NCBI GenBank assembly: GCA_036781285.1
Contig: DAIQBH010000006.1
Span: forward strand, 1 to 62,566
Source of the DNA: Thermodesulfobacteriota bacterium
GTDB taxonomy: Bacteria > Desulfobacterota > Binatia > UTPRO1
DNA length: 62,566 bases
Reading direction: 5' to 3'
The notes beneath the pieces were generated by a model. That model was not told where the DNA came from, made no database searches, and worked only from the letters and a program-made list of their open reading frames with translations. Both the position numbers and the translations under genes were made by a program. Below are positions 1 to 62,566 of the stretch, one piece after another (the stretch's first letter is position 1; every line of letters starts with the position of its first letter).

Positions 1-863
<863 letters not shown>

Positions 864-867
<4 letters not shown>

Positions 868-1898
868 CCGGTGACTCGATGGCCCCGGCTGCCTACGTCG
901 ACGGCGACGAGGCGCTCGCAGAGGGACCAGAGCGCGGCGCGCTCCTCGGCGGTTTCCCGGGTGAAGGGCACGACATGGGTGCGCCGCGGCTCGCGATCGA
1001 GAAAGAAGCGCCCGGAGTAGTCGCGGCCGCGGGTACTCGCCGCCAGCCACACGATCGTATCGGCCCCCTCGGCCGGGGTGCGGAGGAAGGGCCGCGTCAG
1101 TCGATGGAAGCCGGGGAGCGAGGTGCGGACGCCGGGGGTGTCGGCCCATCCCGGATGCATGGCGTTGACGACGACGGCGCTGGAGGCGAGCTCCTCCGCG
1201 AAGAGCTCGGCCAGGACGACCTGCGCGCGCTTCGTTTCGGCATAGGCCCTGACGCCGTCGTAGGGGCGCGTGCGCCAATCGACGTCGCCGAGAGCGAGTC
1301 GCTGGGTGTACATGCCGCCCGAGGAGACCCAGATGACCCGGCCGTCGGCGGACGCCGCGAGCGCGTCGCGCAGCAGCCGGGTGAGGAGGAACGGACCGAC
1401 GACGTGGGTGGCGAACGTGAGCTCGAGCCCGTCGGCCGTCTCGATGCGGGCGGCCGGCAGGAGGCCCGCGTTGTGGATGAGCACGTCCACCGGCGCCGCG
1501 CGCAGACGCGCCGCCGCCGATCGCACCGCCGCCAGCGACGAGACGTCGAGCACGTCGGCCGACACGCCGGGGTTGCCGGTCGCGGCACGCATCGCGGCGG
1601 CCGCGGCGTTCCCGCGCTCCGCGTTCCGGCAGAGCAGGACGACCGTCGCCCCGAGGCGGGCGAGCGCGAGCGCGGCCTCGTAGCCGAGGCCCGAGTTGCC
1701 GCCGGTCACGAGACAGCGCCGTCCCGTCAGATCGACGCGGAGATCGTCGGGATCGAAGGTCCACGCGTGGATGCGGAAGCCCGGGCGCGCGAAGGACAGC
1801 GCGATCGTTGGATCGACGATCGCACCGAGGGCGCGGCCGAGCAGGCGCTGCGCGTCGCGGGCGCGCTCGGTCACGAAGTCCGCGAGCCCGGTGCTCAC
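864..1898 (-). CDS. Short-chain dehydrogenase/reductase (DHRS12/retinol dehydrogenase-like)
   Basis: TGGNSGLG, HNAG, YAETK (YxxxK), MHPGWADTPG. GTG start inferred from a GTGA overlap with the upstream stop. Confidence 0.88.
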
Positions 1899-2644
1899 GC
1901 CGAGGCTCGCGTGCGGACGGTCGCGAGCCCGCCGTCGACCCCGAGGATCTGCCCCGTCAGCCAGCTCTGGGCCGGATCGAGCAACCAGGCGAGCGCCGAG
2001 GCCACCTCCTCGGGTTCCCCCACGCGCCCGAGGGGGTGCATGGCGCTCGAGGTCTTGAGCGCGGCCGCGCTGGCCGTGAGGCGCGCCGTGAGCGGCGTGC
2101 GCACCAGGCCCGGGGCGACACAGTTCACGCGAATGCCGTGGGAGGCATACGATGCCGCGGCCGCGAGCATCAGCCCCGTGACTCCGGCTTTGGCGGCGGC
2201 GATGGCCTCGTGGTTCGCGAGGCCGACGCGCGCGGCGGCGGAGGACACCAAGGCGATCGACCCTCCGTGACCCATCATCGCGCGCGCCGCGGCGCGCACC
2301 GTCGCGAAGGCGGAGGTCAGATTGGTTGCGAGCACGGCATTCCATTCTTCCAGCGTCGTGAGATGCGCCGGCTTCAGCAGCAGCGAGCCGACGCAATTGG
2401 CGACGCCGTCGATGCCCCCGTGGCGCTCCACCCCGACCTGCACGCACCGCTCCACGGCCGCGAGGTCGGTCGCCTCGAAGCGCTGCGGGGTCGCGCCGGT
2501 CTCCGCGGCGAGCGCCGCGAGACGATCGCCGTCACGGCCCGCGATGACGAGCCGCGCCCCGCTCGCGGCGAGCCGGCGCGCGAGCGCGGAGCCGATCCCG
2601 CCCGTGGCGCCGAGAATGACGTAGCTCGGAGGCGACTGGCTCAT
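1895..2644 (-). CDS. Classical SDR oxidoreductase (FabG/pteridine reductase-like)
   Basis: GATGGIG, VSS, VNCVAPGLVRT, TGQILGVDGG. The usual YxxxK reads HEAIAAAK, with Ile in place of Tyr. Confidence 0.88.
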   Translation of the reverse strand: MSQSPPSYVILGATGGIGSALARRLAASGARLVIAGRDGDRLAALAAETGATPQRFEATDLAAVERCVQVGVERHGGIDGVANCVGSLLLKPAHLTTLEEWNAVLATNLTSAFATVRAAARAMMGHGGSIALVSSAAARVGLANHEAIAAAKAGVTGLMLAAAASYASHGIRVNCVAPGLVRTPLTARLTASAAALKTSSAMHPLGRVGEPEEVASALAWLLDPAQSWLTGQILGVDGGLATVRTRASA

Positions 2645-2648
2645 GCCG

Positions 2649-3290
2649 TCATCGGCTCCGCAGCGATTCGATCGCGAGCGCGCGGATGCCGTGGTCGGTG
2701 GCGAGCACCCCGCGCACCGCCGTCGTGACCATGTCGGCGCCGTGCTTGGCGACGCCCCGCATCCGCATGCACATGTGCTCGCCCTGCACGACCGCGGCCG
2801 CCCCTCGCGCGCCCGCCTCCGCCATCAACGCGTCGGCGATTTCTGCGCAGAGCCGCTCCTGGATCTGCGGCCGGCGCGCGTAGTCGTCGACCATGCGGGC
2901 GATCTTGCTGAGCCCCACCACCTCGCCGTTCCCGGGCAGATAGGCGACGTGGGCGCGACCGGTGAAGGGCAGCAGGTGGTGCTCGCACATGCTGAAGATC
3001 TCGATGTCGCGCACCATCACGAGGTCGTCGGCTCCGCCCTCATGGGCAAAGGTCCGTGTCAGGTGCCGCATCGGGTTTTCGTGGAGCCCGGAAAAGATCT
3101 CGCGGTAGGCGCGCGCCACGCGTTGCGGCGTGTCGGCGAGACCGTCGCGGTCGGGATCCTCGCCGAGCCCGAGGAGCAGCTCCCGTACGGCATGCGCGAT
3201 CCGCGCCTCGTCGAATGGGCGGCGCTGCGGGCCGGGGGCTCCGGCGCGGATGTCCTCGAGCTTGGTGGCGACGTTCATCGATGGCGTCAT
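2649..3290 (-). CDS. folE: GTP cyclohydrolase I
   Basis: [49 protein letters not shown]. Start at 3290 fits the GAGG spacing; 3296 is an alternative. Confidence 0.96.
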
Positions 3291-3339
3291 CGTCATCCTC
3301 GTGTCTGGCGTCGTTCGAGCGTGGTGGGGATCCAGTCGG

Positions 3340-3377
3340 GGTGGTGGCTCTTCGTCGATCCGCGACGAGCCACCACC
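3340..3377. other. GC-rich intergenic hairpin between DUF378 and folE (possible mRNA stabiliser)
   Basis: GGTGGTGGCTC (3340-3350) pairs with GAGCCACCACC (3367-3377). No U-tract follows. Confidence 0.45.
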
Positions 3378-3398
3378 GAGCTCTCGCGTGGCTGGGAC

Positions 3399-3623
3399 TC
3401 AGGCAGGACCGACGTCCACCCCCCACCGCTCCTGGATGCGGCGCAGGTTGACGACCTGGTAGAGTGCCGCCGACCCCACGGCGACGTAGGCGAGCCGAGT
3501 GAATGCCCCGGCGTCTCCGCCGAGAAGCCCCGCGATGGGGTTGAGTCCGAGGAGGCCGACGAGGCCCCAGTTGATCCCGCCGATCACGACCAGAACCGCG
3601 GCGCTGACATCGAGTGTTCTCAC
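3399..3623 (-). CDS. DUF378 small membrane protein
   Basis: VLVVIGGINWGLVGL...RLAYVAVGSAALY is the DUF378 pattern. GTG start follows a GAAGGGAG RBS. Confidence 0.85.
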   Translation of the reverse strand: MRTLDVSAAVLVVIGGINWGLVGLLGLNPIAGLLGGDAGAFTRLAYVAVGSAALYQVVNLRRIQERWGVDVGPA

Positions 3624-3644
3624 GAGCGATCTCCCTTCGTTCTG

Positions 3645-3700
3645 AAAACGTTCAAAACGTTCACATGGACATGGATACGCGTGAGGACTGGTTCTGTCAA
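3645..3700 (-). promoter_or_regulatory. Putative sigma70-like promoter of the DUF378-folE operon, overlapped by direct repeats (candidate operator)
   Basis: Minus strand TTGACA (3700-3695), 17 bp, TATCCA (3677-3672). Plus strand AAAACGTTC x2 (3645-3662) and CATGGA x2 (3664-3675). Confidence 0.5.
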
Positions 3701-3787
3701 TGCCGGCGCTTCCCCCGGGGGGAGGCCGCATTTCCGCCGTTATTCATGGGCTTGTGTAACGGACTTCGGTGCCCTAGAAGGCCGTCG

Positions 3788-4693
3788 ATGCCGAGGCCGC
3801 CAAAACATCCAAAACGGCCGGCAAAGGCCAGCCAGGATTTCCTCTCGACCCAGGCCTTGGCCCGGGCGGTCGGCGTGAGCGAATCGTCGATCAAGCGCTG
3901 GGTCGACGACGGCACCATCCGTTCGACGCGCACCGTCGGCGGGCATCGTCGCATTCGACGGACCGACGCGGTCCGCTTCGTGCGGGCCACGCGTGCGACG
4001 GTGGTCGTCCCGCAGATCCTCGGACTCGCCGGTCCCGTCGACCCGAAGTCCATGACGGTCGCCGGCGCCGGCGACGTGCTCACGGATCTCCTGATGCGGG
4101 GGGCGGAGCACGAGGCGCGTGCGGTGCTCGAGAGTCTCTATCTGGCGGGAGAGTCTTTCGCGGCGATCCTCGACGGTCCGTTCCGGAGCGCGCTCGACCA
4201 TATCGGTGCGATCTGGTGCCACGACCGCACCGGCATCCTCCTCGAGCATCGCGCGGTGCAGATCTGCGTGCGCGCGCTGAGCCAGCTGAGCACGCTGCTG
4301 CCGGCGTCTGCCGTCGCCCCTGCGGCCGTCGGGAGCGCGGTGGCCGGCGATCCCTACCTCCTGCCGTCGATGGCGGCGGCACTGGTACTCGCCGGCGAGG
4401 GATTCGACGCCGTCAATCTCGGCGCCGACCTCCCCGCGACGAGCCTCGCCGAGGCCATGACGCGGCTCGATGCCCGGCTCGTCTGGGTGAGCGTGAGCAC
4501 CGCGACCGACGGACCCGCGCTCGGGCGGGAGCTCGCGTCCCTCGTCGAGGCGGCGGCGGCGCGGTCCACGCACGTCGTGGTCGGAGGACGCGCGGCGACG
4601 AAGGTGCCGCTGAACGCCGCGGCAAATCTCTTCGTCGGAAGCTCCATGGGCGAGCTCGCCGCGTTCGCTCGCGGACTCCTCGCGAACGGCTAG
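3788..4693 (+). CDS. MerR/HTH_17 plus cobalamin-binding-like transcriptional regulator (CarH/LitR-like)
   Basis: LARAVGVSESSIKRWVDDG..RTVGGHRR HTH; W-x9-EH cap motif; Rossmann elements LGADLP, WVSVS, VVVGGR. Confidence 0.88.
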   Translation: MPRPPKHPKRPAKASQDFLSTQALARAVGVSESSIKRWVDDGTIRSTRTVGGHRRIRRTDAVRFVRATRATVVVPQILGLAGPVDPKSMTVAGAGDVLTDLLMRGAEHEARAVLESLYLAGESFAAILDGPFRSALDHIGAIWCHDRTGILLEHRAVQICVRALSQLSTLLPASAVAPAAVGSAVAGDPYLLPSMAAALVLAGEGFDAVNLGADLPATSLAEAMTRLDARLVWVSVSTATDGPALGRELASLVEAAAARSTHVVVGGRAATKVPLNAAANLFVGSSMGELAAFARGLLANG

Positions 4694-4977
4694 CGCACCT
4701 GTCGCATACCCCCGCGGAAGTACGTCGTCTCGCAGTCATCCTCTCGCGCGTCTTCGCGCTGTTCCTTGCATCATGAGCCCGACGTCCACCGGCGTCCGCC
4801 CCTGAGCGATGGGCGCGGCGCCGCGGTGTCTCGCGAAGAGCCCCTCGATCAGGCGCCGAAGAGCATTCCGGCACGCCATCTTCGTGGCAGTACGGCCACC
4901 AACTGCCCTGACTATCCCTGTCCGCGCAGGGTATCAGGGGACTGCGTGTCGCGTGCGACGTCACATAAACCAGAGGC

Positions 4978-5367
4978 ATGCAGAGTGACGCAGACAAACG
5001 CCACAGGCACGAGGTCCTCGTCGTCGAAGATGATCGCGATTTTCGGGATGCTCTCCAGATGCTCCTCACGGTCCATGGGCTGGAAGTTTTCTGCGCCATG
5101 GACGGACAGGAGGCATTGGACATCCTGCATCGCGGGCTCCATCCCTGCGTGATCCTCCTCGACATGATGATGCCCCGGATGTCGGGGGCCGAGTTCCGAA
5201 TCGCGCAACAGCACGACCCGGAGCTGGAGACGATTCCCGTTGTCATCCTATCCGCGAGCGCCAACCGTGAGGAGGCGCAGTCGATGGGGATTTCCGAGTT
5301 CATGAAGAAGCCGATCGACGTCGATCAGTTGGTCGAGACCGTCTCCCGCCATTGCACACCGGCGTAA
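4978..5367 (+). CDS. Stand-alone response regulator receiver (CheY-like)
   Basis: VLVVEDD, ILLDMMMPRMSG, ILSAS, MKKPID. Confidence 0.92.
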   Translation: MQSDADKRHRHEVLVVEDDRDFRDALQMLLTVHGLEVFCAMDGQEALDILHRGLHPCVILLDMMMPRMSGAEFRIAQQHDPELETIPVVILSASANREEAQSMGISEFMKKPIDVDQLVETVSRHCTPA

Positions 5368-5679
5368 GAGAGGCCCGGCGCGGCCTGCCTATTTACGCCC
5401 CAACGCCTGATCAACCACACGCTTGAGCGTCTCCACGCCTGGGTAATAGCGATCACGATGAGGCCGCTTCGGAGGGCCGCGTTCGCCGGCGGCGCCGGAT
5501 CCCGAGAGCGGCTCGTCGCGGTAGTCACTAAGTGCAGCATCCCCGGTAGCTTCGGTTCACGCCGGCATCGTGCACGCAACGCCACGGCAAGGAGGGTCGT
5601 GGGCGCCAGCGCAACGCGCCGCAGTCGTCGAGACGCCCGATCCAACCGCAAGCCTCGCCCGAGCCGTCACGAATCTTCG

Positions 5680-5709
5680 TTGACACCGCTCTCTACCGGT
5701 TCCTACAGT
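5680..5709 (+). promoter_or_regulatory. Putative sigma70 promoter for the secreted-protein genes
   Basis: TTGACA (5680-5685), 18 bp, TACAGT (5704-5709), upstream of an AGGAGG RBS and the ATG at 5792. Confidence 0.45.
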
Positions 5710-5744
5710 CGAAGGGCGTCGAGGCCCAGGTCAGACGCATCGCA

Positions 5745-5774
5745 GCACCAAATCGAAACGCACCAAATCGAAAC
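5745..5774 (+). repeat. 15-bp tandem direct repeat
   Basis: GCACCAAATCGAAAC x2, exact. Confidence 0.9.
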
Positions 5775-5791
5775 CGCAGGAGGGGTGAATC

Positions 5792-6328
5792 ATGACCAGG
5801 TTCGCATTGATCGTTGCCGTGCTTCTTCTGAGTCAAGCAAGCGCGGTGTCGGCACAGACGGCGTGTCCGACCGACGGGTCGTGCCCCACGGATGTGGGTG
5901 CCTGTCTGGCGGAGTCGTGCCCGTGTGACCGCCCCGGGAACGCTTGGAAGAACCACGGCCAGTACGTGAAGTGCGTCGTCCATCTTCGGAACGACCTTCG
6001 CAATGCCGGCTGTCTGGATGCGGAAGCCAAGCGCACCATCGCGAGCTGCGCGGCGCGTTCGACGTGCGGCAAGGAGGGCGCTGTGTTGTGCTGCACGTAC
6101 GACACGAGCGCGACCTGCAGTGACGCGACGCCGGGTAACACGATCGCAGAGGGTGTCTGCAGCAGCGACGGCACGACCGCGTGCGATACAGCCACCGACT
6201 GCATTACGGTCGTCAAGGGTCCGAAGGTCGTCCGTGGCGGCGAAGAGGCGTGTGTGGCGAGGGGCGGCACGCCCATCGGCACCGGCAGCGTTTGCGGCGG
6301 TTGCCCGGAAGTGCCGCCGGCACCCTGA
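5792..6328 (+). CDS. Secreted Cys-rich hypothetical protein with a WKNHGQYVKCV motif
   Basis: Signal peptide MTRFALIVAVLLLSQASAVSA, AGGAGG RBS, many Cys. Confidence 0.8.
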   Translation: MTRFALIVAVLLLSQASAVSAQTACPTDGSCPTDVGACLAESCPCDRPGNAWKNHGQYVKCVVHLRNDLRNAGCLDAEAKRTIASCAARSTCGKEGAVLCCTYDTSATCSDATPGNTIAEGVCSSDGTTACDTATDCITVVKGPKVVRGGEEACVARGGTPIGTGSVCGGCPEVPPAP

Positions 6329-6405
6329 AGGACGCACATAGACCTCGAAGGGGCAGAGCCGTCGCGGCCTGCCCCTCCGACAACGCGCTCAGAAGGAGAT
6401 TTCCA

Positions 6406-7530
6406 ATGTTCCGCTATCTCACGACACTCGCCGTTCATGCCGCAGTTGCCTTGGCGATCGGAGCCTCTCCGAGCTTTGCGGCCGCCGACCCGAACCTCGT
6501 CTGCCACAAAACCGTCGTGAAGCAGCTCGAGAAGTTCAAGAAGACGCACCTCAAGGTCTACCGGAACTGCATCGACAAGCTGAATCGGAATCTCATTCCG
6601 GGCCCATGCCTCGACGCGAAATCAGCGCTCAAGCTATCGGCCACCCAAATCAAAGTCGCCGGGGCGATCGCCAAGAAGTGCAACCCGACCATCCTCGCGA
6701 CACTCGGCTATCGGTCTGATTGCCAGTACGGCGCCTCGACGGCGGGCGTCGGCGGCACGTGCTTCGCGCTGCCCGCAAGCACGGCAACCGAGTTTGCCAA
6801 CTGCATGATGTGCTGGAAGGGCGCCGAGTTCTCCCGCTACGTCGGGACGCTGTACGCATCGCACGCGACGGAGACTTGTGGCGTCGCGCTCGACGACACC
6901 TCGGCCACCTGCTCTGCGGTCGGCTGCACGAGCCCGCTGCCGACGCAGCGCAACCTCGGGGACACCGGCGAGAACGACTGTCAGCGGATGATGTCCAAGG
7001 CTGCGCTCAACTATCTTCTGAAGCGGGAGAAGATTCTCGACAAGTGCATGTTGCTTGGGAACAGCTACGCAACCTGCCTCGCCGACGTGAAGGTCGACCT
7101 CCAACTTCAGAAGGCCGAGATCCAGAAGCAGACGCTCATCAACAAGTTCTGCAACAACTTCACACCCGTCGCCGATCCGCCTTTTTGTTGCCGCACCGGC
7201 GGCCCGATGCAGCAGTGCGTCGCCGCCGCGACTCGCCAGGAGTGTCTCGACTTGGGTGGGACACACAGCGTCGCGGAAGATCGCGTCTGCGACATGGGCT
7301 CGTGCGCGAACATTCCGGGTCCCGGCAAATCCCTCACCTGGTGGGAGCATTGCCCCAACAACGACCCTTGTCCCGGACCGACGCTCGGCGACATCGACGG
7401 CGTGATCCAGTGTGTGGACGACGTGGCCGACGGCGTGGTGAGCAATCTCCTCTGCTTGCAGTTTCCGAACGGCGCGGCGTGCGCGACACCTGCGCCGATG
7501 GCGACGCCGACCGCGACGCCGACCCCGTAA
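6406..7530 (+). CDS. Secreted Cys-rich protein with two Cx21C helical repeats and a Pro/Thr tail
   Basis: AAGGAG RBS, ATG at 6406, signal peptide ending ASPSFA, ATPAPMATPTATPTP C-terminus. Confidence 0.82.
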   Translation: MFRYLTTLAVHAAVALAIGASPSFAAADPNLVCHKTVVKQLEKFKKTHLKVYRNCIDKLNRNLIPGPCLDAKSALKLSATQIKVAGAIAKKCNPTILATLGYRSDCQYGASTAGVGGTCFALPASTATEFANCMMCWKGAEFSRYVGTLYASHATETCGVALDDTSATCSAVGCTSPLPTQRNLGDTGENDCQRMMSKAALNYLLKREKILDKCMLLGNSYATCLADVKVDLQLQKAEIQKQTLINKFCNNFTPVADPPFCCRTGGPMQQCVAAATRQECLDLGGTHSVAEDRVCDMGSCANIPGPGKSLTWWEHCPNNDPCPGPTLGDIDGVIQCVDDVADGVVSNLLCLQFPNGAACATPAPMATPTATPTP

Positions 7531-7546
7531 TCAGTCGCGAACGGGC

Positions 7547-7581
7547 GGATCAGGCGGGAGCTGCTCACTCCCGCCTGATCC
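7547..7581. terminator. Hairpin between convergent genes (possible bidirectional terminator)
   Basis: Perfect 14-bp stem GGATCAGGCGGGAG / CTCCCGCCTGATCC with a 7-nt loop. No long U-tract. Confidence 0.6.
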
Positions 7582-7616
7582 ACGTCGTCGGGTGAGATGG
7601 CGTCGCTACGGCGCGC

Positions 7617-8969
7617 TCACTGGAACGGAAGCTCCGGGGCTTGGAGGCGCACGAGCTCGTCGAACATGGCTCGACAGGCGGCGGCGTTGGGCGGGCTCGC
7701 GGGGTCGTTGGTGAGAGCTTCGAGCGCATAGGTGCGATCACCCTTCAGGGCCGCCTCGACGATCAGCTCTTGGAGCGGGATCTGCGTCGCGATGTGACTC
7801 GCGATCGGCTCGGCAATCGGCGGCATGGCGTCGGGATGGATGCCGGCGCCGTCGACCTCGGCTCCGACCTCGACGATGGCTCCTGCGGCGACGTTTGGAA
7901 CGTAGCCTCGGTTGGGGACGTTCACCGCCAGGAGCCGCTTGCGGCGACCCGTCCACATCGCGGCGATGATCGGGATCACTTCTTCCAGACTGTGCCCGAT
8001 CTTTTGGGTCGGCAACGGCAGGCGTGTGTTGGCGATGCGCAGCGTCAGTTTCTCGATCGCCTTGTCGATGCGTTCGAACTGCTCGACGTACGGCGGGTGA
8101 AAGCCGATCTCGTGGGCGAACGGCAAGTACTCGCCAATGTGACTGTCGACCGAGCAGGGAATGAGCCCGTAGGTGCGCACCATGTGCGCCACCACTGGCG
8201 CGTAGAGCTGATCCGCGAGCATCGCGAGCACGGGACGGCGGGCGACGGCGCGGGCCAAGCGCGTCAGCGTCGGCCCGAAGTCGAATACCTTGCGAGCGAA
8301 CAGCGCACGCACCCGCGGCATCAAGTCCTCTCCCGTACGCTTGTGGCGGAGCTCGGTGAAGAACGTGAAATGATTGATGCCGGATGCGCGGGCATCGATG
8401 TCGCGCGCGCGGATGCCGAGCAGTCGCCCCAAGCGCACCACGCCGATCGGCATCTCGTGGCACATGCCGACGTTGCGCAGCGTGGTGGCGCGGTTGATCG
8501 CCAGCGTCACGCGACTCATCGGATTCGAGAGGTTGATGAAGAACGCGCCAGGGCAATAGCGGGCGACGCTCGCGCAGATGCCGAGCGTGGTCTTGATGCT
8601 GCGCAGAGAGTGAAAGACGGCGCCGGGGCCTCCGTTCTCGCCGTTCACTTGGGTGGCCCCGTACCGGCGCGGGATCTCGTAGTCTTGGCGCCAGTAGCGA
8701 AACCGGCCGATCTCGGCGCTGCTGATGCAGAAATCGGCCCCTTCGAGTGCACGCGCCGGATCGGTGGTCGCCTCCAGCGTAATGGGGAGGCCACAGCCCG
8801 TGTTGAGCCTGGCGGCGAATCGATGGGCGCGCTCCAGGCGGTCGGGGTTGATGTCGTGCAGGACGAGTCGACTGCCGGCCAGTGCCGGCGTGTGAATGAC
8901 GTCGTTTGCCATCGTCGGGCCGAACGAGAGCCCGCCGGCGCCGATCAAGGTGATGTGTGGTCCCGCCAC
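7617..8969 (-). CDS. Glycoside hydrolase family 4 (NAD+/Mn2+-dependent, alpha-galactosidase-like)
   Basis: ITLIGAGG, LHDIN, ENGGPGA, NLSNPM, GMCHE, GINHF, NVPNRGYVPN. Confidence 0.93.
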   Translation of the reverse strand: MAGPHITLIGAGGLSFGPTMANDVIHTPALAGSRLVLHDINPDRLERAHRFAARLNTGCGLPITLEATTDPARALEGADFCISSAEIGRFRYWRQDYEIPRRYGATQVNGENGGPGAVFHSLRSIKTTLGICASVARYCPGAFFINLSNPMSRVTLAINRATTLRNVGMCHEMPIGVVRLGRLLGIRARDIDARASGINHFTFFTELRHKRTGEDLMPRVRALFARKVFDFGPTLTRLARAVARRPVLAMLADQLYAPVVAHMVRTYGLIPCSVDSHIGEYLPFAHEIGFHPPYVEQFERIDKAIEKLTLRIANTRLPLPTQKIGHSLEEVIPIIAAMWTGRRKRLLAVNVPNRGYVPNVAAGAIVEVGAEVDGAGIHPDAMPPIAEPIASHIATQIPLQELIVEAALKGDRTYALEALTNDPASPPNAAACRAMFDELVRLQAPELPFQ

Positions 8970-9030
8970 GTCCCGGCTCTGCCAGAAGTCGCGACCGGGG
9001 ACTAGCCCGTCCGGTAGTTACGGAAGCAGG

Positions 9031-11367
9031 TCACGGGACGACCAGCAGGGTCTCGGACTGGTTCAAGGCGCCCGGGCCGGGGAACCCGGCCGAAGCATTG
9101 ATCGCCCCCGAGTTCCCCGGCACGCAGTAGGTGGAGGCTACCGTGCGATGGGGGAAGCCCGCGGCGCCCGTTCGCACGATACCGCTGTTCACGAAGCACG
9201 CCCGATGCTTGAAGACGCAGGTCTCCGCGGGCTGGCAGAACGGACATGCGCTCCCTCCGCAGTCGGCGTCTGCGAGGCATGCCCTGTACGTCGTGGTCGA
9301 GCAGTAACCCAGGACGGGGCCGGACGTGCAGATGCCCTCCTGAGTCGAATCCATGTCCGACGGGTCTTCGCGACAATCGCCATCGTGGCAGAAGCCACCG
9401 GTGCAGTCGGCGTCGACGCTGCACAACGCGCCGTCGGACACACCGCCGACGCACGCCGGCGTACAGTCATTGGGACGCACTTGGTCGGCGCAGAAACACT
9501 GATGCGAACACGTCCCACCTGGGCACTCCGAAGCGACCGTGCAATCGCGGCCTCCGCTCGCCCCTCCGACGCACGTCTTCGTGTTGAAGCCCGGTTGCGT
9601 ACACGCCACTCCAGGGGACAGCGAGTACGAGTTGGTACCAATGGGGTCGTTGTTGACGTCGAGGCCCCCACTCGGGCTCGTGATGAGATTCGAGCTCGGC
9701 GGACAGTCCATGCTCGTTACGCCGAAAAAAGGGAGGGGACCGCCGAACGGAGCCGTCCGCCGGCACGTCTTACCGGCACGGGGACCGTCACTACAGATCG
9801 CTTGGGTCACGCACGGACCATCACCCGGATCACAGTCGCCGTCGACGGCGCAGGGCTCCTTGTCGACGGCACAGAACCCGCCGCATACGGGACACGGCTT
9901 TTGCTGCGTGAGCGGCTGCACCACGACGGCACTCTGGCGTACCTTGAGCTCGCCGGCGCCGGTCAGGATGTTGACGGTCCCGACCACGTCCTCACTCAGC
10001 GTGCTGACGTTGCAGACCGCAATTCCGCCGGCGACCTGGGCAACGGGAGAACGCGCCAACCGGGTCTCGCAGAAGTCGCCGGGACCGTCGCAGACCGGAT
10101 CGCTTGGATCGTTCACGGCGCATTTCTTGTTCGGGTCGAGATGGCAATGCGGACCGGTCGCTGTCCGCTCCTTCCGGCACGTGCCCTGCCCGAGACCGGC
10201 ACAGATCGAATCAGAGGTAGTGCCGGAAGCGGCCGCTGCATCCACACCACAGGGCGAATGCGGTGCGAGCGAGCAGCTCGGGCCGGCGATGCAAAGACCG
10301 GTCACGTCGCAATCGTAGAGGTCGACGATGTACCCACTGTCCTGCACGACGTCGCCATCCGAGCTCAGTCCCGTCCAACCGTTGTCGGTATCGGCCTCGG
10401 CATCGCTCAGGACGACCATGCGCGGCTTGGTCTTGCAGAGGCACGCAAAGAATCCGTCCGGGATCTCCGCGGTTCCGCACTGGCCAGGACACGCGGAATC
10501 GTCGGGACCATCACATTCCTCGTTCAGCTGGTTGACGATGTTGTCGCCGCACAGCCCGCCTCGGGCTGCGTATTCGTAGTCGATGAGGTCGGCGGGGAGG
10601 GTGATCTCGGGCGTATCGATGAGGATCTCTTGCGCATCGATCAAGCAGGTCGCCGCCGCGCCAGGGCTCACTTGATCGGGCGTGCACACCTTGAGATCGG
10701 TGATTTGTTGCGCCGAGCACTTCTTTCCGATGCCGGCGGTGAGCTTGGCTTCGCACTTTCCGATCGCGTCCATCGTTTTCTGGTCGGTCGTCGCGCAGAG
10801 ATCCGGGCTCACGGTGCTCTTGCCCTTGATGACGGCGTCGCGGCACTTGCCGACGCTCTTCAACAGGCAAATCGACATGCGGCGGCTCTGCTTTGCGACT
10901 TCGGCCTGGCACTTGTGGTCGTCGCCGAGCGGGGGCACGAGCGTCCCATCGTACTCGAGCGCGAGGACGGTGGTCAGGAACGAGTCGTGACTTGCCTTGA
11001 TGCAGTCGTGGAGATCGGCCGGCGTGAAATCATCCCCTGGGTTCGCGTCACCGCACGGACCGGGGAACCCGATAAGCCGAAGCTCACTCGGGGTGATCGA
11101 GCATGACTTCGTCAACGCATCCGCGAGCTTGCTCTCGAGCTTGTTCACCGCGCCCGGGTCGGGCGTCGCGCAGCTCACGTCCTTGAGATTCGCGTCTCTG
11201 CACTTTTGTTCCAGTTTGAGCCGTGCAGCGAGGTACTTCTGGGCTGCTTTCGGGGCGGCGAGCGCGCACTTCACACGGCGCTCGAGGGCGTGCGCGGACG
11301 AGGCCGCACACGCGACGGCCAGCATTCCGGCAACGAGAATCGACGCTCGGGTTCTGCCGATCGTCAT
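9031..11367 (-). CDS. Large secreted Cys-rich protein (Cx21C repeats, CGDN..EECD repeat, CxGG..C..CPGGxC repeats)
   Basis: 778-aa ORF with a signal peptide. Clear paralog of 17963..20356. Confidence 0.85.
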   Translation of the reverse strand: MTIGRTRASILVAGMLAVACAASSAHALERRVKCALAAPKAAQKYLAARLKLEQKCRDANLKDVSCATPDPGAVNKLESKLADALTKSCSITPSELRLIGFPGPCGDANPGDDFTPADLHDCIKASHDSFLTTVLALEYDGTLVPPLGDDHKCQAEVAKQSRRMSICLLKSVGKCRDAVIKGKSTVSPDLCATTDQKTMDAIGKCEAKLTAGIGKKCSAQQITDLKVCTPDQVSPGAAATCLIDAQEILIDTPEITLPADLIDYEYAARGGLCGDNIVNQLNEECDGPDDSACPGQCGTAEIPDGFFACLCKTKPRMVVLSDAEADTDNGWTGLSSDGDVVQDSGYIVDLYDCDVTGLCIAGPSCSLAPHSPCGVDAAAASGTTSDSICAGLGQGTCRKERTATGPHCHLDPNKKCAVNDPSDPVCDGPGDFCETRLARSPVAQVAGGIAVCNVSTLSEDVVGTVNILTGAGELKVRQSAVVVQPLTQQKPCPVCGGFCAVDKEPCAVDGDCDPGDGPCVTQAICSDGPRAGKTCRRTAPFGGPLPFFGVTSMDCPPSSNLITSPSGGLDVNNDPIGTNSYSLSPGVACTQPGFNTKTCVGGASGGRDCTVASECPGGTCSHQCFCADQVRPNDCTPACVGGVSDGALCSVDADCTGGFCHDGDCREDPSDMDSTQEGICTSGPVLGYCSTTTYRACLADADCGGSACPFCQPAETCVFKHRACFVNSGIVRTGAAGFPHRTVASTYCVPGNSGAINASAGFPGPGALNQSETLLVVP

Positions 11368-11879
11368 GAGGGACCTCGTCTTTCGACCAAGGAGTGGATT
11401 GCAAAGGGCATGAGTCGTCGGCTCCGGCTGCCTCCGCGAGGATGCAGCGTGCGGCGACGCTAGCAGAGGTCGAGGCGACGAGGGAAAGAATGTTGGCGGC
11501 TTAGTCCGGGTCAGGACGCCATCCGGACGAGAAGCGCGCGTCTTGGGCGTGTCGACATAACGTTCGCTATAGTCCGTTCGGACGTGAAGGAAGCGCTCGC
11601 CACGGTGAACGTGCAGCGCAGGTCAACTGCAACGCGTCGCCGTCGTGCTTCCGCGTCGCCATCAGCACCATCGTCTCGATCCCGATCTTGCCGGGCGGCG
11701 ACCCGGCAGACCATCCTCGATGGCATCCGACTCGAATAGCGCCGAGCACCGAACCCGAAGGAGGGCGCGCGCGCCGTCCCTGGAGCGACTGCGATCCATT
11801 CGTCCCGCAGGAGCACGGCAGCACCATGCATGCCGCGATCCCTGGCAGCCGTTGGAGATCTTCGAGGCCACCACCCGCA

Positions 11880-12081
11880 TTGCGACGACCCGGCGCGACG
11901 GCACCAAATCTGATCTGCGGGCGTGGCGTAGGGCAGCCAAGCGTTCCAGGAATTCGTGCGCGGGGTGAAGATCGGGTGGCGTGCCGTCATGCCACCGCGA
12001 GCGGAGCGTACACACGACGCGGCCATCGGCGAGTCGCGACGATCGCTCTTGCGCGAGCGGAGGGCGCAAAAGGTAGTGGCA
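11880..12081 (-). pseudogene. IS91/ISCR-family (Y2 HUH) transposase remnant
   Basis: CHYLLRPPLAQERSSRLADGRVVCTLRSRWHDGT...EFLERLAAL resembles the C-terminal block of IS91-type transposases. No N-terminal HUH part, and the flanks are degraded. Confidence 0.7.
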
Positions 12082-12157
12082 GACGTTCGAGCCCACCACG
12101 GTCGTCGGCCGCGACGTCGCGCGCGGCGTGATCCTGCGGCGATCGAGCCGCCACGAA

Positions 12158-12285
12158 AAATTGAACGCGAAATTGAACGCATGGAGCGGCCGCGCGCCTT
12201 GTACCCCGCGCTCCGCGGCCCCTAGGGTGTCCGCTCACCGAGGGCGATGAAACGCCCACAACCACTGCCGCACCCCACTGCCGCA
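12158..12285 (+). repeat. Two short direct-repeat pairs upstream of the 12301 gene
   Basis: AAATTGAACGC at 12158-12168 and 12170-12180; CCACTGCCGCA at 12262-12272 and 12275-12285. Confidence 0.85.
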
Positions 12286-12300
12286 TAGAAGGAGTTCTTC

Positions 12301-13455
12301 ATGTCGTTGCACCGAGTGTCTTCGCTGTTGGCCGGTCTTCTCGGATCGTTGGTGGTGGCGGGCTCGGCCAGCGCAGCCGGTGCCGACAAAGTCACGATCT
12401 GCCACTTTCCGCCCGGCAATCCCGGAAACTTCCAGACCATCACGATCGCGCCGTCGGCGCTGCCCGCCCATCTCGGCCATCACGACTTCGGCGGGCCGTG
12501 CGAGAACGACTGCACGCTCCTCGGCTCCGTCTGCGACGACGGGAACTCCTGCACCGTCGATACCTGCAATGCCGATGGAACGTGCGCGCACTCGGCGCCG
12601 ACCGACTGTAACGATGGCAATCCCTGCACCGCCGACTCGTGCGATCCCGACACGGGCGCGTGCGTGACGACGCCCGTGTCCACCAGCACGACGTGCGACG
12701 ACGGCAATGCGTGCACCGGCCCTCTCGACAATTGCGACAGCAGCGGGGAGTGTCACGGGGCGCCGATCGCGGGCTGCTGCACCACCAACGCCGCGTGCAA
12801 CGATCAGAATCCGTGCACCAACGATACGTGCAATCTCGGCACGCACACGTGCACGAACAGCACGAAGACGTGCACCCCGTCGGACCTCTGTCACCAGGCC
12901 TCCTGCGCCCCCGACGACGGCACGTGCGTCGAAGCCCCGATCGAGTGCGACGCCGGCGACGTATGCTCGGAGGGAACGTGTGTCCCCCTGGAAACGAGAC
13001 TGGTCGATCTGACCGTCGGAACGACTTACAGCGGCGCAGCGTCGTTCCCAGCCGACTCTCGCCAGCAGATCACCATTCCGCCGGGTGGGGCTTGGATTAC
13101 GAAATTGGAAGTCGGTCATGCTACCGGTGTGGGCGCCTTGACCATCCGAGACAACGCGAGTGGAATCGGTGTCCTGGGAGCACCGATTGCCGGATTGAGT
13201 GAAACCGATCCGGGCGTGCTCGTCACACCCTCCGTGGTGAGTGTCGGTGGAGCCGGCTCATCTCCGGCGTCGTCCAATGTCCGGCGAGTCGAATACCCGA
13301 CGCCGATCTTCTTGGCGGCTGGGACATATCAAGTCTCGATGGCCGTTTCGAGCACTGCCAGCAATGCCCTTTGGGCCTACACCCACGCTGGCGCTGAACC
13401 ATCTGTTCCGCCTGGCTACGTCTTCTGGATCGTGGTGGCTGGGTACGCGCCCTAG
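12301..13455 (+). CDS. Secreted protein: KVTICH domain, CxDGNxCTxDxC repeats and a distinct C-terminal domain
   Basis: Signal peptide; KVTICHFPPGNPGN; repeats CDDGNSCTVDTC, CNDGNPCTADSC, CDDGNACT, CNDQNPCTNDTC; AAGGAG RBS. Confidence 0.85.
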   Translation: MSLHRVSSLLAGLLGSLVVAGSASAAGADKVTICHFPPGNPGNFQTITIAPSALPAHLGHHDFGGPCENDCTLLGSVCDDGNSCTVDTCNADGTCAHSAPTDCNDGNPCTADSCDPDTGACVTTPVSTSTTCDDGNACTGPLDNCDSSGECHGAPIAGCCTTNAACNDQNPCTNDTCNLGTHTCTNSTKTCTPSDLCHQASCAPDDGTCVEAPIECDAGDVCSEGTCVPLETRLVDLTVGTTYSGAASFPADSRQQITIPPGGAWITKLEVGHATGVGALTIRDNASGIGVLGAPIAGLSETDPGVLVTPSVVSVGGAGSSPASSNVRRVEYPTPIFLAAGTYQVSMAVSSTASNALWAYTHAGAEPSVPPGYVFWIVVAGYAP

Positions 13456-14145
13456 ATGGCGACGTTCGTTCTCGTCCATGGTGCGTTCGGGAGCCCGGCC
13501 GAGCTGGCGCCGGTGATTCCCGAGCTGGAGGCGCGCGGGCACCGCGCGGTCGCCGTCGACCTGCCGTGCACGGACCCGACGGCAACGCTCGACGACTACG
13601 CCCGGACGGTGGCCGAGGCGATGGCCGGGATCACCGGGCTGGTCGTGGTCGTCGGCCATTCGGCCGGTGGTGCCACGATCTCGCTCGTGCCCGGCCGGAC
13701 CCGCGTCGACCGCTTGGTCTACGTGACGGCGGTCGTTCCCGAGCCGGGGCGCTCGATCGCCGACGTCGTCGGCGCTGACGTTCGCGACACGATGCTGTCG
13801 GTCTCACGCGACGACGGCAACGGCTGCCGGTCGTTCGACTTCGAGCTGCTGGCCTCGCTGGCGCCGCCGGAGGAGCGGGATGCCTATCTGACCTTCCTCA
13901 CGACCACGCAGCGCGCCCAGGGCTGGGGAGCGATCGAACAGCCCTGGCCCGGCCGATCCCTTCCCGACGTGCCCCGTGCCTATGTCCTCTGCACGGAGGA
14001 CAAGATCATACCGCCGGCGAAACAGCGCGCGATGGCGGCGCGCCTCGGCGTGGAGCCGATCGAGATCGCCTCCGAGCATGCGGTCTTCACGTTCCAGCCT
14101 CACGCGCTCGCGGCGGTGTTGGCGGCGGAGTGCCGATCGACGTGA
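13456..14145 (+). CDS. Alpha/beta hydrolase (methylesterase-like)
   Basis: FVLVHGA, VVGHSAGG nucleophile elbow, EDKIIP, SEH. The ATG directly follows the upstream TAG. Confidence 0.92.
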   Translation: MATFVLVHGAFGSPAELAPVIPELEARGHRAVAVDLPCTDPTATLDDYARTVAEAMAGITGLVVVVGHSAGGATISLVPGRTRVDRLVYVTAVVPEPGRSIADVVGADVRDTMLSVSRDDGNGCRSFDFELLASLAPPEERDAYLTFLTTTQRAQGWGAIEQPWPGRSLPDVPRAYVLCTEDKIIPPAKQRAMAARLGVEPIEIASEHAVFTFQPHALAAVLAAECRST

Positions 14146-14339
14146 GCTCCCGGGAGTCGGAAGCTCGAGCAGTGCCGCCAGATCCGCTCTCGCCGACGAC
14201 AGGAGCGAGCGGGGCGATGCGGGTCCGCTCGACCCCGGAAATCCGGTCCTGCTAGAGACCTGCCGCGTGAGCCGAGGATCGCGGTGAGGCGTGGCGGGGC
14301 GCCAGGCTAGGAGTCCGCGAGCCTTCTCCGTGCCCTCTC

Positions 14340-15875
14340 ATGTTCGTCGACGCGCGCACTGTTCCCGACGGTTCCCGCGTCGAGGCCGACGTCTGCATCA
14401 TCGGCGCCGGGGCCGCGGGGATCACGGTCGCCCGCGCGCTGCGCGCGGGGCCGTGGCGCGTGGCGCTCCTCGAGTCCGGAGGATTCTCGCCGGACGCGGT
14501 GACGCAGTCGCTCTCCGCCGGATCGGCGCCGGATCAGCCGTACTTCCCGCTCGACGAGTCACGAACGCGCTGCTTCGGGGGCACCACGCATCAGTGGACC
14601 GGCGAATGCCGTCCGCTCGAGGCTCTCGACTTCGAGGAACGTGACTGGGTTCCGGGGAGCGGCTGGCCGTTCCGTTTCGTCGACCTTCTGCCGTTCTACC
14701 AGCGCGCGCAGTCGCTGTGTGAGCTCGGTCCCTTCACGTACGACGCCGCCGATTGGCCGGGGATGAGTGCGCGGCTCCTCGCGCTCGACGACGAGCGGGT
14801 GCTCACGCGGACGCTGCACTACAGCCCCCCGACGCGCTTCGGCCGGACGTACCGCGCCGAGATCGGACGCGCGGGGACCGTCGTCGCGTACCTCGGAGCG
14901 AACGTGGTGCAGCTCGAGACGCCTGCGCCGCCCACGCGCGTGACCGGGGTGAGGGTCGCGACCCTTTCGGGCAGCGCCTTCCGAGTCGCGGCGCGCCTCG
15001 TCGTGCTTGCCGCGGGTGGCATCGAGAACGCGCGCCTCCTTCTCATGTCGAACGAGGTGCAGGCTGCCGGCCTCGGCAACGACCACGACGTGGTCGGCCG
15101 CTACTTCATGGAGCATCTGTATCTGGACCGCGCGGCGACGATCGAAGCGCCGCAAGGGCGCATCGACGAGCTCTACACCTTCGGGCACCGGGTCGCGCGG
15201 CGGCGCGTGCGGGGCATCCTGGCGCTCGCCCCGCAGATCCAACGGCGCGAACGGCTGACGAACGTCTGCGCCGTCGTCGACGAGGATCCGCCGCGCTTCG
15301 CTCCTCCGTCATGGGGCTCGCTGCTCGACGCCCTCCGCGACGGTCGGGTGATCGAGCGCGCCCGGACGTTCGTCCGGAACTCGACCGAGCGGCGCGCCCG
15401 CGGCGCTCGCCGAGATCGGTCCACCGATCTCCACCTGGTGAAGCACGTCATGGAACAGGCCCCCAATCCCGAGAGCCGCGTCGTGCTCGGTCCCGACACG
15501 GACCGTCTCGGCTGTCCTCGGGTCATCCTCCGGTGGCGCCTCGGCGCCCTCGACAAGCACACGGCGCATCGCGCGCACGAGATCCTCGCCGAGGAGCTCG
15601 AACGGAACGGGATCGGACGCTTCGCGAGCACGATCGGCCGGGAAAGCGATCCGTGGCCCTCGACCTTGCGCGGGGGACGTCACCACATGGGCACGACCCG
15701 CATGCATCCGGATCCGCGGCACGGGGTCGTGGACGCCGACGGCCGCGTCCACGGGATGGCGAACCTGTACGTCGCCGGAAGCTCGGTGTTTCCGACCTCG
15801 GGAACCGCCAACCCGACGCTGACGATCGTCGCCCTGGCGCTCCGCCTCGCCGACCACCTGCGACGACGACTGTGA
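14340..15875 (+). CDS. GMC-family FAD oxidoreductase
   Basis: IIGAGAAG, LLESG, FGGTTHQW, AAGGIENARLLL, HHMGTTRM, GTANPTLTIVALALRLA. Confidence 0.95.
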   Translation: MFVDARTVPDGSRVEADVCIIGAGAAGITVARALRAGPWRVALLESGGFSPDAVTQSLSAGSAPDQPYFPLDESRTRCFGGTTHQWTGECRPLEALDFEERDWVPGSGWPFRFVDLLPFYQRAQSLCELGPFTYDAADWPGMSARLLALDDERVLTRTLHYSPPTRFGRTYRAEIGRAGTVVAYLGANVVQLETPAPPTRVTGVRVATLSGSAFRVAARLVVLAAGGIENARLLLMSNEVQAAGLGNDHDVVGRYFMEHLYLDRAATIEAPQGRIDELYTFGHRVARRRVRGILALAPQIQRRERLTNVCAVVDEDPPRFAPPSWGSLLDALRDGRVIERARTFVRNSTERRARGARRDRSTDLHLVKHVMEQAPNPESRVVLGPDTDRLGCPRVILRWRLGALDKHTAHRAHEILAEELERNGIGRFASTIGRESDPWPSTLRGGRHHMGTTRMHPDPRHGVVDADGRVHGMANLYVAGSSVFPTSGTANPTLTIVALALRLADHLRRRL

Positions 15876-16033
15876 CGGTGGCGTCGGCGCGTCGCCCTCG
15901 CGCGTCCGGTTGCCAGGACGCGAAGGTTCGCGCGAGCACATTCACACAGCCATGACCCTCATCACCTCGCGATGAGCTGCGGGGAAGATCGTCACGAAGC
16001 TCGCCACCGTCTCGCTGCTCGCCACCGCCGCGC

Positions 16034-17710
16034 TCAGAATGGAGCGGGGCTCGCGAACGTCACACGTTCGCCGGTCGCGGGATGCGCGAACGTGATCGCT
16101 TCGGCGTGCAGCATGAGACGTTCGCCGGCATGGCCGTAGAGACGGTCGCCGGCGATCGGTGCGCCGAGGCCGCGCGGATGCGCGGCGTGCACGCGCAGTT
16201 GATGAGTGCGGCCGGTCCGCGGCAAGAACGCGACGCGGGTGCCGGCGATCGCGCCGTCACCGTCCGACGCTGCCACGGTTCCGACGCGCCGCCATTCGGT
16301 GACGGCACTCCGGCCGTGCACGGGATCGTGGATCTGGCGCGGCCGGTCGTCGACGTCGACTCTCAGCGCGAGGTCGATCACGCCGCCGTCGTCGTCGATC
16401 CGTCCCTCGACGATCGCGGCGTAGCGCTTCTCCACGGTGCGCGCGAGGAATTGCCGCTGGAGCGACGCATGAGCCTCGCCATCGCGTGCGGCGACGAGCA
16501 ATCCGGAGGTGTCGAGGTCGAGGCGATGGACCAGCAGCGCGCCCGGATGCGAGCGGCGGAGGCGCGCGGCCACCGAGTCGTTCGGCCGTCCGTTGCGTGC
16601 GTCCACCGAGAGCAAGCCGCACGGCTTGTCGACGACGACGATGCGATCGTCCTCGAAGATCACGCGCAGCCGTAGCGCCTCCGACTCAGGGGGCTCGAAA
16701 CGGCGGGGCGGGGCGACGTCCAGGCCGTCCATCATGAACGGCAGCAGCGGCCCGCATTTGTCGCGGCACGCCGGGTAGAACGCGCCCGCGACGCGACCGC
16801 CGCCCGCGGGCGGCGCGCCCCACCAGAACTCCGCGAGCGCGAGCGGCCGCAAGTCCAACGCGAAAGCCCACGCGAGGAGCTTCGGCGCGACGCAGTCACC
16901 GGCGCCGGTCGGTGGTTCCGCCGGCGCGAACAGTGTCCGGAGCGCGCGGATCGCGCCGCGCGCGTTCGGAGCTCGATACGTGTCGTGAATCCGCTGCATG
17001 AGGCGGCGACACACGATGCGGCGCAGGCGCTCGAAGGCGGCGAGCCGACGATCGACGCGGCGGAGGCGGACGTCGATCGCACGGCGCTCGGCGGCATGCG
17101 CGGCGTCGAGGGCCCGCCGCTCGGCCTTGTCGCGACGGCTCTGCTGCGCTCGCAGCTCGGTCGCCGCGTCCCGCGCCGGGTCTGCGCAGCCGTCGACCGC
17201 GACCACCGCCGTCCGTCGCCGGCGCTCCGCGCGCCGTTCGCGATGACGCGCGCGCATGGCGTCGGCAGCAATGCGGTGGCGCGCCGTCATCGCGCGCTCG
17301 GCCTCGCGAAGTGCCGCGACCTCCGCGGACGACGCGAACGCGGCGCGGCGCGCGATGAGATCCTTCACGAGCGCTTCGCCCGGCACCTCGATCGCGTCGC
17401 GCGCGGCGCGGTCGAAGATCGGCGGGGCGTACCCGGGGACGTCGAACCGCCCGCCGAGCATTCCGGAGAAGGCGCGCAGGAACCCGCGGCGTCCCTCGCG
17501 ATCTTCGACGACCAGCACGCCGAACATCTTTCCGCCGGCGGGCGCGTCGAGGACGTCGGTGCGCAGGTTGGCCGCGACGAAACCGGTCCGGAGCTCGGCC
17601 ATCACGATCGAGGCGGCACGGCGGGCGAGCGCCGGCGGCCCGAGCTCGTCGAACGGGCTCGGAAAGGGCGCGCCATCATCGGAAGTCGGCTCGTCCAAAG
17701 GTGTCAGCAT
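16034..17710 (-). CDS. rluA: RluA-family pseudouridine synthase, long form with an N-terminal coiled-coil extension
   Basis: VDKPCGLLSV, HRLDLDTSGLL, GRTHQLRVH, MLHAEAI. N-terminal GKMFGVL and GAGDCVAPKLL blocks. Start chosen at MLTPLDE. Confidence 0.85.
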   Translation of the reverse strand: MLTPLDEPTSDDGAPFPSPFDELGPPALARRAASIVMAELRTGFVAANLRTDVLDAPAGGKMFGVLVVEDREGRRGFLRAFSGMLGGRFDVPGYAPPIFDRAARDAIEVPGEALVKDLIARRAAFASSAEVAALREAERAMTARHRIAADAMRARHRERRAERRRRTAVVAVDGCADPARDAATELRAQQSRRDKAERRALDAAHAAERRAIDVRLRRVDRRLAAFERLRRIVCRRLMQRIHDTYRAPNARGAIRALRTLFAPAEPPTGAGDCVAPKLLAWAFALDLRPLALAEFWWGAPPAGGGRVAGAFYPACRDKCGPLLPFMMDGLDVAPPRRFEPPESEALRLRVIFEDDRIVVVDKPCGLLSVDARNGRPNDSVAARLRRSHPGALLVHRLDLDTSGLLVAARDGEAHASLQRQFLARTVEKRYAAIVEGRIDDDGGVIDLALRVDVDDRPRQIHDPVHGRSAVTEWRRVGTVAASDGDGAIAGTRVAFLPRTGRTHQLRVHAAHPRGLGAPIAGDRLYGHAGERLMLHAEAITFAHPATGERVTFASPAPF

Positions 17711-17825
17711 GAGCGTGGAGCTCGGATCCGCCCAGTCGGCAGAAGGCGGCGGGAACCGTCCCCGTACCTGTCCGTGCGCTCCGACGCCACTCGCTGCGTG
17801 TACCCCGCGGCCCATGGCGGACGGG

Positions 17826-17856
17826 CGACTGGGCGTCACGGCGTGACGCCCAGTCG
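17826..17856. repeat. 31-bp near-perfect palindrome in a divergent intergenic region
   Basis: CGACTGGGCGTCACG-G-CGTGACGCCCAGTCG (15-bp arms). Confidence 0.9.
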
Positions 17857-17962
17857 TCACAGGTACAGACGACGAGTGGTTGCCCGTGTTCCGAGCGTCT
17901 CGGAGCGCCACTCCGCCGCCGCGCGTGAAGTCCGTTTGGACATCCGAACAAGGAGGAGAGAC

Positions 17963-20356
17963 ATGCGACGCCGATTAGGAGTGATTGCGGGGCTTGCCAC
18001 TGCCGCGCTGATGTTGGCGGTTTCGGTCGAGGCACCAGCCGCCGCCGACCGGAAGCTCGAGTGCCAGCGGTCGATAGGGACCGCCGCCAAGCGATTCGTC
18101 CGGCAGGGGCTGAAGCTCGAAGAGGATTGCCGCCTCGCCGAGCTCGCGCTCGACGGGACATGCTCGGCGCCAGATCCGGGTCGCGTGGCGAAACTCAGAG
18201 GCAAGCTGAACGCCGCGCTCGCCAAGCGTTGCGCCGCGGTCGATCTCGCTGCGCTGGGCTTCCCGGGGCCGTGCCCGGACGACACGGGAGGCGATTTCGA
18301 CGTCTTCGACCTTCAGGAGTGCATTCGCCTGACGCACGAGGCGGTGATCGCGAGCCTCGCCGACGTGGAGGTCGACCCGGATCTCGTTTCCGGATCCGTC
18401 GACGTCGATACCGTCGCCTGTCAGAAGCGGATCGCGAACAGCGGTGTCCGATTCGTCGATACCGTCCTGAAGAGCGTTCAGCGCTGCCGGCACGCGATTC
18501 TCGCCGGGAAGGTGACCGGCATCGATCCGGCCACGTGCGCGACGGCCGATGCCAAGACGAGGGAGTCGATCGCCGACGCCCGCGCGACCGCGGTGCGGAG
18601 GATCCTCGGACGATGCAACGACGCGCGGGTCCTCGACCTCCAGGTATGCGAGCCGGACCCTCCGGGGAACGCAGCCGCAGCCGCGGAGTGCGTGCTCGAC
18701 GCGAAACGCGCGGCGGTCGACTCGACGAGCCCGCCGGGCCTCATCCAGTACGAGTACCAGCCGTGGCCCACCCCGACGCCGACCGCGAGCTCCGCGCACT
18801 GCGGCGACGGCGTCGTCAATCGCATCGTCGAGGAATGCGACGGTGCGGACGACGCCGCGTGTCCCGGACGATGCGGCGCCGCGAACGGCTTCTTCGAATG
18901 CCTGTGCTCCGACAAGAAGCGGGTCCGCGTCGTCGAGCACAACGGGAGCGACCTCGACATCGGCTGGATGGGGCTCAGCCACGAGAGCGACATCGTCGAG
19001 GGCGGCGGGTACGTCACGGACCTCTGGGACTGCGACGGACCGGCGGGTCCCGATACCGTGTGCATCGTGGGGCCGAGCTGCAGCCTTCCGCCGCACTCCC
19101 CGTGCGGGTCGACCAAGAACGGTGTCGCCGCGAAGGTCGGACCCCCCTACGAGGACGGCGACGCGATCTGCAACGCGCTCGGGCAGGGAACCTGTCGGAA
19201 AACGCGCGGCGGAGCGACCGGTCCGCACTGCGAGATCGACTTCAAGAAGGAATGCGACGACGACACGCAATGCACGACGCCGGGCGATCGCTGCGTCCGG
19301 CCGTTCCACGGACCGCCGCTCCCGCTCACCGCTGGCGGCATCCAGGTCTGCATCCACAATCTGATGGCGGAGGACATCGTCGGCACCGAGGATCTCGCAA
19401 CCGGCGCGGGGGCGCTGCGCATCCGTCAGATCGCGAGGACGTTCGCCGGCGGCACCGCGGCATCGCCGTGCCCGGTCTGCGGCGGCTTCTGCGCATCGTC
19501 GACGGCGACGACCGTCGACCCCGGCGGCCGTCTGCCGTGCGCGGGCGACGCCGATTGCCGCACGCCGCCGTATGTATGCGTGCTCGAGCCCGTGTGCAGC
19601 TTCGGGCAGAACAAGGACAAGCCGTGCCGGCCGAATCCGCCGTTCGGCGGGCCGACGAAGATCTTCGGCAATCCGAGCCTCGATTGCCCGATGTCACCCG
19701 CGGCGACGCACTACGGGAGTCCGGACGTCCTCTTCAACCCGGCGACCACGGGGTCCCTGTCGCTCCCATCGAGCGTCGCGTGCACCAGCCCGGGTTTCTC
19801 CGGCAAGGTGTGCGTACGGGGCGCGAGCGACGGACGGCCGTGCGCCGCGGAGTCCGAGTGTCCGGACGGCGAGTGCCGGCATCAGTGCACGTGTCCGAAT
19901 CAGGTGGCGCCGAACGCGTGCATGGCGGCGTGTGTCGGCGGCGCGAACGACGCTTCCCCATGCGACGCCGACGACGAATGCCCCGGCGGCTTCTGTCACG
20001 CTGGAGATTGCCGGTTGGATCCCACGGATACCTCCTCGACCGAGGAGGGCCGGTGCACGGTCGGTCCGATCGACCGGCGTTGCTCCGTGACGACGTATCG
20101 ATCCTGCGTTTCCGATGCGGAGTGCCAGCCCTCCCCGACATGCCCGGGCTGCCGGGCCGGCGAGCAATGCATGAACTCGGCGCGGCCCTGCTTCCTGAAC
20201 CCGATCGTGCGGACCGGCGTCCCCGGCACGCCGGACCGCATCGGGGTCGCCACGTTCTGTGTGCCGCGCGCCGGCCCGCCCGTCGACGGAGTCGCCGGCT
20301 TGCCCGGTCCCGGCGCGCTCACGCAGCCGGCGACCAGTCTCTACACCGGCTTCTGA
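17963..20356 (+). CDS. Large secreted Cys-rich protein, paralog of 9031..11367
   Basis: AGGAGG RBS before ATG 17963; signal peptide; CGDGVVNRIVEECDG repeat; same domain order as the 9031 gene. Confidence 0.87.
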   Translation: MRRRLGVIAGLATAALMLAVSVEAPAAADRKLECQRSIGTAAKRFVRQGLKLEEDCRLAELALDGTCSAPDPGRVAKLRGKLNAALAKRCAAVDLAALGFPGPCPDDTGGDFDVFDLQECIRLTHEAVIASLADVEVDPDLVSGSVDVDTVACQKRIANSGVRFVDTVLKSVQRCRHAILAGKVTGIDPATCATADAKTRESIADARATAVRRILGRCNDARVLDLQVCEPDPPGNAAAAAECVLDAKRAAVDSTSPPGLIQYEYQPWPTPTPTASSAHCGDGVVNRIVEECDGADDAACPGRCGAANGFFECLCSDKKRVRVVEHNGSDLDIGWMGLSHESDIVEGGGYVTDLWDCDGPAGPDTVCIVGPSCSLPPHSPCGSTKNGVAAKVGPPYEDGDAICNALGQGTCRKTRGGATGPHCEIDFKKECDDDTQCTTPGDRCVRPFHGPPLPLTAGGIQVCIHNLMAEDIVGTEDLATGAGALRIRQIARTFAGGTAASPCPVCGGFCASSTATTVDPGGRLPCAGDADCRTPPYVCVLEPVCSFGQNKDKPCRPNPPFGGPTKIFGNPSLDCPMSPAATHYGSPDVLFNPATTGSLSLPSSVACTSPGFSGKVCVRGASDGRPCAAESECPDGECRHQCTCPNQVAPNACMAACVGGANDASPCDADDECPGGFCHAGDCRLDPTDTSSTEEGRCTVGPIDRRCSVTTYRSCVSDAECQPSPTCPGCRAGEQCMNSARPCFLNPIVRTGVPGTPDRIGVATFCVPRAGPPVDGVAGLPGPGALTQPATSLYTGF

Positions 20357-20412
20357 CCCGGGCGATCACGTGGCGCGGTGCGGCCCATACGGGCCGCCCG
20401 CGCCGCGCGGCG

Positions 20413-23400
20413 TCACTGCTCGAGCACGACGGGTGCGGCCGGATCCGCCACGTACATGCAGAGGCGTCCGGTTTCGACGTGCCGCGCCAAGTGGTGTCCG
20501 AGGGCGGGGTGCACCCTCGTGATGGTCGCGATCGCCCGGGTGATCGCCTTCGTCACGCCGGAACGTGCGCGGTCGGCGGTGCCGATGAGCTCCGTGCCGC
20601 GGCGGGACAGATAGCGCGCGCACTCCCGTCGCTCGTGCAGGAGATCGGGACTCGGGCTTTCGTTCCGGCGCGCGCGCGCGGTGATCTCGGCATCGATCTC
20701 GATCAGGCGCTGGCGAACGCCGACGAGCGCGCGGTGGTCGGCGGCGGGGCCGCCGGCGGTCGAGACGAGCGCCGCGTCTCGCCCAAGGCTCGCGAGCTCG
20801 ATCGCCGGGACGGGAACGCCCGGCCGTTCCAAGAGACAGCGCAGATACGCCATCCCGGCGCGCGCGGGGACCGTTGCCCGGAGACCGCGGAACTCGACCT
20901 CCCAAGCGTCCTCGTCGCGATGAAAAAAGCGCGTACGTTCGGGCTCGAGACGAGGAGCCGAAAGCGGGTGGTCGTCGGGCGCCTCGCTGCCGCGGAGGAG
21001 GCGCTGCGCGTCGACGCTGATGGCGAGCGTCCTCCCGGACTCGACCAGGGCGCGACCGCGCTGGACGTCGTCGGGGTCCGCGGAGGTCAGGAGATGGCGG
21101 CCGTAGGCGAGAAGCGTGCGCGCGAGCCAATGCCGCGTCCCGCTCCGTTCCGCGAGGACCAGGGCATCCTCGAAATGGCGACGTGCCGCTGCCTCGTCGC
21201 CGAGCAGGGCGGCGAGGCCCGCGAGGTGGTGCGCGACGGGTCCGAGGAGCATGCACGGTGGGAGGAGCACGTTGTATGCCGCGAACGGCGCGAGCAGGTC
21301 GTAGAGCGTCCGCGCGGCTTCGCTATCCTCTAGGAGGACGGCCGCACCGGCGAGGTACGCCATGTTCATCGGCCACGTGCCGTCGCGGCGGACGCGCGCG
21401 CAGCCGTTCTCCATCAACGTCGCGAAGCGTCCGCGGGCGCGTTCCGGATGCCCGAGGAACGTGTCCATCCAGACCGTGAAGCATTCGACCGTCGGCGCGA
21501 GGTTCGGGAAGTTCGTGAGCACGAAGTGGCTCCAATCGGTCAGGTCCTCGGTCGTCCCACGGAGGAACCGCACGTGCTCGCGTTGCCCGCGCACGATCAG
21601 CAACATGCTGACCGCCTCGGTCGGCGCCGCCTTCGCGAGCGCGTCGTCGATCAGGCGCTCGGCCTCGTCGAGGCGGCTCATGGTGATGCTGAGGCAGATG
21701 CGGGCGGCGGCCGTCACCCAGTCGAAGTGGGGCAAGCGGATCGCACGCGCGAGTTGCTGGCAGACGCCGAGCTGTTGGCACGCTGCTTCGACGTTGCCGC
21801 GCTCGAGCGCGCTCCAGAGCCGCAGCAGTTGCCCGTTCATCCCGAGCAACCGGTCGCCCGTACGGGCAGCGAGCGCCACGATCTCGTCGGCCAACGCCGG
21901 CCGCCACTCGATGTCGCCCGGCGTCCAGAGTGCCGAGTGCATCGTCCGAAGCACGGCGGCGAGGACGCCGGGGTCGCCCGTGGCGCGCGCCAGGTCGATC
22001 GCCGCGCGCGCGAGGCCGGGCGTGCTCGGGCCCTGGCCGTGCGCGCGCTCCTCGGCGAGGCGCGCCATGAGTTGCGCGCGCAGCGCGCGCGACGATTCCG
22101 GCAAGCGTTCGAGCGCCCGTTCGAGCTCGGCTGCCACTTGAGAGGTCGAGCCCATGGCACCGAACCGCGGCAGGCGGCCGGCGAAGGCGAGTGCCGCGGC
22201 CGCGACCCGGTCCGGATCTCCGGATGTCTCCGCCAGCATCAGCGCGCGCCGGCCCGCGGCGCGCGCGCCCTTGGTATCCCCTGCGCAGCGCCGAGCGTCC
22301 GCGAGCTTTGCCAGGAGATCGTGCGTCGTCTGCGTCGTCAGCCGATGCTTCTCGAGCAGCAGGAGGGCGGCGTCGAAATGGCGGGCCGCGTCGTCGTGGG
22401 CCATCAGCAAGGCCGCGTGATCGCCCGCCGCCACGACCCAGTGCAGCGCGCGCTCGTGATCCGCGGGCGTCGCGGCACCCTCGCGGCAGTGATGGGCGAT
22501 CGCCGCGAGTGGCGCTTCCACGTCGTCTGCGCTCCACGTCTCGCCGGCTCGCGCCTCCAGCACGTCCGCGATCCGCCGGTGTAGGGCGCGGCGCTCGACC
22601 GGCGCGAGCGCGTCGTACGTCACGTCTCGCACCAATACGTGGGTGAAGCGGTAGCGCGACGGCTCCTCGTCGCTCGCCGCGACCTGGTGATCGTTCACCG
22701 CCTCGGAGAGACGCTCGCGGATCGTCCGGCCGTCCGTGCGCATCACGGCGCCGAGGACGTCCGTGGAGAACTCGTGCCCGAGTACCGCCGCGACGCCGAG
22801 CACGGCGCGGCATCCTTCGGAGAGCCGCGTCAGCCGGTCGGCGATGGCGTGGCGGCGCGTCGCGGGAATGGCGAGACGAAGCTCGCCGCTCGATCCCGAC
22901 TCCGACAGTCGTCCGTCGGTCGCGAGGAGACGCGTGACTTCGGCGACGAACAGCGGATGACCATCCGTCTTGCCGAAGATGGCGTCGACCACGCGCGACG
23001 ACGGCCGGAGCCCCGTCGCCTCCTCGACGTAGCGCCGCACGGTCGCGGCATCGAAGCGGCCGAGGCGGAGCACCGTGGCAAGCGGCAAGCTCGCGACGCG
23101 CGTCAGGTCGTCGCCGACCGCGGCGGGCGCTGTATCGTCGCGGTATGCGGCCGCGATGAGGATGGGGACGTCCGCGCACTCGGAGGCGACGAAGCGGAAG
23201 AGATGCGCGGAATCGCCGTCGGCGCGATGCAGGTCGTCGAGCACGAGGACGAGCGGCCGCCGCGCCGCGACACGCCGGAGGAACTGCGTGACGCCGTCCA
23301 CGATCTGGAAGCGGGTCAACATCGCCGGCTCCGGCTCGCTCGCCGCGGACGCCGGCCGGAGCGTCGGCGCGATCCACGCGAGCGCCGCCGTGCTGTCGCC

Positions 23401-24078
23401 CAGATCCCCGGCCAACGCCTCCGGCTCGGCGGCCTTTCGGTACGCGCGCAGGATCTGCGTCCAGGGCCAGTACGCCGGCGCGCCGCCGGCCTCGTGACAC
23501 TGGCCGCGAAGGATCGAGCAGCCGCGTGCCCGACCGAGGTTCGCGAGCTCCAACGTGAGACTCGTCTTGCCGATCCCTTCGTCGCCCGTGATGAGGACGA
23601 CCCGGCCCTCGCCGGCGACCACCCGTGCGAGCTCGTCGTCGAGCACGCGGAGCTCGGGCTCTCGGCCGACGAACGTCGGGCGCACTACGCGGTGCGCCGT
23701 CACGCGTTCGCGTCCCGTCGCGATCGCCTCGCGCACCTTCTCGACGATGCGGGATCCGTAGTCGCCTTGCTTCACCACGAAGTCGAAGGCGTCCGCCTTG
23801 ATCGCCTTGACGATCAGATCGGCGGCGTTGGAGCTCGACATCATGATCACGGGGCTCGTGATCTGCAGCGCGCGGATGCCGTGCAGGATCTGGAACCCGT
23901 CGTCGAGCGGCTGATCGTGATCGAGCACGATGCAGGCCGCGACGTTGGTCCGCAGGTACTCGAGCCCTTCGGCGCCGTTGACGACACGGTGGACGGCGAA
24001 GCCTGCGGCGGCCAGCGCCCGTTCGATGTGTTCAGCGGCGAGGCGCTCGTGCTCGACCAGCACGACGGGATCGGTCAC
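20413..24078 (-). CDS. Receiver domain plus STAND-type AAA ATPase plus helical repeats plus C-terminal putative DNA-binding domain
   Basis: N-terminal REC (VLDHDQP, SS, VKQ); Walker A GDEGIGKT; Walker B LVLDDLH; GHPLFV. GTG start follows a GAGGAG RBS. Confidence 0.85.
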   Translation of the reverse strand: MTDPVVLVEHERLAAEHIERALAAAGFAVHRVVNGAEGLEYLRTNVAACIVLDHDQPLDDGFQILHGIRALQITSPVIMMSSSNAADLIVKAIKADAFDFVVKQGDYGSRIVEKVREAIATGRERVTAHRVVRPTFVGREPELRVLDDELARVVAGEGRVVLITGDEGIGKTSLTLELANLGRARGCSILRGQCHEAGGAPAYWPWTQILRAYRKAAEPEALAGDLGDSTAALAWIAPTLRPASAASEPEPAMLTRFQIVDGVTQFLRRVAARRPLVLVLDDLHRADGDSAHLFRFVASECADVPILIAAAYRDDTAPAAVGDDLTRVASLPLATVLRLGRFDAATVRRYVEEATGLRPSSRVVDAIFGKTDGHPLFVAEVTRLLATDGRLSESGSSGELRLAIPATRRHAIADRLTRLSEGCRAVLGVAAVLGHEFSTDVLGAVMRTDGRTIRERLSEAVNDHQVAASDEEPSRYRFTHVLVRDVTYDALAPVERRALHRRIADVLEARAGETWSADDVEAPLAAIAHHCREGAATPADHERALHWVVAAGDHAALLMAHDDAARHFDAALLLLEKHRLTTQTTHDLLAKLADARRCAGDTKGARAAGRRALMLAETSGDPDRVAAAALAFAGRLPRFGAMGSTSQVAAELERALERLPESSRALRAQLMARLAEERAHGQGPSTPGLARAAIDLARATGDPGVLAAVLRTMHSALWTPGDIEWRPALADEIVALAARTGDRLLGMNGQLLRLWSALERGNVEAACQQLGVCQQLARAIRLPHFDWVTAAARICLSITMSRLDEAERLIDDALAKAAPTEAVSMLLIVRGQREHVRFLRGTTEDLTDWSHFVLTNFPNLAPTVECFTVWMDTFLGHPERARGRFATLMENGCARVRRDGTWPMNMAYLAGAAVLLEDSEAARTLYDLLAPFAAYNVLLPPCMLLGPVAHHLAGLAALLGDEAAARRHFEDALVLAERSGTRHWLARTLLAYGRHLLTSADPDDVQRGRALVESGRTLAISVDAQRLLRGSEAPDDHPLSAPRLEPERTRFFHRDEDAWEVEFRGLRATVPARAGMAYLRCLLERPGVPVPAIELASLGRDAALVSTAGGPAADHRALVGVRQRLIEIDAEITARARRNESPSPDLLHERRECARYLSRRGTELIGTADRARSGVTKAITRAIATITRVHPALGHHLARHVETGRLCMYVADPAAPVVLEQ

Positions 24079-24368
24079 GGCCGCTCCTCGCTCGCGCCGC
24101 GGCCGACGCGCATCCGGTGCGCCAGCCTGGAGGCTCTCGAGTGAGATCGGGTGAGCTGCGGAGCCCCAGGCGCAATGACACGGCACATCATTACGCTCTC
24201 CCCGTGACGCTCGCCGGCCCTCCTCTAGGGTCGGACGACGCGTGCACTGGCGGACGCGTACAGCCGGCGAGTTTCGGGAGTCAAGAGAAATGTGGCCGCG
24301 GCGCGGATCCACGCTCGGATGGGGAACGCGGGCGAGGTGGGTGAAGGGATCGTCGGGCCGCGAGTAGC

Positions 24369-24395
24369 GTCGCGCTACCCGAAAGGTAGCGCGAC
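24369..24395. other. 11-bp perfect hairpin in the 5' region of the CSLREA genes
   Basis: GTCGCGCTACC-CGAAA-GGTAGCGCGAC. Confidence 0.6.
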
Positions 24396-24441
24396 ACCGG
24401 TGTGAGATCGACGCCGGTCTTCGCCGGCCGAAAGGACGAAC

Positions 24442-25917
24442 ATGTTGCCGCCCAGAGAAACCTTCACGCTACCCGCCGTCGGCGACGCGCCGGTGCGGCT
24501 GTTCCAGAATCACCCCAGGCGACTGCGTATCATCGTAGGGGCCGTCGCGTTCGTGCTGCTGGCGGCCGCGCCGCTTTCCGCCGCGACGTTCAGGGTGAAC
24601 AGCACCGCGGATTCGTTCGACGGCGCGTGCGGCCCCGCCTCGGGCGAGTGCACGCTCCGCGAAGCGATCGTCGCCGCGGTCGAGACCGCCGGGCGCGACA
24701 CGATCCGGTTCGCCGCCGACGTGTTCGTGGCGGGCTCGGAATCGGTCCGTATCGATCTTGCCAGCGAGCTCCCGATCGTGGCCGACCCCGCCGGCACGGT
24801 GATCGACGGCGCCGGGGCGAGTGTCCGCATCTACGGCGGCGACACGATCCCGCACGGGCTGGTCTTCACGAGCGCGCCGGACGTGGCGCTCGGCAAAGTG
24901 ACGGTCGCGAACCTCGCGGTCGAGGGCTTCGGTGGTCATGGCATCCACGTCTGCGGCGGTGCGCCGCCGGAATGCGGCGCCGACGTCACGGGCGCCCTGC
25001 TCCGGAACGTCGTCGTCGTGAACTGCGACGGCACCGGCATCCGCGTCGAGGGCCGCGTCAACAAGAAGCCGCGCGTCGTCGACTCGGTGACGTTCGGCAC
25101 GGGCAACGACGGCATCCGGCTCTCCGGATCGCGGTCGATGATCGGCGCACGCGTCGAGGGCAGCACGGCGACACGGTGCGGGGGGAGCGCCATCGCGCTC
25201 CGCGCCGAGCAGCAGACGGGGTCGGCCGTCGTCGACTCGTTTGGCCTGAGATGCGTCGAGGACGGCGTGCTCGTGAGCGACGACGGCGCGACCATCAAGC
25301 CGACGATCGCGAACGTCGTGGCGCTCGGGAACCGCAACGGCATCGCGATGTCGAACGCCAAGCTGGTCGCGCCGACCATCACGAGCGCGGTCGCGACGGA
25401 CAACGAGGTCGGCGTGAAGCTGCTGGTCGGCGAGTCGACGGCGGCCGCGATCACGAAGGTCGTCGCCGACGCGAACATCATCCACGGCATCAACGTCGAG
25501 GGCGGGAGCGGCGTCACGATCTCCCGCTCGCGCGTCGTCGCCAACGGTTACTCCGGCGTCGCCACCGAGACGTCCGTCGATCTCGACGTCGTCGACGTCA
25601 TCGCGATGGGGAACCTCACCGGGGTCTCGCTCGGCTCGTCGAGCGGCGTCGTGACTCGGGTGAACGCGGCCAACAACCGCGGCCACGGGATCGGCGTCGA
25701 GATGCCGGGCGGCAACACGGTCATCGGTAATCTGACGCTCGCCAACGGCATCTACTCGGCCGGCGTCGGCATCGTCCAGGGCAGCGGCGGCAACGTCGTG
25801 CGGGAGAACGTCGCGCTCGGGCACACCTTCGACTTGTACGAGGACAACGTCGATTGCGGCACGAACCTCTGGACCGCCAACGTCTTCACGGAAGGAACCC
25901 TGCCATGCATTCGCTGA
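24442..25917 (+). CDS. Secreted CSLREA-domain / right-handed beta-helix protein
   Basis: FRVNSTADSFDGACGPASGECTLREAIVAA, followed by G(I/V)xV...N beta-helix repeats. Confidence 0.87.
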   Translation: MLPPRETFTLPAVGDAPVRLFQNHPRRLRIIVGAVAFVLLAAAPLSAATFRVNSTADSFDGACGPASGECTLREAIVAAVETAGRDTIRFAADVFVAGSESVRIDLASELPIVADPAGTVIDGAGASVRIYGGDTIPHGLVFTSAPDVALGKVTVANLAVEGFGGHGIHVCGGAPPECGADVTGALLRNVVVVNCDGTGIRVEGRVNKKPRVVDSVTFGTGNDGIRLSGSRSMIGARVEGSTATRCGGSAIALRAEQQTGSAVVDSFGLRCVEDGVLVSDDGATIKPTIANVVALGNRNGIAMSNAKLVAPTITSAVATDNEVGVKLLVGESTAAAITKVVADANIIHGINVEGGSGVTISRSRVVANGYSGVATETSVDLDVVDVIAMGNLTGVSLGSSSGVVTRVNAANNRGHGIGVEMPGGNTVIGNLTLANGIYSAGVGIVQGSGGNVVRENVALGHTFDLYEDNVDCGTNLWTANVFTEGTLPCIR

Positions 25918-27347
25918 TCTCGAGAAACGGCCTGCTCGCCGTCGCCGTCGCGCTCACGGCGGCGGTGTGGGCACCGACCGCTACTGCCAAGACCTTCGTC
26001 GTCGACGACCCGACCGACCCCGAGGTCGGGGACTGCAACGTCGCCGGCTCCTGCACCCTGCGGCAGGCGATTCTCGAAGCCGTCGCGTTTCCGGGACGCG
26101 ACGTGATCACCTTCGATCCGGCGGTTTTCCCGCCGGGTGCGCCCGGTACGATCCGCGTCGTATCGCCGCTCCCGATCATCGCGGACCCCGCGGGCACCGC
26201 GATCGACGGTACCGGTGCGGGTGTGCGCATCTCGTCGGATATCCCCGTCGATGACGACGCCATCGCGCCGAACGGGCTGGTCTTCGCGAGCGTGCCGGGT
26301 GTGCCGCTCCGCGACGCGGCGGTGACGAACGTGACCGTGGCGGGGTTCGAAAGCTCGGGCGTCGTGATCTGCGGCGGCGCGTATCCCGAGTGCAACGAGG
26401 ACGTCGTGGCTCCGGTCGTTCGACGGGTCACGGCCCGCTTCAACTCGGGAATCGGGATTCTCGTCCTGGGCCAGAACGTCACCAAGGCGCGCATCGACGA
26501 GTCCGTCGCCGCCGACAACGACACCGGAGTGCTCCTCAACGCGCTCGGCACGATCGCCGGCACTCGCATCACGCGCTCGGCCATGAAGGAGAACGAGTTC
26601 GCGGGCATCTGGATCGGTCCGCTCACCGGAACCATCGCCGACCTCGCGATCACGGACACGTCGGCGTCCCATGGCGCCGCGGCGATCATCGTCTCGGCCG
26701 TCGAGGACGCGGCGAAGGTCAGCCTCGCGAACGTCGCCGTCAGCGAGTCGGAGGGCATCGGAATTCTCCTGAACGCGATCACGATGTCGGCGCTCAGCGT
26801 CACGAACGTCGTCGCGTCACGCAACGCGAACCACGGCCTGTACGTCGGCGCCGACGCGTTGAGCGGCCTCGTGCTGAAGGACGTCGTCACCAACGGCAAT
26901 CAGCACGGAGTCTGGGTCCAGAGCGGCGGGGTCGTCGGCGCGAAGATCTCGCAGGTGACCGCCGCCGGCAACGACGCGAACGGCGTCCTGCTCTCGAACC
27001 TGAAGGGCGGGAAGCTCAGCCGCGTCGCGGCCGTCGGCAACGGCGCGCACGGCCTCGTGCTGACGGGCTCCGGCAACGTGCTGAAGCAGGTGCGGGCCGC
27101 GGAGAACATCGGCGACGGGATCCATCTCGGGAGCCCTGGAGGTGCGAATACCGTTACGGACGTCTCCGGCACGGCGAACCAGGGGGCCGGAATCTACGTC
27201 GCGGCCGACAGCGTCGGGAACACGATCAAGAAGAACGTGGCGCTCGGGAGTGATGCGATCGACCTGTTCGATGCGAATGTTTCGTGTGGGGCGAATGTTT
27301 GGAAGGGGAACGTATTCGAGCGGCGCAACGATTCGTGTATCCGGTAG
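25905..27347 (+). CDS. Secreted CSLREA-domain / beta-helix protein (tandem paralog)
   Basis: Signal peptide; SCTLRQAILEA; PIIADPAGTAIDG is shared with the upstream gene; 13-nt overlap. Confidence 0.87.
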   Translation: MHSLISRNGLLAVAVALTAAVWAPTATAKTFVVDDPTDPEVGDCNVAGSCTLRQAILEAVAFPGRDVITFDPAVFPPGAPGTIRVVSPLPIIADPAGTAIDGTGAGVRISSDIPVDDDAIAPNGLVFASVPGVPLRDAAVTNVTVAGFESSGVVICGGAYPECNEDVVAPVVRRVTARFNSGIGILVLGQNVTKARIDESVAADNDTGVLLNALGTIAGTRITRSAMKENEFAGIWIGPLTGTIADLAITDTSASHGAAAIIVSAVEDAAKVSLANVAVSESEGIGILLNAITMSALSVTNVVASRNANHGLYVGADALSGLVLKDVVTNGNQHGVWVQSGGVVGAKISQVTAAGNDANGVLLSNLKGGKLSRVAAVGNGAHGLVLTGSGNVLKQVRAAENIGDGIHLGSPGGANTVTDVSGTANQGAGIYVAADSVGNTIKKNVALGSDAIDLFDANVSCGANVWKGNVFERRNDSCIR

Positions 27348-27612
27348 GGGCGGGTCACTTCGAGACCACCAGGAGTGCTGGCGCGCGGAGTATGGGGACG
27401 GCTCCCGTCGCCTGCGGCGGACTCGCGTATGGTCGGCGCGGCGCGTGCACCCGGGGTCATGATTCGTCGCCCGGTGACGGGCGTATGAGGCTCGTATGGC
27501 GATCGGTGTCTTGCGGTCGGACTTTCGTTTTTACGCTCCTCGCCGAGACCGGCTCCGTCCGCCGTCCCCATACTCCGCGCGCCTGTGACGTCGCGTTCGA
27601 AGTGACCTGCCC
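27348..27612. mobile_element. ~265-bp element bounded by nested inverted repeats (MITE/REPIN-like)
   Basis: GGGCGGGTCACTTCGA (27348-27363) vs TCGAAGTGACCTGCCC (27597-27612), 15/16. Perfect 23-bp inverted repeat at 27380-27402 / 27561-27583. Confidence 0.55.
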
Positions 27613-27629
27613 GCGAACGTCGCGGTCGA

Positions 27630-30600
27630 ATGAACCAGCGCCACGCGTCCGATTGGCTGGTGCAACCCGCGTGCTTCCGGCTATCACGCCGTGTGGCTCG
27701 GGGGACGATTGCGGCGCGATTCGCGCACTTCGTTGCGGTGCAGCCGGATGCGCTGGCGATCGCATCGGGTGGGATGCGGTGGACGTACGCGGCGCTCGCT
27801 GACGCCGTCGCGGCGCTGGCGGAGCGCCTTCGGGTGCACGGTGACGCCGACAATCCGGTAGCGTTGATGCTGCCGCACGGCGCGCCGGTTGCGGTCGGGG
27901 TGCTCGCGGCGGCGCGGCTCGGGCGGCCGGCGGTGATCGTCGAGCCACGCATGCCGGGGGCGCGGCGGGATGCGATCGTCGCCGACGCGGGTGCGGCCGC
28001 GGTGGTCACGCTCGATGGCGCCGACCCTACCGCGTCGCTCGGGGTCACGTCGCTCGGACGTGCGGCGTGGAAGCGGCTCGCGCATCCCGCGCTCCAAGCA
28101 CCCGATCGGCCGGCGCTCGTGCTCTACACGTCGGGGTCGACCGGGACGCCGAACGGCGTCGTGTATTCCGAGCGTGCGATCCTCGATCGGGTGGTCGACC
28201 GCGACCGGTTCGCGCTCGGGCCGGGCGATCGTGTCGGGGTCTTCGGCGGCGCCGGGATGAACCTCTTCCGGACGTTGCTGCGCGGGGCGGCGCTCTCGGC
28301 ATGGGACGTCGAGCGCGATGGTGTCGCGGGCGTCGCCGAGTGGATCGCGCGCGAGGAGATCACCGTCCTCCACTGTCTTCCGACGCTCTTCCGAAGACTC
28401 ACCGATTCGTGGGAACGCACGCCCCACTTTCCCCGGCTCCGCTTCGTGAGTCTCACCGGCGAGCCGGTCGTGCGGCGCGACGTCGAGCGTTTCCGGCGCT
28501 GCTTCCCGTCGACCACCGTGCTCCTGAACGGTCTCGGCACGACCGAGGCGGGCACGTTCTGTCAGGCGGCGATCGATCCGACGACCGTGCTCGAGGGCGA
28601 CCTCGTCCCGGTGGGCCGCGCCGTCGACGGCATCGACGTGCTCGTGTGCGACGAGGCGGGGAGGGCGCTCCCCGCGGGGGCGGTCGGGGAGATCGTGGTG
28701 CGCGGCGCGCTGCTCGCGGTGGGCTACTGGCAACGGCCGGTGCTCGAAGCGAATCGCTTCGGACGCGATCCGTACGGCAACGGGCCGCGGCGCTATCGGA
28801 CCGGCGACCTCGGCCGTCTCGCCGCGGACGGCTCGCTCGTGCACCTCGGCAGGCGTGACCATCAGGTGAAGGTCCGCGGCGTGCGCATCGAGCCGGCCGA
28901 GGTCGAGGCGGCGTTGATGCGGCACCCGTCGGTGCGCCAGGCGGCCGTCATCGGGCACCCGGGAGAAGAAGGCGAGGCGCGTCTGATCGCCTGCGTCGCG
29001 ACTGCGGCATCCCGCGACGACCTCGCGACCGAGCTCGCCCGATTCGTGCGGACGCGGCTGCCGGACGCGCTCGTGCCCGACGGGTGGACGTTCGTCGATA
29101 CGCTGCCGCTCCTTCCCGGCGGCAAGGTGGATCGCCGGGCACTGCCGTTGCCGCCGCCGCGCCGCCCGCGCCGGCACGACGCGGGCATCGTCGAGCTCTT
29201 CATGTGCGCGGTGGCGCGCCACCCGGAGGCGATCGCGTATCGCTGCGGCGACGTGATCCTCGGCTACGGAGACCTCGACGATCGATCGGCCGCGCTCACC
29301 GCCCGGCTCGTCGCGGCCGGCCTCGCCGACCAGGACGTCGTCGCGATCGCGCTGCCGCGCGAGCCCGCGTACGCCGTCGCCATCCTCGCCGTGCTGCGGG
29401 CCGGCGGCATCTGTCTCCCGATCGATCCCGACGGTCCTGAGGAGCGGAACGAAGCGATGCTGCGCGCGAGCGGCGCCCGGCATCTCGTGGCCTACGATGC
29501 GTGCACGCTCGGCCGCGGCCTCGCGCGCATCGACCCGGCGGTCTCGACCGGCCCGACCGCGACCGCCACGCCGCATCCCCCGCACGACCCGTCACGCCTC
29601 GCGTTCCTCCTCTACACCTCGGGCTCGACCGGAACGCCGAAGGGCGTCGAGGTGACCGAGGGGCAGATCCTGCACCGCCTCGCCTGGGATTGGACGGCGC
29701 GGCCCTTCCGCGCCGGCGAGGTCACCTGCCAGCGTGCGGCGGTCGGCTTCGTAGACGCGATCGCGGAGTGGCTCGGCGGATTGCTCCAGGGTGTCCCCAC
29801 GGTGGTCCTGCCGGACGCGCTCCTCGAGCGCCCGCGGGATCTCGTCGCGACCCTCGCGGCGCGGGAGGTGAGCCGCATCCTGCTCGTGCCGTCGCAGCTC
29901 GGACTTCTCCTCGACACGATCGCCGACCTCGGCGCGCGGCTGCCGGCGCTTCGTCTCTGGACCGCGAGCGGCGAGCCGCTGCCGCCCGTGACGGTCGCGC
30001 GCTTCCGGAGCGCATGCCCGGACGCGTCGCTCTGGAACGTGTACGGCGCGACCGAAGCCTGGGACACGACCGCGCACGAGCTCCGCGGCGTCGAGAGCCC
30101 GGTGCCGATCGGCCTGCCGCTTCCGGGGATGCGCGCGTACCTCCTCGACGACGCGCTGGCACCGGTCGCGACCGGGGTCGCCGGCGACCTCTACGTCGCG
30201 GGCGACGGCCTCGCACGCGGCTACCGCGACGACGCCGAGCGCACGCGCGAACGGTTCCTCACGAATCCCTTCAGCCCGGGCCTCGGCGACCGCCTCTACC
30301 GCACCGGCGACCGCGCGCGCCGTCGCGACGACGGCGTGCTCGAGCACCTCGGGCGCACCGACCGCTGCGTGAAGCTCCGCGGCGTCCGCGTCGAGCTCGG
30401 GGAGGTCGAAGCGGTTCTGGCGGCGCATCCCGCCGTGCGCGAGGCGGCGGCCGTGCTGATCGACGAGCGGCTCGTCGCGTTCGTCACGCCGGCGGCGGAC
30501 ACGTTCGATCGCCCGGCGCTCGACGCCTGGGCCCGCGACCGGCTGCCGCGGGCCGCGGTTCCCGGACGGATCGTGAGCGTTCCGTCGCTCCCGCGGAACG

Positions 30601-31634
30601 ACCGCGGCAAGGTCGATCGCCCCGCGCTCCAAGAGCCCGCGCGCGTGCTCGAACGTCCGCGGACGGAGCTCGAAGAGACGGTCGCGGAAATCTTCGCCGA
30701 TCTCCTCGGTCGCGGCCGCGTCGGCGCGACCGAGGATTTCTTCGACCTCGGCGGCGACTCGCTGCTCGCCGTGCGGCTCGTCGCCGAGCTCGAGGCCCTG
30801 ACCGGCCGCGCCGCCACCCTCGACGCGATCGTGGCGGATCCGACCCCGCGCGGGATCGCGACGACCCTCACCGAAACCGGCTTCCCGTGGGAGACGGCCG
30901 ACTGCATCACGCTGCACCCGAACGGTGACGCGCTGCCGCTCTTCGCGATCTGCGGGGCCTGGGGATGGGCGGTGCGGCTCCTGCGCGTCGGGCGCGCGCT
31001 CGGCGACGGGATTCCCATGTACGCGCTCCAGCCTCCCGCCATGGCATGGCCCGAGGGCGCGACGATCGAGGCGATCGCCGCGCACTATGCCGATCGCGTC
31101 GAGGCGCGCACGCCGTCGGGAGCGATCCGGCTCCTCGGGACGAGCTTCGGTGGCATCCTCGCGTTCGAGGTCGCGGTGCAGTTGCAGGCGCGCGGCCGCG
31201 CCGTTGCGCTCCTCGCGATGGTCGACTCGGCGGCACCTGGCTCGGCGCTGAAAGAGCCGCCGCCCGCCTCGGGCGCGAGCCCGATCGAGGCCGCCGGTCG
31301 CCGCGTGTACTTCGCGCACCTCGCGGCCTCGGAGGCGTATGCTCCGACCGCCCGCTTCGACGGCCGCATCCTCTACTTCCAGTGCAGCCGCTCGGTCAGC
31401 CGGGCCACTCCGGAGCGCTGGGCGCCGTTCACGCGTGCCGGCGTCGAGGTCGTCGTCGTGCCGGGCGAGCACGGACAGTTCCACGTCGAGCCGCAGCTCG
31501 GCGCGATCACGCGCGTGCTCGCGAAACGGCTCTCAGTCGCCGCAGCCGGCGCGGGGGAGGAGCCCGACGCGCTCCTTCAGCGCGAGCACGCGCCGGAGCG
31601 AGCGATCGATCCGGTCGACGCCGAGCTCGCCTGA
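27630..31634 (+). CDS. NRPS-like protein, A-A-T-TE architecture with no condensation domain
   Basis: Two sets of A-domain motifs (YTSGSTG, YRTGD, GRxDxxVKxRG, GKVDR); one carrier domain FFDLGGDSL; thioesterase GTSFGG with His in GEHG. Confidence 0.9.
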   Translation: MNQRHASDWLVQPACFRLSRRVARGTIAARFAHFVAVQPDALAIASGGMRWTYAALADAVAALAERLRVHGDADNPVALMLPHGAPVAVGVLAAARLGRPAVIVEPRMPGARRDAIVADAGAAAVVTLDGADPTASLGVTSLGRAAWKRLAHPALQAPDRPALVLYTSGSTGTPNGVVYSERAILDRVVDRDRFALGPGDRVGVFGGAGMNLFRTLLRGAALSAWDVERDGVAGVAEWIAREEITVLHCLPTLFRRLTDSWERTPHFPRLRFVSLTGEPVVRRDVERFRRCFPSTTVLLNGLGTTEAGTFCQAAIDPTTVLEGDLVPVGRAVDGIDVLVCDEAGRALPAGAVGEIVVRGALLAVGYWQRPVLEANRFGRDPYGNGPRRYRTGDLGRLAADGSLVHLGRRDHQVKVRGVRIEPAEVEAALMRHPSVRQAAVIGHPGEEGEARLIACVATAASRDDLATELARFVRTRLPDALVPDGWTFVDTLPLLPGGKVDRRALPLPPPRRPRRHDAGIVELFMCAVARHPEAIAYRCGDVILGYGDLDDRSAALTARLVAAGLADQDVVAIALPREPAYAVAILAVLRAGGICLPIDPDGPEERNEAMLRASGARHLVAYDACTLGRGLARIDPAVSTGPTATATPHPPHDPSRLAFLLYTSGSTGTPKGVEVTEGQILHRLAWDWTARPFRAGEVTCQRAAVGFVDAIAEWLGGLLQGVPTVVLPDALLERPRDLVATLAAREVSRILLVPSQLGLLLDTIADLGARLPALRLWTASGEPLPPVTVARFRSACPDASLWNVYGATEAWDTTAHELRGVESPVPIGLPLPGMRAYLLDDALAPVATGVAGDLYVAGDGLARGYRDDAERTRERFLTNPFSPGLGDRLYRTGDRARRRDDGVLEHLGRTDRCVKLRGVRVELGEVEAVLAAHPAVREAAAVLIDERLVAFVTPAADTFDRPALDAWARDRLPRAAVPGRIVSVPSLPRNDRGKVDRPALQEPARVLERPRTELEETVAEIFADLLGRGRVGATEDFFDLGGDSLLAVRLVAELEALTGRAATLDAIVADPTPRGIATTLTETGFPWETADCITLHPNGDALPLFAICGAWGWAVRLLRVGRALGDGIPMYALQPPAMAWPEGATIEAIAAHYADRVEARTPSGAIRLLGTSFGGILAFEVAVQLQARGRAVALLAMVDSAAPGSALKEPPPASGASPIEAAGRRVYFAHLAASEAYAPTARFDGRILYFQCSRSVSRATPERWAPFTRAGVEVVVVPGEHGQFHVEPQLGAITRVLAKRLSVAAAGAGEEPDALLQREHAPERAIDPVDAELA

Positions 31635-32657
31635 CGCGACCGCGCGGACCGCGCGCGTCACGATGTCGGCGACGTCGCGCGCCGTCTTCGCCCCGAGCAG
31701 CCAGTCGTTGCCGGCGAGCCAGGCGGCGACGGCGCGGTCGCCGATCGTCGACTCGGCGCCCACGCTCGCGCCCTTCATTCCGAGACTGTCGACCACGACG
31801 ACGCCGTCGAAGCCGAGCGCATCGCGAAGACCGCCGGTGACGACCGCCGGCGCCAGCGACCCCGGCCGCGCCGGGTCGAGCGCGTCGACGATCACGTGGC
31901 TCACCATGATCGCGTGCACGCCGCCCGCCGCGAGGAGCGTCCGATAGGGTGCCCAATCGATCGCCTCGAGCTCGTCGCGCGTCACCGCCGTGCGCGGCAG
32001 CATCTGGTGGGGGTCCTCGGCGACCGACCCGAGCCCGGGGAAGTGCTTGAGCACGCCGACCACGCGGCCGCTCGCTTGCAGCCCGTCGAGGTAGGCGCCC
32101 GCGAAGCGCGCGACCGTCGCGGCGTCGCCGCCGAAGGTCCGCTCCGAGAGCTGCCAGTTGTAGACGCGGGTCACGTCGACGACCGGCGCCAAGTTGACCG
32201 CGATGCCGAGGCGGGCGAGATCGGCCGCGTCCTCGCGGCCCGCCGCCGCCGCGCGCGCCGGGTCGGTGCTCGCCGCGAGCGTCTCGGCCGACGGGCGTTT
32301 CCCGCGCACCGATTCCAGGCGATCGACGCGCCCCCCCTCTTGGTCGACGACGACGGCGAGGGGCACGGCGCTCACGTCCTGCATCGTCGTGACCAGGCGC
32401 TGCACCTGCGCACCGTCGACGATGTTTCCCGCCTTGGCGTACACGGCGACCCCACCGACCCGGTGACGGCGGATCATCGCCGCGAGGTCGGGCGCGAGGA
32501 CGGGACCGTCGAAACGGACGATCAGGAGCTGCGCGATCTTCCACTCGAGATCGAGCGTCGCGAGCCAGTCGTCGGCCGAGCAGGCACGCCGCGCATCCGA
32601 AAACGACAGCGATGCGAGCCCGGCGACGAGCAGGGCGACGGCGATCCAGCGCGGCAC
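31533..32657 (-). CDS. nagZ: GH3 beta-N-acetylhexosaminidase (NagZ-like), probably exported
   Basis: VDQEGGRV, APVVDV, KHFPGLG, D-P-H loop, VDSLGM. Hydrophobic N-terminus. Confidence 0.85.
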   Translation of the reverse strand: MPRWIAVALLVAGLASLSFSDARRACSADDWLATLDLEWKIAQLLIVRFDGPVLAPDLAAMIRRHRVGGVAVYAKAGNIVDGAQVQRLVTTMQDVSAVPLAVVVDQEGGRVDRLESVRGKRPSAETLAASTDPARAAAAGREDAADLARLGIAVNLAPVVDVTRVYNWQLSERTFGGDAATVARFAGAYLDGLQASGRVVGVLKHFPGLGSVAEDPHQMLPRTAVTRDELEAIDWAPYRTLLAAGGVHAIMVSHVIVDALDPARPGSLAPAVVTGGLRDALGFDGVVVVDSLGMKGASVGAESTIGDRAVAAWLAGNDWLLGAKTARDVADIVTRAVRAVASGELGVDRIDRSLRRVLALKERVGLLPRAGCGD

Positions 32658-32750
32658 CGACGCGAGGTAGACGGCCGGTCATGACCCCGTCAAGCGCGGG
32701 TCGTTTCAGGTGACGTCCCGCGACCGGCGGGCTAGGATCGGCGGCCGTCC

Positions 32751-33899
32751 ATGGCCTATCCGGGCTCCACCACCGTCGTCATCACGGGCATGCATCGCTC
32801 GGGCACGTCCTTCGTGGCGAGCGCGCTCGAGGCCGCGGGTCTGCCGGTCGGCGAGCGGCTCCTCACCGACTTCCCGGGCAACCCGCGCGGCCACTTCGAG
32901 GATCTCGATTTCGTGACCGTCCACGAGGATGCGCTCGCGTCCTTGCCGGAAGGCTCGTTCGTCACGTCCGACGCGGCGCTGGCGTTCGATGCCGAGCAGC
33001 GCGCGCGCGTCGCCGCCCTGATCGCGGCGCGCGGCGCGCTTCCCGCCTGGGGCTTCAAGGACCCGCGGACGACGCTCTTCCTCGACGAGTGGCGGCGGCT
33101 GCTGCCGCGGGCGCGCTGGGTGCTCCTCTATCGCCATCCGCTCGAGGTGCTGACGTCGATCCTCCGCCGCGGCATCAACCGCGACGTCCTCGCGGTTCCG
33201 GCGCTCGGTCTCCGCGTCTGGCGCGCGTACAACGAACGTCTCCTCGCGTTCCACGCGGCGCACCCCGGCGAGAGCCTGCTCGCGTCGATCGACGCGGTCG
33301 GCGCCGATGTGGCGGGCTTCGTCCACCGCGTCGCCGCCGGGCTCGGCCTCGGGCTCGACGGCGCGCGTGCGGCGGAACGGTTCCATGCCGGCGACCTCCG
33401 GGCGCTTGCTCTCGGCACGCGTGCCGAGGCCGTGCTCCGCACGCTCCATCCCGACGTGGCCGCGACGCTCGCCCGTCTCGACGCCGCCGCCGACCTCGCG
33501 CGTCCGGCCCGGGGCGCGCCGGACGCGGAGGGGATCGCGCTGGTCGAAGCGCTCGCGTCCGTGCCGGGTGCGCCCGCCCTGGAGTGTCTCCTCGCGCTCG
33601 TCACGCCGGACACCTGGCAAGGCGTGCCCGCGAAGCTCCTGGCGTCGATTCGCGCCGTCGAGGCCGAGCACCGCAAGCTCGGCGACGACTGGCATCAGCA
33701 GAAGCGGTACATCGAGGCGCAGGCCGCCTACATCGGAGAGCTCGACACGGAGCGCGCCCGGCTCGACGCGGAGCGCGCCCGGCTCGACGCCGAGCGCGCC
33801 CGGCTCGCGACGGAAGTCGAGCGGCTCGCCGCGGAGCTCCGAAGGACGACCGACGAGAGCCTGCTCGACCAGGTGCTGCGCCGCCTGCGGCTCGGCTGA
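32751..33899 (+). CDS. Sulfotransferase-fold protein with a C-terminal coiled coil
   Basis: ITGMHRSGTS, WGFKDPRT, YRHPLEV..S; heptads RLDAERA. Confidence 0.85.
   Translation: MAYPGSTTVVITGMHRSGTSFVASALEAAGLPVGERLLTDFPGNPRGHFEDLDFVTVHEDALASLPEGSFVTSDAALAFDAEQRARVAALIAARGALPAWGFKDPRTTLFLDEWRRLLPRARWVLLYRHPLEVLTSILRRGINRDVLAVPALGLRVWRAYNERLLAFHAAHPGESLLASIDAVGADVAGFVHRVAAGLGLGLDGARAAERFHAGDLRALALGTRAEAVLRTLHPDVAATLARLDAAADLARPARGAPDAEGIALVEALASVPGAPALECLLALVTPDTWQGVPAKLLASIRAVEAEHRKLGDDWHQQKRYIEAQAAYIGELDTERARLDAERARLDAERARLATEVERLAAELRRTTDESLLDQVLRRLRLG
33741..33803 (+). repeat. Three 21-bp in-frame tandem repeats encoding heptads
   Basis: CTCGAC(A/G)C(G/C)GAGCGCGCCCGG x3. Confidence 0.9.
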
Positions 33900-33910
33900 C
33901 GCCCGCCTGC

Positions 33911-35335
33911 TCAGCCCGCGCCGTCGACCTCCGCTGTCAGAAGCGGCAGGAGCACGGCGGCGAGCGCGTCGACGATCTCCGGCGGGACCGGCCGCTCCTC
34001 GTCACGCACGCGGGCGAAAAGCGCGCCGATGGCGTCCCGTGTCTCCATGTCGAGCGCGCTCGACGCGCCGAGCTTGCCCTCGCGCGGCTCCACTTTCAGC
34101 GGATCGCGTTTGGCGTGCGCCCGTCCGACCACCGAGGCGAAATGGAGGAGCGCCCGATCGAGCAGCACCCACGGGAACTGGCGATCGCGGAGCGGCCCGA
34201 TCGTCGCGATGCGCCCGGCAACGCTTTGTCCGAGCACCTTCACCTCGACGGCCTGTTCGGTGCCGAACCAGCTCGCGATGCCTCCGACGACGCCGCCGAT
34301 CACGCTGCCGAGGAGGAACGAGTGTCCGAGTGTCGCCGCGTCGATGACGCCGCCGATCGCAGCGCCGCCGATCGCCCCCGCGCGCACGATCTGCCACTGG
34401 TCGAGGCCGAACACGCGCCGGTTCTCCTGCGCGAAGAGATCCCACTCGAAGGCCTCGGGCGCGAGGGCGGCCTCCTCGCGCGTGACCCGCTCGTGCCGGT
34501 AGAGCCGCTCGATCTCGCGCCGCGCGCGCTGCTCGCGGTCGCGGAGCGCCGCGAGGAACTCGGACTCCCACGCGACCCGGTGTCGTTCGATCGTGTCGTT
34601 CTCGGCGAGCGGGTGCTCCACGGTGAAGGTCACGGCGTCCGCGACGAGCTCGGCGACGATCGCGGCGGCACGGTCGCGCCGCCGTCGCCAGTCCGCCTCC
34701 AGCACGCGGATCGCTTCGTCGATGGAGGCCCGCGCGCCGGCGTCGAGCTCGCGAAAGGCGCGGAGCAGCGCCACGCGCTCCGCGAAGCCGGAGCGGTGGG
34801 CGTCGAACGGGCGTACCACGCTGAAGTATTGGCCGAGCGCGCGCGTCCATTCGTCGACGTGGTCGGCGCCGCCGATCGCGTTCACGAGCGCCATGCGTGG
34901 ACGGCCGGTCCAGCGCAGGATCTCCATCTCGGCCTCGTAGTTCCGGCGGTACGGCAGCGACGCGTCGACCACGTAGAGGATCGCGGCGCCGTCGAGGATC
35001 GGGGTCAGCAGCGCGCACTCGTCGGCGAACTCGGCGCCGCCGCGGAACGTCTCGACGAAGCGCGCGACGAGCGCCGGCCGGTCGGCGGCGCTCTGCTCAC
35101 GCTCCTGGAGCCAGGCGAGCGCGCGCGGCGCCTCCTCGAAGCCCGGCGTGTCGATCGCATAGCAGAGCACGCGGCCGTCGTCGGCGCGGAACGGGAAGCG
35201 GGCGCAGACCCGCGTCGTGCCGGGCTCCTTGTCGACGCGGACGGAGTCGTCCTCCACCAGCGTCGAGACGACGCTCGACTTCCCCTTGTTCACGCGCCCG
35301 ACGACCGCGAAGGCCGGAACCGCGTATTCGGTCAC
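33911..35335 (-). CDS. GTPase/DUF3482-like protein
   Basis: G1 GRVNKGKS, G2 PGTT, G3 DTPG, G4-like VNAI; GxxxG transmembrane hairpin. GTGA overlap with the upstream stop. Confidence 0.8.
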   Translation of the reverse strand: MTEYAVPAFAVVGRVNKGKSSVVSTLVEDDSVRVDKEPGTTRVCARFPFRADDGRVLCYAIDTPGFEEAPRALAWLQEREQSAADRPALVARFVETFRGGAEFADECALLTPILDGAAILYVVDASLPYRRNYEAEMEILRWTGRPRMALVNAIGGADHVDEWTRALGQYFSVVRPFDAHRSGFAERVALLRAFRELDAGARASIDEAIRVLEADWRRRRDRAAAIVAELVADAVTFTVEHPLAENDTIERHRVAWESEFLAALRDREQRARREIERLYRHERVTREEAALAPEAFEWDLFAQENRRVFGLDQWQIVRAGAIGGAAIGGVIDAATLGHSFLLGSVIGGVVGGIASWFGTEQAVEVKVLGQSVAGRIATIGPLRDRQFPWVLLDRALLHFASVVGRAHAKRDPLKVEPREGKLGASSALDMETRDAIGALFARVRDEERPVPPEIVDALAAVLLPLLTAEVDGAG

Positions 35336-36846
35336 GAGACCAACGCCTCCACGCGGAGCCACGGGTCGCCGAGCGCGGCGACCCGCTGGCGCCAGATCCG
35401 CACGTCGTCCGGCTTCGGCGCGGCGTGATCGTCCGATCCGCCGAAGAGTGCCACGATCACCGGGACGCGCTCGCCGACGCTCCGCCGCACGTTCTGCAAG
35501 AGACGCTGGACGCTCTTCGACGGCGGCTCGAAGGCCTCCGCGACGAGGAGCACCGGCCGGTCGCTTTCCGCGAGCGCGGCGAGATGCCGGCGCTCTCCGG
35601 GGTCGTCGTCGCCGCGGACGTCGTCGAGCGACGCGACCTGCCAGCCGTATCGCGCGCCGACGAGCCGCGCGACGTCGTCCCGCGAAACCGCCGCGTCGGC
35701 CCAGCGGAGCGCGCGGACCACGACGCCGCTCACGGGAAGGGCGCAGCCGCTTCCGACGTCCGCCGTCGGTGACGCTACGACCGCCGTGCCGACGGTGTCG
35801 CCGCGGCCCCAGAGGTTCGCGCGCTGGAGAAGGCGCTCGCAGAGCGCCGCGCACTCGCCGTGATCCAGGGCCAGCGCCGCGCGTGCGCGGCGCGCGCGAT
35901 GCGCGGCGTACGTCGCGAGGAGTATCCGCGGCACGAGCGCGTACGCGACGAGCGCGGCGACGAGAAACGGCCACCAGTCGCCGAGGAGATCGGGGTCGTA
36001 GTCGCGCCCCGGGAAGTAGCGGCTCGCGGCGACGAGCTCCGGGCTCGGCACCGCTGCGTCGAGCCAGAGCCACGGTGTCGCCATCGCGTGGAAGAAGCTG
36101 GTCATGACGGCAGGGTCGACCTCGAGCGTGGTGCTCCACGCGAACGCGAGCGCGCGAACCGTCACGAGGTACATCGTCGCCGCCAGCGCGCCGAGATTGA
36201 AGGCGACGGCCGCACGCTGCGTGAGCGCCGTCAGCAACCAACGCTCGACGTCGGCGTAGATGGTTTGCCAGGCGGCCAGTCGTCCCAACGCGGCCCGTCC
36301 GCGCGCGCCGACGGCGCCGTGATCCGCGAGCTTTCGCGCGCTCCGGTGCGCGAGCTCGCGGAGCAGCGCCGGCACGCCGGCGCCACGATCGAGTCCGAGG
36401 ACCCGCGCCACGCCGCCGAGCCACGCGCGCGGCACCATGCCGATCACCGTGAGCGCGATGAGCGCCACCTGGAGGAACACGAGCACCGCCAGATAGCCGA
36501 CGATGTTCACCGGATCGCGCCCGTCGTACGCGAGCAACCCCGCCGCCGTTGCCGCACCCGCGACGAACGTCGCGATCGGCAAGAGAACGCCGGCGGCCCG
36601 ATACACCCCACTGATCCGCTCCCCTACCGACGCCCCCGCAGGATCGCCGACGGCCGTGAGCCAATGCCGCACGAGCTGCCGCCGCGACAGCGAAGCGGCG
36701 CGCCCTCCGAGCGCATCGGCGATCCGCGCATCCCGCGCCGCAACCTCGCCAGGATCCCGCTCCCGATCCTCGAGCAACCGCACCTCGAGATCGATGAGCT
36801 CGGCCAACGACAGCGGCCCCCGCCCCGGCTCCACGGCGCCGGTCAC
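35332..36846 (-). CDS. DUF2868-like membrane protein
   Basis: Three hydrophobic segments, LAFAWSTTL, WWPFL...Y.LVPR, C-terminal EAFEPP. Usual partner of the DUF3482 GTPase. Confidence 0.72.
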   Translation of the reverse strand: MTGAVEPGRGPLSLAELIDLEVRLLEDRERDPGEVAARDARIADALGGRAASLSRRQLVRHWLTAVGDPAGASVGERISGVYRAAGVLLPIATFVAGAATAAGLLAYDGRDPVNIVGYLAVLVFLQVALIALTVIGMVPRAWLGGVARVLGLDRGAGVPALLRELAHRSARKLADHGAVGARGRAALGRLAAWQTIYADVERWLLTALTQRAAVAFNLGALAATMYLVTVRALAFAWSTTLEVDPAVMTSFFHAMATPWLWLDAAVPSPELVAASRYFPGRDYDPDLLGDWWPFLVAALVAYALVPRILLATYAAHRARRARAALALDHGECAALCERLLQRANLWGRGDTVGTAVVASPTADVGSGCALPVSGVVVRALRWADAAVSRDDVARLVGARYGWQVASLDDVRGDDDPGERRHLAALAESDRPVLLVAEAFEPPSKSVQRLLQNVRRSVGERVPVIVALFGGSDDHAAPKPDDVRIWRQRVAALGDPWLRVEALVS

Positions 36847-36980
36847 GACGCGAACCCCGCGCGCTCAGACGAACCAGGCCGACGACGGTGCGGGCAACGG
36901 GAAACCACGACGCCCGAGGTTTGTACCCGCACCAGCGCACCACCAGCAACGCACCCGTGGAGCAGCAAAAGGGAATGGAC

Positions 36981-37122
36981 GTGGACGGCGGGCGGGTCGG
37001 AGATCGGTCGGGGAGCGGTCAGCTCGCGTATTACGCAAGCCATTGTGGCTGCGACGGGCCTTACGCGCCGGGACCAGCGACCCCGCGACCGTAGGCCGAT
37101 GTCCGACCCGCCCGCCGTCCAC
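36981..37122. repeat. Long inverted repeat (27-bp arms, 1 mismatch)
   Basis: GTGGACGGCGGGCGGGTCGGAGATCGG (36981-37007) vs CCGATGTCCGACCCGCCCGCCGTCCAC (37096-37122). Confidence 0.85.
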
Positions 37123-37211
37123 CGCCAATATCTTTCCTTCGCGTTCTTTCGCGCGGTCGTCGACGATCGAGCCTTGCGTCGCAAGAGAGGCGCGTAGTAG
37201 GGTCGCGCCCA

Positions 37212-37307
37212 ATGTTCCCCGCCGACGCCAACCAGCAGCTCCATCGAAACGCCGCCGCTGTCGTCGTCGTAGTCGTCGCCAAGGTCGTAGAGGCCGTCGC
37301 GTCCTAG
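37212..37307 (+). CDS. Val-rich ilvBN leader peptide (IvbL-like), 31 aa
   Basis: [31 protein letters not shown]: 9 Val, 6 of them consecutive, directly ahead of a terminator and ilvB. Confidence 0.88.
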
Positions 37308-37329
37308 CGGGGATTCAGCAGCGCACACC

Positions 37330-37370
37330 AACCCCTGCCGGCGCGAAGGCCGAGCGGGGGTTTCGTTTTT
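37330..37370 (+). terminator. Attenuator terminator of ilvBN
   Basis: AACCCCTGCCGGC-GCGAAG-GCCGAGCGGGGGTT followed by TCGTTTTT. The competing antiterminator strand GCGGGGATT is at 37307-37315. Confidence 0.85.
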
Positions 37371-37425
37371 CAGGGCCCCCGTCTTCGTGCCGAGGGCCCG
37401 CAGGGAGCACCGAAAGGAAGCTCCA

Positions 37426-39123
37426 ATGCAGAGAAAAACGAGCGGCGCCGAGCTGACGATCCGACTCCTCGAGCGCCAGGGAATCACGACCATCGCGGGC
37501 ATCCCGGGCGGCTGCAATCTGCCGCTCTACGACGCGCTCCGCGCGAGCCGCATCCGCCACGTGCTCGCGCGCCACGAGCAGGGCGCGGGCTTCATCGCGC
37601 AGGGCATGGCGCGCGTCACCGGCGAGCCGGCGGTCTGCTTCGGCACGTCGGGGCCCGGAGCCACCAATCTCCTGACGGCGATCGCCGACGCGAAGCTCGA
37701 CTCGATTCCGCTCGTCGCGATCACGGGCCAAGTCCCGCGCGCGATGATCGGCACCGACGCCTTTCAGGAGATCGACACGTACGGCCTCACGGTGCCGATC
37801 ACGAAGCACAACTTCCTCGTGCGCTCGGCGGCGGAGCTGCTCGACGTCGTCCCCGAGGCGTTCCGGATCGCCGCGTCGGGACGGCCCGGCCCGGTCGCGA
37901 TCGACATCCCGAAGGACGTGCAGAACGAAGCGCTCGCGATCGACGCGCTGCCGGCGCCCGGCCGGCCCGATCCGTCGCCCTGCGCCGCCGCCGCCGACCT
38001 CGCGCGCGCCGCGGCGCTGATCGACGCCGCCGAGCGGCCCGTCTTGCTCGTCGGCGCCGGCGTGATCGCGAGCGGGGCGTGCGACGTGCTCCGGCAGATC
38101 GCCGAGGATGCCGCGATCCCGGTGGCGGCGACGCTGCTCGGGCTCGGCGCCATGCGGCACGACCATCCGCTCTTCCTCGGCATGGTCGGCATGCACGCCG
38201 CGCGCTGCACGAATCTCGTGCTCGAGGAATGCGATCTCCTGATCGGGCTCGGCATCCGCTTCGACGACCGCGCGACGGGGAAGGCCGCGGAGTTCTGCCC
38301 GCGCGCGAAGATCGTCCACGTCGACATCGACCCGAGCGAGCTCGGCAAGATCAAGCGGCCGGAGCTCGGCATCGTGGCCGACGTGGGGTCGGTGCTGCGC
38401 GCGCTGGCGCCGCGCGTCGCGCCGTCGGCGCGCTCCGCATGGATCGAGCGCGTGCGGCGTCTTCGCGCCGCGCATCCGCTCGTGATGCCGGGCGTCCGAG
38501 GCGGGCCTGACCCCCGCGATCCGTACGGCATCATCCTGCACACCGCGGCGCTCCTCCCCGAGGACGCGATCGTCACGACCGACGTCGGCCAGCACCAGAT
38601 GTGGGCGGCGCAGGCCTATCCGTTCACGCGCGCGCGCCAGTGGCTCACCTCGGGCGGCCTCGGCACGATGGGGTTCGGCCTGCCGGCCGCGATCGGCGCT
38701 GCGCTCGCCGCGCCCGACCGCACCGTCGTCTGCTTCAGCGGCGACGGCAGCCTGCTCATGAACGTCCAGGAGCTCGCGACCGCCGCGGAGGCCGGCGTCG
38801 ACGTGAAGGTCGTGCTCCTCAACAACGCCCACCTCGGGCTCGTGCGCCAGCAGCAGGAGCTCTTCTACGGCGGGCGCTATCACGCGTCGCGGTTCCATGC
38901 CGAGCCCGACTTCGCGGCGATCGCGCGTGGGTTCGGGGTCCCGGCGTTCGATCTCGGCTGCGGCGATGATCCGGGCGGGATGCTCGCGCACGCGCTCTCG
39001 GTGCCGGGGCCCTTCCTCGTCAACGTTCCGATCGCCGCCGAAGAGAACGTCTACCCGATGGTGCCGCCCGGCGGCGCGAATCGCGAGATGATCGGAGGAG
39101 AGCTCCATGCCCGCGCGAGCTGA
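37426..39123 (+). CDS. ilvB: Acetohydroxyacid synthase large subunit (AHAS I-like)
   Basis: [58 protein letters not shown]...NN, YPMVPPG. Confidence 0.96.
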
Positions 39124-39454
39124 CGTCGTTCTGCGCCTCCGCGTCCGCAACCACCCGGGGGTGATGTCCCACGTCTGCGGCCTCTTCGCGCGCCGCGCCT
39201 TCAACGTCGCGGGAATCATCTGCGTTCCCGTCGCCGATGGCGCCGAGAGCGCGGTGCTTCTTCTCGTTCAGGACGACGATCGCCTCGAGCAGATGATCCG
39301 CCAGCTCGCAAAGCTCGAGGACGTGTGCGCGATCGTCCGGACGGACGAGGCGGCAGCCGCGTTCGCGGCGGCTGCCGTCCTGCTATCGGCCGATCGACTG
39401 TGGCCGCTCTCGGCGGCCGATCAGAGCTCGCAGCGCCGGAAGGGCCCCGCTTGA
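39107..39454 (+). CDS. ilvN: AHAS small subunit, short ACT-only IlvN type
   Basis: [22 protein letters not shown]...[17 protein letters not shown]. Confidence 0.93.
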
Positions 39455-41451
39455 TCGGTATCCACGCACACGTCGTCGCCCGGCCCACCGTCCATGCCGT
39501 CGAGGCCGTCGTCGCCGCGCAGCAAATCGGTGCCGGCCGCGCCCTTCAGCCGGTCCGCCCCGAGCCCTCCGTGGAGCTCGTCGTCACCCTTGCCGCCGTC
39601 GAGACGATCGTCGTTTTCGCCACCGAGGACGTGGTCGTTGCCGGCGTCGCCGCGGAGGCGGTCCGCGCCGGGACCGCCGACGACGTAATCGTCGTCGGCG
39701 CCGCCGAGCAGCACGTCGTCGCCGGCTTCGCCGCAGATGACGTCGCCGCCGTCGCCGCCCTTGATGCGATCGCGGCCACCGCCGCCGAGGATGACGTCCG
39801 CGCCGGGGGTGCCGGCGATCACGTCGTTGCCGTCGGTGCCCTGGCACGGCTGATTCTTGGCGCCGTTCACCGTGCAGCCGGTGCTCGCGACGGCACCGAT
39901 GCAGGGGTCGAAGGCGCAGAACTCGTTCGTCAGCACGACGGTGGCGAAGTCGGCGAAGACGACGGGCTCGCGTCCGGGCGCGGTCACCTGGTCGGCCGCG
40001 CGCTCCAAGCAAAGGCCGCGCGCGTCGATCATGAGGCTGTCCGGCAGGCCGTCGTCGACGCCGCGGAGCTCTTGCCGCGTACGGGCGAGGACCGTGGTCG
40101 TCACGGTGTTGGTCCCGGCTTGGCCGTCGAGCGCGAGCACCTCGACGTCGGTCGCCTGGAGCGTATACGCCCCGATGTTGCGCGCGACGGTGAAGCCCGT
40201 CCCGGCGGGCGCGATCGCGAAGATCTCGTCGAGCCCGCTTCCCAGGAAGTCGACGGTGTCGGTGCCGAGTCCGCCGTCGATCGTGTCGTTGCCGTCGCCG
40301 GGAAACCAGATGAACGTGTCGTCGGCGTCGCCGCCGATGATGGTGTCGCCGCCGATCCCGCCGCGCACCGTCGCCGGCGCGTCGAGACCGGTCAGGTCGG
40401 CGGCGTCATCGCCGTCCGCCAGCCGGACATCGAAGAGCGCGACGGTCGGGGCCGGGCAGGCGGCCGTCGTCGCATCGACGCGCGTGCATCCGGCCGCGAA
40501 GGCTTCGGGCGAGGGGCTCAGGACCGGCTCGCCGGCGTCGTGGAGCAGGTAGACGTCGTCGTCGCGCGTGACCTCGAGTGCGTTCACCGCGAGCGGCGAG
40601 GCGACGTAGGTCAGGGTGGCGCCGACGACGTCGATGGTGCCGCCGCAGACGACGTTGGTTCCGCCGATGCCCTCGAATCCGGCGTACTGCACCGGCTCGT
40701 AGCCGACGACCTGGAGCTCGCTGCCGCGGACGAAGTAGCAATCACCCGCCGCGTCGAGCGTCAGGAGATCGGCGACTGCGTCGGTCCCGGCGTCCGCGAT
40801 CTCCTGGCGTGTCGCCGCGAGCGGTTGCGTGGAGACCACGTCGGCGCCGCCGAGCGTGGCGAGCCGCAGGGTCTCGATCCTGTGGGCGTTCAGCGTGACG
40901 GCCGCGACGTTGCGGTGAAGCGCGAAGCCGGCGCCGTCGCGCACGATCACGTAGCTCTCCGCGGCGTTGGAGCCGTTGAACTGGACGACGTCCTCGCCCG
41001 GTCCGCCGTCGACGGTGTCGTTGTCGTCGCCAGGGCTCCAGACGATCGTGTCGGCCGCGTTGCCGCCGATCACCGTGTCGTTGCCGTCGCCGCCGGTCAC
41101 GACCGCGGGGTGCGCGATACCGGTCAGCACGATCCGGTCGTCGCCTAGCCGCGTCACGATCGAGAACGACGTGATCGCCGCGGCGGGACACGTGACGGTG
41201 TCGGCGTCGAGCGGGGCGCAACCGGCGGCGAGCGCGGCCGTGCCGAGCGTGATCGTCTCGGCCGGATCGTCGATCGCGTACGTGCCCGCGGCGAGTGTGA
41301 TGGTCACCCGGTTCGCCGCGCTCGGGCTCGGGGCCGCGAAGTAGCCGAGCACGCCGGCCGTCAGCTCGAGATCCGCGGCAACCGCCGGCGTCGCGAGCGC
41401 GAGTGAAGCGGCCAGCGCGGCCGCGAGCTTGGTGGTCAGGTGGTGCTTCAC
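39421..41451 (-). CDS. Secreted Ca2+-binding (hemolysin-type GGxGxD repeat) protein
   Basis: GTG start after GAGGAG; signal peptide; two ~235-aa duplicated modules; C-terminal GGxGxD nonapeptides. Confidence 0.87.
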
Positions 41452-41462
41452 GTCTCGTCTCC

Positions 41463-41924
41463 TCACCAGCCGTGGTAGGCCGGATGTCCTGGGGTCACGG
41501 CGACGAAGATGCCGTGACACGTGGCGCAGATCTTTCCGTTGGCCGAGAGCGTGCCCGCGATCGTGGCGCGGCCGCTTTCGACCGAGAGCACCCACGCTTC
41601 GAGCGCGAGGTCGGCGTCCATCGGCGTCGGGTGCTTGAGCTCGATCGCGTAGCTCGCGGTCACGGTGCAGGGCGGCTTCGGGGCGTGGCGCGACCGCATG
41701 AGCGCCCATGCCCCGGTCCAGTTGCAGTGACAGTCGAGCAGGCTGCCGATGATCCCGCCGTTCAGCACGCCGGGAAACGCGTTGTGGAACGCCTCCGGGC
41801 GGAAGGACGCGACGACCTTGTCGCCACGTACGAAGCTCCGCATCCGGAGGCCCTTCTCGTTGGCAGGTCCGCAGCCGAAGCAGATGCCGTTCGGCGCGAA
41901 CTCGTCTTGCAGCGCGTGCTCCAT
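41463..41924 (-). CDS. PaaI-type hotdog thioesterase
   Basis: CFGCGPANEKGL, GVLNGGIIGSLLD, VTASYAIELKHPTP. Confidence 0.88.
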   Translation of the reverse strand: MEHALQDEFAPNGICFGCGPANEKGLRMRSFVRGDKVVASFRPEAFHNAFPGVLNGGIIGSLLDCHCNWTGAWALMRSRHAPKPPCTVTASYAIELKHPTPMDADLALEAWVLSVESGRATIAGTLSANGKICATCHGIFVAVTPGHPAYHGW

Positions 41925-41931
41925 GGCGCGT

Positions 41932-42537
41932 CTACTTCCGGCGCCCGCGCGCCTTGTAGAAGACGTAGTCGGTCTCGTACGGCACGAGCGCGCGCTCGCC
42001 GAGCTGCGCGGCCGTGCTGCACCCCGTCGTTGGTGCTGTGCCGCCGACCGTGGCGACGCGCTGGATGAAGGTCGTGTCGGTGAGGCGCCGGCCGTCGACG
42101 CCGCGGGTGCGGCCGACGATCTCGAGCTTCAGCCACGGGATCGCGCCGGCCTCGACGTAGACGGGGTCCGACGTCTCCGCGACCGGATTCGCCCAGACGG
42201 CGCTCGTGTCGCGCGAATGCTGCCAGGTCGGACGCGCCTTGCCGTCCTCGTCGGGATTCGGGCTCAGGAAATGCGTCGTGACCTGGTGGCCGTGGTCGTC
42301 GAAGAGCGTCGCCTGCGGCCCGTACGGCTTCCAGGCGAAGCCGTCGCCCTTCGGCGCGCACACGTAGTTCTGCGTGCCGATCGCGTGCGCGACGAGATAC
42401 GGACGGTGGTCCGACGGGACGACGAGGTCGGTCGGCACGACGGGCGGGTCGATGTCCGCGTGCGCGGGTCGGGGGAGTGCCACGAGACAGGCGGCGCCGA
42501 GGGCGACGAGGCTCGTGCTCCAGGAGTGTTTCTGCAT
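41932..42537 (-). CDS. Secreted DUF3455-like protein
   Basis: Signal peptide, GTQNYVC, AIPWLKL, IQRVATVGG.AP, VPYETDYVFY. Confidence 0.82.
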   Translation of the reverse strand: MQKHSWSTSLVALGAACLVALPRPAHADIDPPVVPTDLVVPSDHRPYLVAHAIGTQNYVCAPKGDGFAWKPYGPQATLFDDHGHQVTTHFLSPNPDEDGKARPTWQHSRDTSAVWANPVAETSDPVYVEAGAIPWLKLEIVGRTRGVDGRRLTDTTFIQRVATVGGTAPTTGCSTAAQLGERALVPYETDYVFYKARGRRK

Positions 42538-42590
42538 GGCGGTGAACCTTCCTTTCGTGAACGGTCGTGGAATGGAGGGAAGCCCGGCCG

Positions 42591-43673
42591 TTACGGCCGG
42601 GCCTCCAGGACGAGGTTGAACGGCGTCTGGGTCGCGCGCCGGATGCGGGTGAACCCGCCCTGCTCGAGCACCGAGCGGAGGCGTCCTTCCCCGGCCTGCG
42701 CGCCGAGTGCCGTGCCGACTTCCTGCGCGAGCGACGCCGGCGTGCAGACGAGCGTCGAAACCGAGTAGAACAGCCGGCCGACGGGATGGAGGTCGTCCTC
42801 GACGCGGTCACCGGCCATCGGCTCGACGAGGAGCCACGTGCCGTCCGGTGCCAACGCCTCGCGCACGTGGCGCGCGGCGCCGACCGGATCGCCCATGTCG
42901 TGGAGACAGTCGAAGAACGCGACGACGTCCCAGCCTTCGGCGGGGAACGACTTCGCCGAGGCGACCTCGAACCGCACGCGATCCCCGAGGCCGGCCGCCT
43001 CGGCGCGCTCGCGCGCCTTCAGGATCGACTCTTCGTGGTAGTCGAACCCGACGAAGGTCGAGCGCGGGAACGCCTGGGCCAGGATGATCGTGGACGCGCC
43101 GAGGCCGCAGCCGACGTCGGCGACGCGCGCGCCGCGCTCGAGCTTCTGCTGCACGCCGTCCAGCGCCGGAATCCACTCCGAGACGAGGTGCGCGTTGTAG
43201 CCGGGGCGGAAGAAGCGCTCGACGCCGACGAAGAGCTCGGGGTCGTGCTCGTGCCAGCCGACGCCGCAGCCGCTCGTGAAGCCTTGGGCCACTTTGTGGT
43301 TGGCCCGCATCGCCGCGGTCATGCCCTGGAACGCGCCGAGCACGCAGGCCGGGCTGTCCTCGTCGGTGAGGCACGCGGCGTGCGCCGCCGGCAGCGTGTA
43401 GCGCTCGTTCGCGTAGGTCACATAGCCGGCCGCCGCCTGCGCGTTCAGCCACTCGCGCACGTAGCGCTCGGTCGTGCCGGTACGCTCCGCGAGCTCGCCG
43501 GACGTCGCCGGCCCTTCGGTGAGCGCCCGGTAGAGGCCGAGCTTGTCGCCGATCACGACGAGCGACGCGGTGAGCGCCGCTCCGACGTCGCCGAGCGCCT
43601 TGTGAACGAAGGCCTCGACGTCTTGCGGCGCCGGGTCGAGCCCGACGCTTGCTGCCGCAGTGGAAGATTGCAT
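42591..43673 (-). CDS. Class I SAM methyltransferase with an N-terminal winged helix (Rv2258c-like)
   Basis: GDKLGLYRAL, ERYVREWL, VADVGCGLG, FDCLHDMGDP, GAQAGE. Confidence 0.9.
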   Translation of the reverse strand: MQSSTAAASVGLDPAPQDVEAFVHKALGDVGAALTASLVVIGDKLGLYRALTEGPATSGELAERTGTTERYVREWLNAQAAAGYVTYANERYTLPAAHAACLTDEDSPACVLGAFQGMTAAMRANHKVAQGFTSGCGVGWHEHDPELFVGVERFFRPGYNAHLVSEWIPALDGVQQKLERGARVADVGCGLGASTIILAQAFPRSTFVGFDYHEESILKARERAEAAGLGDRVRFEVASAKSFPAEGWDVVAFFDCLHDMGDPVGAARHVREALAPDGTWLLVEPMAGDRVEDDLHPVGRLFYSVSTLVCTPASLAQEVGTALGAQAGEGRLRSVLEQGGFTRIRRATQTPFNLVLEARP

Positions 43674-43764
43674 TCTGGTGTCCTCCCTTTCGCCCTGATC
43701 GGGCTACTTTCGAGGTAGCGGTCGGCTACCCGGGAGGACGGTCGCGCGCTCGCGGCGCGCTGGC

Positions 43765-46722
43765 TTACAGCGTCGCCAGAACCCCGCGTGCTTCCTGGAG
43801 ATCCGGACCGTCACCACCGACGGGGAAGGCCGCGACCACCGCTCGGAGGCGGGCGCCGCTCGCCGCGTCGGGACGGAGCCGTGCGAGCGCCGTCGCGGCC
43901 CGGAGCTCGAACCCGAGGGCGCCCTGGATGCGGGCCCGGTCGAGCGCCGCGTGCAGCAACGCCTCGGCGGCGCGCCGCGCGCGAGCCTTCGCCTTCGCGG
44001 GTCCGCCGTCCTCCGCGAGCACGAGGGCGGCGCCGATGCGGTCGATCTCGGGCTCGTGGTAGCGCTCACCGCTCGTCGCGACGAGCGACTTGCAGCGGTC
44101 GAGCACGTCGCGCGCCTCGCCGAGCCGGCCGGCGCGCAGCTGCGCCTCGGCGAAGAGCGCGTCGTAGGCGGTGCGCCCGAGGCTCCCGCGCACGCGGTTC
44201 CAGAGGTCGATGCCGCGCCGCCATTCCGGCAGACCCTCGTCGTCGCGGCCGAGCTCGACGAGCGCCCACCCGCGCAGCTCGAGCGCGTTCGGCATCCAGA
44301 ACGGCAGCTCGTTGGTCGCGCAGTACGCCAGCGCCGCTTCGGCGCCGCGGAGGCACTCGGCCGGCTCGCGTCGCAGGAGGCGGACCCAGGCCGCGAAGAT
44401 CATCGCCTGCGCGACGCTCATGGGATGCCGGAGCGCGAGCGCGTGGTCGAGCGACTCCGTCGCGAGGGCGAGCGCACGCTCGGCGTCGCCCGTCGCCCAC
44501 GTCACGAGGGCGCGATAGCCGAGCGCCGCCATCTTCGGGTCCTGTCCGTACACGAGCGCGGCGCGCCGATCCTCGGGCTCGTACAGCGGCTCGCCGGCGT
44601 CGAGATGGCGGAGGGCCGCGGCCAGCTCGCCGCGGAAGAAATGCGTCGTCCAGAGGCCGTGATGCGACTCGAGCCGCAGCAGCCGATCACCACTCGCGTA
44701 GGCGATCTCGCGGTTCCGCTCCGCGAGGTCGAGCGCGGTGTCGAGCTCCCCGCCGACGCCGTAATAGATCCAGATGCCCCAGAGGATCGGGAAGGGGGGC
44801 GGACCTTCGGCCGCGCGCTGCGAGAGCTCGAGCGCGCGCGTGTACGCGTGGCCGACCTCCGGCGCGGCGTAGCCGCGCGTCGACATGCGGATCGCGCCGA
44901 CCATGCTCTGGAGCGTGAGCTCCTCGCGATCGCGCTCCGGCGTTTCCGGCAGCGTCGCGAGCATGGCGAGGCCCTTCTCGAGGTGCGCCTCCGCCTCCGC
45001 GAACGCGTGGCGCGCCGCCGCGACCTGCGCGGCGCCCCGCCGATACCCGATCGCCTTGGCCGGGTCGCCGCCTTCCTCGAAGTGGACCGCGAGCTCCGCG
45101 GCGAGCTGGGCGGCCGCCGCGCCGTACGCGTGCTCGAGGGTGCGGCCGATGCGCGCGTGGACGGCGCTCCGCCGGCGCGCCGGCACGGACGCCGCCATCG
45201 CCTCGCGGTAGAGCGGATGGCGAAACGCGAACGAGCCGGCGACGGTGCCGTCGGGCCACGCCGCCGTTCCGGTCGCGCGCAGGAAGGGGCCCGTGGTCGC
45301 CAAGCGCGCGAGGCGCTCCTCGGCGCCGGCCGGGTCGCGATCCGCGCCGGCGGCGGCCGCGGCCGCCGAGAACTCGACGCCGACGAGGCTCGCCGCCTCC
45401 AGGAGGTCGTGATCGTCCGCGTCGAGCCGCTCGAGCCGTTGCTCGATCAGGTGCCGCAAGCTCTCGGGCACGGCCGCCAGCTCGCCGCGGATCTCCTTGC
45501 CGACGTGCCATTGCCGGTCGCGCTCGACGATCGCCCCGCGCGCGACCAAGTGGTCGACGAGCGTCACGAGGAAGAGCGGGTTGCCGTCGCTGCGCTTGCG
45601 GACGAGCCGGGCGACCTCGGCGGTGAAGCGGCTCCCCGTGAAGCGCCGCTCCAGGTACTCCGCCACCGCCTCGACGTCGAGGTCGTCGAGCGTCACCTCG
45701 GCCGCGCGCCGGCTCGCGACGAGGCGTTGCGCGACCGCGCGGAGCGGGTGGCGCTGCAACACGAGCTCCGTCGGCCGGTAGGTGGCGATCAGGAGGAGGC
45801 GGGCGGGGTCGCGCCGGCCCGCGACGAGCGCCAGGAGATCGATCGTCGAAGGGTCGCCCCAGTGCAGGTCGTCCATGACGACGATCAGCGGAATCTCGAC
45901 GGCGACCGCCTCGCAGAGCTCCGCCATCTCGCGGAGCATCCGCTCGCGCGCCGTGCCGAGCAGATCGCGGCCGAGCCGGTCGCGGTCGTCCTCGTCGATG
46001 AACCAGGGAAGTTGCGCGAGCCACGTCGGCGCGAACCGGCGGAGCAGCGGCTTCATCCCCGGCCACGCGCGCGTCAGCCGGCCGAGCGCTTCCAGGACCG
46101 CCATGTAGGCTTCCGACGATCCGAACTGCTCGAGGCACTGGCTGCCGGTGATCGCGATCGGATGCCGCGCCGCCGCGCGCGCGACGAAGTGCTCGACGAG
46201 CGCCGTCTTGCCGGCGCCCGCCTCACCGGTGACGAACACGACCTGGCGCTCCCCGCCGAGCGCACGCGCGAGCGCGGCGTCGAGCGTCGCGAGCTCGTCC
46301 GCGCGCCCGACGATGCCGACGGCGTCGTCCGCCGCCGGCGCGCGCCCCGGCGGCCAGACGACCAGCGTGCTCCCGCCCGCCTCCGCGCCGGCCCGCGCCG
46401 CGGCCTCGGCGGTGCCGGAGACCGCCCCCACGAAGCGATAGCCGCGGCGGTGCACCGTCGCGATGAAACGCGGCGCCGTCGCGGAGTCGCCGAGGGCCTT
46501 CCGGAGCTCGGCGATGCTGACCTTCAGCACGCCGTCGGCGACGTGGGCGTCGCGCCAGACGGCGTCGAGGATCTCGTCCTTGGCGACCAGCGAGCCGGGA
46601 CGCTCGAGCAGGACGCCCAGGACGTCGAAAGCCTTGGGATTCAAGGGGATGGGGTTCCCGGCGTCGTCCTCGAGCCGTTGGTTGGCACGGTCGAACCGGA
46701 AGCGGTCGAAGCGGAGGGACAT
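43765..46722 (-). CDS. OmpR-type wHTH plus STAND AAA ATPase plus TPR-like repeats
   Basis: LNPKAFDVL..LVAKDEILDAVW..ISELRKAL-like..TVHRRGYRF; Walker A GEAGAGKT; Walker B VVMDDLHW; GNPLF. Confidence 0.92.
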   Translation of the reverse strand: MSLRFDRFRFDRANQRLEDDAGNPIPLNPKAFDVLGVLLERPGSLVAKDEILDAVWRDAHVADGVLKVSIAELRKALGDSATAPRFIATVHRRGYRFVGAVSGTAEAAARAGAEAGGSTLVVWPPGRAPAADDAVGIVGRADELATLDAALARALGGERQVVFVTGEAGAGKTALVEHFVARAAARHPIAITGSQCLEQFGSSEAYMAVLEALGRLTRAWPGMKPLLRRFAPTWLAQLPWFIDEDDRDRLGRDLLGTARERMLREMAELCEAVAVEIPLIVVMDDLHWGDPSTIDLLALVAGRRDPARLLLIATYRPTELVLQRHPLRAVAQRLVASRRAAEVTLDDLDVEAVAEYLERRFTGSRFTAEVARLVRKRSDGNPLFLVTLVDHLVARGAIVERDRQWHVGKEIRGELAAVPESLRHLIEQRLERLDADDHDLLEAASLVGVEFSAAAAAAGADRDPAGAEERLARLATTGPFLRATGTAAWPDGTVAGSFAFRHPLYREAMAASVPARRRSAVHARIGRTLEHAYGAAAAQLAAELAVHFEEGGDPAKAIGYRRGAAQVAAARHAFAEAEAHLEKGLAMLATLPETPERDREELTLQSMVGAIRMSTRGYAAPEVGHAYTRALELSQRAAEGPPPFPILWGIWIYYGVGGELDTALDLAERNREIAYASGDRLLRLESHHGLWTTHFFRGELAAALRHLDAGEPLYEPEDRRAALVYGQDPKMAALGYRALVTWATGDAERALALATESLDHALALRHPMSVAQAMIFAAWVRLLRREPAECLRGAEAALAYCATNELPFWMPNALELRGWALVELGRDDEGLPEWRRGIDLWNRVRGSLGRTAYDALFAEAQLRAGRLGEARDVLDRCKSLVATSGERYHEPEIDRIGAALVLAEDGGPAKAKARARRAAEALLHAALDRARIQGALGFELRAATALARLRPDAASGARLRAVVAAFPVGGDGPDLQEARGVLATL

Positions 46723-46810
46723 CGGTCGCGAGGCTTTCTATCCCGAATTTAACTGCTCTCTAACCCTTCTCGAAGGACTTGGCGGGGCGCCTCACGCATC
46801 CTCCGCGGCC

Positions 46811-47017
46811 ATGAGCACACATGCCGCGAAGCGCGCGACCGAGCGCGCGTTCGTCATCCAGTTCGATCCCGTCGCGGGGCGCCGCGGGCGCCTCCGCGGG
46901 CGGGTCGAGATGGTGGCCTCGGGCGAGGCCATCCGCTTCGGCTCGATCAAGCAGCTGACGACGTTCCTGGTCGACGTCCTACGCCGGCCGGTGGCCACCG
47001 AGGAGACCTTGTCATGA
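46811..47017 (+). CDS. 68-aa hypothetical protein coupled to the downstream STAND gene
   Basis: MSTHAAKRATERAFVIQFDPVAGRRGRLRGRVEMVASGEAIRFGSIKQLTTFLVDVL. Its stop overlaps the next start (ATGA). It supplies the GAGGAG RBS. Confidence 0.7.
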   Translation: MSTHAAKRATERAFVIQFDPVAGRRGRLRGRVEMVASGEAIRFGSIKQLTTFLVDVLRRPVATEETLS

Positions 47018-50000
47018 ACGAGTTCCCGTTGATCGATCGCGAGACCGAGCTCGCCGAGCTCACCGAGGCGCTCGAGAGCGCCGCGCGCGGCACCGGCCGC
47101 GTGGTGCTGCTCGCCGGCGAGCCCGGTATCGGCAAGACCCGCCTCGCGAGCACGCTCGCCGCGGAAGCCGAGAGCCGCGGCGTTCCCGTGTGGTGGGGTC
47201 GCGGTTGGGAGGACGGCTCGGCGCCCGCGTTCTGGCCGTGGAACAGCGCGCTCCGCCGCTGGATCGAGCGCGTCGACGCGGCCGAGCTCGCGGCCGCCGT
47301 CGGTCCGTTCGGCGCCGAGCTCGCGAACGTGTTCCCGGCCCTTCGCGACCGGTTGCCGGATCTCGCGGCGGGCGACGGCTCCGAGTCGGAGCGCGCGCGC
47401 TTCCGCATCTTCGACCTCGTGAGCCGCTTCCTCGCGGCCGTCGCGAAGCCGGCCGGCCTCGTGATCGTCCTCGACGACCTCCACTGGGCGGACCGTTCGA
47501 CGCTGAAGCTGCTCGAGTTCGTCGCGGCCGACCTTTCGGACGCGCGGCTGCTCGTCGTCGCCACCTATCGCGACACCGAGATCGGTACCGACCATCCGCT
47601 CGCATCGACGCTGTCGAGTCTCGCCCGCGAGTCGTCGACCCGCCGGATCATGCTCGGCGGTCTCTCCCCCGAGCAGTGCGCGCGCTGGCTCGCGTCGACG
47701 GCGCCGAATCGCGACGTCACCGCCCTCGGCGCGGCCCTCCATCAGGAGACCAACGGAAACCCGTTCCTCGTCGGCGAGGTGGCGCACCTCCTCGCCGCGG
47801 AGGAGCGCATCGAGAGCGTGCCGCACGGCGTGCGCGAGGTCGTCGGGCGCCGCCTGGCGCGTCTCGGCTACGACTGCCGCGCGACGCTCGCCGTCGCCGC
47901 CGTGTCGGGTGACGCGATCGATCCCGTGCTCCTCGAGCACGTGCTCGACGGCGTGACGCCGTCGGATCATCTCGCCGCCGCGGTCCGCGACCGCATCCTC
48001 GTCGAGGCCGAAGGCGGGCGGCGGCGCTATCGCTTCGCGCACGCGCTGATCCGCCGGGTGCTCGTGGACGACCTGGCGCCGTCGGTGCGGAGCCAGCTCC
48101 ACGCCCACATCGCGAACGTGATCGAGCGCTACGGCAGCGCGGGAACGATGACGACGGAGATCGTCTACCATCTGGCCGCGGCCGGCACGGACGAGACGCT
48201 GCGGAAGGCATTCGACTACGCGTGTCGCGGCGCCGACCAGGCCGCGCGCGGTCTCGGCTGGGAAGAAGCGGTGCGGCTCTACGGCATTGCGCTCGACGTC
48301 GGTGCCCGCTCGGGTCTCGTCGATGCCGCGCAAGCGGTCGAGCTGGAGCTGGCGCTCGCCCGGGCGCTCCGCGGCGCGGGCGACGTCCCCGCCGCGCGGG
48401 AACGGTGCGAGCGCGTGATGGACGCGTGCCGGCGCGATCCCGATCCGGTGGCGTTCGCGCGCGCGGCGCTCATCTTCGCGGGCCCGCTTCCCGAGTGGGG
48501 CCGCATGGAGCCGACCGTGCGCGCCGTGCTCGAGGAGGCGTGCCTCTCGGCGGCCGCGATCGACGACGCGCTCCGCGCCCGGCTCCTCGCCCGCCTCGCC
48601 GGCGACCTCATCGCGACGAACGCGGTCGAGCAGGGCGAGCGCATCTTCGCGCTCTGCGAGGAGGCCGCGACCGCCGCACGCCGCTCCGGCGCCTCCGGCG
48701 CGCTCGCGATCGCGCTCATGGGTACGCACTACGTGACCCGGCTCGGCATGCGGCCGGCGCGGCCCGGCGAGCGGATGCCGACCTTCGAGGAGATCCTCGC
48801 CGCCGCCGAGGCCGGCGGTGAGCACGAGTACGCGGCCGCCGTCCGCTACTCGCGCGCGATGAACCTGCTCTCGAAGGGCGAGCCGGAAGCGTTCTCGAGC
48901 GAGATCGACGGGCTCGCGACCGCGGCGTCGGCGTCGCGCTCGCCCGACGGGCTCTGGCTCACGGACGCGCTGGCCTCGCTGCGTGCGTGCTTACAAGGCC
49001 GCTTCGCGGCCGCCGAAGAAGCGCGCGAGCGCGCGCTCGCGACCGGGCTCCGCATGCAGCTCGCGAACTCTCTCGGCGTGTACGTGAGCCAGCGCATCAT
49101 GCTGCACGCGCTGAGCGGCCGGCTCGGCGAGATCGCCGGCGAGCTCGAGGTGTTCGTCGACGCGCATCCCTTCGGCGCGCGCTGGCGGCCGTTCCGCGCG
49201 CTCGCGCGGCTCGCGACCGGCAACGCCGTCGACGCGCGGGCCGAATTCGAGAGCATGCTCGCCGCCGGGCTCGAGCCCGCGGAGCGCGGGGTGATGTCGC
49301 GCACGTATCTCGCCGGGCTCACCGCGCTCTGCGTGGCGCTCCGCGACCGCGAGCACGCCGCGACCCTCTACGAGCGCATAGCGCGCCGCGACGACGTGTG
49401 GCAGATGGACGGCGCGCACTCGCTCGGCCCGTGGGCGCTCTTCCTCGGCCCGCTCGCGCGCCTCTGCGGCAAGAACGCGGCCGCCGTCGGCCACTTCGAG
49501 ACCGCCATCCAGCTCGCCCGCCGCATGGGCTCGCCGTTGATCGTCGCGCGCGCGCAGAGCCGGCTCGCGAGCCTCATGCTGTCGCTCGATCCCAACGCGG
49601 CGAAGCGCGAGCGCATCGCGACGATGCTCGCCGAGGCCGGCCGGTGCGCGGCCGAGCTCGGGCTCGCCGACGTGACGGCGCGGGTCGACCGCCTGCGCGC
49701 CAAGCTCACGGCCGCGCCTGCGTCCGCGGCGGGGCAAGACGGCAACGTCTTCCGCCAGGAGGGCGAGGTGTGGACCGTCCGCTACGAAGGCAAGGACGTG
49801 CGCCTGAAGGACGGCAAGGGTCCGCGCTATCTCGCCGCGCTCCTCGCCGCGCCCGGACGCGAGCTGCACGTGCTCCAGTTCGTCGCGACCGATCCGGGAG
49901 CGCGCCGCGTGCTCCACGAGCAAGGACTGACGATCGCGTCCTCGACCTCGAGCGCGCCGAGCGACGACGCGCCCGACGAGCAGGCGCGCCGCGCCTACAA

Positions 50001-50421
50001 GACCCGGCTCGAGGATCTCCGCGCGGAGCTCGAGGAGGCCGAGCAGTTCGCCGACGTCGGCCGCACCGAACGCCTGCGCGAGGAGATCGAGCAGCTCGTG
50101 TCGCAGCTCGCGGGACGCTTCGGCCGGCGCGCGCCGCGCCAGGGTCCCGCCGAGACCGCCCGGAAGGCCGTGACGAAGGTGATCCGGACCCAGATCGGGA
50201 AGCTGTTGGAGATGCACCCAGCGCTCGGCCGCCACCTCGGCGCGACCGTTCGCATGGGCACCGTCTGCGTCTACGCGCCGGCCGAGGCCGTCGCATGGGA
50301 CGTCGGGACGGCGGAGTCGCGGGGCCGGCGCCAGGTCGCGGCGCGCGGCGCGCGCAAGGTGCGCTTCCTCGCCGCGCCGCCGGTCGCGGCGACCGCGCAA
50401 CCGATGCGGGTCACGCGATGA
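47014..50421 (+). CDS. STAND AAA ATPase plus helical repeats plus C-terminal putative DNA-binding domain
   Basis: Walker A GEPGIGKT, Walker B IVLDDLHW, GNPF. The C-terminal domain is shared with 20413..24078. Confidence 0.9.
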   Translation: MNEFPLIDRETELAELTEALESAARGTGRVVLLAGEPGIGKTRLASTLAAEAESRGVPVWWGRGWEDGSAPAFWPWNSALRRWIERVDAAELAAAVGPFGAELANVFPALRDRLPDLAAGDGSESERARFRIFDLVSRFLAAVAKPAGLVIVLDDLHWADRSTLKLLEFVAADLSDARLLVVATYRDTEIGTDHPLASTLSSLARESSTRRIMLGGLSPEQCARWLASTAPNRDVTALGAALHQETNGNPFLVGEVAHLLAAEERIESVPHGVREVVGRRLARLGYDCRATLAVAAVSGDAIDPVLLEHVLDGVTPSDHLAAAVRDRILVEAEGGRRRYRFAHALIRRVLVDDLAPSVRSQLHAHIANVIERYGSAGTMTTEIVYHLAAAGTDETLRKAFDYACRGADQAARGLGWEEAVRLYGIALDVGARSGLVDAAQAVELELALARALRGAGDVPAARERCERVMDACRRDPDPVAFARAALIFAGPLPEWGRMEPTVRAVLEEACLSAAAIDDALRARLLARLAGDLIATNAVEQGERIFALCEEAATAARRSGASGALAIALMGTHYVTRLGMRPARPGERMPTFEEILAAAEAGGEHEYAAAVRYSRAMNLLSKGEPEAFSSEIDGLATAASASRSPDGLWLTDALASLRACLQGRFAAAEEARERALATGLRMQLANSLGVYVSQRIMLHALSGRLGEIAGELEVFVDAHPFGARWRPFRALARLATGNAVDARAEFESMLAAGLEPAERGVMSRTYLAGLTALCVALRDREHAATLYERIARRDDVWQMDGAHSLGPWALFLGPLARLCGKNAAAVGHFETAIQLARRMGSPLIVARAQSRLASLMLSLDPNAAKRERIATMLAEAGRCAAELGLADVTARVDRLRAKLTAAPASAAGQDGNVFRQEGEVWTVRYEGKDVRLKDGKGPRYLAALLAAPGRELHVLQFVATDPGARRVLHEQGLTIASSTSSAPSDDAPDEQARRAYKTRLEDLRAELEEAEQFADVGRTERLREEIEQLVSQLAGRFGRRAPRQGPAETARKAVTKVIRTQIGKLLEMHPALGRHLGATVRMGTVCVYAPAEAVAWDVGTAESRGRRQVAARGARKVRFLAAPPVAATAQPMRVTR

Positions 50422-50454
50422 GGTGATTCTCCGACGACGGATCGAGGCGACCGG

Positions 50455-52488
50455 TCAGGAAGCGGAGGACGGGCTGCGGAACTGCGCCGCGCCCTCGATG
50501 CGCTCCGTCAGCGCCGCGCGCCCCGTGCTCGGGACGTCGCTCGGGAACTTCGCGTCGCTCCGCCGCCATTGCTCGAGCCACTCGGGGCCGAGCAGCACAC
50601 GGCCGCGTGCCGCGGCGTGCGCGACGGCGGCCGGTGTCATCGCGAGCGTCGTCTCCGGGCGCCGGCCGGTCGGGGCGCCGCGCGCGATCACGAAGCCCGC
50701 GCCGAGCATCGCAGTGCGGACGACGGTCGCCGCGGAGTAGGTGAAGAGCTCGGTGTCGTGCGCGGCGCATTCCGCGAACACGGCCTCGAAGCATTCGAGC
50801 GTCCACATCGGTGTATCGGTCTTCTTCGAGAACGGATCCCAGAAGATGCAGTCCGGCGTCGGCGCTTGCGAGAGATGCTGGCGGAAGTCGCCCTCGAAGA
50901 GCGTCCAGACGATCGGCAGCACGTCCGAGCGCCATTCGGCGAAGCGCAGCACCTGGCTCGGTGCGGGATGGTGCAGGTGCGGGAACTTCACCGCATGGCG
51001 GAGCGCGAGCCGCAGCGAGGCGACGTCGTGCTCGAAGCTCACGAGGTGGAGCGGCCGGGCCAGATTCAGCGCGTCGCCTTCGGCCGCTCGCAGCGCGGCC
51101 ATCGCATTGTGCGCGGCGCCCATGCCGACGTCCCACACGACGTACGGGGTCGCGCTCGGCTCGGCCAGCCGGTGCAGCAACCTCGACTGCTCGACGTAGA
51201 GCGCGTTCGCCTCGATCGTCGGATCGATCCCGCCGTGCATCATCTCGCCCGAGGCGCGGTGCATGATGCTGGCGTGGCCTTCCGGGGAATCGTGGATCCG
51301 GAAGCGTTCGAGCGCGCTTTCGTTCCGGCGTTTGCGCCGGCGCGGGGTCGGGATCGATGGATTGTCGTCGTCGCCGCGGGCCAGGATCAGCCGTTGGTCG
51401 TCGCGGAACGCCGCGAAGGTGTCGGCGAGGATGTGGGCGCGCATGCGGCGCATGAGGCCGCAGTAGAAGTGGACGTTGTGCTTCGCGAGCAGCTGCCAGC
51501 CGAGCGCCTCGCTCGTCTTGATGAGGTGGTGGACGTACGCCCGCGAGTAGTCGCTGCACGTCGGGCAGCCGCACTCGGCGTCGACGGGATCCTCGGAAAG
51601 CTTGTAGACGCCGCGATAGAGATTCAGCCGTCCGGTCGACGTGAACGCGACGCCCTGCCGCGCCAGCACGGACGGAATGGTGCAGTCGAACATGTCGACA
51701 CCGCGCTCGACGGCTTCGAGGAGGTCGAGCGGCGTGCCGACGCCCATGAGGTAGCGGGGTAGGTCGCGCGGTAGAAGGGCTGCGGCGAATGCGGTGAAGC
51801 GCTCGCGGTCCGCTTTGCTCTCGCCGACGGCGAGCCCGCCGATCGCGAATCCGTCGAAGGGCAGGCGACGCATGTGCTCCGCGCTCTCCGCGCGGAGATC
51901 CTCGAAGCACGCGCCCTGCACGATCCCGAAGAGCGCCGATGCCGCGTCGCCCCGTGCCGCGAGGCTGCGCTCGGCCCAGCGATGCGTGCGGTGCATCGCC
52001 GCAGCGGCGACCTCGTGGTCGGACGTCGACGGCACGCACACGTCCATCGCCATCATGATGTCGCTGCCGATCGCGAGCTGGGTCGCGATGCTGCGCTCCG
52101 GGCTCAGCAGCACGCGCGCGCCGTCGACGTAGCTCCGGAAGACCGCGCCCTCTTCGGTGATCGTGCGGTCGTTGGGCAGCGAGAACACCTGATACCCGCC
52201 GGAATCCGTCAGCACCGACCGCCGCCAGTTCATGAACCGATGGATGCCCCCGAAACGCGCGAACACCTCGGGCCCAGGCCGCAGCAGCAAGTGGTACGCG
52301 TTCGCGAGCAACACGTGCGCGCCCCCCGCCTCGAGATCCTCGACGGTGAGCCCCTTGACGGTCGCCTGCGTCCCAACGGGCATGAAGAGCGGCGTCTCGA
52401 CCTCGCCATGCAATGTCCGGAAGGTACAGGCACGCGCCGACGACCTCGACGCGGTCCCGTCGACACGAAAATGCAGCCGCGAAGTCAT
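50455..52488 (-). CDS. tgt: tRNA-guanine transglycosylase fused to an MnmD/MnmC-like methyltransferase domain
   Basis: TPLFMPVGT, TDSGGYQ, MDVC, GIVQG, GGLAVGE, YLMGVG, DMFDC, CGCPTC..H. C-terminal DVGMGAAHN, WDPFS...MWT, TYSAA. Confidence 0.93.
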   Translation of the reverse strand: MTSRLHFRVDGTASRSSARACTFRTLHGEVETPLFMPVGTQATVKGLTVEDLEAGGAHVLLANAYHLLLRPGPEVFARFGGIHRFMNWRRSVLTDSGGYQVFSLPNDRTITEEGAVFRSYVDGARVLLSPERSIATQLAIGSDIMMAMDVCVPSTSDHEVAAAAMHRTHRWAERSLAARGDAASALFGIVQGACFEDLRAESAEHMRRLPFDGFAIGGLAVGESKADRERFTAFAAALLPRDLPRYLMGVGTPLDLLEAVERGVDMFDCTIPSVLARQGVAFTSTGRLNLYRGVYKLSEDPVDAECGCPTCSDYSRAYVHHLIKTSEALGWQLLAKHNVHFYCGLMRRMRAHILADTFAAFRDDQRLILARGDDDNPSIPTPRRRKRRNESALERFRIHDSPEGHASIMHRASGEMMHGGIDPTIEANALYVEQSRLLHRLAEPSATPYVVWDVGMGAAHNAMAALRAAEGDALNLARPLHLVSFEHDVASLRLALRHAVKFPHLHHPAPSQVLRFAEWRSDVLPIVWTLFEGDFRQHLSQAPTPDCIFWDPFSKKTDTPMWTLECFEAVFAECAAHDTELFTYSAATVVRTAMLGAGFVIARGAPTGRRPETTLAMTPAAVAHAAARGRVLLGPEWLEQWRRSDAKFPSDVPSTGRAALTERIEGAAQFRSPSSAS

Positions 52489-52543
52489 GAATAGGGAGGC
52501 TCTCTCACGTCACGCCCAACAGAGCCAGCTGCGGAATCTTTTT

Positions 52544-52630
52544 GAGCGAGGAGCGCGGATTGACTCCGCGCTCCGAGGGCCATCGGAGCATTTCGGGCGC
52601 GAAGCGCTCGAAAGCGCACGGGGCCGAAAT
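52544..52630 (+). repeat. Structured dispersed repeat, copy A (REP/BIME-like or ncRNA)
   Basis: Aligns with the reverse complement of 56367-56454. Three hairpins; 20-bp exact tail AAAGCGCACGGGGCCGAAAT. Confidence 0.85.
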
Positions 52631-52814
52631 GAAAAGGTCCGGGGCACCGACGCGTTCTCCACAAACGCGCCGGTGCTCCTCTCCGCGCCGAACCCATTCC
52701 CGCGCTGCGCTCCACTTCGCGCGCGGGGCGGCGGGATCTCGAAGTGACGGGATCGTGTCTAAACAAGAGTTGTTTGCTTGTCAAGCAACTTCCGATTGGG
52801 GTAGGTTCGCCGCA

Positions 52815-53609
52815 ATGCAACGGCGGAGCAATGCCCCCAAGGGCATCAAGGATCTCTTCTACGAGACCCGTGTGCTCAGCGGTCGCGAATACACCGTCAC
52901 GCGCTTCGCCAAGGAGGTTCTGGGCGGCGCGGTCGACCCGGTGATGCTCGGCTACATCGAGAAGGGAAAGCGCTTTCCGAACGAGGCTTTGGTCCGTCGG
53001 TTGGCGAAGATCCGCGAGGAGCCCGTCGCGCCGCTGCTCGCGGTGCTCTACCGCGATCGCATGCTGTATGCCTTCGGGCGTGAGCTCCGCCGCGCGCTCC
53101 ACGACCCCGCGCAGGTCGAAGGCATCGAGGACGCCGATCTCGCCGTGCAGGTGAGCCGCGCGATCGCGGCGCTCCCCGACGACGGCGAGTGGATCACCAC
53201 CGCGAAGTGGCGCGGCGCGATCGGCGTCGCGGTGCGCGCCGATGCGAAAGACGACGACGTCAAACGCGTCACGGATCTCTTGAAGGAACGCGGGCTCGTC
53301 GAGCAGTCGAAGGGCAAAGTGCGCCGCGTCTCGCGCCATTTCGTCGCCACGACGCTCGAAGAACGGCGCGCGCTGGCGATGGAGTTCACCGCGATCTACA
53401 CCAAGGCGTTGCTCGACAAAGTGAGCTTGCCGGAACGCGCGGCGGCGACGCATCTCCGCAACCACTACTTGCACATCGAGCGTGAACGGCTTCCCGAGTT
53501 CTACCAAAAGCTCGAGAAGGCGGCTCGGGCGCTGGCCGAGGAGTTCGCGGCCGACGCCGGAGCCAGTACGGAGTTCCTGAACGTCCTCGTCGTGGGAACG
53601 CCGGTTTGA
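52815..53609 (+). CDS. Putative transcriptional regulator: XRE-like HTH plus uncharacterised C-terminal domain
   Basis: MLGYIEKGKRFPNEALVRRLA resembles the XRE recognition helix. Start inferred at MQRRSN. Confidence 0.6.
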   Translation: MQRRSNAPKGIKDLFYETRVLSGREYTVTRFAKEVLGGAVDPVMLGYIEKGKRFPNEALVRRLAKIREEPVAPLLAVLYRDRMLYAFGRELRRALHDPAQVEGIEDADLAVQVSRAIAALPDDGEWITTAKWRGAIGVAVRADAKDDDVKRVTDLLKERGLVEQSKGKVRRVSRHFVATTLEERRALAMEFTAIYTKALLDKVSLPERAAATHLRNHYLHIERERLPEFYQKLEKAARALAEEFAADAGASTEFLNVLVVGTPV

Positions 53610-53619
53610 CGGAGTGAGG

Positions 53620-54240
53620 ATGCCGATCGACATGCGACGACTTGGAACGGGACTGCTTGCCGCGAGCGTGCTCGCCGCGATGCTGGTCGGCCTCGCCGGC
53701 TGCGGCGGCAGTGGCTCGAGCGGCTTCGATGCCGTTGCCAGCGAAGCGAGCATCCTCCAGCACGTCATCGACTCCGGCGATTGCGCGAAGTTCGGCGCCC
53801 AGACGTTCTGCGCGTCGGGCGTCGAGGCGCCCGTACGGCCCTTCGAGGGCGCGCTCGTGAAGATCCAGCAGCCGGTCGACACGCCGCTCGTTTGCACGGG
53901 CAGCCAGTTCGCGGAGCAGTGCACGGCGCCGCTGGCGTTCACCACCGAGGGTTTCAACGAGCCGAGCAGTCTCCTCGCCGCCGTCAGCGAAACCGAAGCG
54001 GGTCCGTGGACCCTCGCCGCCGTCGAGGTCACCGAGGGCGTCGACGGCGGTCCGCGCACCGTCTCGATCGCGGTGCCCGGGGACACCAGCGATCGCGGAC
54101 CGGCGCCGCTGATCGCCGCGGTCCTCGTCTACCAGGGCACGCCGCCCGAGAACTTGCCGATCGTGAGCGGGCAGCTCTCCGACTTCCAGGTCGATCTCGT
54201 CTACGTGAGCCAGCGGCTCGAGATCGTCGTCCCGCGCTGA
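53620..54240 (+). CDS. Hypothetical lipoprotein
   Basis: Lipobox LAGC after a hydrophobic stretch, then a GGSGSSG linker. Confidence 0.75.
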   Translation: MPIDMRRLGTGLLAASVLAAMLVGLAGCGGSGSSGFDAVASEASILQHVIDSGDCAKFGAQTFCASGVEAPVRPFEGALVKIQQPVDTPLVCTGSQFAEQCTAPLAFTTEGFNEPSSLLAAVSETEAGPWTLAAVEVTEGVDGGPRTVSIAVPGDTSDRGPAPLIAAVLVYQGTPPENLPIVSGQLSDFQVDLVYVSQRLEIVVPR

Positions 54241-54265
54241 TCGCGGCTCGCCATGCAACGCGCGG

Positions 54266-54700
54266 TTACTTCGCCCAGCCCTCGCGGAGCGGCGCGAAGA
54301 AGCGGAGCGTGATCTTGCGAGTCTGGAAACGCCAGCCGTCCGCGGTGCGGACGTAGCGGTCGTCGTACCAGCCGGCGCCGATCATGCTCTCGCCGTTCAC
54401 CTCGGCGCGCAGATCGATGTAGCACGCGCCGGTCGCCGTATCGCCATCGAGATCGACGACGTGCTGTTGGATGAAGGGCAGGAACGTCGAGCCCGCCGTC
54501 AGCATCTCGCGGAAGCCCGCGAGCAGCGCCGCGCGCCCGACGATCGGCGGGCGCGTCCCCGGATCCATCGAGCCGTCCTCGGCGAACAGATCGGCGAGGG
54601 CTTCGAGATCGTTCTGCCAGACGTAGTGCGCGTAGCGGCGGGCGAGATCGCGGATCGCTTCGAGGTCGGCGAGATCGCGGAGCGTACGGTCGGCGCTCAT
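54266..54700 (-). CDS. NTF2/SnoaL-like family protein
   Basis: DLEAIRDLARRYA..V, LFAEDG, GRAAL, GWYDDRYVRTADGWRF. Confidence 0.87.
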   Translation of the reverse strand: MSADRTLRDLADLEAIRDLARRYAHYVWQNDLEALADLFAEDGSMDPGTRPPIVGRAALLAGFREMLTAGSTFLPFIQQHVVDLDGDTATGACYIDLRAEVNGESMIGAGWYDDRYVRTADGWRFQTRKITLRFFAPLREGWAK

Positions 54701-55698
54701 TCGGCGAGATGATCGAGGTATTCCGAGAGGCCGTAGCCGACGCGATCGCCCCAACGCCACTCGGTCATGCCCTCGGCGATGCGCGTCACCTTGCCGTCGC
54801 GGCGGTTGCGGAGCGGGATCATCGCGAGGACCTTGCCGCTGATCTCGTGGACCGCGCCGTCCTTGGTCGTCGCGCGGACGCGAATGCGATCGTGGAGCTG
54901 CTGCTCGCCGACGAAGTCGGTGTCGACCTCGGTCTTCACGATCGCCGCGTTCGGCTGACCTTTCCGGTAGACGTAACCCGCCTGGATCTGCCGGCCGTCG
55001 CGCTGCACGACGAGGCTCGGGCATGCGCCGAGGTCGTCGCCGAAGCTCATCGTGAGCCAGCGGTAGTATTTCGGCGCTTGCCAGTAGCGCGGGCCCCAGG
55101 AGTGATCGCGGAGCCCCGGAGCGTTCAGCTCGTATCGTTGTCCGTCCACCACCAGTGTGCCGACGGCTTTGCCGTGCTGCTCGAGATGGCCCTTCGCGAA
55201 CTCCTGACCGGATTTCTCGACGCGCGCGCTCACCCAGCGGTCGCCGTCGCGCCGGCGCGGCTCGCCGCCGTAGCCTGGTGAGAGTCCGAGGTACGCGACG
55301 TCGAGCTCGACGGACACGAACGGGTTGCTCGCGAAGGCGGCCTTGGGATCGGCCATTTCGAGCGGGTCCGCCAGCATGCACGCATGGCCGCGATAGGTGA
55401 CGCGGTGCTCGACGAAGGGCGTCTTCACCTCGAAGCGGAGGCCGCCGGCGTCGTGCGCGTCGTTCGAGGCGATCTCGGGCCGCTTGTACATGAACGCGAC
55501 GCGTCCGTCGGGCAGGTAGAAGCACGTCGTCATCTCGCCCTTGCCCTCGTTCGGCCGGTTGCCGAGCCGCACGAACCCCCCGACGCGCAGCTTCGGGTCG
55601 AAGAAGTTGTAGTACGCGCTCTCGTTGAAGTTCTCCTCGCCCGTGTTCTCGTGCATCAGATCGTCGGTCGGGAGGAGGACGAGCTCGGCGTCGGCCAT
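54697..55698 (-). CDS. Conserved hypothetical protein (possible tocopherol-cyclase/lipocalin-like fold)
   Basis: NESAYYNFFD, RLGNRPNEG, RDHSWGPRYW. GGGAG RBS. The fold assignment is a guess. Confidence 0.6.
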   Translation of the reverse strand: MADAELVLLPTDDLMHENTGEENFNESAYYNFFDPKLRVGGFVRLGNRPNEGKGEMTTCFYLPDGRVAFMYKRPEIASNDAHDAGGLRFEVKTPFVEHRVTYRGHACMLADPLEMADPKAAFASNPFVSVELDVAYLGLSPGYGGEPRRRDGDRWVSARVEKSGQEFAKGHLEQHGKAVGTLVVDGQRYELNAPGLRDHSWGPRYWQAPKYYRWLTMSFGDDLGACPSLVVQRDGRQIQAGYVYRKGQPNAAIVKTEVDTDFVGEQQLHDRIRVRATTKDGAVHEISGKVLAMIPLRNRRDGKVTRIAEGMTEWRWGDRVGYGLSEYLDHLAE

Positions 55699-55796
55699 GG
55701 CGCACTCCCTACGCGATCCGCTCGCGGCGACGCAACCGTCCAGCTCACGGCGCCGGCTCGCTTTGGCTCGCCCGGCGCCCATGGTAAGGCCGGCGG

Positions 55797-56366
55797 ATGA
55801 TCTCCACCGGTGATTTCAAGCGGAACCTCCGCATCCAGATCGACGGCGAGCCCTACGTGATCCTCGACGTCCACGTGCAGTCGCCGTCGGCGCGCGGCGC
55901 GAGCTCGCTCTCGAAGATCAAGGTGCGGAACATGAAGACGGGCCAGGTCTTCGACAAGACGTTTCGTGGCGGCGACAAGGTCGAGGAGCCGAACGTCGAG
56001 CTCCGGCCCATTCAGTTCCTCTACCGGGACGACGACGGGTTCCACTTCATGGACACCCAGTCGTACGACCAGTTCATGCTCACCGCCGACGACCTCGGCG
56101 ATCTCGGCGGCTATCTGAAGGACGGCATGAGCAGCATCCGCTCCGTCCTCTTCAACGGCGACGTGATCTCGGTCGAGCTCCCGAACACGGTCGTGCTCCA
56201 GGTCGTCGACACGGCGCCCGCGGTGAAGGGTGCCACCGCGCAGGCGCAGACGAAACCGGCGACGCTCGAGACCGGGCTGGTGATCCAGGTCCCGTCCTAC
56301 CTCGAGAGCGGCGAGCTCGTGCAGGTCGACACGCGCGAAGCGCGCTTCATCGCTCGCGCCAAATAG
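55797..56366 (+). CDS. Elongation factor P paralog, EfpL/YeiP-type loop
   Basis: EF-P fold motifs (FMD..SYDQ, KPATLETGLVIQVP) with QSPSARG in place of PGKG. Confidence 0.88.
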   Translation: MISTGDFKRNLRIQIDGEPYVILDVHVQSPSARGASSLSKIKVRNMKTGQVFDKTFRGGDKVEEPNVELRPIQFLYRDDDGFHFMDTQSYDQFMLTADDLGDLGGYLKDGMSSIRSVLFNGDVISVELPNTVVLQVVDTAPAVKGATAQAQTKPATLETGLVIQVPSYLESGELVQVDTREARFIARAK

Positions 56367-56454
56367 ATTTCGGCCCCGTGCGCTTTTCGGGGCATGCGCC
56401 CCGAAAATGCTCCGAGGGCCCTCGGCGCCCGAAGTGAATTCCGGCGCCTCGCTT
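56367..56454 (-). repeat. Structured dispersed repeat, copy B
   Basis: Starts at the first base after the efp-like stop. Its reverse complement aligns to 52544-52630. Confidence 0.85.
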
Positions 56455-56457
56455 CCG

Positions 56458-57795
56458 CTAAACGACGAGCGGCGCGCCGAGGCCGCTCTGGATCGGCGTG
56501 TCGTCGAGCTCGTCCAGCTCCTCGATCTCGGGTGCGTCGTCGTCGAACGGCGTCTCGTCGATCGTCACGTCGGGCGTGAAGCTCGGCTCGTCGACGGCGT
56601 CGACGAGATCGATCTCGCCGCTGAATTGCGTCTCGGTCCCGACCTCGACGCCGGCCTCGTCCGGCAGCGGCGGCCGGACGACCGCGATCAGCACCGCGGC
56701 CGCGACGAGCCCGGCGGGCGCCGCGCCCCAACCCCGCAAGGCCCGGCGGAGGTCGGTCCACGGCCGCGGGCGCGCCTCCCACCGATCGACGGCGCGTGCC
56801 ACGAGCCACGATCCCGCGAGCACCGGCAGGACGACGAGCGCCTGCGCGCTCCCGATCCACCAGAGCGGCGTCACCGCGAGGAGCGCCAGCATCTGCAAGA
56901 ACACGTGCGCGCCGTACACCGCGAGGCTGCGCCGTCCGAGCGTCGCGATCGCCGCGGCGCCCGCCGAGCGGCGCATGTGACGCCACCCGACCGCGCTCGT
57001 CGTCAGCACGACGAGCGTCGCCGCGAGGTAGCGCAGCAGCTCCCCGGTCGTGAGGGGGACCTTCGCGAAGCTCACGAACGTCGGCTCCGGGACGATGTCG
57101 AAGCGCGGGCCGTACGCGAGCGACGTCGTCACGATGAACGCGATCCATGCCCCGGCCATCGCGACGCGCCACGCGCGCCGGCCGCGATCGAGCCGCGGCA
57201 CGACCATGCTGAAGAGGAGCCCGGCGACGAAGAACGCCTGCCAGAGGAGGAACGGAAACTCGACGCTCGCGCGCGGCGAGAACGCGTGAGGATCGTGGCG
57301 GCCGTAGGTGAAGACCGCCGCGCTCACCAAGGCGACGAGCGGCCAGAGTCCCCGGCGCAGGAGTGCGAACGCCGCCGGCGTGACTAGCAGCATTGCAACG
57401 TACAGCGGAAAGACGTCGATGTACGACGGCGCCTCGCGAAGAAACGCGATGTCGCGCACGAGCGCCAGCGGATCGGCCGCGGGAGAGCGCGTGCCTCGCA
57501 GCACGTCGAGCGTCACGATGATGCCCGTAAGCGCGTAGTGCACGCCCAGCAGGTAGACCGCCCGCGCCCAGAGACGGGCGGTCGACGCCCGGAGGTGACG
57601 GTCGTCGCGCGGGCGGAGATACGCGAGGCCGACGCCGAGCCCCGCCACGAACACGAAGCCGCCGGCCGCGAAACGCGTGTAGTCCACGATCCACGGCGTG
57701 AGGACGCCGAACTGCACGCCCTCGTGCACGAGGTGCACGAGGATCATGTCGATCAGGCAGAGCCCGCGCCAGAGATCGAGCCGCCGATCGCGCAC
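56458..57795 (-). CDS. OpgC-family membrane acyltransferase (glucan succinylation-like)
   Basis: RDRRLDLWRGLCL...H, FVFVAG, FPLYV, WQAFF.AG, LGRRSL.VY. Multiple transmembrane segments. Confidence 0.8.
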   Translation of the reverse strand: MRDRRLDLWRGLCLIDMILVHLVHEGVQFGVLTPWIVDYTRFAAGGFVFVAGLGVGLAYLRPRDDRHLRASTARLWARAVYLLGVHYALTGIIVTLDVLRGTRSPAADPLALVRDIAFLREAPSYIDVFPLYVAMLLVTPAAFALLRRGLWPLVALVSAAVFTYGRHDPHAFSPRASVEFPFLLWQAFFVAGLLFSMVVPRLDRGRRAWRVAMAGAWIAFIVTTSLAYGPRFDIVPEPTFVSFAKVPLTTGELLRYLAATLVVLTTSAVGWRHMRRSAGAAAIATLGRRSLAVYGAHVFLQMLALLAVTPLWWIGSAQALVVLPVLAGSWLVARAVDRWEARPRPWTDLRRALRGWGAAPAGLVAAAVLIAVVRPPLPDEAGVEVGTETQFSGEIDLVDAVDEPSFTPDVTIDETPFDDDAPEIEELDELDDTPIQSGLGAPLVV

Positions 57796-57848
57796 GGCGC
57801 GGAAGATACGACGGAGCTACGAATTCGACAACGCGGTTCCGGCCCCGT

Positions 57849-58580
57849 TCACCACGATTCGACCCAGGGGCGCACGTCGAGCTCGTGGGTCCAGGCGCTC
57901 CGCGGCTGCTGGAAGAGCGTCCAGTAGTTCTCGGCGATCGCGTCCGGGTCGAGGAGCCCGTCGGGACCACGCTCGTCCTTGAGATTCGGGAGGAACCCGT
58001 TCAGGCGGTCGCCGTCGATTCCGCCATCGATGACGACATGCGCAACGTGGATGCCCTGCGGTCCGAATTCGCGGGCGGCCGTCTGCGCGAGCGCGCGGAG
58101 CGCGGCTTTCGCCTGGGCGAAGCCGCCGAACATCGCCTTCCCCCGGAGCGATCCCGAGGCCCCCGTGAACAGGATCACGCCGCGTTGCCGCGGCAGCATC
58201 ACGTCGAGCGCCGCCTTTGCGAAGAAGAAACCCGCGAGCGCGTTCACTCTCCACATGCTCTCGAGGAACTCGGCGTCCATGTCGCGGAACGGCCGCGGCC
58301 AGTTGCCGCCGGCGTTGAAGATCGCGGCTTCGAGGGGCGCGTCCGCCCGCTCCGCGCTCGCGACGACGCGCCGGACGGCGGCTTCGTCCGTGACGTCGCC
58401 GACGACGGCCTCCGCATCGGCGCCCGCGGCTTTCAGATCCGCCAGCGCCGCGGCGATCTTCTCCTCGGAACGCCCCATCACGGTCACGCGGAAGCCCTCG
58501 CGCGCGAAGCGGCGCGCGATCGCCGCCCCGAGCCCGCGCGTCGGCCCCACGCCGAGCACCACTGCCGATCGTTTCGCCAT
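57849..58580 (-). CDS. SDR oxidoreductase
   Basis: GVGPTRGLG, FNAG, TGASGS, FAQAK, HVAHVVIDG, WTHELDVRP. Confidence 0.9.
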   Translation of the reverse strand: MAKRSAVVLGVGPTRGLGAAIARRFAREGFRVTVMGRSEEKIAAALADLKAAGADAEAVVGDVTDEAAVRRVVASAERADAPLEAAIFNAGGNWPRPFRDMDAEFLESMWRVNALAGFFFAKAALDVMLPRQRGVILFTGASGSLRGKAMFGGFAQAKAALRALAQTAAREFGPQGIHVAHVVIDGGIDGDRLNGFLPNLKDERGPDGLLDPDAIAENYWTLFQQPRSAWTHELDVRPWVESW

Positions 58581-59068
58581 CACGCCTCCTTCGTCGCGGC
58601 CGTCGCCGCCGCGGACCCGCGCCCGCGCTTCGCCCGTGCGACGCGGAGCCGCCGGACGTCGAGCCGCTTCCCGGTATGCTCGTCGACGACGACGGGACGC
58701 ACCTCGCGTCCGGTCTCGTGGTCGACGAGGGTCACCGGCGGTCCGTTCTCGTCCCACAGCCAATCCGCGCCCCACCGGAACATCGCCGCCAGCACGTCCC
58801 AGAACGCCCGGCCCTTGTCGGTCAGCCGATACTCGTAGCGGACGGGACGGTCGGCGTACGCCTGCTTCACCATCAGTCCCTCGGCGACGAGCCGCGCGAG
58901 CCGTTTCGCGAGCACCGCGCGCGGCACGTCGAGCCCGCGCTGGAAATCCTCGAAGCGGCGCTTGCCCGCGAACGCTTCGCGGAGCACGAGCGGGGTCCAC
59001 CAGTCACCGATGAGATCGGTCGCGCGGGCGATGGGGCAGGGCCAGGAGTCGAAGCGGGTGCGGCGCAT
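58580..59068 (-). CDS. HxlR-family winged-helix regulator
   Basis: CPIARATDLIGDWWTPLVLRE, RRFEDFQ, RYEYRLTDKG. Confidence 0.93.
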   Translation of the reverse strand: MRRTRFDSWPCPIARATDLIGDWWTPLVLREAFAGKRRFEDFQRGLDVPRAVLAKRLARLVAEGLMVKQAYADRPVRYEYRLTDKGRAFWDVLAAMFRWGADWLWDENGPPVTLVDHETGREVRPVVVDEHTGKRLDVRRLRVARAKRGRGSAAATAATKEA

Positions 59069-59171
59069 CAGTCCAGAGGGGGGACCTCTCCCCCTTCGCT
59101 GCGCGCGGCAAAGCCGCGCGAGCTCATCCCCCGGTTCGCCGTCGGTCGGCCGCGCGCCTCGCGACCTGCGG

Positions 59172-61424
59172 TCACGCCACCGCCTCGATGCGCGCCGGCA
59201 CGTGCTTGTGCCACGGTGTCCCCGCGAGCCAGTCGCGATCCTCCGACGACGTCAGCTCGTTCGGCGCGATCCCGTGTACGACCGATCGGCCGTCGGGATC
59301 GGGATAGGCGAGCCCGAGGCCGTTCGGCAGGCTCACGTGACCCGCCTGCATGCAGTCGTTGACCTCGACGACCGCCTCGGCGCTGCCGCGCTTGGTCGTG
59401 ATCCGAACGCGCCCGCCGTCGGCGACGCCGAGCGCCGCCGCGTCGTCGGGGCTCATGCGAAGCGCGCCCGCGGCGTCCTTCTTCCGCCACTCGGGGTTCC
59501 GGAAGATCGTGTTGGCCGTCGACGTCCGCCGCTCGCCCGCGGTCAGCACGAACGGAAAGGCGCGCTCGTGTGCCGGCGTCTCCGACGGCAGGGCACGCAG
59601 CTCGTCCATCAGCTCGTGCACGGTGAGATTGATCTTGCCGTCGGGCGTCGCGACCCGGCGCCACGTCTCCTCGTACTCGTCGACGGTGAAGGTCACGCCC
59701 GAGCGGCGGGTGCGGATCGCCTCGAAGAGCGCCTCGCCGAGCGCGGGGCCGTCGCCGTCGAAGCCGGCGCGGCGCACCGACTCGGGATAGCTCATCGCGC
59801 ACGTGTGCGCGGCGCCCCAGAGCAGGGCGACCGCCTCGTTCCCGGCGCCGAAGGTCGGGCCGAGCGTCTCGTAGAGAATGACCGGCACGAGACCGGCGAG
59901 CTCGGGATGCTCCATCGTGAACTGGAGGAACGCGGGCGCGAACACGGTGCGCCCCTGCTTTGCCGCCGCGTGCAACGGCTCCAACAGCGCGTCATCCAGA
60001 GCGCCGATCGCGCGCACCAACCGCCGATGGATCTCGGGCTCGGCGAGCGTGCCCGCGAGCGGCGGAAAGAGCGGCGCGCGCAGCTGGAACACGTTGTGCG
60101 GGAACTCGAGCGTGAAGAACGTCGCCTCCCACTTCTCGAACTGGGACGGCGCCGGCAGCACGTAGTGCGCGTGCCGTCCCGTCTCGGTGAGCGCGACGTC
60201 GATCACGACGACCAGCTCGAGCGCATCGAGCGCCTCGCGCATGCGCCGGCTGTCGGCGAGCGAGTGGCAGGGGTTCGTGCTCTCGACGATCATCGCGCGG
60301 AATCGCTTCGGATGGTCGGTCAGGATCTCGTCGGGGATGACGTTCGCCGGAATGAGGCCGGTGATGATGCGGTGGCCGCCGACGGGGCTCGTCTTTCCGC
60401 CTTCCTTGCCGCCGCCGAGGCCCGCCATGCGGGTGTGGATGTTCATCCCGCCCGGCTTCGCGAAGTTTCCGGTCAACAGGTACAGCAGCTTCTCGAGGTA
60501 CGAGTTCAGCGTCGAGTGCGGCGCCTGCTGGATGCCGAGGTCCTCGAAGATCGAGACGCTCTCGGCGGCGGCGATCCGCCGCGCTGCCTTCCGTACGAGC
60601 TCCTCGGGGACGCCGGCGCGCGCGCAGTAGTCGGCGACGGGGATGTCGCGCAGCACCGCGAAGATCTCGTCCTCGTTCACGGTGTGCCCGCGCAGGAACT
60701 CGTGGTCGACGAGGTCCTCCTGCACCAGCACGCCGAGCATCGCGGAGAGGCAGAACGCGTCGGTGCCCGGCTTCACCGCGAGATGGATGTCGGCGAGCTC
60801 GGCGCTTTCCGTGCGGCGCGGGTCGATGACTATCAGGGCGCGCTTCTCGTCGGCCGCGATCTCGCGCAGCACCGCCCGCGCCCGCGGGAAGCCGTGCGAC
60901 TGCCACGGGTTCTTGCCCACGAACACCGCGACCTCGGCGCGCTCGAAGTCGCCGGTCGTGTGGCAGCGCGGGCGGCCGTAGAGCTGGCCGTCGACCCAGA
61001 ACTCGCCGGTCTTCTCCTGCGCGAGCGCGTTCGACGTGTAGATGGATCCGAGCGCGCGCCGCACGGCGCCGCTGTACGCGCCGCCGAGATGATTCCCCTG
61101 GCCGCCGCCGCCGTAATAGAAGATCGTCGATCCGCCGTGCGTGTCGCGGATCGCGACCAGACGCTCCGCGATCTCGCCGATCGCCGTGTCCCAGTCGATC
61201 TCCTCGAACGTTCCGTCGGCGCGCCGCCGGAGCGGCGACGACAGGCGGTGCCGGCCGTTCTGGTAGTGATCGAGCCGCTGCGCCTTCTCGCAGGCGTAGC
61301 CGCGCGAGCCGGGATGGGCGCGGTCGCCGCGCACCTTCGTGATGTGACCATCCTCGGTCTTCACCTCGATGCCGCAGTTCACGCTACAGAGGATGCACGC
61401 CGTCTGGTGCCACGCGTCGCTCAT
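59172..61424 (-). CDS. Molybdopterin-dependent oxidoreductase with an N-terminal 4Fe-4S motif
   Basis: CILCSVNCG..GYACEKA, GKNPWQSHG, IDPRRTE, C-terminal MSPDDAAALG dinucleotide-binding domain. Confidence 0.92.
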   Translation of the reverse strand: MSDAWHQTACILCSVNCGIEVKTEDGHITKVRGDRAHPGSRGYACEKAQRLDHYQNGRHRLSSPLRRRADGTFEEIDWDTAIGEIAERLVAIRDTHGGSTIFYYGGGGQGNHLGGAYSGAVRRALGSIYTSNALAQEKTGEFWVDGQLYGRPRCHTTGDFERAEVAVFVGKNPWQSHGFPRARAVLREIAADEKRALIVIDPRRTESAELADIHLAVKPGTDAFCLSAMLGVLVQEDLVDHEFLRGHTVNEDEIFAVLRDIPVADYCARAGVPEELVRKAARRIAAAESVSIFEDLGIQQAPHSTLNSYLEKLLYLLTGNFAKPGGMNIHTRMAGLGGGKEGGKTSPVGGHRIITGLIPANVIPDEILTDHPKRFRAMIVESTNPCHSLADSRRMREALDALELVVVIDVALTETGRHAHYVLPAPSQFEKWEATFFTLEFPHNVFQLRAPLFPPLAGTLAEPEIHRRLVRAIGALDDALLEPLHAAAKQGRTVFAPAFLQFTMEHPELAGLVPVILYETLGPTFGAGNEAVALLWGAAHTCAMSYPESVRRAGFDGDGPALGEALFEAIRTRRSGVTFTVDEYEETWRRVATPDGKINLTVHELMDELRALPSETPAHERAFPFVLTAGERRTSTANTIFRNPEWRKKDAAGALRMSPDDAAALGVADGGRVRITTKRGSAEAVVEVNDCMQAGHVSLPNGLGLAYPDPDGRSVVHGIAPNELTSSEDRDWLAGTPWHKHVPARIEAVA

Positions 61425-61515
61425 GGAAGCCCTCCGTCGGGAGTCAGTTCAACGAAGAAATGTACTGCGCGCGCCGCTCTGGCAAGGGGATTCCGGCCGC
61501 TGGTAAGCACCTCGA

Positions 61516-62499
61516 ATGGCGCTCACGACACGCGAGATCAGCAAGCAGGCGAAGCGTCTCGCGCTTCGCTACCGGATCGACAAGGGCAAGGGCTTTCGTC
61601 TGAAGGACTTCGACCCGGGCGACACGGCCGGTCTCGGCGACGCGTACAAGGAAGGGGCGAAGGAGCTGCTGCAACGCGGGGTGCAGCGGCTCGCGGAGCT
61701 CCAGGAGAAGCTCTACGCGCAGGATCACTGGGGCGTGCTCCTGATCTTCCAGGCGATGGACGCGGCCGGGAAGGACAGCGCCATCGAGCACGTGATGTCG
61801 GGCGTGAACCCGCAGGGGTGCTCGGTCACCGCGTTCAAGCAGCCGTCGAGCGAGGAGCTCGACCACGACTACCTCTGGCGCACGACGCGCGCGCTCCCCG
61901 CGCGCGGCATGATCGGCATCTTCAATCGCTCGTACTACGAAGAAGTGCTGGTGGTGCGGGTGCATCCGGAGATCCTCGAACGCCAGCACCTGCCGAAGGT
62001 CTGCACCGGCGAGCGCGTCTTCGAGAATCGCTACGAGGACATCGCCGGCTTCGAGCACTACCTCGACCGCAACGGCATCATCGTCCGGAAGTTCTTCCTG
62101 AACGTCTCGAAGGGCGAGCAGAAACGGCGCTTCCTCGCGCGCATCGACGAGCCGGAGAAGAACTGGAAGTTCTCGGTCGCGGACGTGAAGGAGCGCGCGC
62201 ACTGGAGCGAGTATCAAGACGCCTACGAGCGGGCGATCCGCGCGACCGCCGCGCCGCACGCGCCGTGGTACGTGATCCCGGCGGACAACAAGTGGTTCAC
62301 GCGGCTCGTCGTCGCCGCGGTGATCGTCGAGACGCTCGAGGGTCTGGAGGTCGACTTCCCGGTGCTCGATCCGACCCGCCGCGCCGAGCTCGAAACCGCA
62401 CGCGCGCTCCTCGCGAGCGGCAACGGCGGCGCGAAGCCCGGCAAGTCGGGGAAGCGTCGGAAGCCGCGGAAGGCGCGGAAGCCCCAGAGGGATGGATGA
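61516..62499 (+). CDS. ppk2: Polyphosphate kinase 2 family (class III-like)
   Basis: FQAMDAAGKDS, FKQPSSEELDHDYLWR, FNRSYYEEVL, KFFLNVSK, PADNKW. Confidence 0.94.
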   Translation: MALTTREISKQAKRLALRYRIDKGKGFRLKDFDPGDTAGLGDAYKEGAKELLQRGVQRLAELQEKLYAQDHWGVLLIFQAMDAAGKDSAIEHVMSGVNPQGCSVTAFKQPSSEELDHDYLWRTTRALPARGMIGIFNRSYYEEVLVVRVHPEILERQHLPKVCTGERVFENRYEDIAGFEHYLDRNGIIVRKFFLNVSKGEQKRRFLARIDEPEKNWKFSVADVKERAHWSEYQDAYERAIRATAAPHAPWYVIPADNKWFTRLVVAAVIVETLEGLEVDFPVLDPTRRAELETARALLASGNGGAKPGKSGKRRKPRKARKPQRDG

Positions 62500-62566
62500 G
62501 CTCGGTAGTTCTAGTGCGTGGCGAGGCCCCCGCCGACGTCGACGCGATCCGCGACGTCATGACGCG
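62496..62566 (+). CDS. Start of a probable GNAT acetyltransferase (runs off the window)
   Basis: ATGA overlap with the ppk2 stop; MSSVVLVRGEAPADVDAIRDV resembles GNAT N-termini. Only 23 codons are visible. Confidence 0.4.
   Translation, partial: MSSVVLVRGEAPADVDAIRDVMT

What the first reader, a model, noticed from the sequence alone, without database searches (positions are those of the whole stretch)
50455..52488. TGT fused to an MnmD-like methyltransferase: two wobble-position activities in one chain
Seen: a full TGT with the catalytic Asp residues, the Zn site and the preQ1-type determinants (MDVC Cys, GGLAVGE Val). A basic linker (RRRKRR) joins it to a SAM domain with DVGMGAAHN, WDPFS..T.MWT and TYSAA. 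Known: TGT modifies G34, while MnmC/MnmD methylates nm5(s2)U34, normally in a different tRNA set. Inference: either coordinated wobble modification or a new methylation, for example on a deazaguanine base. I recall similar fusions in other deltaproteobacteria-like genomes but no characterisation.
Basis: partly seen in the sequence, partly recalled or inferred. Interest (0 to 1): 0.62.

Follow-up and report, generated by a model that had tools for sequence, protein, structure and literature searches.

The report
Second TGT fused to aminomethyl methyltransferase
This is a real single gene: an extra, catalytically intact copy of the enzyme that inserts the queuosine precursor into tRNA, fused to an MnmC2-like methyltransferase. 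It always sits beside the normal enzyme and survives in bacteria that cannot make MnmC2's usual substrate, so it probably makes an undescribed methylated deazaguanine in RNA.

Summary
ORF 50455..52488 (-) encodes 677 aa: a complete bacterial-type TGT, a 30-aa basic linker, and an MnmC2-fold SAM methyltransferase with a conserved C-terminal tail. It is not a frameshift artefact, because 77 of 80 loci from other genomes carry both domains in one ORF.

- **Always an extra copy.** The fusion accompanies a canonical TGT in 47-48 of 49 genomes across phyla. In the window's own genome that copy is a queA-tgt operon on another contig.
- **Separate clade.** Fusion TGT domains form one clade. They keep every catalytic, preQ1-pocket and zinc residue (71/71). 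They replace Arg286 in all 71, and mostly replace Arg289, Val282, Asn290 and Glu157, which are invariant or nearly so in the canonical copies.
- **Not a typical MnmC2.** The methyltransferase clade is separate from characterised MnmC2.
- **Independent of MnmE/MnmG.** The fusion persists, with all 37 invariant residues, in a Binatia family that lacks MnmG in 14 of 14 genomes. Its substrate there cannot be nm5U34.

Best reading (about 0.45): the TGT half inserts preQ1 and the methyltransferase half N-methylates its aminomethyl group, possibly on a non-canonical RNA target. The literature lists the fusion but has not characterised it.

The parts
50455..52488 (-). Whole gene: 677-aa TGT-paralog/MnmC2-like methyltransferase fusion, including the stop codon at 50455-50457
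   Evidence: Open frame with ATG start. The N-terminus matches the family consensus MSRLxF. Both Pfam domains are present.
51394..52488 (-). TGT domain, residues 1-365. Catalytic Asp95, Asp149 and Asp268 (Zm 102, 156, 280). preQ1 pocket Cys151, Gln191, Gly217-Glu223, Met248. Zn site Cys306, Cys308, Cys311, His337. Fusion-specific Val150, Thr270, Val274, Gln278, Arg292, Tyr120 and Thr155
   Evidence: PF01702 473 bits and TIGR00430 438.8 bits. About 55% identity to Z. mobilis TGT. Model TM 0.94-0.97, rmsd 1.5-1.6 A to 1Q2R and 2ASH. Residue comparison of 71 fusion against 22 canonical TGTs.
51307..51393 (-). Inter-domain linker, residues 366-394, containing RRRKRR. Predicted disordered
   Evidence: pLDDT below 50 for residues 376-389. 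Linker length is 29-33 aa in 78 homologues, with a median of 7 Lys/Arg. Runs of 4 or more basic residues occur in 16 of 78, mainly Binatia.
50629..51306 (-). MnmC2-fold SAM-dependent N-methyltransferase core, residues 395-620. Motifs: GEMMH (414-418), motif I WDVGMG (452-457), SFEHD (484-488), motif IV DPFS (551-554), TYS (583-585), Arg591
   Evidence: PF05430 52.7 bits. NF033855 68.9 bits, below the cut-off of 136. phmmer to Aquifex MnmC2 3VYW E 4e-10. Domain model pLDDT 91; best PDB folds are 3VYW, 2QY6, 3PS9 and 3AWI. 37 invariant residues in 78 homologues.
50458..50628 (-). Conserved C-terminal tail, residues 621-677: two helices with invariant Trp637, Arg643, Ser644, Pro649 and Gln669. 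It lies outside the region aligned to E. coli MnmC
   Evidence: Invariant columns. Helices 635-643 and 654-665 with high pLDDT. Also present in the stand-alone paralogs L106, L108 and L111.

Best explanation
The gene encodes an accessory two-step RNA-modifying enzyme.

Shown:
- It is one polypeptide.
- Its N-terminal half is a paralog of bacterial tRNA-guanine transglycosylase. That half keeps the whole catalytic apparatus and the preQ1-type base pocket, but has changed residues on the RNA side of the active site.
- Its C-terminal half is a SAM-dependent amino-methyltransferase of the MnmC2 fold.
- The cell also has a normal queA-tgt operon and QueG.

Inferred mechanism:
1. The TGT half exchanges a guanine in an RNA loop for 7-aminomethyl-7-deazaguanine (preQ1). 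The site is either G34 of tRNA, or a G in a context other than the canonical U33-G34-U35.
2. The tethered methyltransferase then transfers a methyl group from SAM to the primary aminomethyl nitrogen of the inserted base. MnmC2 performs the same chemistry on the aminomethyl group of nm5s2U34.
3. The product is 7-(methylaminomethyl)-7-deazaguanosine (mpreQ1), which QueA should no longer be able to convert to queuosine.

The window's genome lacks QueC and QueF, so the base would have to be salvaged.
For: 1. The fusion is real and widespread. 77 of 80 loci have a single ORF with both domains. At least 585 species genomes hold it, across Binatia, Bdellovibrionota, Verrucomicrobiota, Kiritimatiellia, Steroidobacteraceae and Acidobacteriota. 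Linker length is constant at 29-33 aa.

2. It is always an extra TGT.
- The window's genome has two TGTs. The other one overlaps queA.
- 47-48 of 49 fusion genomes also have a canonical TGT.
- In 121 genomes of the class, 15 of 17 fusion genomes have both copies. The two exceptions are 89%-complete MAGs. Of the 104 genomes without the fusion, 101 have exactly one TGT.

3. Fusion TGT domains form one clade (SH-aLRT 100, stem length 0.59), apart from the canonical TGTs of the same genomes.

4. Catalysis is retained. D102, S103, D156, C158, Q203, G229, G230, L231, A232, E235, M260, D280, the Zn site and others are kept in 71 of 71. V233 is kept in 69 of 71.

5. RNA-side residues that are invariant or nearly so in 22 canonical TGTs are replaced. 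Canonical counts are out of 22.

| Canonical residue | Canonical count | In the fusions (of 71) |
|---|---|---|
| R286 | 22/22 | never R |
| R289 | 22/22 | R in 3 |
| V282 | 22/22 | I, T or S |
| N290 | 20/22 | R or Q |
| E157 | 20/22 | E in 4 |
| N304 | 19/22 | R in all 71 |

6. The MTase is not acting as MnmC2.
- It scores below the MnmC2 equivalog cut-off.
- It forms a clade separate from E. coli and Aquifex MnmC2.
- It coexists with canonical-like stand-alone MnmC2 in Bdellovibrionota.
- MnmG and MnmE are both missing from the same six fusion genomes.
- All 14 sampled genomes of Binatia family f10 lack MnmG, including 100%-complete assemblies of 10-20 contigs.
- The f10 fusions keep all 37 invariant MTase residues.

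7. The chemistry fits. The best structural neighbours are MnmC2, followed by other N-directed alkyl transferases. Motif IV is DPFS. N-methyl-preQ1 exists in nature, but only in phage DNA, where the unrelated DUF3109 enzyme DpdM makes it (PMC10516641).
Against: - There is no biochemical or mass-spectrometric evidence anywhere.
- MnmG is present in 44 of 50 fusion genomes, including this one. The fusion is the only PF05430 protein in about two-thirds of them. An MnmC2 role is therefore possible outside family f10.
- One Chthoniobacterales genome (G041) has a fusion-type MTase as a stand-alone gene and only the canonical TGT. The MTase therefore does not strictly need the paralogous TGT.
- The model gives no defined inter-domain geometry (pTM 0.58, disordered linker).
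- No conserved neighbours and no riboswitch link the gene to preQ1.
- The role of Arg286 and Arg289 in binding the anticodon loop rests partly on my recollection of the 1Q2R complex. I could not confirm it in a held paper.
- The window's protein itself keeps Arg289 (Arg277).
Confidence: 0.45

Rival explanations
1. The methyltransferase chemistry is the same, N-methylation of a queuosine-family base, but the TGT-like half is not the inserting enzyme. It would act as a docking or partner subunit. One possibility is a heterodimer with the canonical TGT, as QTRT2 pairs with QTRT1 in eukaryotes. This would bring the methyltransferase to the ordinary GUN tRNAs, whose preQ1 (or oQ/Q) was inserted by the canonical TGT.
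For: - The fusion always co-occurs with a canonical TGT.
- Dimer-interface residues are conserved in the fusion: K52 (or R), F92, Y330, H333 and E339, with an aromatic residue or His at position 326.
- RNA-side arginines are lost.
- G041 has a stand-alone fusion-type MTase and only the canonical TGT.
Against: All catalytic and base-pocket residues are kept in 71 of 71 fusion TGT domains across several phyla. A purely structural partner would not need them. From general knowledge, QTRT2 has lost its catalytic residues. No heterodimer prediction could be run here.
Confidence: 0.2
2. An ordinary bifunctional enzyme with two independent wobble modifications in one chain. The TGT half makes preQ1-34 on GUN tRNAs, redundantly with the canonical TGT. 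The MTase half is the cell's MnmC2/MnmD and converts nm5(s2)U34 to mnm5(s2)U34.
For: - MnmE and MnmG are present in this genome and in 44 of 50 fusion genomes.
- The fusion is the only PF05430 protein in this genome and in about two-thirds of the others.
- The fold and SAM motifs are those of MnmC2.
- The literature lists it among 'MnmC2 fusions' (bioRxiv 10.1101/2023.12.21.572861).
Against: - It is retained with all invariant MTase residues in Binatia family f10, which lacks MnmG in 14 of 14 genomes. The f10 fusion genomes also lack MnmE.
- It scores 68.9 bits against the MnmC2 equivalog cut-off of 136.
- Its clade is separate from characterised MnmC2.
- It coexists with canonical-like MnmC2 in Bdellovibrionota.
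- This reading does not explain why the partner is always a divergent second TGT and never the housekeeping one.
- 101 of 121 genomes of the class live without any PF05430 protein.
Confidence: 0.15
3. The methyltransferase has a different substrate. It could methylate free preQ1 before insertion, with the TGT half then inserting mpreQ1. Or it could methylate another amine or exocyclic nitrogen in the anticodon loop, with the TGT half only providing loop binding and base flipping.
For: - Structural neighbours beyond MnmC2 include exocyclic-amine methyltransferases: m4,2C synthase 8VYD, N6-adenine MTases, and TrmN/Trm14.
- Residues next to the base pocket differ from canonical TGTs: 157, 159, 161, 162, and Ala232 in 71 of 71.
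Against: Characterised members of the MnmC2 family act on tRNA-bound aminomethyl groups, not on free bases (bioRxiv 10.1101/2023.12.21.572861). The main preQ1-pocket determinants C158, V233, L231 and E235 are unchanged. Nothing points to a specific alternative target.
Confidence: 0.15
4. An assembly or frameshift artefact has joined two separate genes.
For: None found. One related locus, L033, has its TGT part split between two frames.
Against: There is one uninterrupted 677-codon frame. 77 of 80 independent assemblies show the same architecture, as do 120 of 120 best database hits. Linker length is conserved.
Confidence: 0.01

Closest known systems
Bacterial tRNA-guanine(34) transglycosylase Tgt (Z. 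mobilis, E. coli, T. maritima; PDB 1Q2R, 2ASH)
   Same: About 55% sequence identity. Fold TM 0.94-0.97. All catalytic aspartates, the preQ1 pocket, the zinc site and dimer-interface residues are kept. It scores above the Tgt equivalog cut-off.
   Different: - It is a separate paralogous clade, always additional to the housekeeping tgt.
- Arg286 is always replaced. Arg289, Val282, Asn290 and Glu157 are mostly replaced.
- It is not next to queA.
- It carries about 310 extra residues: linker, methyltransferase and tail.
MnmC2 / MnmD, the nm5s2U34 to mnm5s2U34 methyltransferase (Aquifex 3VYW; E. coli MnmC N-terminal domain 2QY6, 3PS9)
   Same: Same fold, the best PDB match. SAM motif I and a D-x-F-S/A motif IV are present. 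Both are predicted to methylate a primary aminomethyl group on a wobble base.
   Different: - 18-24% identity to the solved MnmC structures in the structural alignments.
- Below the NCBIfam equivalog cut-off.
- Separate clade.
- Has its own conserved C-terminal tail.
- Persists where MnmE and MnmG are absent.
- Fused to TGT, not to the FAD domain MnmC1.
TGT/MnmC2 fusions listed in 'Alternate routes to mnm5s2U synthesis in Gram-positive bacteria' (bioRxiv 10.1101/2023.12.21.572861)
   Same: This is that architecture (COG0343/PF01702 plus an MnmC2 domain).
   Different: The paper only lists the fusion type among MnmC2 fusions. It reports no function, paralogy analysis or substrate.
DpdM, the dPreQ1 N-methyltransferase of phages (DUF3109) acting after DpdA2 (PMC10516641)
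   Same: The proposed reaction is the same: methylation of the aminomethyl nitrogen of an inserted preQ1 base to give mpreQ1, coupled to a transglycosylase.
   Different: DpdM has an unrelated metal-binding fold and acts on DNA. Its partner DpdA is a DNA transglycosylase. The protein here has no DUF3109 or PADLOC (Dpd) match and has a tRNA-type TGT.
Eukaryotic QTRT1/QTRT2 heterodimer
   Same: Two TGT paralogs in one cell. One of them has altered substrate-side residues.
   Different: From general knowledge, QTRT2 has lost its catalytic residues. The fusion keeps all of them and carries an added methyltransferase. Heterodimerisation was not tested.

Membership tests
Bacterial Tgt (TIGR00430 / PF01702) | Profile score above the curated equivalog cut-off | tested here: met
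   438.8 bits against 306.75; PF01702 473 bits
Bacterial Tgt (TIGR00430 / PF01702) | Catalytic Asp102 and Asp280, base-recognising Asp156, Zn site Cys318/Cys320/Cys323/His349 (Zm numbering) | tested here: met
   Asp95, Asp268, Asp149, Cys306, Cys308, Cys311 and His337. Each is conserved in 71 of 71 fusion homologues
Bacterial Tgt (TIGR00430 / PF01702) | preQ1-type pocket: Cys158, Val233, Leu231-Ala232, Glu235, Gln203, Gly230 | tested here: met
   Cys151, Val221, Leu219-Ala220, Glu223, Gln191, Gly218
Bacterial Tgt (TIGR00430 / PF01702) | RNA-side residues Val282, Arg286, Arg289 (each 22 of 22) and Asn290 (20 of 22) of canonical TGTs | tested here: not met
   This protein has Thr270, Val274 and Gln278, and keeps only Arg277. 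In the family, Arg286 is kept in 0 of 71 and Arg289 in 3 of 71
Bacterial Tgt (TIGR00430 / PF01702) | Being the genome's housekeeping TGT, in the same clade as the queA-linked copy | tested here: not met
   The canonical queA-tgt operon lies on contig C8. The fusion clade is separated with SH-aLRT 100
Bacterial Tgt (TIGR00430 / PF01702) | Exchanges G34 of GUN tRNAs for preQ1 | not testable with these tools
   Needs an enzyme assay or RNA mass spectrometry
MnmC2 / MnmD (PF05430, NF033855) | Pfam Methyltransf_30 above the gathering score | tested here: met
   52.7 bits against 22
MnmC2 / MnmD (PF05430, NF033855) | NCBIfam MnmC2 equivalog-domain cut-off | tested here: not met
   68.9 bits against 136
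MnmC2 / MnmD (PF05430, NF033855) | MnmC2 fold with SAM motif I and motif IV D-x-F-S/A | tested here: met
   Best PDB folds are 3VYW, 2QY6 and 3PS9, E 2.5e-13 to 2e-11. WDVGMG and DPFS are invariant in the family
MnmC2 / MnmD (PF05430, NF033855) | Occurs only where MnmE/MnmG supply xm5U34 | tested here: not met
   MnmG and MnmE are both absent from 6 of 50 fusion genomes. MnmG is absent from 14 of 14 genomes of family f10, which includes fusion carriers
MnmC2 / MnmD (PF05430, NF033855) | Groups with characterised MnmC2 (E. coli, Aquifex) in a tree | tested here: not met
   Characterised MnmC2 plus L107 and L109 form a separate group (SH-aLRT 96). The tree has long branches and was built with the quick method
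MnmC2 / MnmD (PF05430, NF033855) | Methylates nm5s2U34 | not testable with these tools
   Needs an assay or complementation
DpdA/DpdM-type DNA 7-deazaguanine systems | DpdA-type transglycosylase, a DUF3109 methyltransferase, or dpd neighbours | tested here: not met
   No PADLOC match. Pfam finds only TGT and Methyltransf_30. No conserved neighbours in 80 loci

The most novel reading that the evidence does not exclude
The fusion is a self-contained writer of a bacterial RNA nucleoside that has never been described, 7-(methylaminomethyl)-7-deazaguanosine. It would be installed at a site other than the classical U33-G34-U35 of Asp, Asn, His and Tyr tRNAs, because the residues lining the phosphate-35/U35 side of the TGT active site have been replaced. 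This would be a second deazaguanine RNA-modification system, independent of queuosine, present in at least 585 species from several phyla. It would also be a non-orthologous counterpart of the phage DNA enzyme DpdM.
Probability: 0.25. Interest if true: 0.85.

Novelty: new variant of a known kind. Interest (0 to 1): 0.66.

Why it matters
Queuosine-family bases are the only tRNA modifications installed by base exchange. In bacteria the pathway is thought to have a single TGT and a single outcome. A widespread second TGT carrying its own aminomethyl methyltransferase would mean a branch of that pathway has been missed.

Three consequences follow if the reading is right:
- A new RNA nucleoside (mpreQ1), and possibly a new RNA target.
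- A natural example of how TGT specificity can be changed.
- An enzyme pair that could be used for site-specific RNA labelling.

It also corrects annotation. These proteins are currently named only 'Tgt', and comparative surveys count them as MnmC2. That inflates the inferred distribution of mnm5s2U synthesis.

The comparative results here turn the idea into a direct experiment: the fusion is never the only TGT, it has lost RNA-side arginines, and it persists without MnmE/MnmG.

Tried and rejected
- **Conserved gene neighbourhood.** All-against-all clustering of ORFs in 80 loci found no real neighbour shared by more than 10 loci. The larger clusters are alternative-frame shadows of the fusion gene itself.
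- **Riboswitches.** No Rfam match within 50000-54500 at E up to 1. Seven diverse loci gave nothing except one tRNA.
- **Promoter and terminator scans.** Nothing found around the gene.
- **DNA-modifying or defence role.** No PADLOC match.
- **Apparent QueF in this genome.** The 24-bit hit is GTP cyclohydrolase I (248.6 bits), so it is not QueF.
- **tRNA repertoire.** The genome's tRNA set, called with aragorn, shows no unusual G34 tRNA or anticodon loop.
- **Roles of Arg286 and Arg289.** Literature searches found only the Val282 pocket-floor role and the position of Arg286. The human TGT-RNA paper is not held.
- **Earlier notes of this scan.** They propose the same mpreQ1 idea. I treated them as leads, not evidence.
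Full report
**1. Observation**

The minus-strand ORF 50455..52488 is open for 677 codons from an ATG.

- Pfam finds a full TGT domain (residues 17-364, 473 bits) and Methyltransf_30 (residues 529-617, 52.7 bits against a cut-off of 22).
- NCBIfam places the N-terminal half above the Tgt equivalog cut-off (438.8 against 306.75).
- NCBIfam aligns residues 416-616 end to end with the MnmC2 domain model. The score is only 68.9 bits against a cut-off of 136.

The fusion is not an artefact.

- In 80 loci from other species, 77 have both domains in one ORF. Two of the exceptions are cut by contig ends.
- The 120 best database homologues all carry both Pfam domains and are named only 'Tgt'.

**2. Distribution**

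They include Binatia, Bdellovibrionota/Oligoflexia, Verrucomicrobiota (Chthoniobacterales, Opitutales), Kiritimatiellia, Steroidobacteraceae and Vicinamibacteria.
- Within the window's class the gene is patchy. 17 of 121 sampled genomes have it. All 8 genomes of the window's genus carry it, and none of the other genera of its family do.
- No neighbouring gene is conserved. No riboswitch precedes the gene.
- In the window its neighbours are a convergent 1135-aa AAA_16/TPR protein and unannotated ORFs.

**3. The fusion is a second TGT**

- The window's genome has two TGT genes. The other lies on contig C8, scores higher (502 bits), and starts at a GTGA overlap with the stop of a queA gene (385.7 bits).
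- Of 49 fusion-bearing genomes from all the phyla above, 47-48 also hold a canonical-length TGT.
- In the class sample, 15 of 17 fusion genomes hold both copies. The two exceptions are 89%-complete MAGs.
- Of the 104 genomes without the fusion, 101 have exactly one TGT. The other three have two canonical copies, one gene in two pieces, and none.
- In a tree of 71 fusion TGT domains, 21 canonical TGTs from the same genomes and Z. mobilis TGT, the fusion domains form one group. Support is SH-aLRT 100 and the stem length is 0.59.

**4. What changed in the TGT half**

Against Z. mobilis numbering, the fusion domains keep these residues in 71 of 71: D102, S103, D156, C158, Q203, G229, G230, L231, A232, E235, M260, D280, C318, C320, C323 and H349. 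V233 is kept in 69 of 71. The dimer-interface residues are also kept.

The model superposes on 1Q2R and 2ASH at 1.5-1.6 A, TM 0.94-0.97. So the half looks catalytically competent, with a preQ1-type pocket.

The systematic differences are at positions that are invariant or nearly so in the 22 canonical sequences. Canonical counts are out of 22.

| Position (Zm) | Canonical count | Fusion family | This protein |
|---|---|---|---|
| R286 | 22/22 | Q, A, S or V; never R | V274 |
| R289 | 22/22 | Q or K; R in 3 of 71 | R277 (kept) |
| V282 | 22/22 | I, T or S | T270 |
| N290 | 20/22 | R or Q | Q278 |
| E157 | 20/22 | mostly Q | V150 |
| N304 | 19/22 | R in 71 of 71 | R292 |
| H127 | 19/22 | Y in 71 of 71 | Y120 |
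| P162 | 18/22 | T in 70 of 71 | T155 |

[quoted passage not shown] I recall from the 1Q2R complex that R286 and R289 contact the anticodon loop around U35, but I could not confirm this in a held paper. Canonical TGTs require U33-G34-U35 in a seven-base loop (PMC8136771). The pattern therefore points to altered RNA binding, with unchanged base chemistry.

**5. The methyltransferase half**

- A separate model (pLDDT 91) matches MnmC2 structures best: Aquifex 3VYW, E. coli 2QY6, 3PS9 and 3AWI, and Yersinia 3PVC. After these come other N-directed alkyl transferases.
- Thirty-seven residues are invariant in 78 homologues. They include motif I WDVGxG, SFExD, motif IV D-(P/M)-F-S, TYS and R591, plus a conserved two-helix C-terminal tail.
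- In a tree, E. coli and Aquifex MnmC2 group with two stand-alone Bdellovibrionota proteins, away from the fusion clade. Other stand-alone Bdellovibrionota paralogs (35-39% identity to this protein's MTase domain) are intermediate.
- One Chthoniobacterales genome (G041) has a fusion-type MTase as a stand-alone 292-aa gene. There is no TGT remnant upstream, and the genome has only the canonical TGT. In the tree it sits next to the Verrucomicrobial fusion MTases, with no starred support.

**6. Test of the main rival: 'it is the cell's MnmC2'**

The rival is possible in this genome.

- The fusion is the only PF05430 protein here and in about two-thirds of the fusion genomes.
- MnmG is present in 44 of 50 fusion genomes, including this one.
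- MnmE is adjacent to MnmG in this genome (C1:41016-44171).

However, several results count against it.

- The six genomes without MnmG are exactly the six without MnmE.
- Four of them form one Binatia subclade of the fusion tree.
- Two of them are the same assemblies as G074 and G146, which are 99% and 98% complete.
- All 14 sampled genomes of that family (f10) lack MnmG, including 100%-complete assemblies of 10-20 contigs. Controls from neighbouring families have it.
- The fusions in this lineage keep all 37 invariant MTase residues. Their MTase domains are 70-86% identical to each other, close to the 76-87% of their TGT domains.

So in at least this lineage the MTase cannot be working on an MnmEG product.

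**7. Pathway context in this genome**

- Present: QueA and the canonical TGT, QueG (320 bits), MnmE and MnmG.
- Absent: QueC, QueF (the weak hit is FolE), and the YhhQ-type importer.
- The 7-deazaguanine base must therefore be salvaged.
- Fusion carriers outside Binatia mostly have QueF, 37 of 50 genomes. The five non-Binatia genomes with a hit above the QueC cut-off are listed. So the fusion does not depend on the route of supply.

**8. Interpretation**

MnmC2 methylates a primary aminomethyl group on the wobble base. preQ1 is 7-aminomethyl-7-deazaguanine, which TGT places at the wobble position. The simplest mechanism consistent with sections 3-6 is insertion of preQ1 by the TGT half, followed by N-methylation by the tethered MTase to give mpreQ1.

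- That base is known only from phage DNA, where the unrelated DUF3109 enzyme DpdM makes it (PMC10516641).
- No paper held reports it in RNA or assigns a function to this fusion.
- The fusion type is merely listed in bioRxiv 10.1101/2023.12.21.572861.
- Whether the target is the usual GUN tRNAs or a new site is open. The lost arginines favour a changed target. The stand-alone MTase of G041 favours the usual tRNAs.

I give the two-step reading about 0.45. The variant in which the TGT half is a partner of the canonical TGT gets 0.2. Ordinary MnmC2 function gets 0.15, another methyl acceptor 0.15, and artefact 0.01.

**9. Verdict**

This is a real, widespread and uncharacterised accessory enzyme. 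Both domain families are known and the fusion is already on record, so it is a new variant of a known kind. The comparative evidence gathered here makes an undescribed RNA modification a concrete prediction that can be tested cheaply.

Noticed in passing
whole genome G000 (C8:33373-34419 tgt with queA upstream; C24:14709-15689 queG): The genome and its Binatia relatives encode the tRNA-bound late steps of queuosine synthesis (TGT, QueA, QueG). They lack QueC, QueF and a YhhQ-type importer. This implies preQ1 salvage through an unidentified transporter.
   Followed up: partly
Binatia family f10 (G058-G162): All 14 sampled genomes of this family lack MnmG. The four fusion-bearing relatives also lack MnmE. 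This is a lineage-wide loss of the otherwise near-universal xm5U34 pathway.
   Followed up: partly
L106 1810..2685 (G041, Chthoniobacterales): A stand-alone 292-aa version of the fusion-type methyltransferase, 62% identical to a fusion MTase of the same order. The genome has only the canonical TGT, so this looks like a secondary fission or loss of the TGT half.
   Followed up: partly
window 47014..50421 (+): A 1135-aa protein with an N-terminal AAA_16 (STAND-like) ATPase and a weak TPR match. It is convergent with the fusion gene and ends 33 bases from its stop codon.
   Followed up: no
window 54697..55782 (-): A 361-aa protein with DUF7065 and DUF7064 domains. The ORFs at 52542..53609 and 53614..54240 have no Pfam match. 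The latter begins with a lipoprotein-like signal (LAGC).
   Followed up: no
window 38368..38462 (+): ARAGORN calls a 95-nt tRNA-Ala(GGC), which is unusually long for a tRNA. The loop reads CUGGCGC. It is either a false positive or an intron-containing or atypical gene.
   Followed up: no
L040 (G021:C20, Verrucomicrobia): The canonical tgt (65272-66345, minus strand) and the fusion (58711-60540, plus strand) lie about 5 kb apart on one contig. This was the only case seen of the two paralogs being near each other.
   Followed up: no
G102 (same class, no fusion): This genome has two canonical-length TGT genes (frames of 393 and 425 aa) without any PF05430 domain. It is the only non-fusion TGT duplication among the 121 genomes.
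   Followed up: no

What the first reader, a model, noticed from the sequence alone, without database searches (positions are those of the whole stretch)
52544..56454. Dispersed ~88-nt three-hairpin repeat with compensatory base changes
Seen: copy A (52544-52630, plus) and copy B (56454-56367, minus) differ mainly in the stems while keeping pairing. Hairpin 1 is GGAGCGCGGA-TTGAC-TCCGCGCTCC versus GGCGCCGGAA-TTCAC-TTCGGGCGCC, with three compensatory pairs. Hairpin 2 is CCGAGGGCC(A/C)TCGG. Hairpin 3 is TTTCGGGCGC-GAA-GCGCTCGAAA versus TTTTCGGGGC-GCAT-GCCCCGAAAA. The unpaired 3' tail GCGCACGGGGCCGAAAT is identical. Both copies are intergenic and next to translation-related genes (tgt, efp-like). 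Inference: selection on structure, pointing to a new REP/BIME family, a ssDNA-recognised mobile element or a structured ncRNA.
Basis: partly seen in the sequence, partly recalled or inferred. Interest (0 to 1): 0.62.

Follow-up and report, generated by a model that had tools for sequence, protein, structure and literature searches.

The report
Structured 85-base dispersed repeat family
The two look-alike stretches are members of an undescribed family of about 85-base, two-hairpin repeats, with about 46 copies in this uncultured Binatia genome, that sit mostly just after gene ends and behave like a small mobile element whose mobilising enzyme is unknown.

Summary
Copies A (52544-52630, +) and B (56367-56454, -) belong to a family with 46 copies in this 6.2-Mb MAG. 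Most genomes of the same Binatia family carry at least 10-70 copies, and a few other families of the class carry 1-5.

The fold has two domains.

Covariation is strong: 97-99% of cells are paired against 76-79% in shuffles, and 16 of 24 pairs have double changes. Rfam has no match.

Copies form head-to-tail arrays, vary in number at a single site, and are present or absent at orthologous sites in congeners. Their 3' end lies 0-9 nt from a stop codon (mostly TAG) or a tRNA 3' end on the opposite strand.

I found no terminal inverted repeats (TIR) and no target-site duplication (TSD). A Y1/RAYT transposase and an IS110 transposase were both tested as partners and rejected.

Best reading: a new REP/BIME-like, structure-dependent, non-autonomous element. 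Whether it acts as RNA or DNA is unresolved.

The parts
52544..52630 (+). Copy A, a full element of 87 nt. It lies in the divergent region between the start of tgt (-) and a hypothetical gene (+).
   Evidence: Covariance model R1 scores 101.6 bits, E = 9e-20. MFE is -51 kcal/mol, z = -5.2. The orthologous site in G007 holds 2 full and 1 partial tandem copies (locus L178).
52547..52577 (+). Copy A, domain 1 (P1/HP1). C:G closes a tandem G.A/A.G, then a 10-bp stem and the TTGAC loop.
   Evidence: Eleven pairs, 10 of them with double compensatory changes. Variants CGAGG..CCTCG and CGCGG..CCGCG turn the G.A pairs into Watson-Crick pairs.
52578..52625 (+). Copy A, domain 2. P2 (GGCC:GGCC), a bulged A, TCG:CGG with an invariant T.G, an internal loop, GC:GC, then the P3 stem-loop, which varies in sequence and length.
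   Evidence: The middle pair of P2 covaries G:C, C:G, T:A. GAG[C/G]AT covaries with A[G/C]CGC.
52626..52630 (+). Copy A, the conserved single-stranded 3' end GAAAT.
   Evidence: Consensus of 34 and of 66 copies.
56367..56454 (-). Copy B, a full element of 88 nt. It fills the gap between the convergent efp and OpgC-like genes.
   Evidence: Model R1 scores 91.7 bits. MFE is -52.1 kcal/mol, z = -5.3. It is present, identical in all but one base, in six same-species contigs from other samples.
56421..56451 (-). Copy B, domain 1 (P1/HP1), with the TTCAC loop and one G.G mismatch.
56372..56420 (-). Copy B, domain 2 (P2 enclosing P3).
55797..56366 (+). efp. Its TAG stop (56364-56366) directly abuts the element's 3' end; in gene sense this reads TAG|ATTTCGG.
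   Evidence: Pfam EF-P domains. The stop is at the same codon in relatives without the element.
56458..57795 (-). OpgC-like acyltransferase. Its TAG stop lies 3 nt from the element's 5' end, on the same strand as the element.
   Evidence: PF10129 and PF01757. A contig encoding the same EF-P protein but with divergent DNA (L197) has GTG TGA and unrelated GC hairpins here.
50455..52488 (-). tgt fused to a methyltransferase domain. Its start codon is 55 nt from copy A.
   Evidence: PF01702 and PF05430.

Best explanation
The element is a member of a lineage-specific family of small, non-coding, structure-dependent dispersed repeats. It works like REP/BIME elements or miniature ssDNA-type transposons but belongs to none of the defined families.

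The unit is about 83-94 nt. It reads (T)GAGCGAGG, then hairpin 1 with a TTSAC loop, then CGAGGNCC-A-TCGGAG[C/G]AT, then a variable hairpin, then A[G/C]CGCACGGGGN'CGAAAT.

Shown:
Stem sequences drift freely. Loops, bulges, junctions and both single-stranded ends stay fixed.
- Copies are gained, lost or replaced at orthologous sites between species.
- Copies amplify head-to-tail.
- They are placed with their GAAAT end 0-9 nt from the stop codon (preferentially TAG) or the tRNA 3' end of a gene on the other strand.

Inferred:
- An unidentified trans-acting protein recognises the folded single strand, as DNA or possibly RNA, through the invariant unpaired bases. It copies the unit into AT-rich, stop-codon-proximal sites, or converts resident copies.
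- Copies that persist are those that leave the flanking genes intact.
- In transcripts they would add stable 3' or intercistronic hairpins, a REP-like side effect.
For: Copy number and range:
- 44 copies by nhmmer and 46 by covariance model in the genome.
- 15 of 17 genomes of the family have hits. Counts are lower bounds because only 105 or 21 candidates were scored per genome.
- 31 of 201 genomes of the class have hits.

Structure:
- 97.0% of cells pair on a MAFFT alignment and 98.9% on a model alignment, against 76-79% in shuffles.
- Covariation score is 0.48 and 0.47 against 0.12-0.13 (0 of 500 shuffles reach it). Slid controls give at most 0.11.
- Wobble pairs favour this strand. G.T occurs 11 times at variable pairs and in all 60 scored sequences at one invariant pair. 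A.C occurs 3 times.

Mobility:
- The C153 site is filled only in G000 and empty in 6 congeners.
- C147, C38, C142:9048 and efp are filled in some species and empty in others.
- Orthologous sites carry different subfamilies in G000 and G002 at efp and C193, and in G000 and G005 at the tRNA site.
- Tandem arrays have a period of about 83 nt. Copy number varies at one site: 1 in G020 and at least 5 in G076; 1 in G000 and 3 in G007.
- Modules occur alone.

Placement:
- 17 of 46 copies lie within 12 nt of a convergent stop in a strict gene set. The null mean is 0.16, maximum 2 in 300 trials.
- The adjacent stop is TAG in 11 of 17, against 24% genome-wide.
- A looser gene call gives at least 20 of 44.
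- Copies next to tRNA 3' ends occur in four genomes.

No Rfam match.
Against: - No mobilising enzyme was found.
- The Y1/RAYT-like genes neither flank the copies nor co-occur with them. G010 has 71 copies and G018 has 63, and both have no such gene.
- No IS110-family locus in the long-read relatives has element-like ends.
- There are no terminal inverted repeats.
- No target-site duplication appeared in four filled/empty comparisons. Flanks are only about 85% identical, so junctions are known only to within a few bases.
- No insertion polymorphism was seen within the species, so there is no evidence of current activity.
- Some copies lie in sense inside operons: kor, cus/czc and pabA-like. The strict conservation of unpaired bases would equally suit a functional RNA.
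- Gene conversion between resident copies, rather than transposition, could explain the subfamily swaps.
Confidence: 0.6

Rival explanations
1. It is a family of functional structured RNAs, either cis-acting mRNA elements or small RNAs. The fold would act in transcripts as a 3'-end or intercistronic stabiliser, a processing site or a protein-binding site. The many copies would then reflect selection for that function rather than selfish spread.
For: - Covariation is strong, with invariant loops and bulges, a tandem G.A and an invariant U.G, as in protein-binding RNAs.
- Sense-oriented copies sit inside operons. One lies between a cusB-like and a czcA-like gene in another family of the class. 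Others lie upstream of korA-like and pabA-like genes.
- About 14 copies lie within 40 nt downstream of a same-strand stop.
- The kor copies of G000 and G008 differ by two compensated pairs and one loop base only.
Against: - The tight positional rule (0-9 nt) applies to the gene on the opposite strand, where the transcript would carry the complement. There the T.G and G.A pairs become mismatches.
- No promoter-like or U-tailed terminator-like signal lies at either window copy.
- The kor copy is absent in G001, G002 and G006 and degenerate in G007, so it is dispensable.
- Two congeners have no copy and a third has one.
- Neighbouring genes share no function.
Confidence: 0.2
2. It is a family of folded single-strand recombination sites used or targeted by a site-specific recombinase. 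Candidates are attC-like sites or preferred landing pads or by-products of IS110/IS1111-type elements.
For: - Its architecture recalls attC: structure conserved rather than sequence, bulged bases, a variable terminal structure, one strand favoured, and a position at ORF 3' ends.
- In G003 one IS110-family copy is flanked on both sides by an element copy.
- That IS also produces about 88-nt, two-hairpin LE-RE mini-derivatives that form tandem arrays, a precedent in these genomes.
- One junction (C142:12252) is truncated at a CGTC microhomology with the host flank.
Against: - The attC core sites RYYYAAC and GTTRRRY are absent (sequence).
- Flanking genes are conserved core genes (efp, tRNA, kor), not cassettes.
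- The other 4-5 IS110 copies in G003 and those in G007 have no element nearby.
- None of 18 IS110-family loci in six genomes of the family has element-like ends.
- No direct repeat of a core sequence lies at the two junctions.
Confidence: 0.1
3. It is chance similarity or an assembly artefact.
For: None beyond the fact that the genome is a 381-contig MAG. Several copies also sit at contig ends.
Against: - There are 46 copies with E-values down to 1e-21.
- The same family occurs in independent assemblies, including long-read ones, and in six other samples of the same species.
Confidence: 0.01

Closest known systems
REP / BIME / REPIN elements with RAYT transposases (Enterobacteria, Pseudomonas, Stenotrophomonas)
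   Same: - Extragenic, high-copy hairpin-forming repeats found mainly downstream of genes, between unidirectional or convergent ORFs.
- Their ends may touch or supply TAG stop codons (PMC3733652).
- They cluster into mosaic or tandem groups and differ in number between close relatives.
- The hairpin is kept by compensated changes.
   Different: - The unit is about 85 nt with two different hairpin domains in one orientation, not a 20-40 nt palindrome or an inverted REPIN pair.
- There is no GTAG or CGTC tag.
- Arrays are head-to-tail.
- The RAYT-like Y1 genes present in these genomes neither flank the copies nor co-occur with them.
IS200/IS605-family ssDNA transposons and their miniature derivatives (PATEs)
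   Same: - No terminal inverted repeats and no target duplication.
- Subterminal hairpins are recognised as structure on one strand.
- Insertion is oriented and sits next to a short AT-rich motif.
   Different: - No cognate TnpA was found.
- The distance to the stop codon varies from 0 to 9 nt, so there is no fixed tetra- or pentanucleotide target.
- No orientation bias relative to local GC skew: 15 against 21.
Integron attC sites
   Same: - Structure rather than sequence is conserved.
- There are bulged (extrahelical) bases, an internal unpaired spacer and a variable terminal structure.
- One strand folds, and the site lies at the 3' end of ORFs.
   Different: - The R''/R' core sites are absent.
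- Copies are dispersed next to core genes and tRNA genes rather than arranged in cassette arrays.
- They also occur as head-to-tail arrays without ORFs.
MITEs such as Correia and ERIC, and MIRU-type intercistronic VNTRs
   Same: - Similar size, non-coding and multi-copy.
- Found in intergenic or intercistronic positions.
- Tandem copy number varies at a locus, as with MIRUs.
   Different: - No TIR and no TA or other TSD.
- No embedded ORF or translational coupling. The 83-nt period is not a multiple of 3.

Membership tests
REP/REPIN-RAYT | A 20-40 nt imperfect palindrome carrying a conserved GTAG or CGTC tag at one end | tested here: not met
   The consensus of 34 and of 66 copies has no such tag at either end. 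The unit is about 85 nt with two distinct hairpins. The definition is taken from PMC3733652.
REP/REPIN-RAYT | A cognate RAYT (Y1 HUH) gene that is flanked by the repeats and co-occurs with them | tested here: not met
   PF01797 and the genome's own RAYT-like protein were searched in 41 genomes. Neither is found in G010, G011 or G018 (71, 15 and 63 copies). G013 (41 copies) has no PF01797 match and one copy of the RAYT-like protein. The four G000 genes have no element in their flanks.
REP/REPIN-RAYT | Extragenic, high copy number, mostly downstream of genes | tested here: met
MITE | Terminal inverted repeats | tested here: not met
   The 5' end GAGCGAGG and the reverse complement of the 3' end, ATTTCGNCCCC, share no similarity.
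MITE | Target-site duplication flanking the insert | tested here: not met
   No direct repeat lies at the junctions of C153, C147, C38 or C142:9048 when compared with empty sites. Flanks are only about 85% identical, so a 1-2 nt duplication cannot be excluded.
IS200/IS605-derived miniature element | Insertion immediately 3' of a fixed tetra- or pentanucleotide, and a TnpA whose IS ends match the element | tested here: not met
   The flank next to ATTTCG varies (TAG, TCG, TTG, CGC and others) and lies 0-9 nt from the stop. No IS with these ends was found. The strong Y1 genes are in G001 and G008, which have 0 and 1 copies.
Integron attC | R'' (RYYYAAC) and R' (GTTRRRY) core sites, in cassette arrays associated with IntI | tested here: not met
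   The core motifs are absent from the consensus. Neighbours are conserved core genes. IntI itself was not searched.
IS110/IS1111 mini-derivative (LE-RE fusion) | A full-length IS110-family element whose left and right ends match the two halves of the repeat | tested here: not met
   18 PF01548 loci were found in five of the seven genomes searched (G000 and six relatives of the family). Only the one already known to be flanked by copies has any element-like sequence, and there it lies outside the IS ends.
Any Rfam family | A match at the family's gathering score | tested here: not met
   No hit in the whole window at gathering thresholds. The best sub-threshold hit has E = 0.96.

The most novel reading that the evidence does not exclude
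The repeats are the substrate of a still unidentified structure-specific enzyme that acts on a folded single strand and homes to the 3' side of stop codons (preferentially TAG) and to tRNA gene ends. It would replace or add copies at the same sites repeatedly. That would be a new transposition or recombination system outside the Y1 HUH, DDE, DEDD and integron classes tested here. Alternatively, the repeats are a protein-bound RNA family with a cellular role.
Probability: 0.15. Interest if true: 0.7.

Novelty: new variant of a known kind. Interest (0 to 1): 0.42.

Why it matters
- Binatia (Binatota) are uncultured, and no repeat family has been described for them. Two literature searches turned up none.
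- The family is an unusually clean natural experiment in structural covariation. Dozens of paralogues per genome keep a two-domain fold while the stems turn over.
- It marks gene 3' ends with base-level precision and breaks short-read assemblies.
- It can serve as a lineage and strain marker, because copy number varies at fixed sites.
- If its mobilising factor is found, it could reveal how a small element is aimed at stop-codon-proximal sites.
- Practically, annotators should mask it so that it is not called as sRNAs, terminators or spurious ORFs. ORFs running through it were listed.

Tried and rejected
- **RAYT/Y1 link.** Pfam PF01797 and the genome's own 230-aa HUH/Y1 protein were searched in 41 genomes. 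There is no co-occurrence and no flanking copies.
- **IS110 link.** One IS110-family copy in G003 lies between two element copies. Its other copies and all other PF01548 loci lack the element.
- **Ancestral kor leader.** I tested whether the single copy in G008, upstream of a korA-like gene, is an ancestral functional leader. It is absent in G001, G002 and G006 and degenerate in G007.
- **Stop codon supplied by the element.** I tested whether the element supplies the TAG stop or converts the last codon. Wider comparison shows the stop is native at efp, C7, C142:9048, C147 and C193, so TAG enrichment is a target or retention preference. C38 (TGA in three relatives, TAG in G000) remains ambiguous.
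- **Replication-strand bias.** Local GC skew gives 15 against 21, not significant, and contigs are short.
- **Strand bias in G003.** The apparent 30:9 bias on the 7-Mb contig of G003 was not interpreted, because the search scores only the top candidates.
- **Insertion polymorphism within the species.** All contigs from other samples carry copy B and the C153 copy.
- **Multi-copy IS in the MAG.** Self-megablast found none of 250 bp or more. This is expected for a short-read bin and is not informative.
- **All-against-all blastp** of ORFs timed out.
- **Promoter and terminator scan** found nothing at the copies.


Full report
**1. The observation**

They align over about 88 nt. The final 17-mer GCGCACGGGGCCGAAAT occurs exactly twice in the window.

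The energies are -51.0 and -52.1 kcal/mol, with z = -5.2 and -5.3. The complement folds less well, at -44.5 and -49.7 kcal/mol.

Pfam confirms the neighbours:
- tgt fused to a methyltransferase domain (50455-52488, -);
- EF-P (55797-56366, +);
- an OpgC-like acyltransferase (56458-57795, -).

Copy B fills the gap between the convergent efp and OpgC-like genes. Copy A lies between the divergent starts of tgt and a hypothetical gene.

**2. It is a large family**

The window is contig C6 of a 6.17-Mb MAG with 381 contigs and 69.8% G+C.
- Iterated nhmmer finds 44 copies.
- A covariance model built from 34 of them (R1) finds 46.
- Several copies are head-to-tail pairs or lie at contig ends.

Relatives found through EF-P are all MAGs labelled Candidatus Binatia, "Deltaproteobacteria" or "Polyangiaceae bacterium UTPRO1".

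Among 40 relatives, 15 of 17 genomes of the same family carry the element, with up to 71 hits. These counts are lower bounds, because only 105 candidates per genome were scored. Two congeners (G001, G006) have none and one (G008) has a single copy.

Across 201 genomes of the class, 31 have hits. Outside the family these are 1-5 copies, in four other families.

Rfam has no match at gathering thresholds. The best sub-threshold hit has E = 0.96.

**3. Anatomy and structure**

The alignments give the consensus GAGCGAGG - HP1 (8-10 bp stem, TTSAC loop) - CCGAGGNCC A TCGGAG[C/G]AT - P3 (variable stem, loop and length) - A[G/C]CGCACGGGGN'CGAAAT.

RNAalifold predicts 24 pairs, 16 of them with double compensatory changes.

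- **HP1 is longer than described.** C4 pairs with G35, and C:G changes to G:C in 5 of 5 variants. The two intervening positions form a tandem G.A/A.G, which becomes Watson-Crick in the variants CGAGG..CCTCG and CGCGG..CCGCG.
- **The "unpaired tail" is paired.** GGNCC pairs with GGN'CC. The middle pair is G:C in 18, C:G in 10 and T:A in 5 sequences of this genome.
- **GAG[C/G]AT covaries with A[G/C]CGC.**

Covariation statistics on the two alignments:

| Measure | Sequence-only MAFFT alignment | Model-fitted alignment, 66 copies from four genera |
|---|---|---|
| Cells paired | 97.0% (shuffles 76.4%) | 98.9% (shuffles 79.0%) |
| Doubly changed cells | 148 (shuffles 47) | 259 (shuffles 80) |
| Covariation score | 0.481 (shuffles 0.126; 0 of 500 reach it) | 0.468 (shuffles 0.122) |
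| Slid controls | at most 0.11 | at most 0.077 |

G.T occurs 11 times at variable pairs, plus one invariant T.G. A.C occurs 3 times. It does not say whether the fold forms in DNA or in RNA.

**4. Where the copies sit**

With a strict gene set (2514 ORFs), 17 of 46 copies have their GAAAT end within 12 nt of the stop codon of a gene on the opposite strand. Random intergenic placement gives a mean of 0.16 and a maximum of 2 in 300 trials. This null is generous, because only about half the genes are in the set. A looser gene call gives at least 20 of 44 copies at 0-9 nt.

The adjacent stop is TAG in 11 of 17 cases, against 24% TAG and 70% TGA genome-wide.

Copies also abut the 3' end of tRNA genes on the opposite strand. 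One tRNA has a copy beside it in G000, G003, G005 and G007, and a second tRNA has one in G003.

The first 8-9 nt beyond GAAAT are AT-rich with a weak consensus, C.A.[CT]TA[GA], often ..TTGAC or CTAGAC in G003.

The other end is less constrained. It may face a convergent gene's stop or the start of the next gene in an operon.

A minority of copies lie in sense inside operons:
- upstream of a korA-like gene (G000, G007, G008);
- upstream of a pabA-like gene;
- in another family of the class, between a cusB-like and a czcA-like gene, with 1 copy in G020 and at least 5 tandem copies in G076.

No sigma-70-like promoter or U-tailed terminator is predicted at the window copies.

**5. Evidence for gain, loss and replacement**

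Flanks of ten G000 copies were searched in eight congeners and aligned.

| Site | Filled in | Empty or different in | Junction detail |
|---|---|---|---|
| C153 | G000 only | six congeners | Element lies exactly between the upstream gene's stop and the next gene's ribosome-binding site |
| C147 | G000 | G002, G003 | TGA-TTTG\|ATTTCGG |
| C38 | G000 | G001, G007, G008 | - |
| C142:9048 | G000, G002, G005 | G004, G007 (stop and start overlap) | G001 and G003 keep a remnant of half of HP1 |
| efp | G000, G002 | G001, G004, G005, G008 | G007 has HP1 alone at the same place |

Three further points:
- No direct repeat flanks the inserts, and there are no terminal inverted repeats.
- One junction (C142:12252) is truncated at a CGTC microhomology with the host flank.
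- Where two species share a filled site, the resident copies often belong to different subfamilies. efp and C193 in G000 and G002 differ throughout HP1 and P3. The tRNA-site copies of G000 and G005 differ by four fully compensated pairs, while the unpaired segments are identical.

This points to recurrent insertion at preferred sites or to gene conversion among copies. Either way, pairing is maintained.

Head-to-tail arrays with a period of about 83 nt are common, for example three units at G007:C1:238017-238265. The copy A locus has 1 unit in G000 and 2 full plus 1 partial unit in G007 (L178).

Modules can occur alone. HP1 stands alone after the C2 copy and at efp in G007. P2/P3 stands alone at C40, C185, C276 and C316.

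Within the species I saw no polymorphism. Contigs from other samples carry copy B and the C153 copy, with copy B the same apart from one base in two contigs.

**6. Search for a partner enzyme**

- **Y1/HUH.** PF01797 hits do not track the element. The genome's own RAYT-like protein (HUH motif NHAHLIV, Y motif RYVLLN) belongs to a family that is greatly expanded in some relatives, with at least 65 divergent copies in G003. It is absent from G010, G011, G012 and G018, which hold 71, 15, 3 and 63 elements. Its four G000 genes have no element or obvious hairpin in their flanks.
- **IS110.** In G003 a 1571-bp IS110-family element lies between two element copies. Its other copies in G003 and G007 have no element nearby. 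All 18 PF01548 loci found in G003, G007, G010, G012 and G014 lack element-like ends; G000 and G017 had none. That IS does spawn about 88-nt LE-RE mini-derivatives that form tandem arrays. This is a local precedent for two-hairpin mini-elements, but not the source of this one.
- **The MAG itself** contains no assembled multi-copy IS, as expected for a short-read bin.
- **Orientation** relative to local GC skew is unbiased, 15 against 21.

**7. Interpretation**

The data fit a structure-dependent, non-autonomous dispersed repeat. A trans-acting factor would read the invariant unpaired bases on a folded single strand. The stems only need to pair.

Placement next to stop codons and tRNA ends, with a fixed polarity and base-level precision, argues for target choice rather than mere tolerance. 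The TAG excess is best read as a target or retention preference, because the stop is native at most compared sites.

Known REPs share the habit of touching or supplying TAG stops and of lying downstream of genes (PMC3733652). This element nevertheless fails the defining tests for REP/RAYT, MITE, IS200/IS605 derivatives, attC and IS110 derivatives (see membership tests).

A functional-RNA reading is not excluded and is not exclusive of the repeat reading. It is weakened by three results:
- the tight positional rule applies to the antisense gene;
- whole genomes of the same genus lack the element;
- the most conserved-looking copy, at kor, is dispensable.

**8. Verdict**

This is a real, previously undescribed family. 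It is a new variant of the REP/BIME/miniature-element kind, with an unusually well-supported bipartite fold and an unexplained targeting rule. The mobilising mechanism and the nucleic acid in which the fold acts remain open.

Noticed in passing
G000 contigs C9:50808-51497, C28:93-800, C145:4344-5060, C130:7983-8648 (outside the window); G003:C6, many places: A 230-aa Y1/HUH RAYT-like gene family is hugely expanded and divergent in some relatives. G003 has at least 65 mostly intact paralogues at 63-70% identity, G004 has 23, G015 has 20 and G002 has 14. It is absent from others. RAYTs are normally single-copy, so this expansion is unusual in itself.
   Followed up: partly
L216 (G003:C6, about 577.9-579.4 kb), L217 (G007:C2, about 356 kb): A 1571-bp IS110-family IS has solo LE-RE fusions of about 88 nt with two hairpins. 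These flank the full copies. In G007 they form tandem units separated by an identical 29-nt spacer. In G003 the repeated "spacer" on both sides of one IS copy is the 85-nt element.
   Followed up: partly
window 27355-27602: This non-coding stretch has a second copy at contig C150:50-295 (85.7% identity over 251 nt). It corresponds to another first-stage note on a nested inverted-repeat element, so it is a separate repeat family.
   Followed up: no
window 52631-52750: The sequence just after copy A (GTCCGGGGCACCG...GCGCCGGTGCTCC...) is conserved at the orthologous G007 locus (L178). It therefore looks like locus-specific flank with its own hairpin, not part of the repeat unit.
   Followed up: partly
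G000 C43:~26950-26972; L245 (G007): The korA-like gene directly downstream of an element copy has no obvious ATG, GTG or TTG start in G000 or G007. G008 has ATG at that position. The true start, or possible read-through from within the element, is unclear.
   Followed up: no
L197 (GCA_030841325.1 contig JAUPWZ010276330.1): A contig encoding the identical EF-P protein but with different DNA carries unrelated GC-rich hairpins (GGCGCGCC-GAC-GGCGCGCC and GGGGG...CCCCC) in place of copy B. The efp/opgC convergent gap is thus filled by different hairpin elements in different lineages.
   Followed up: no
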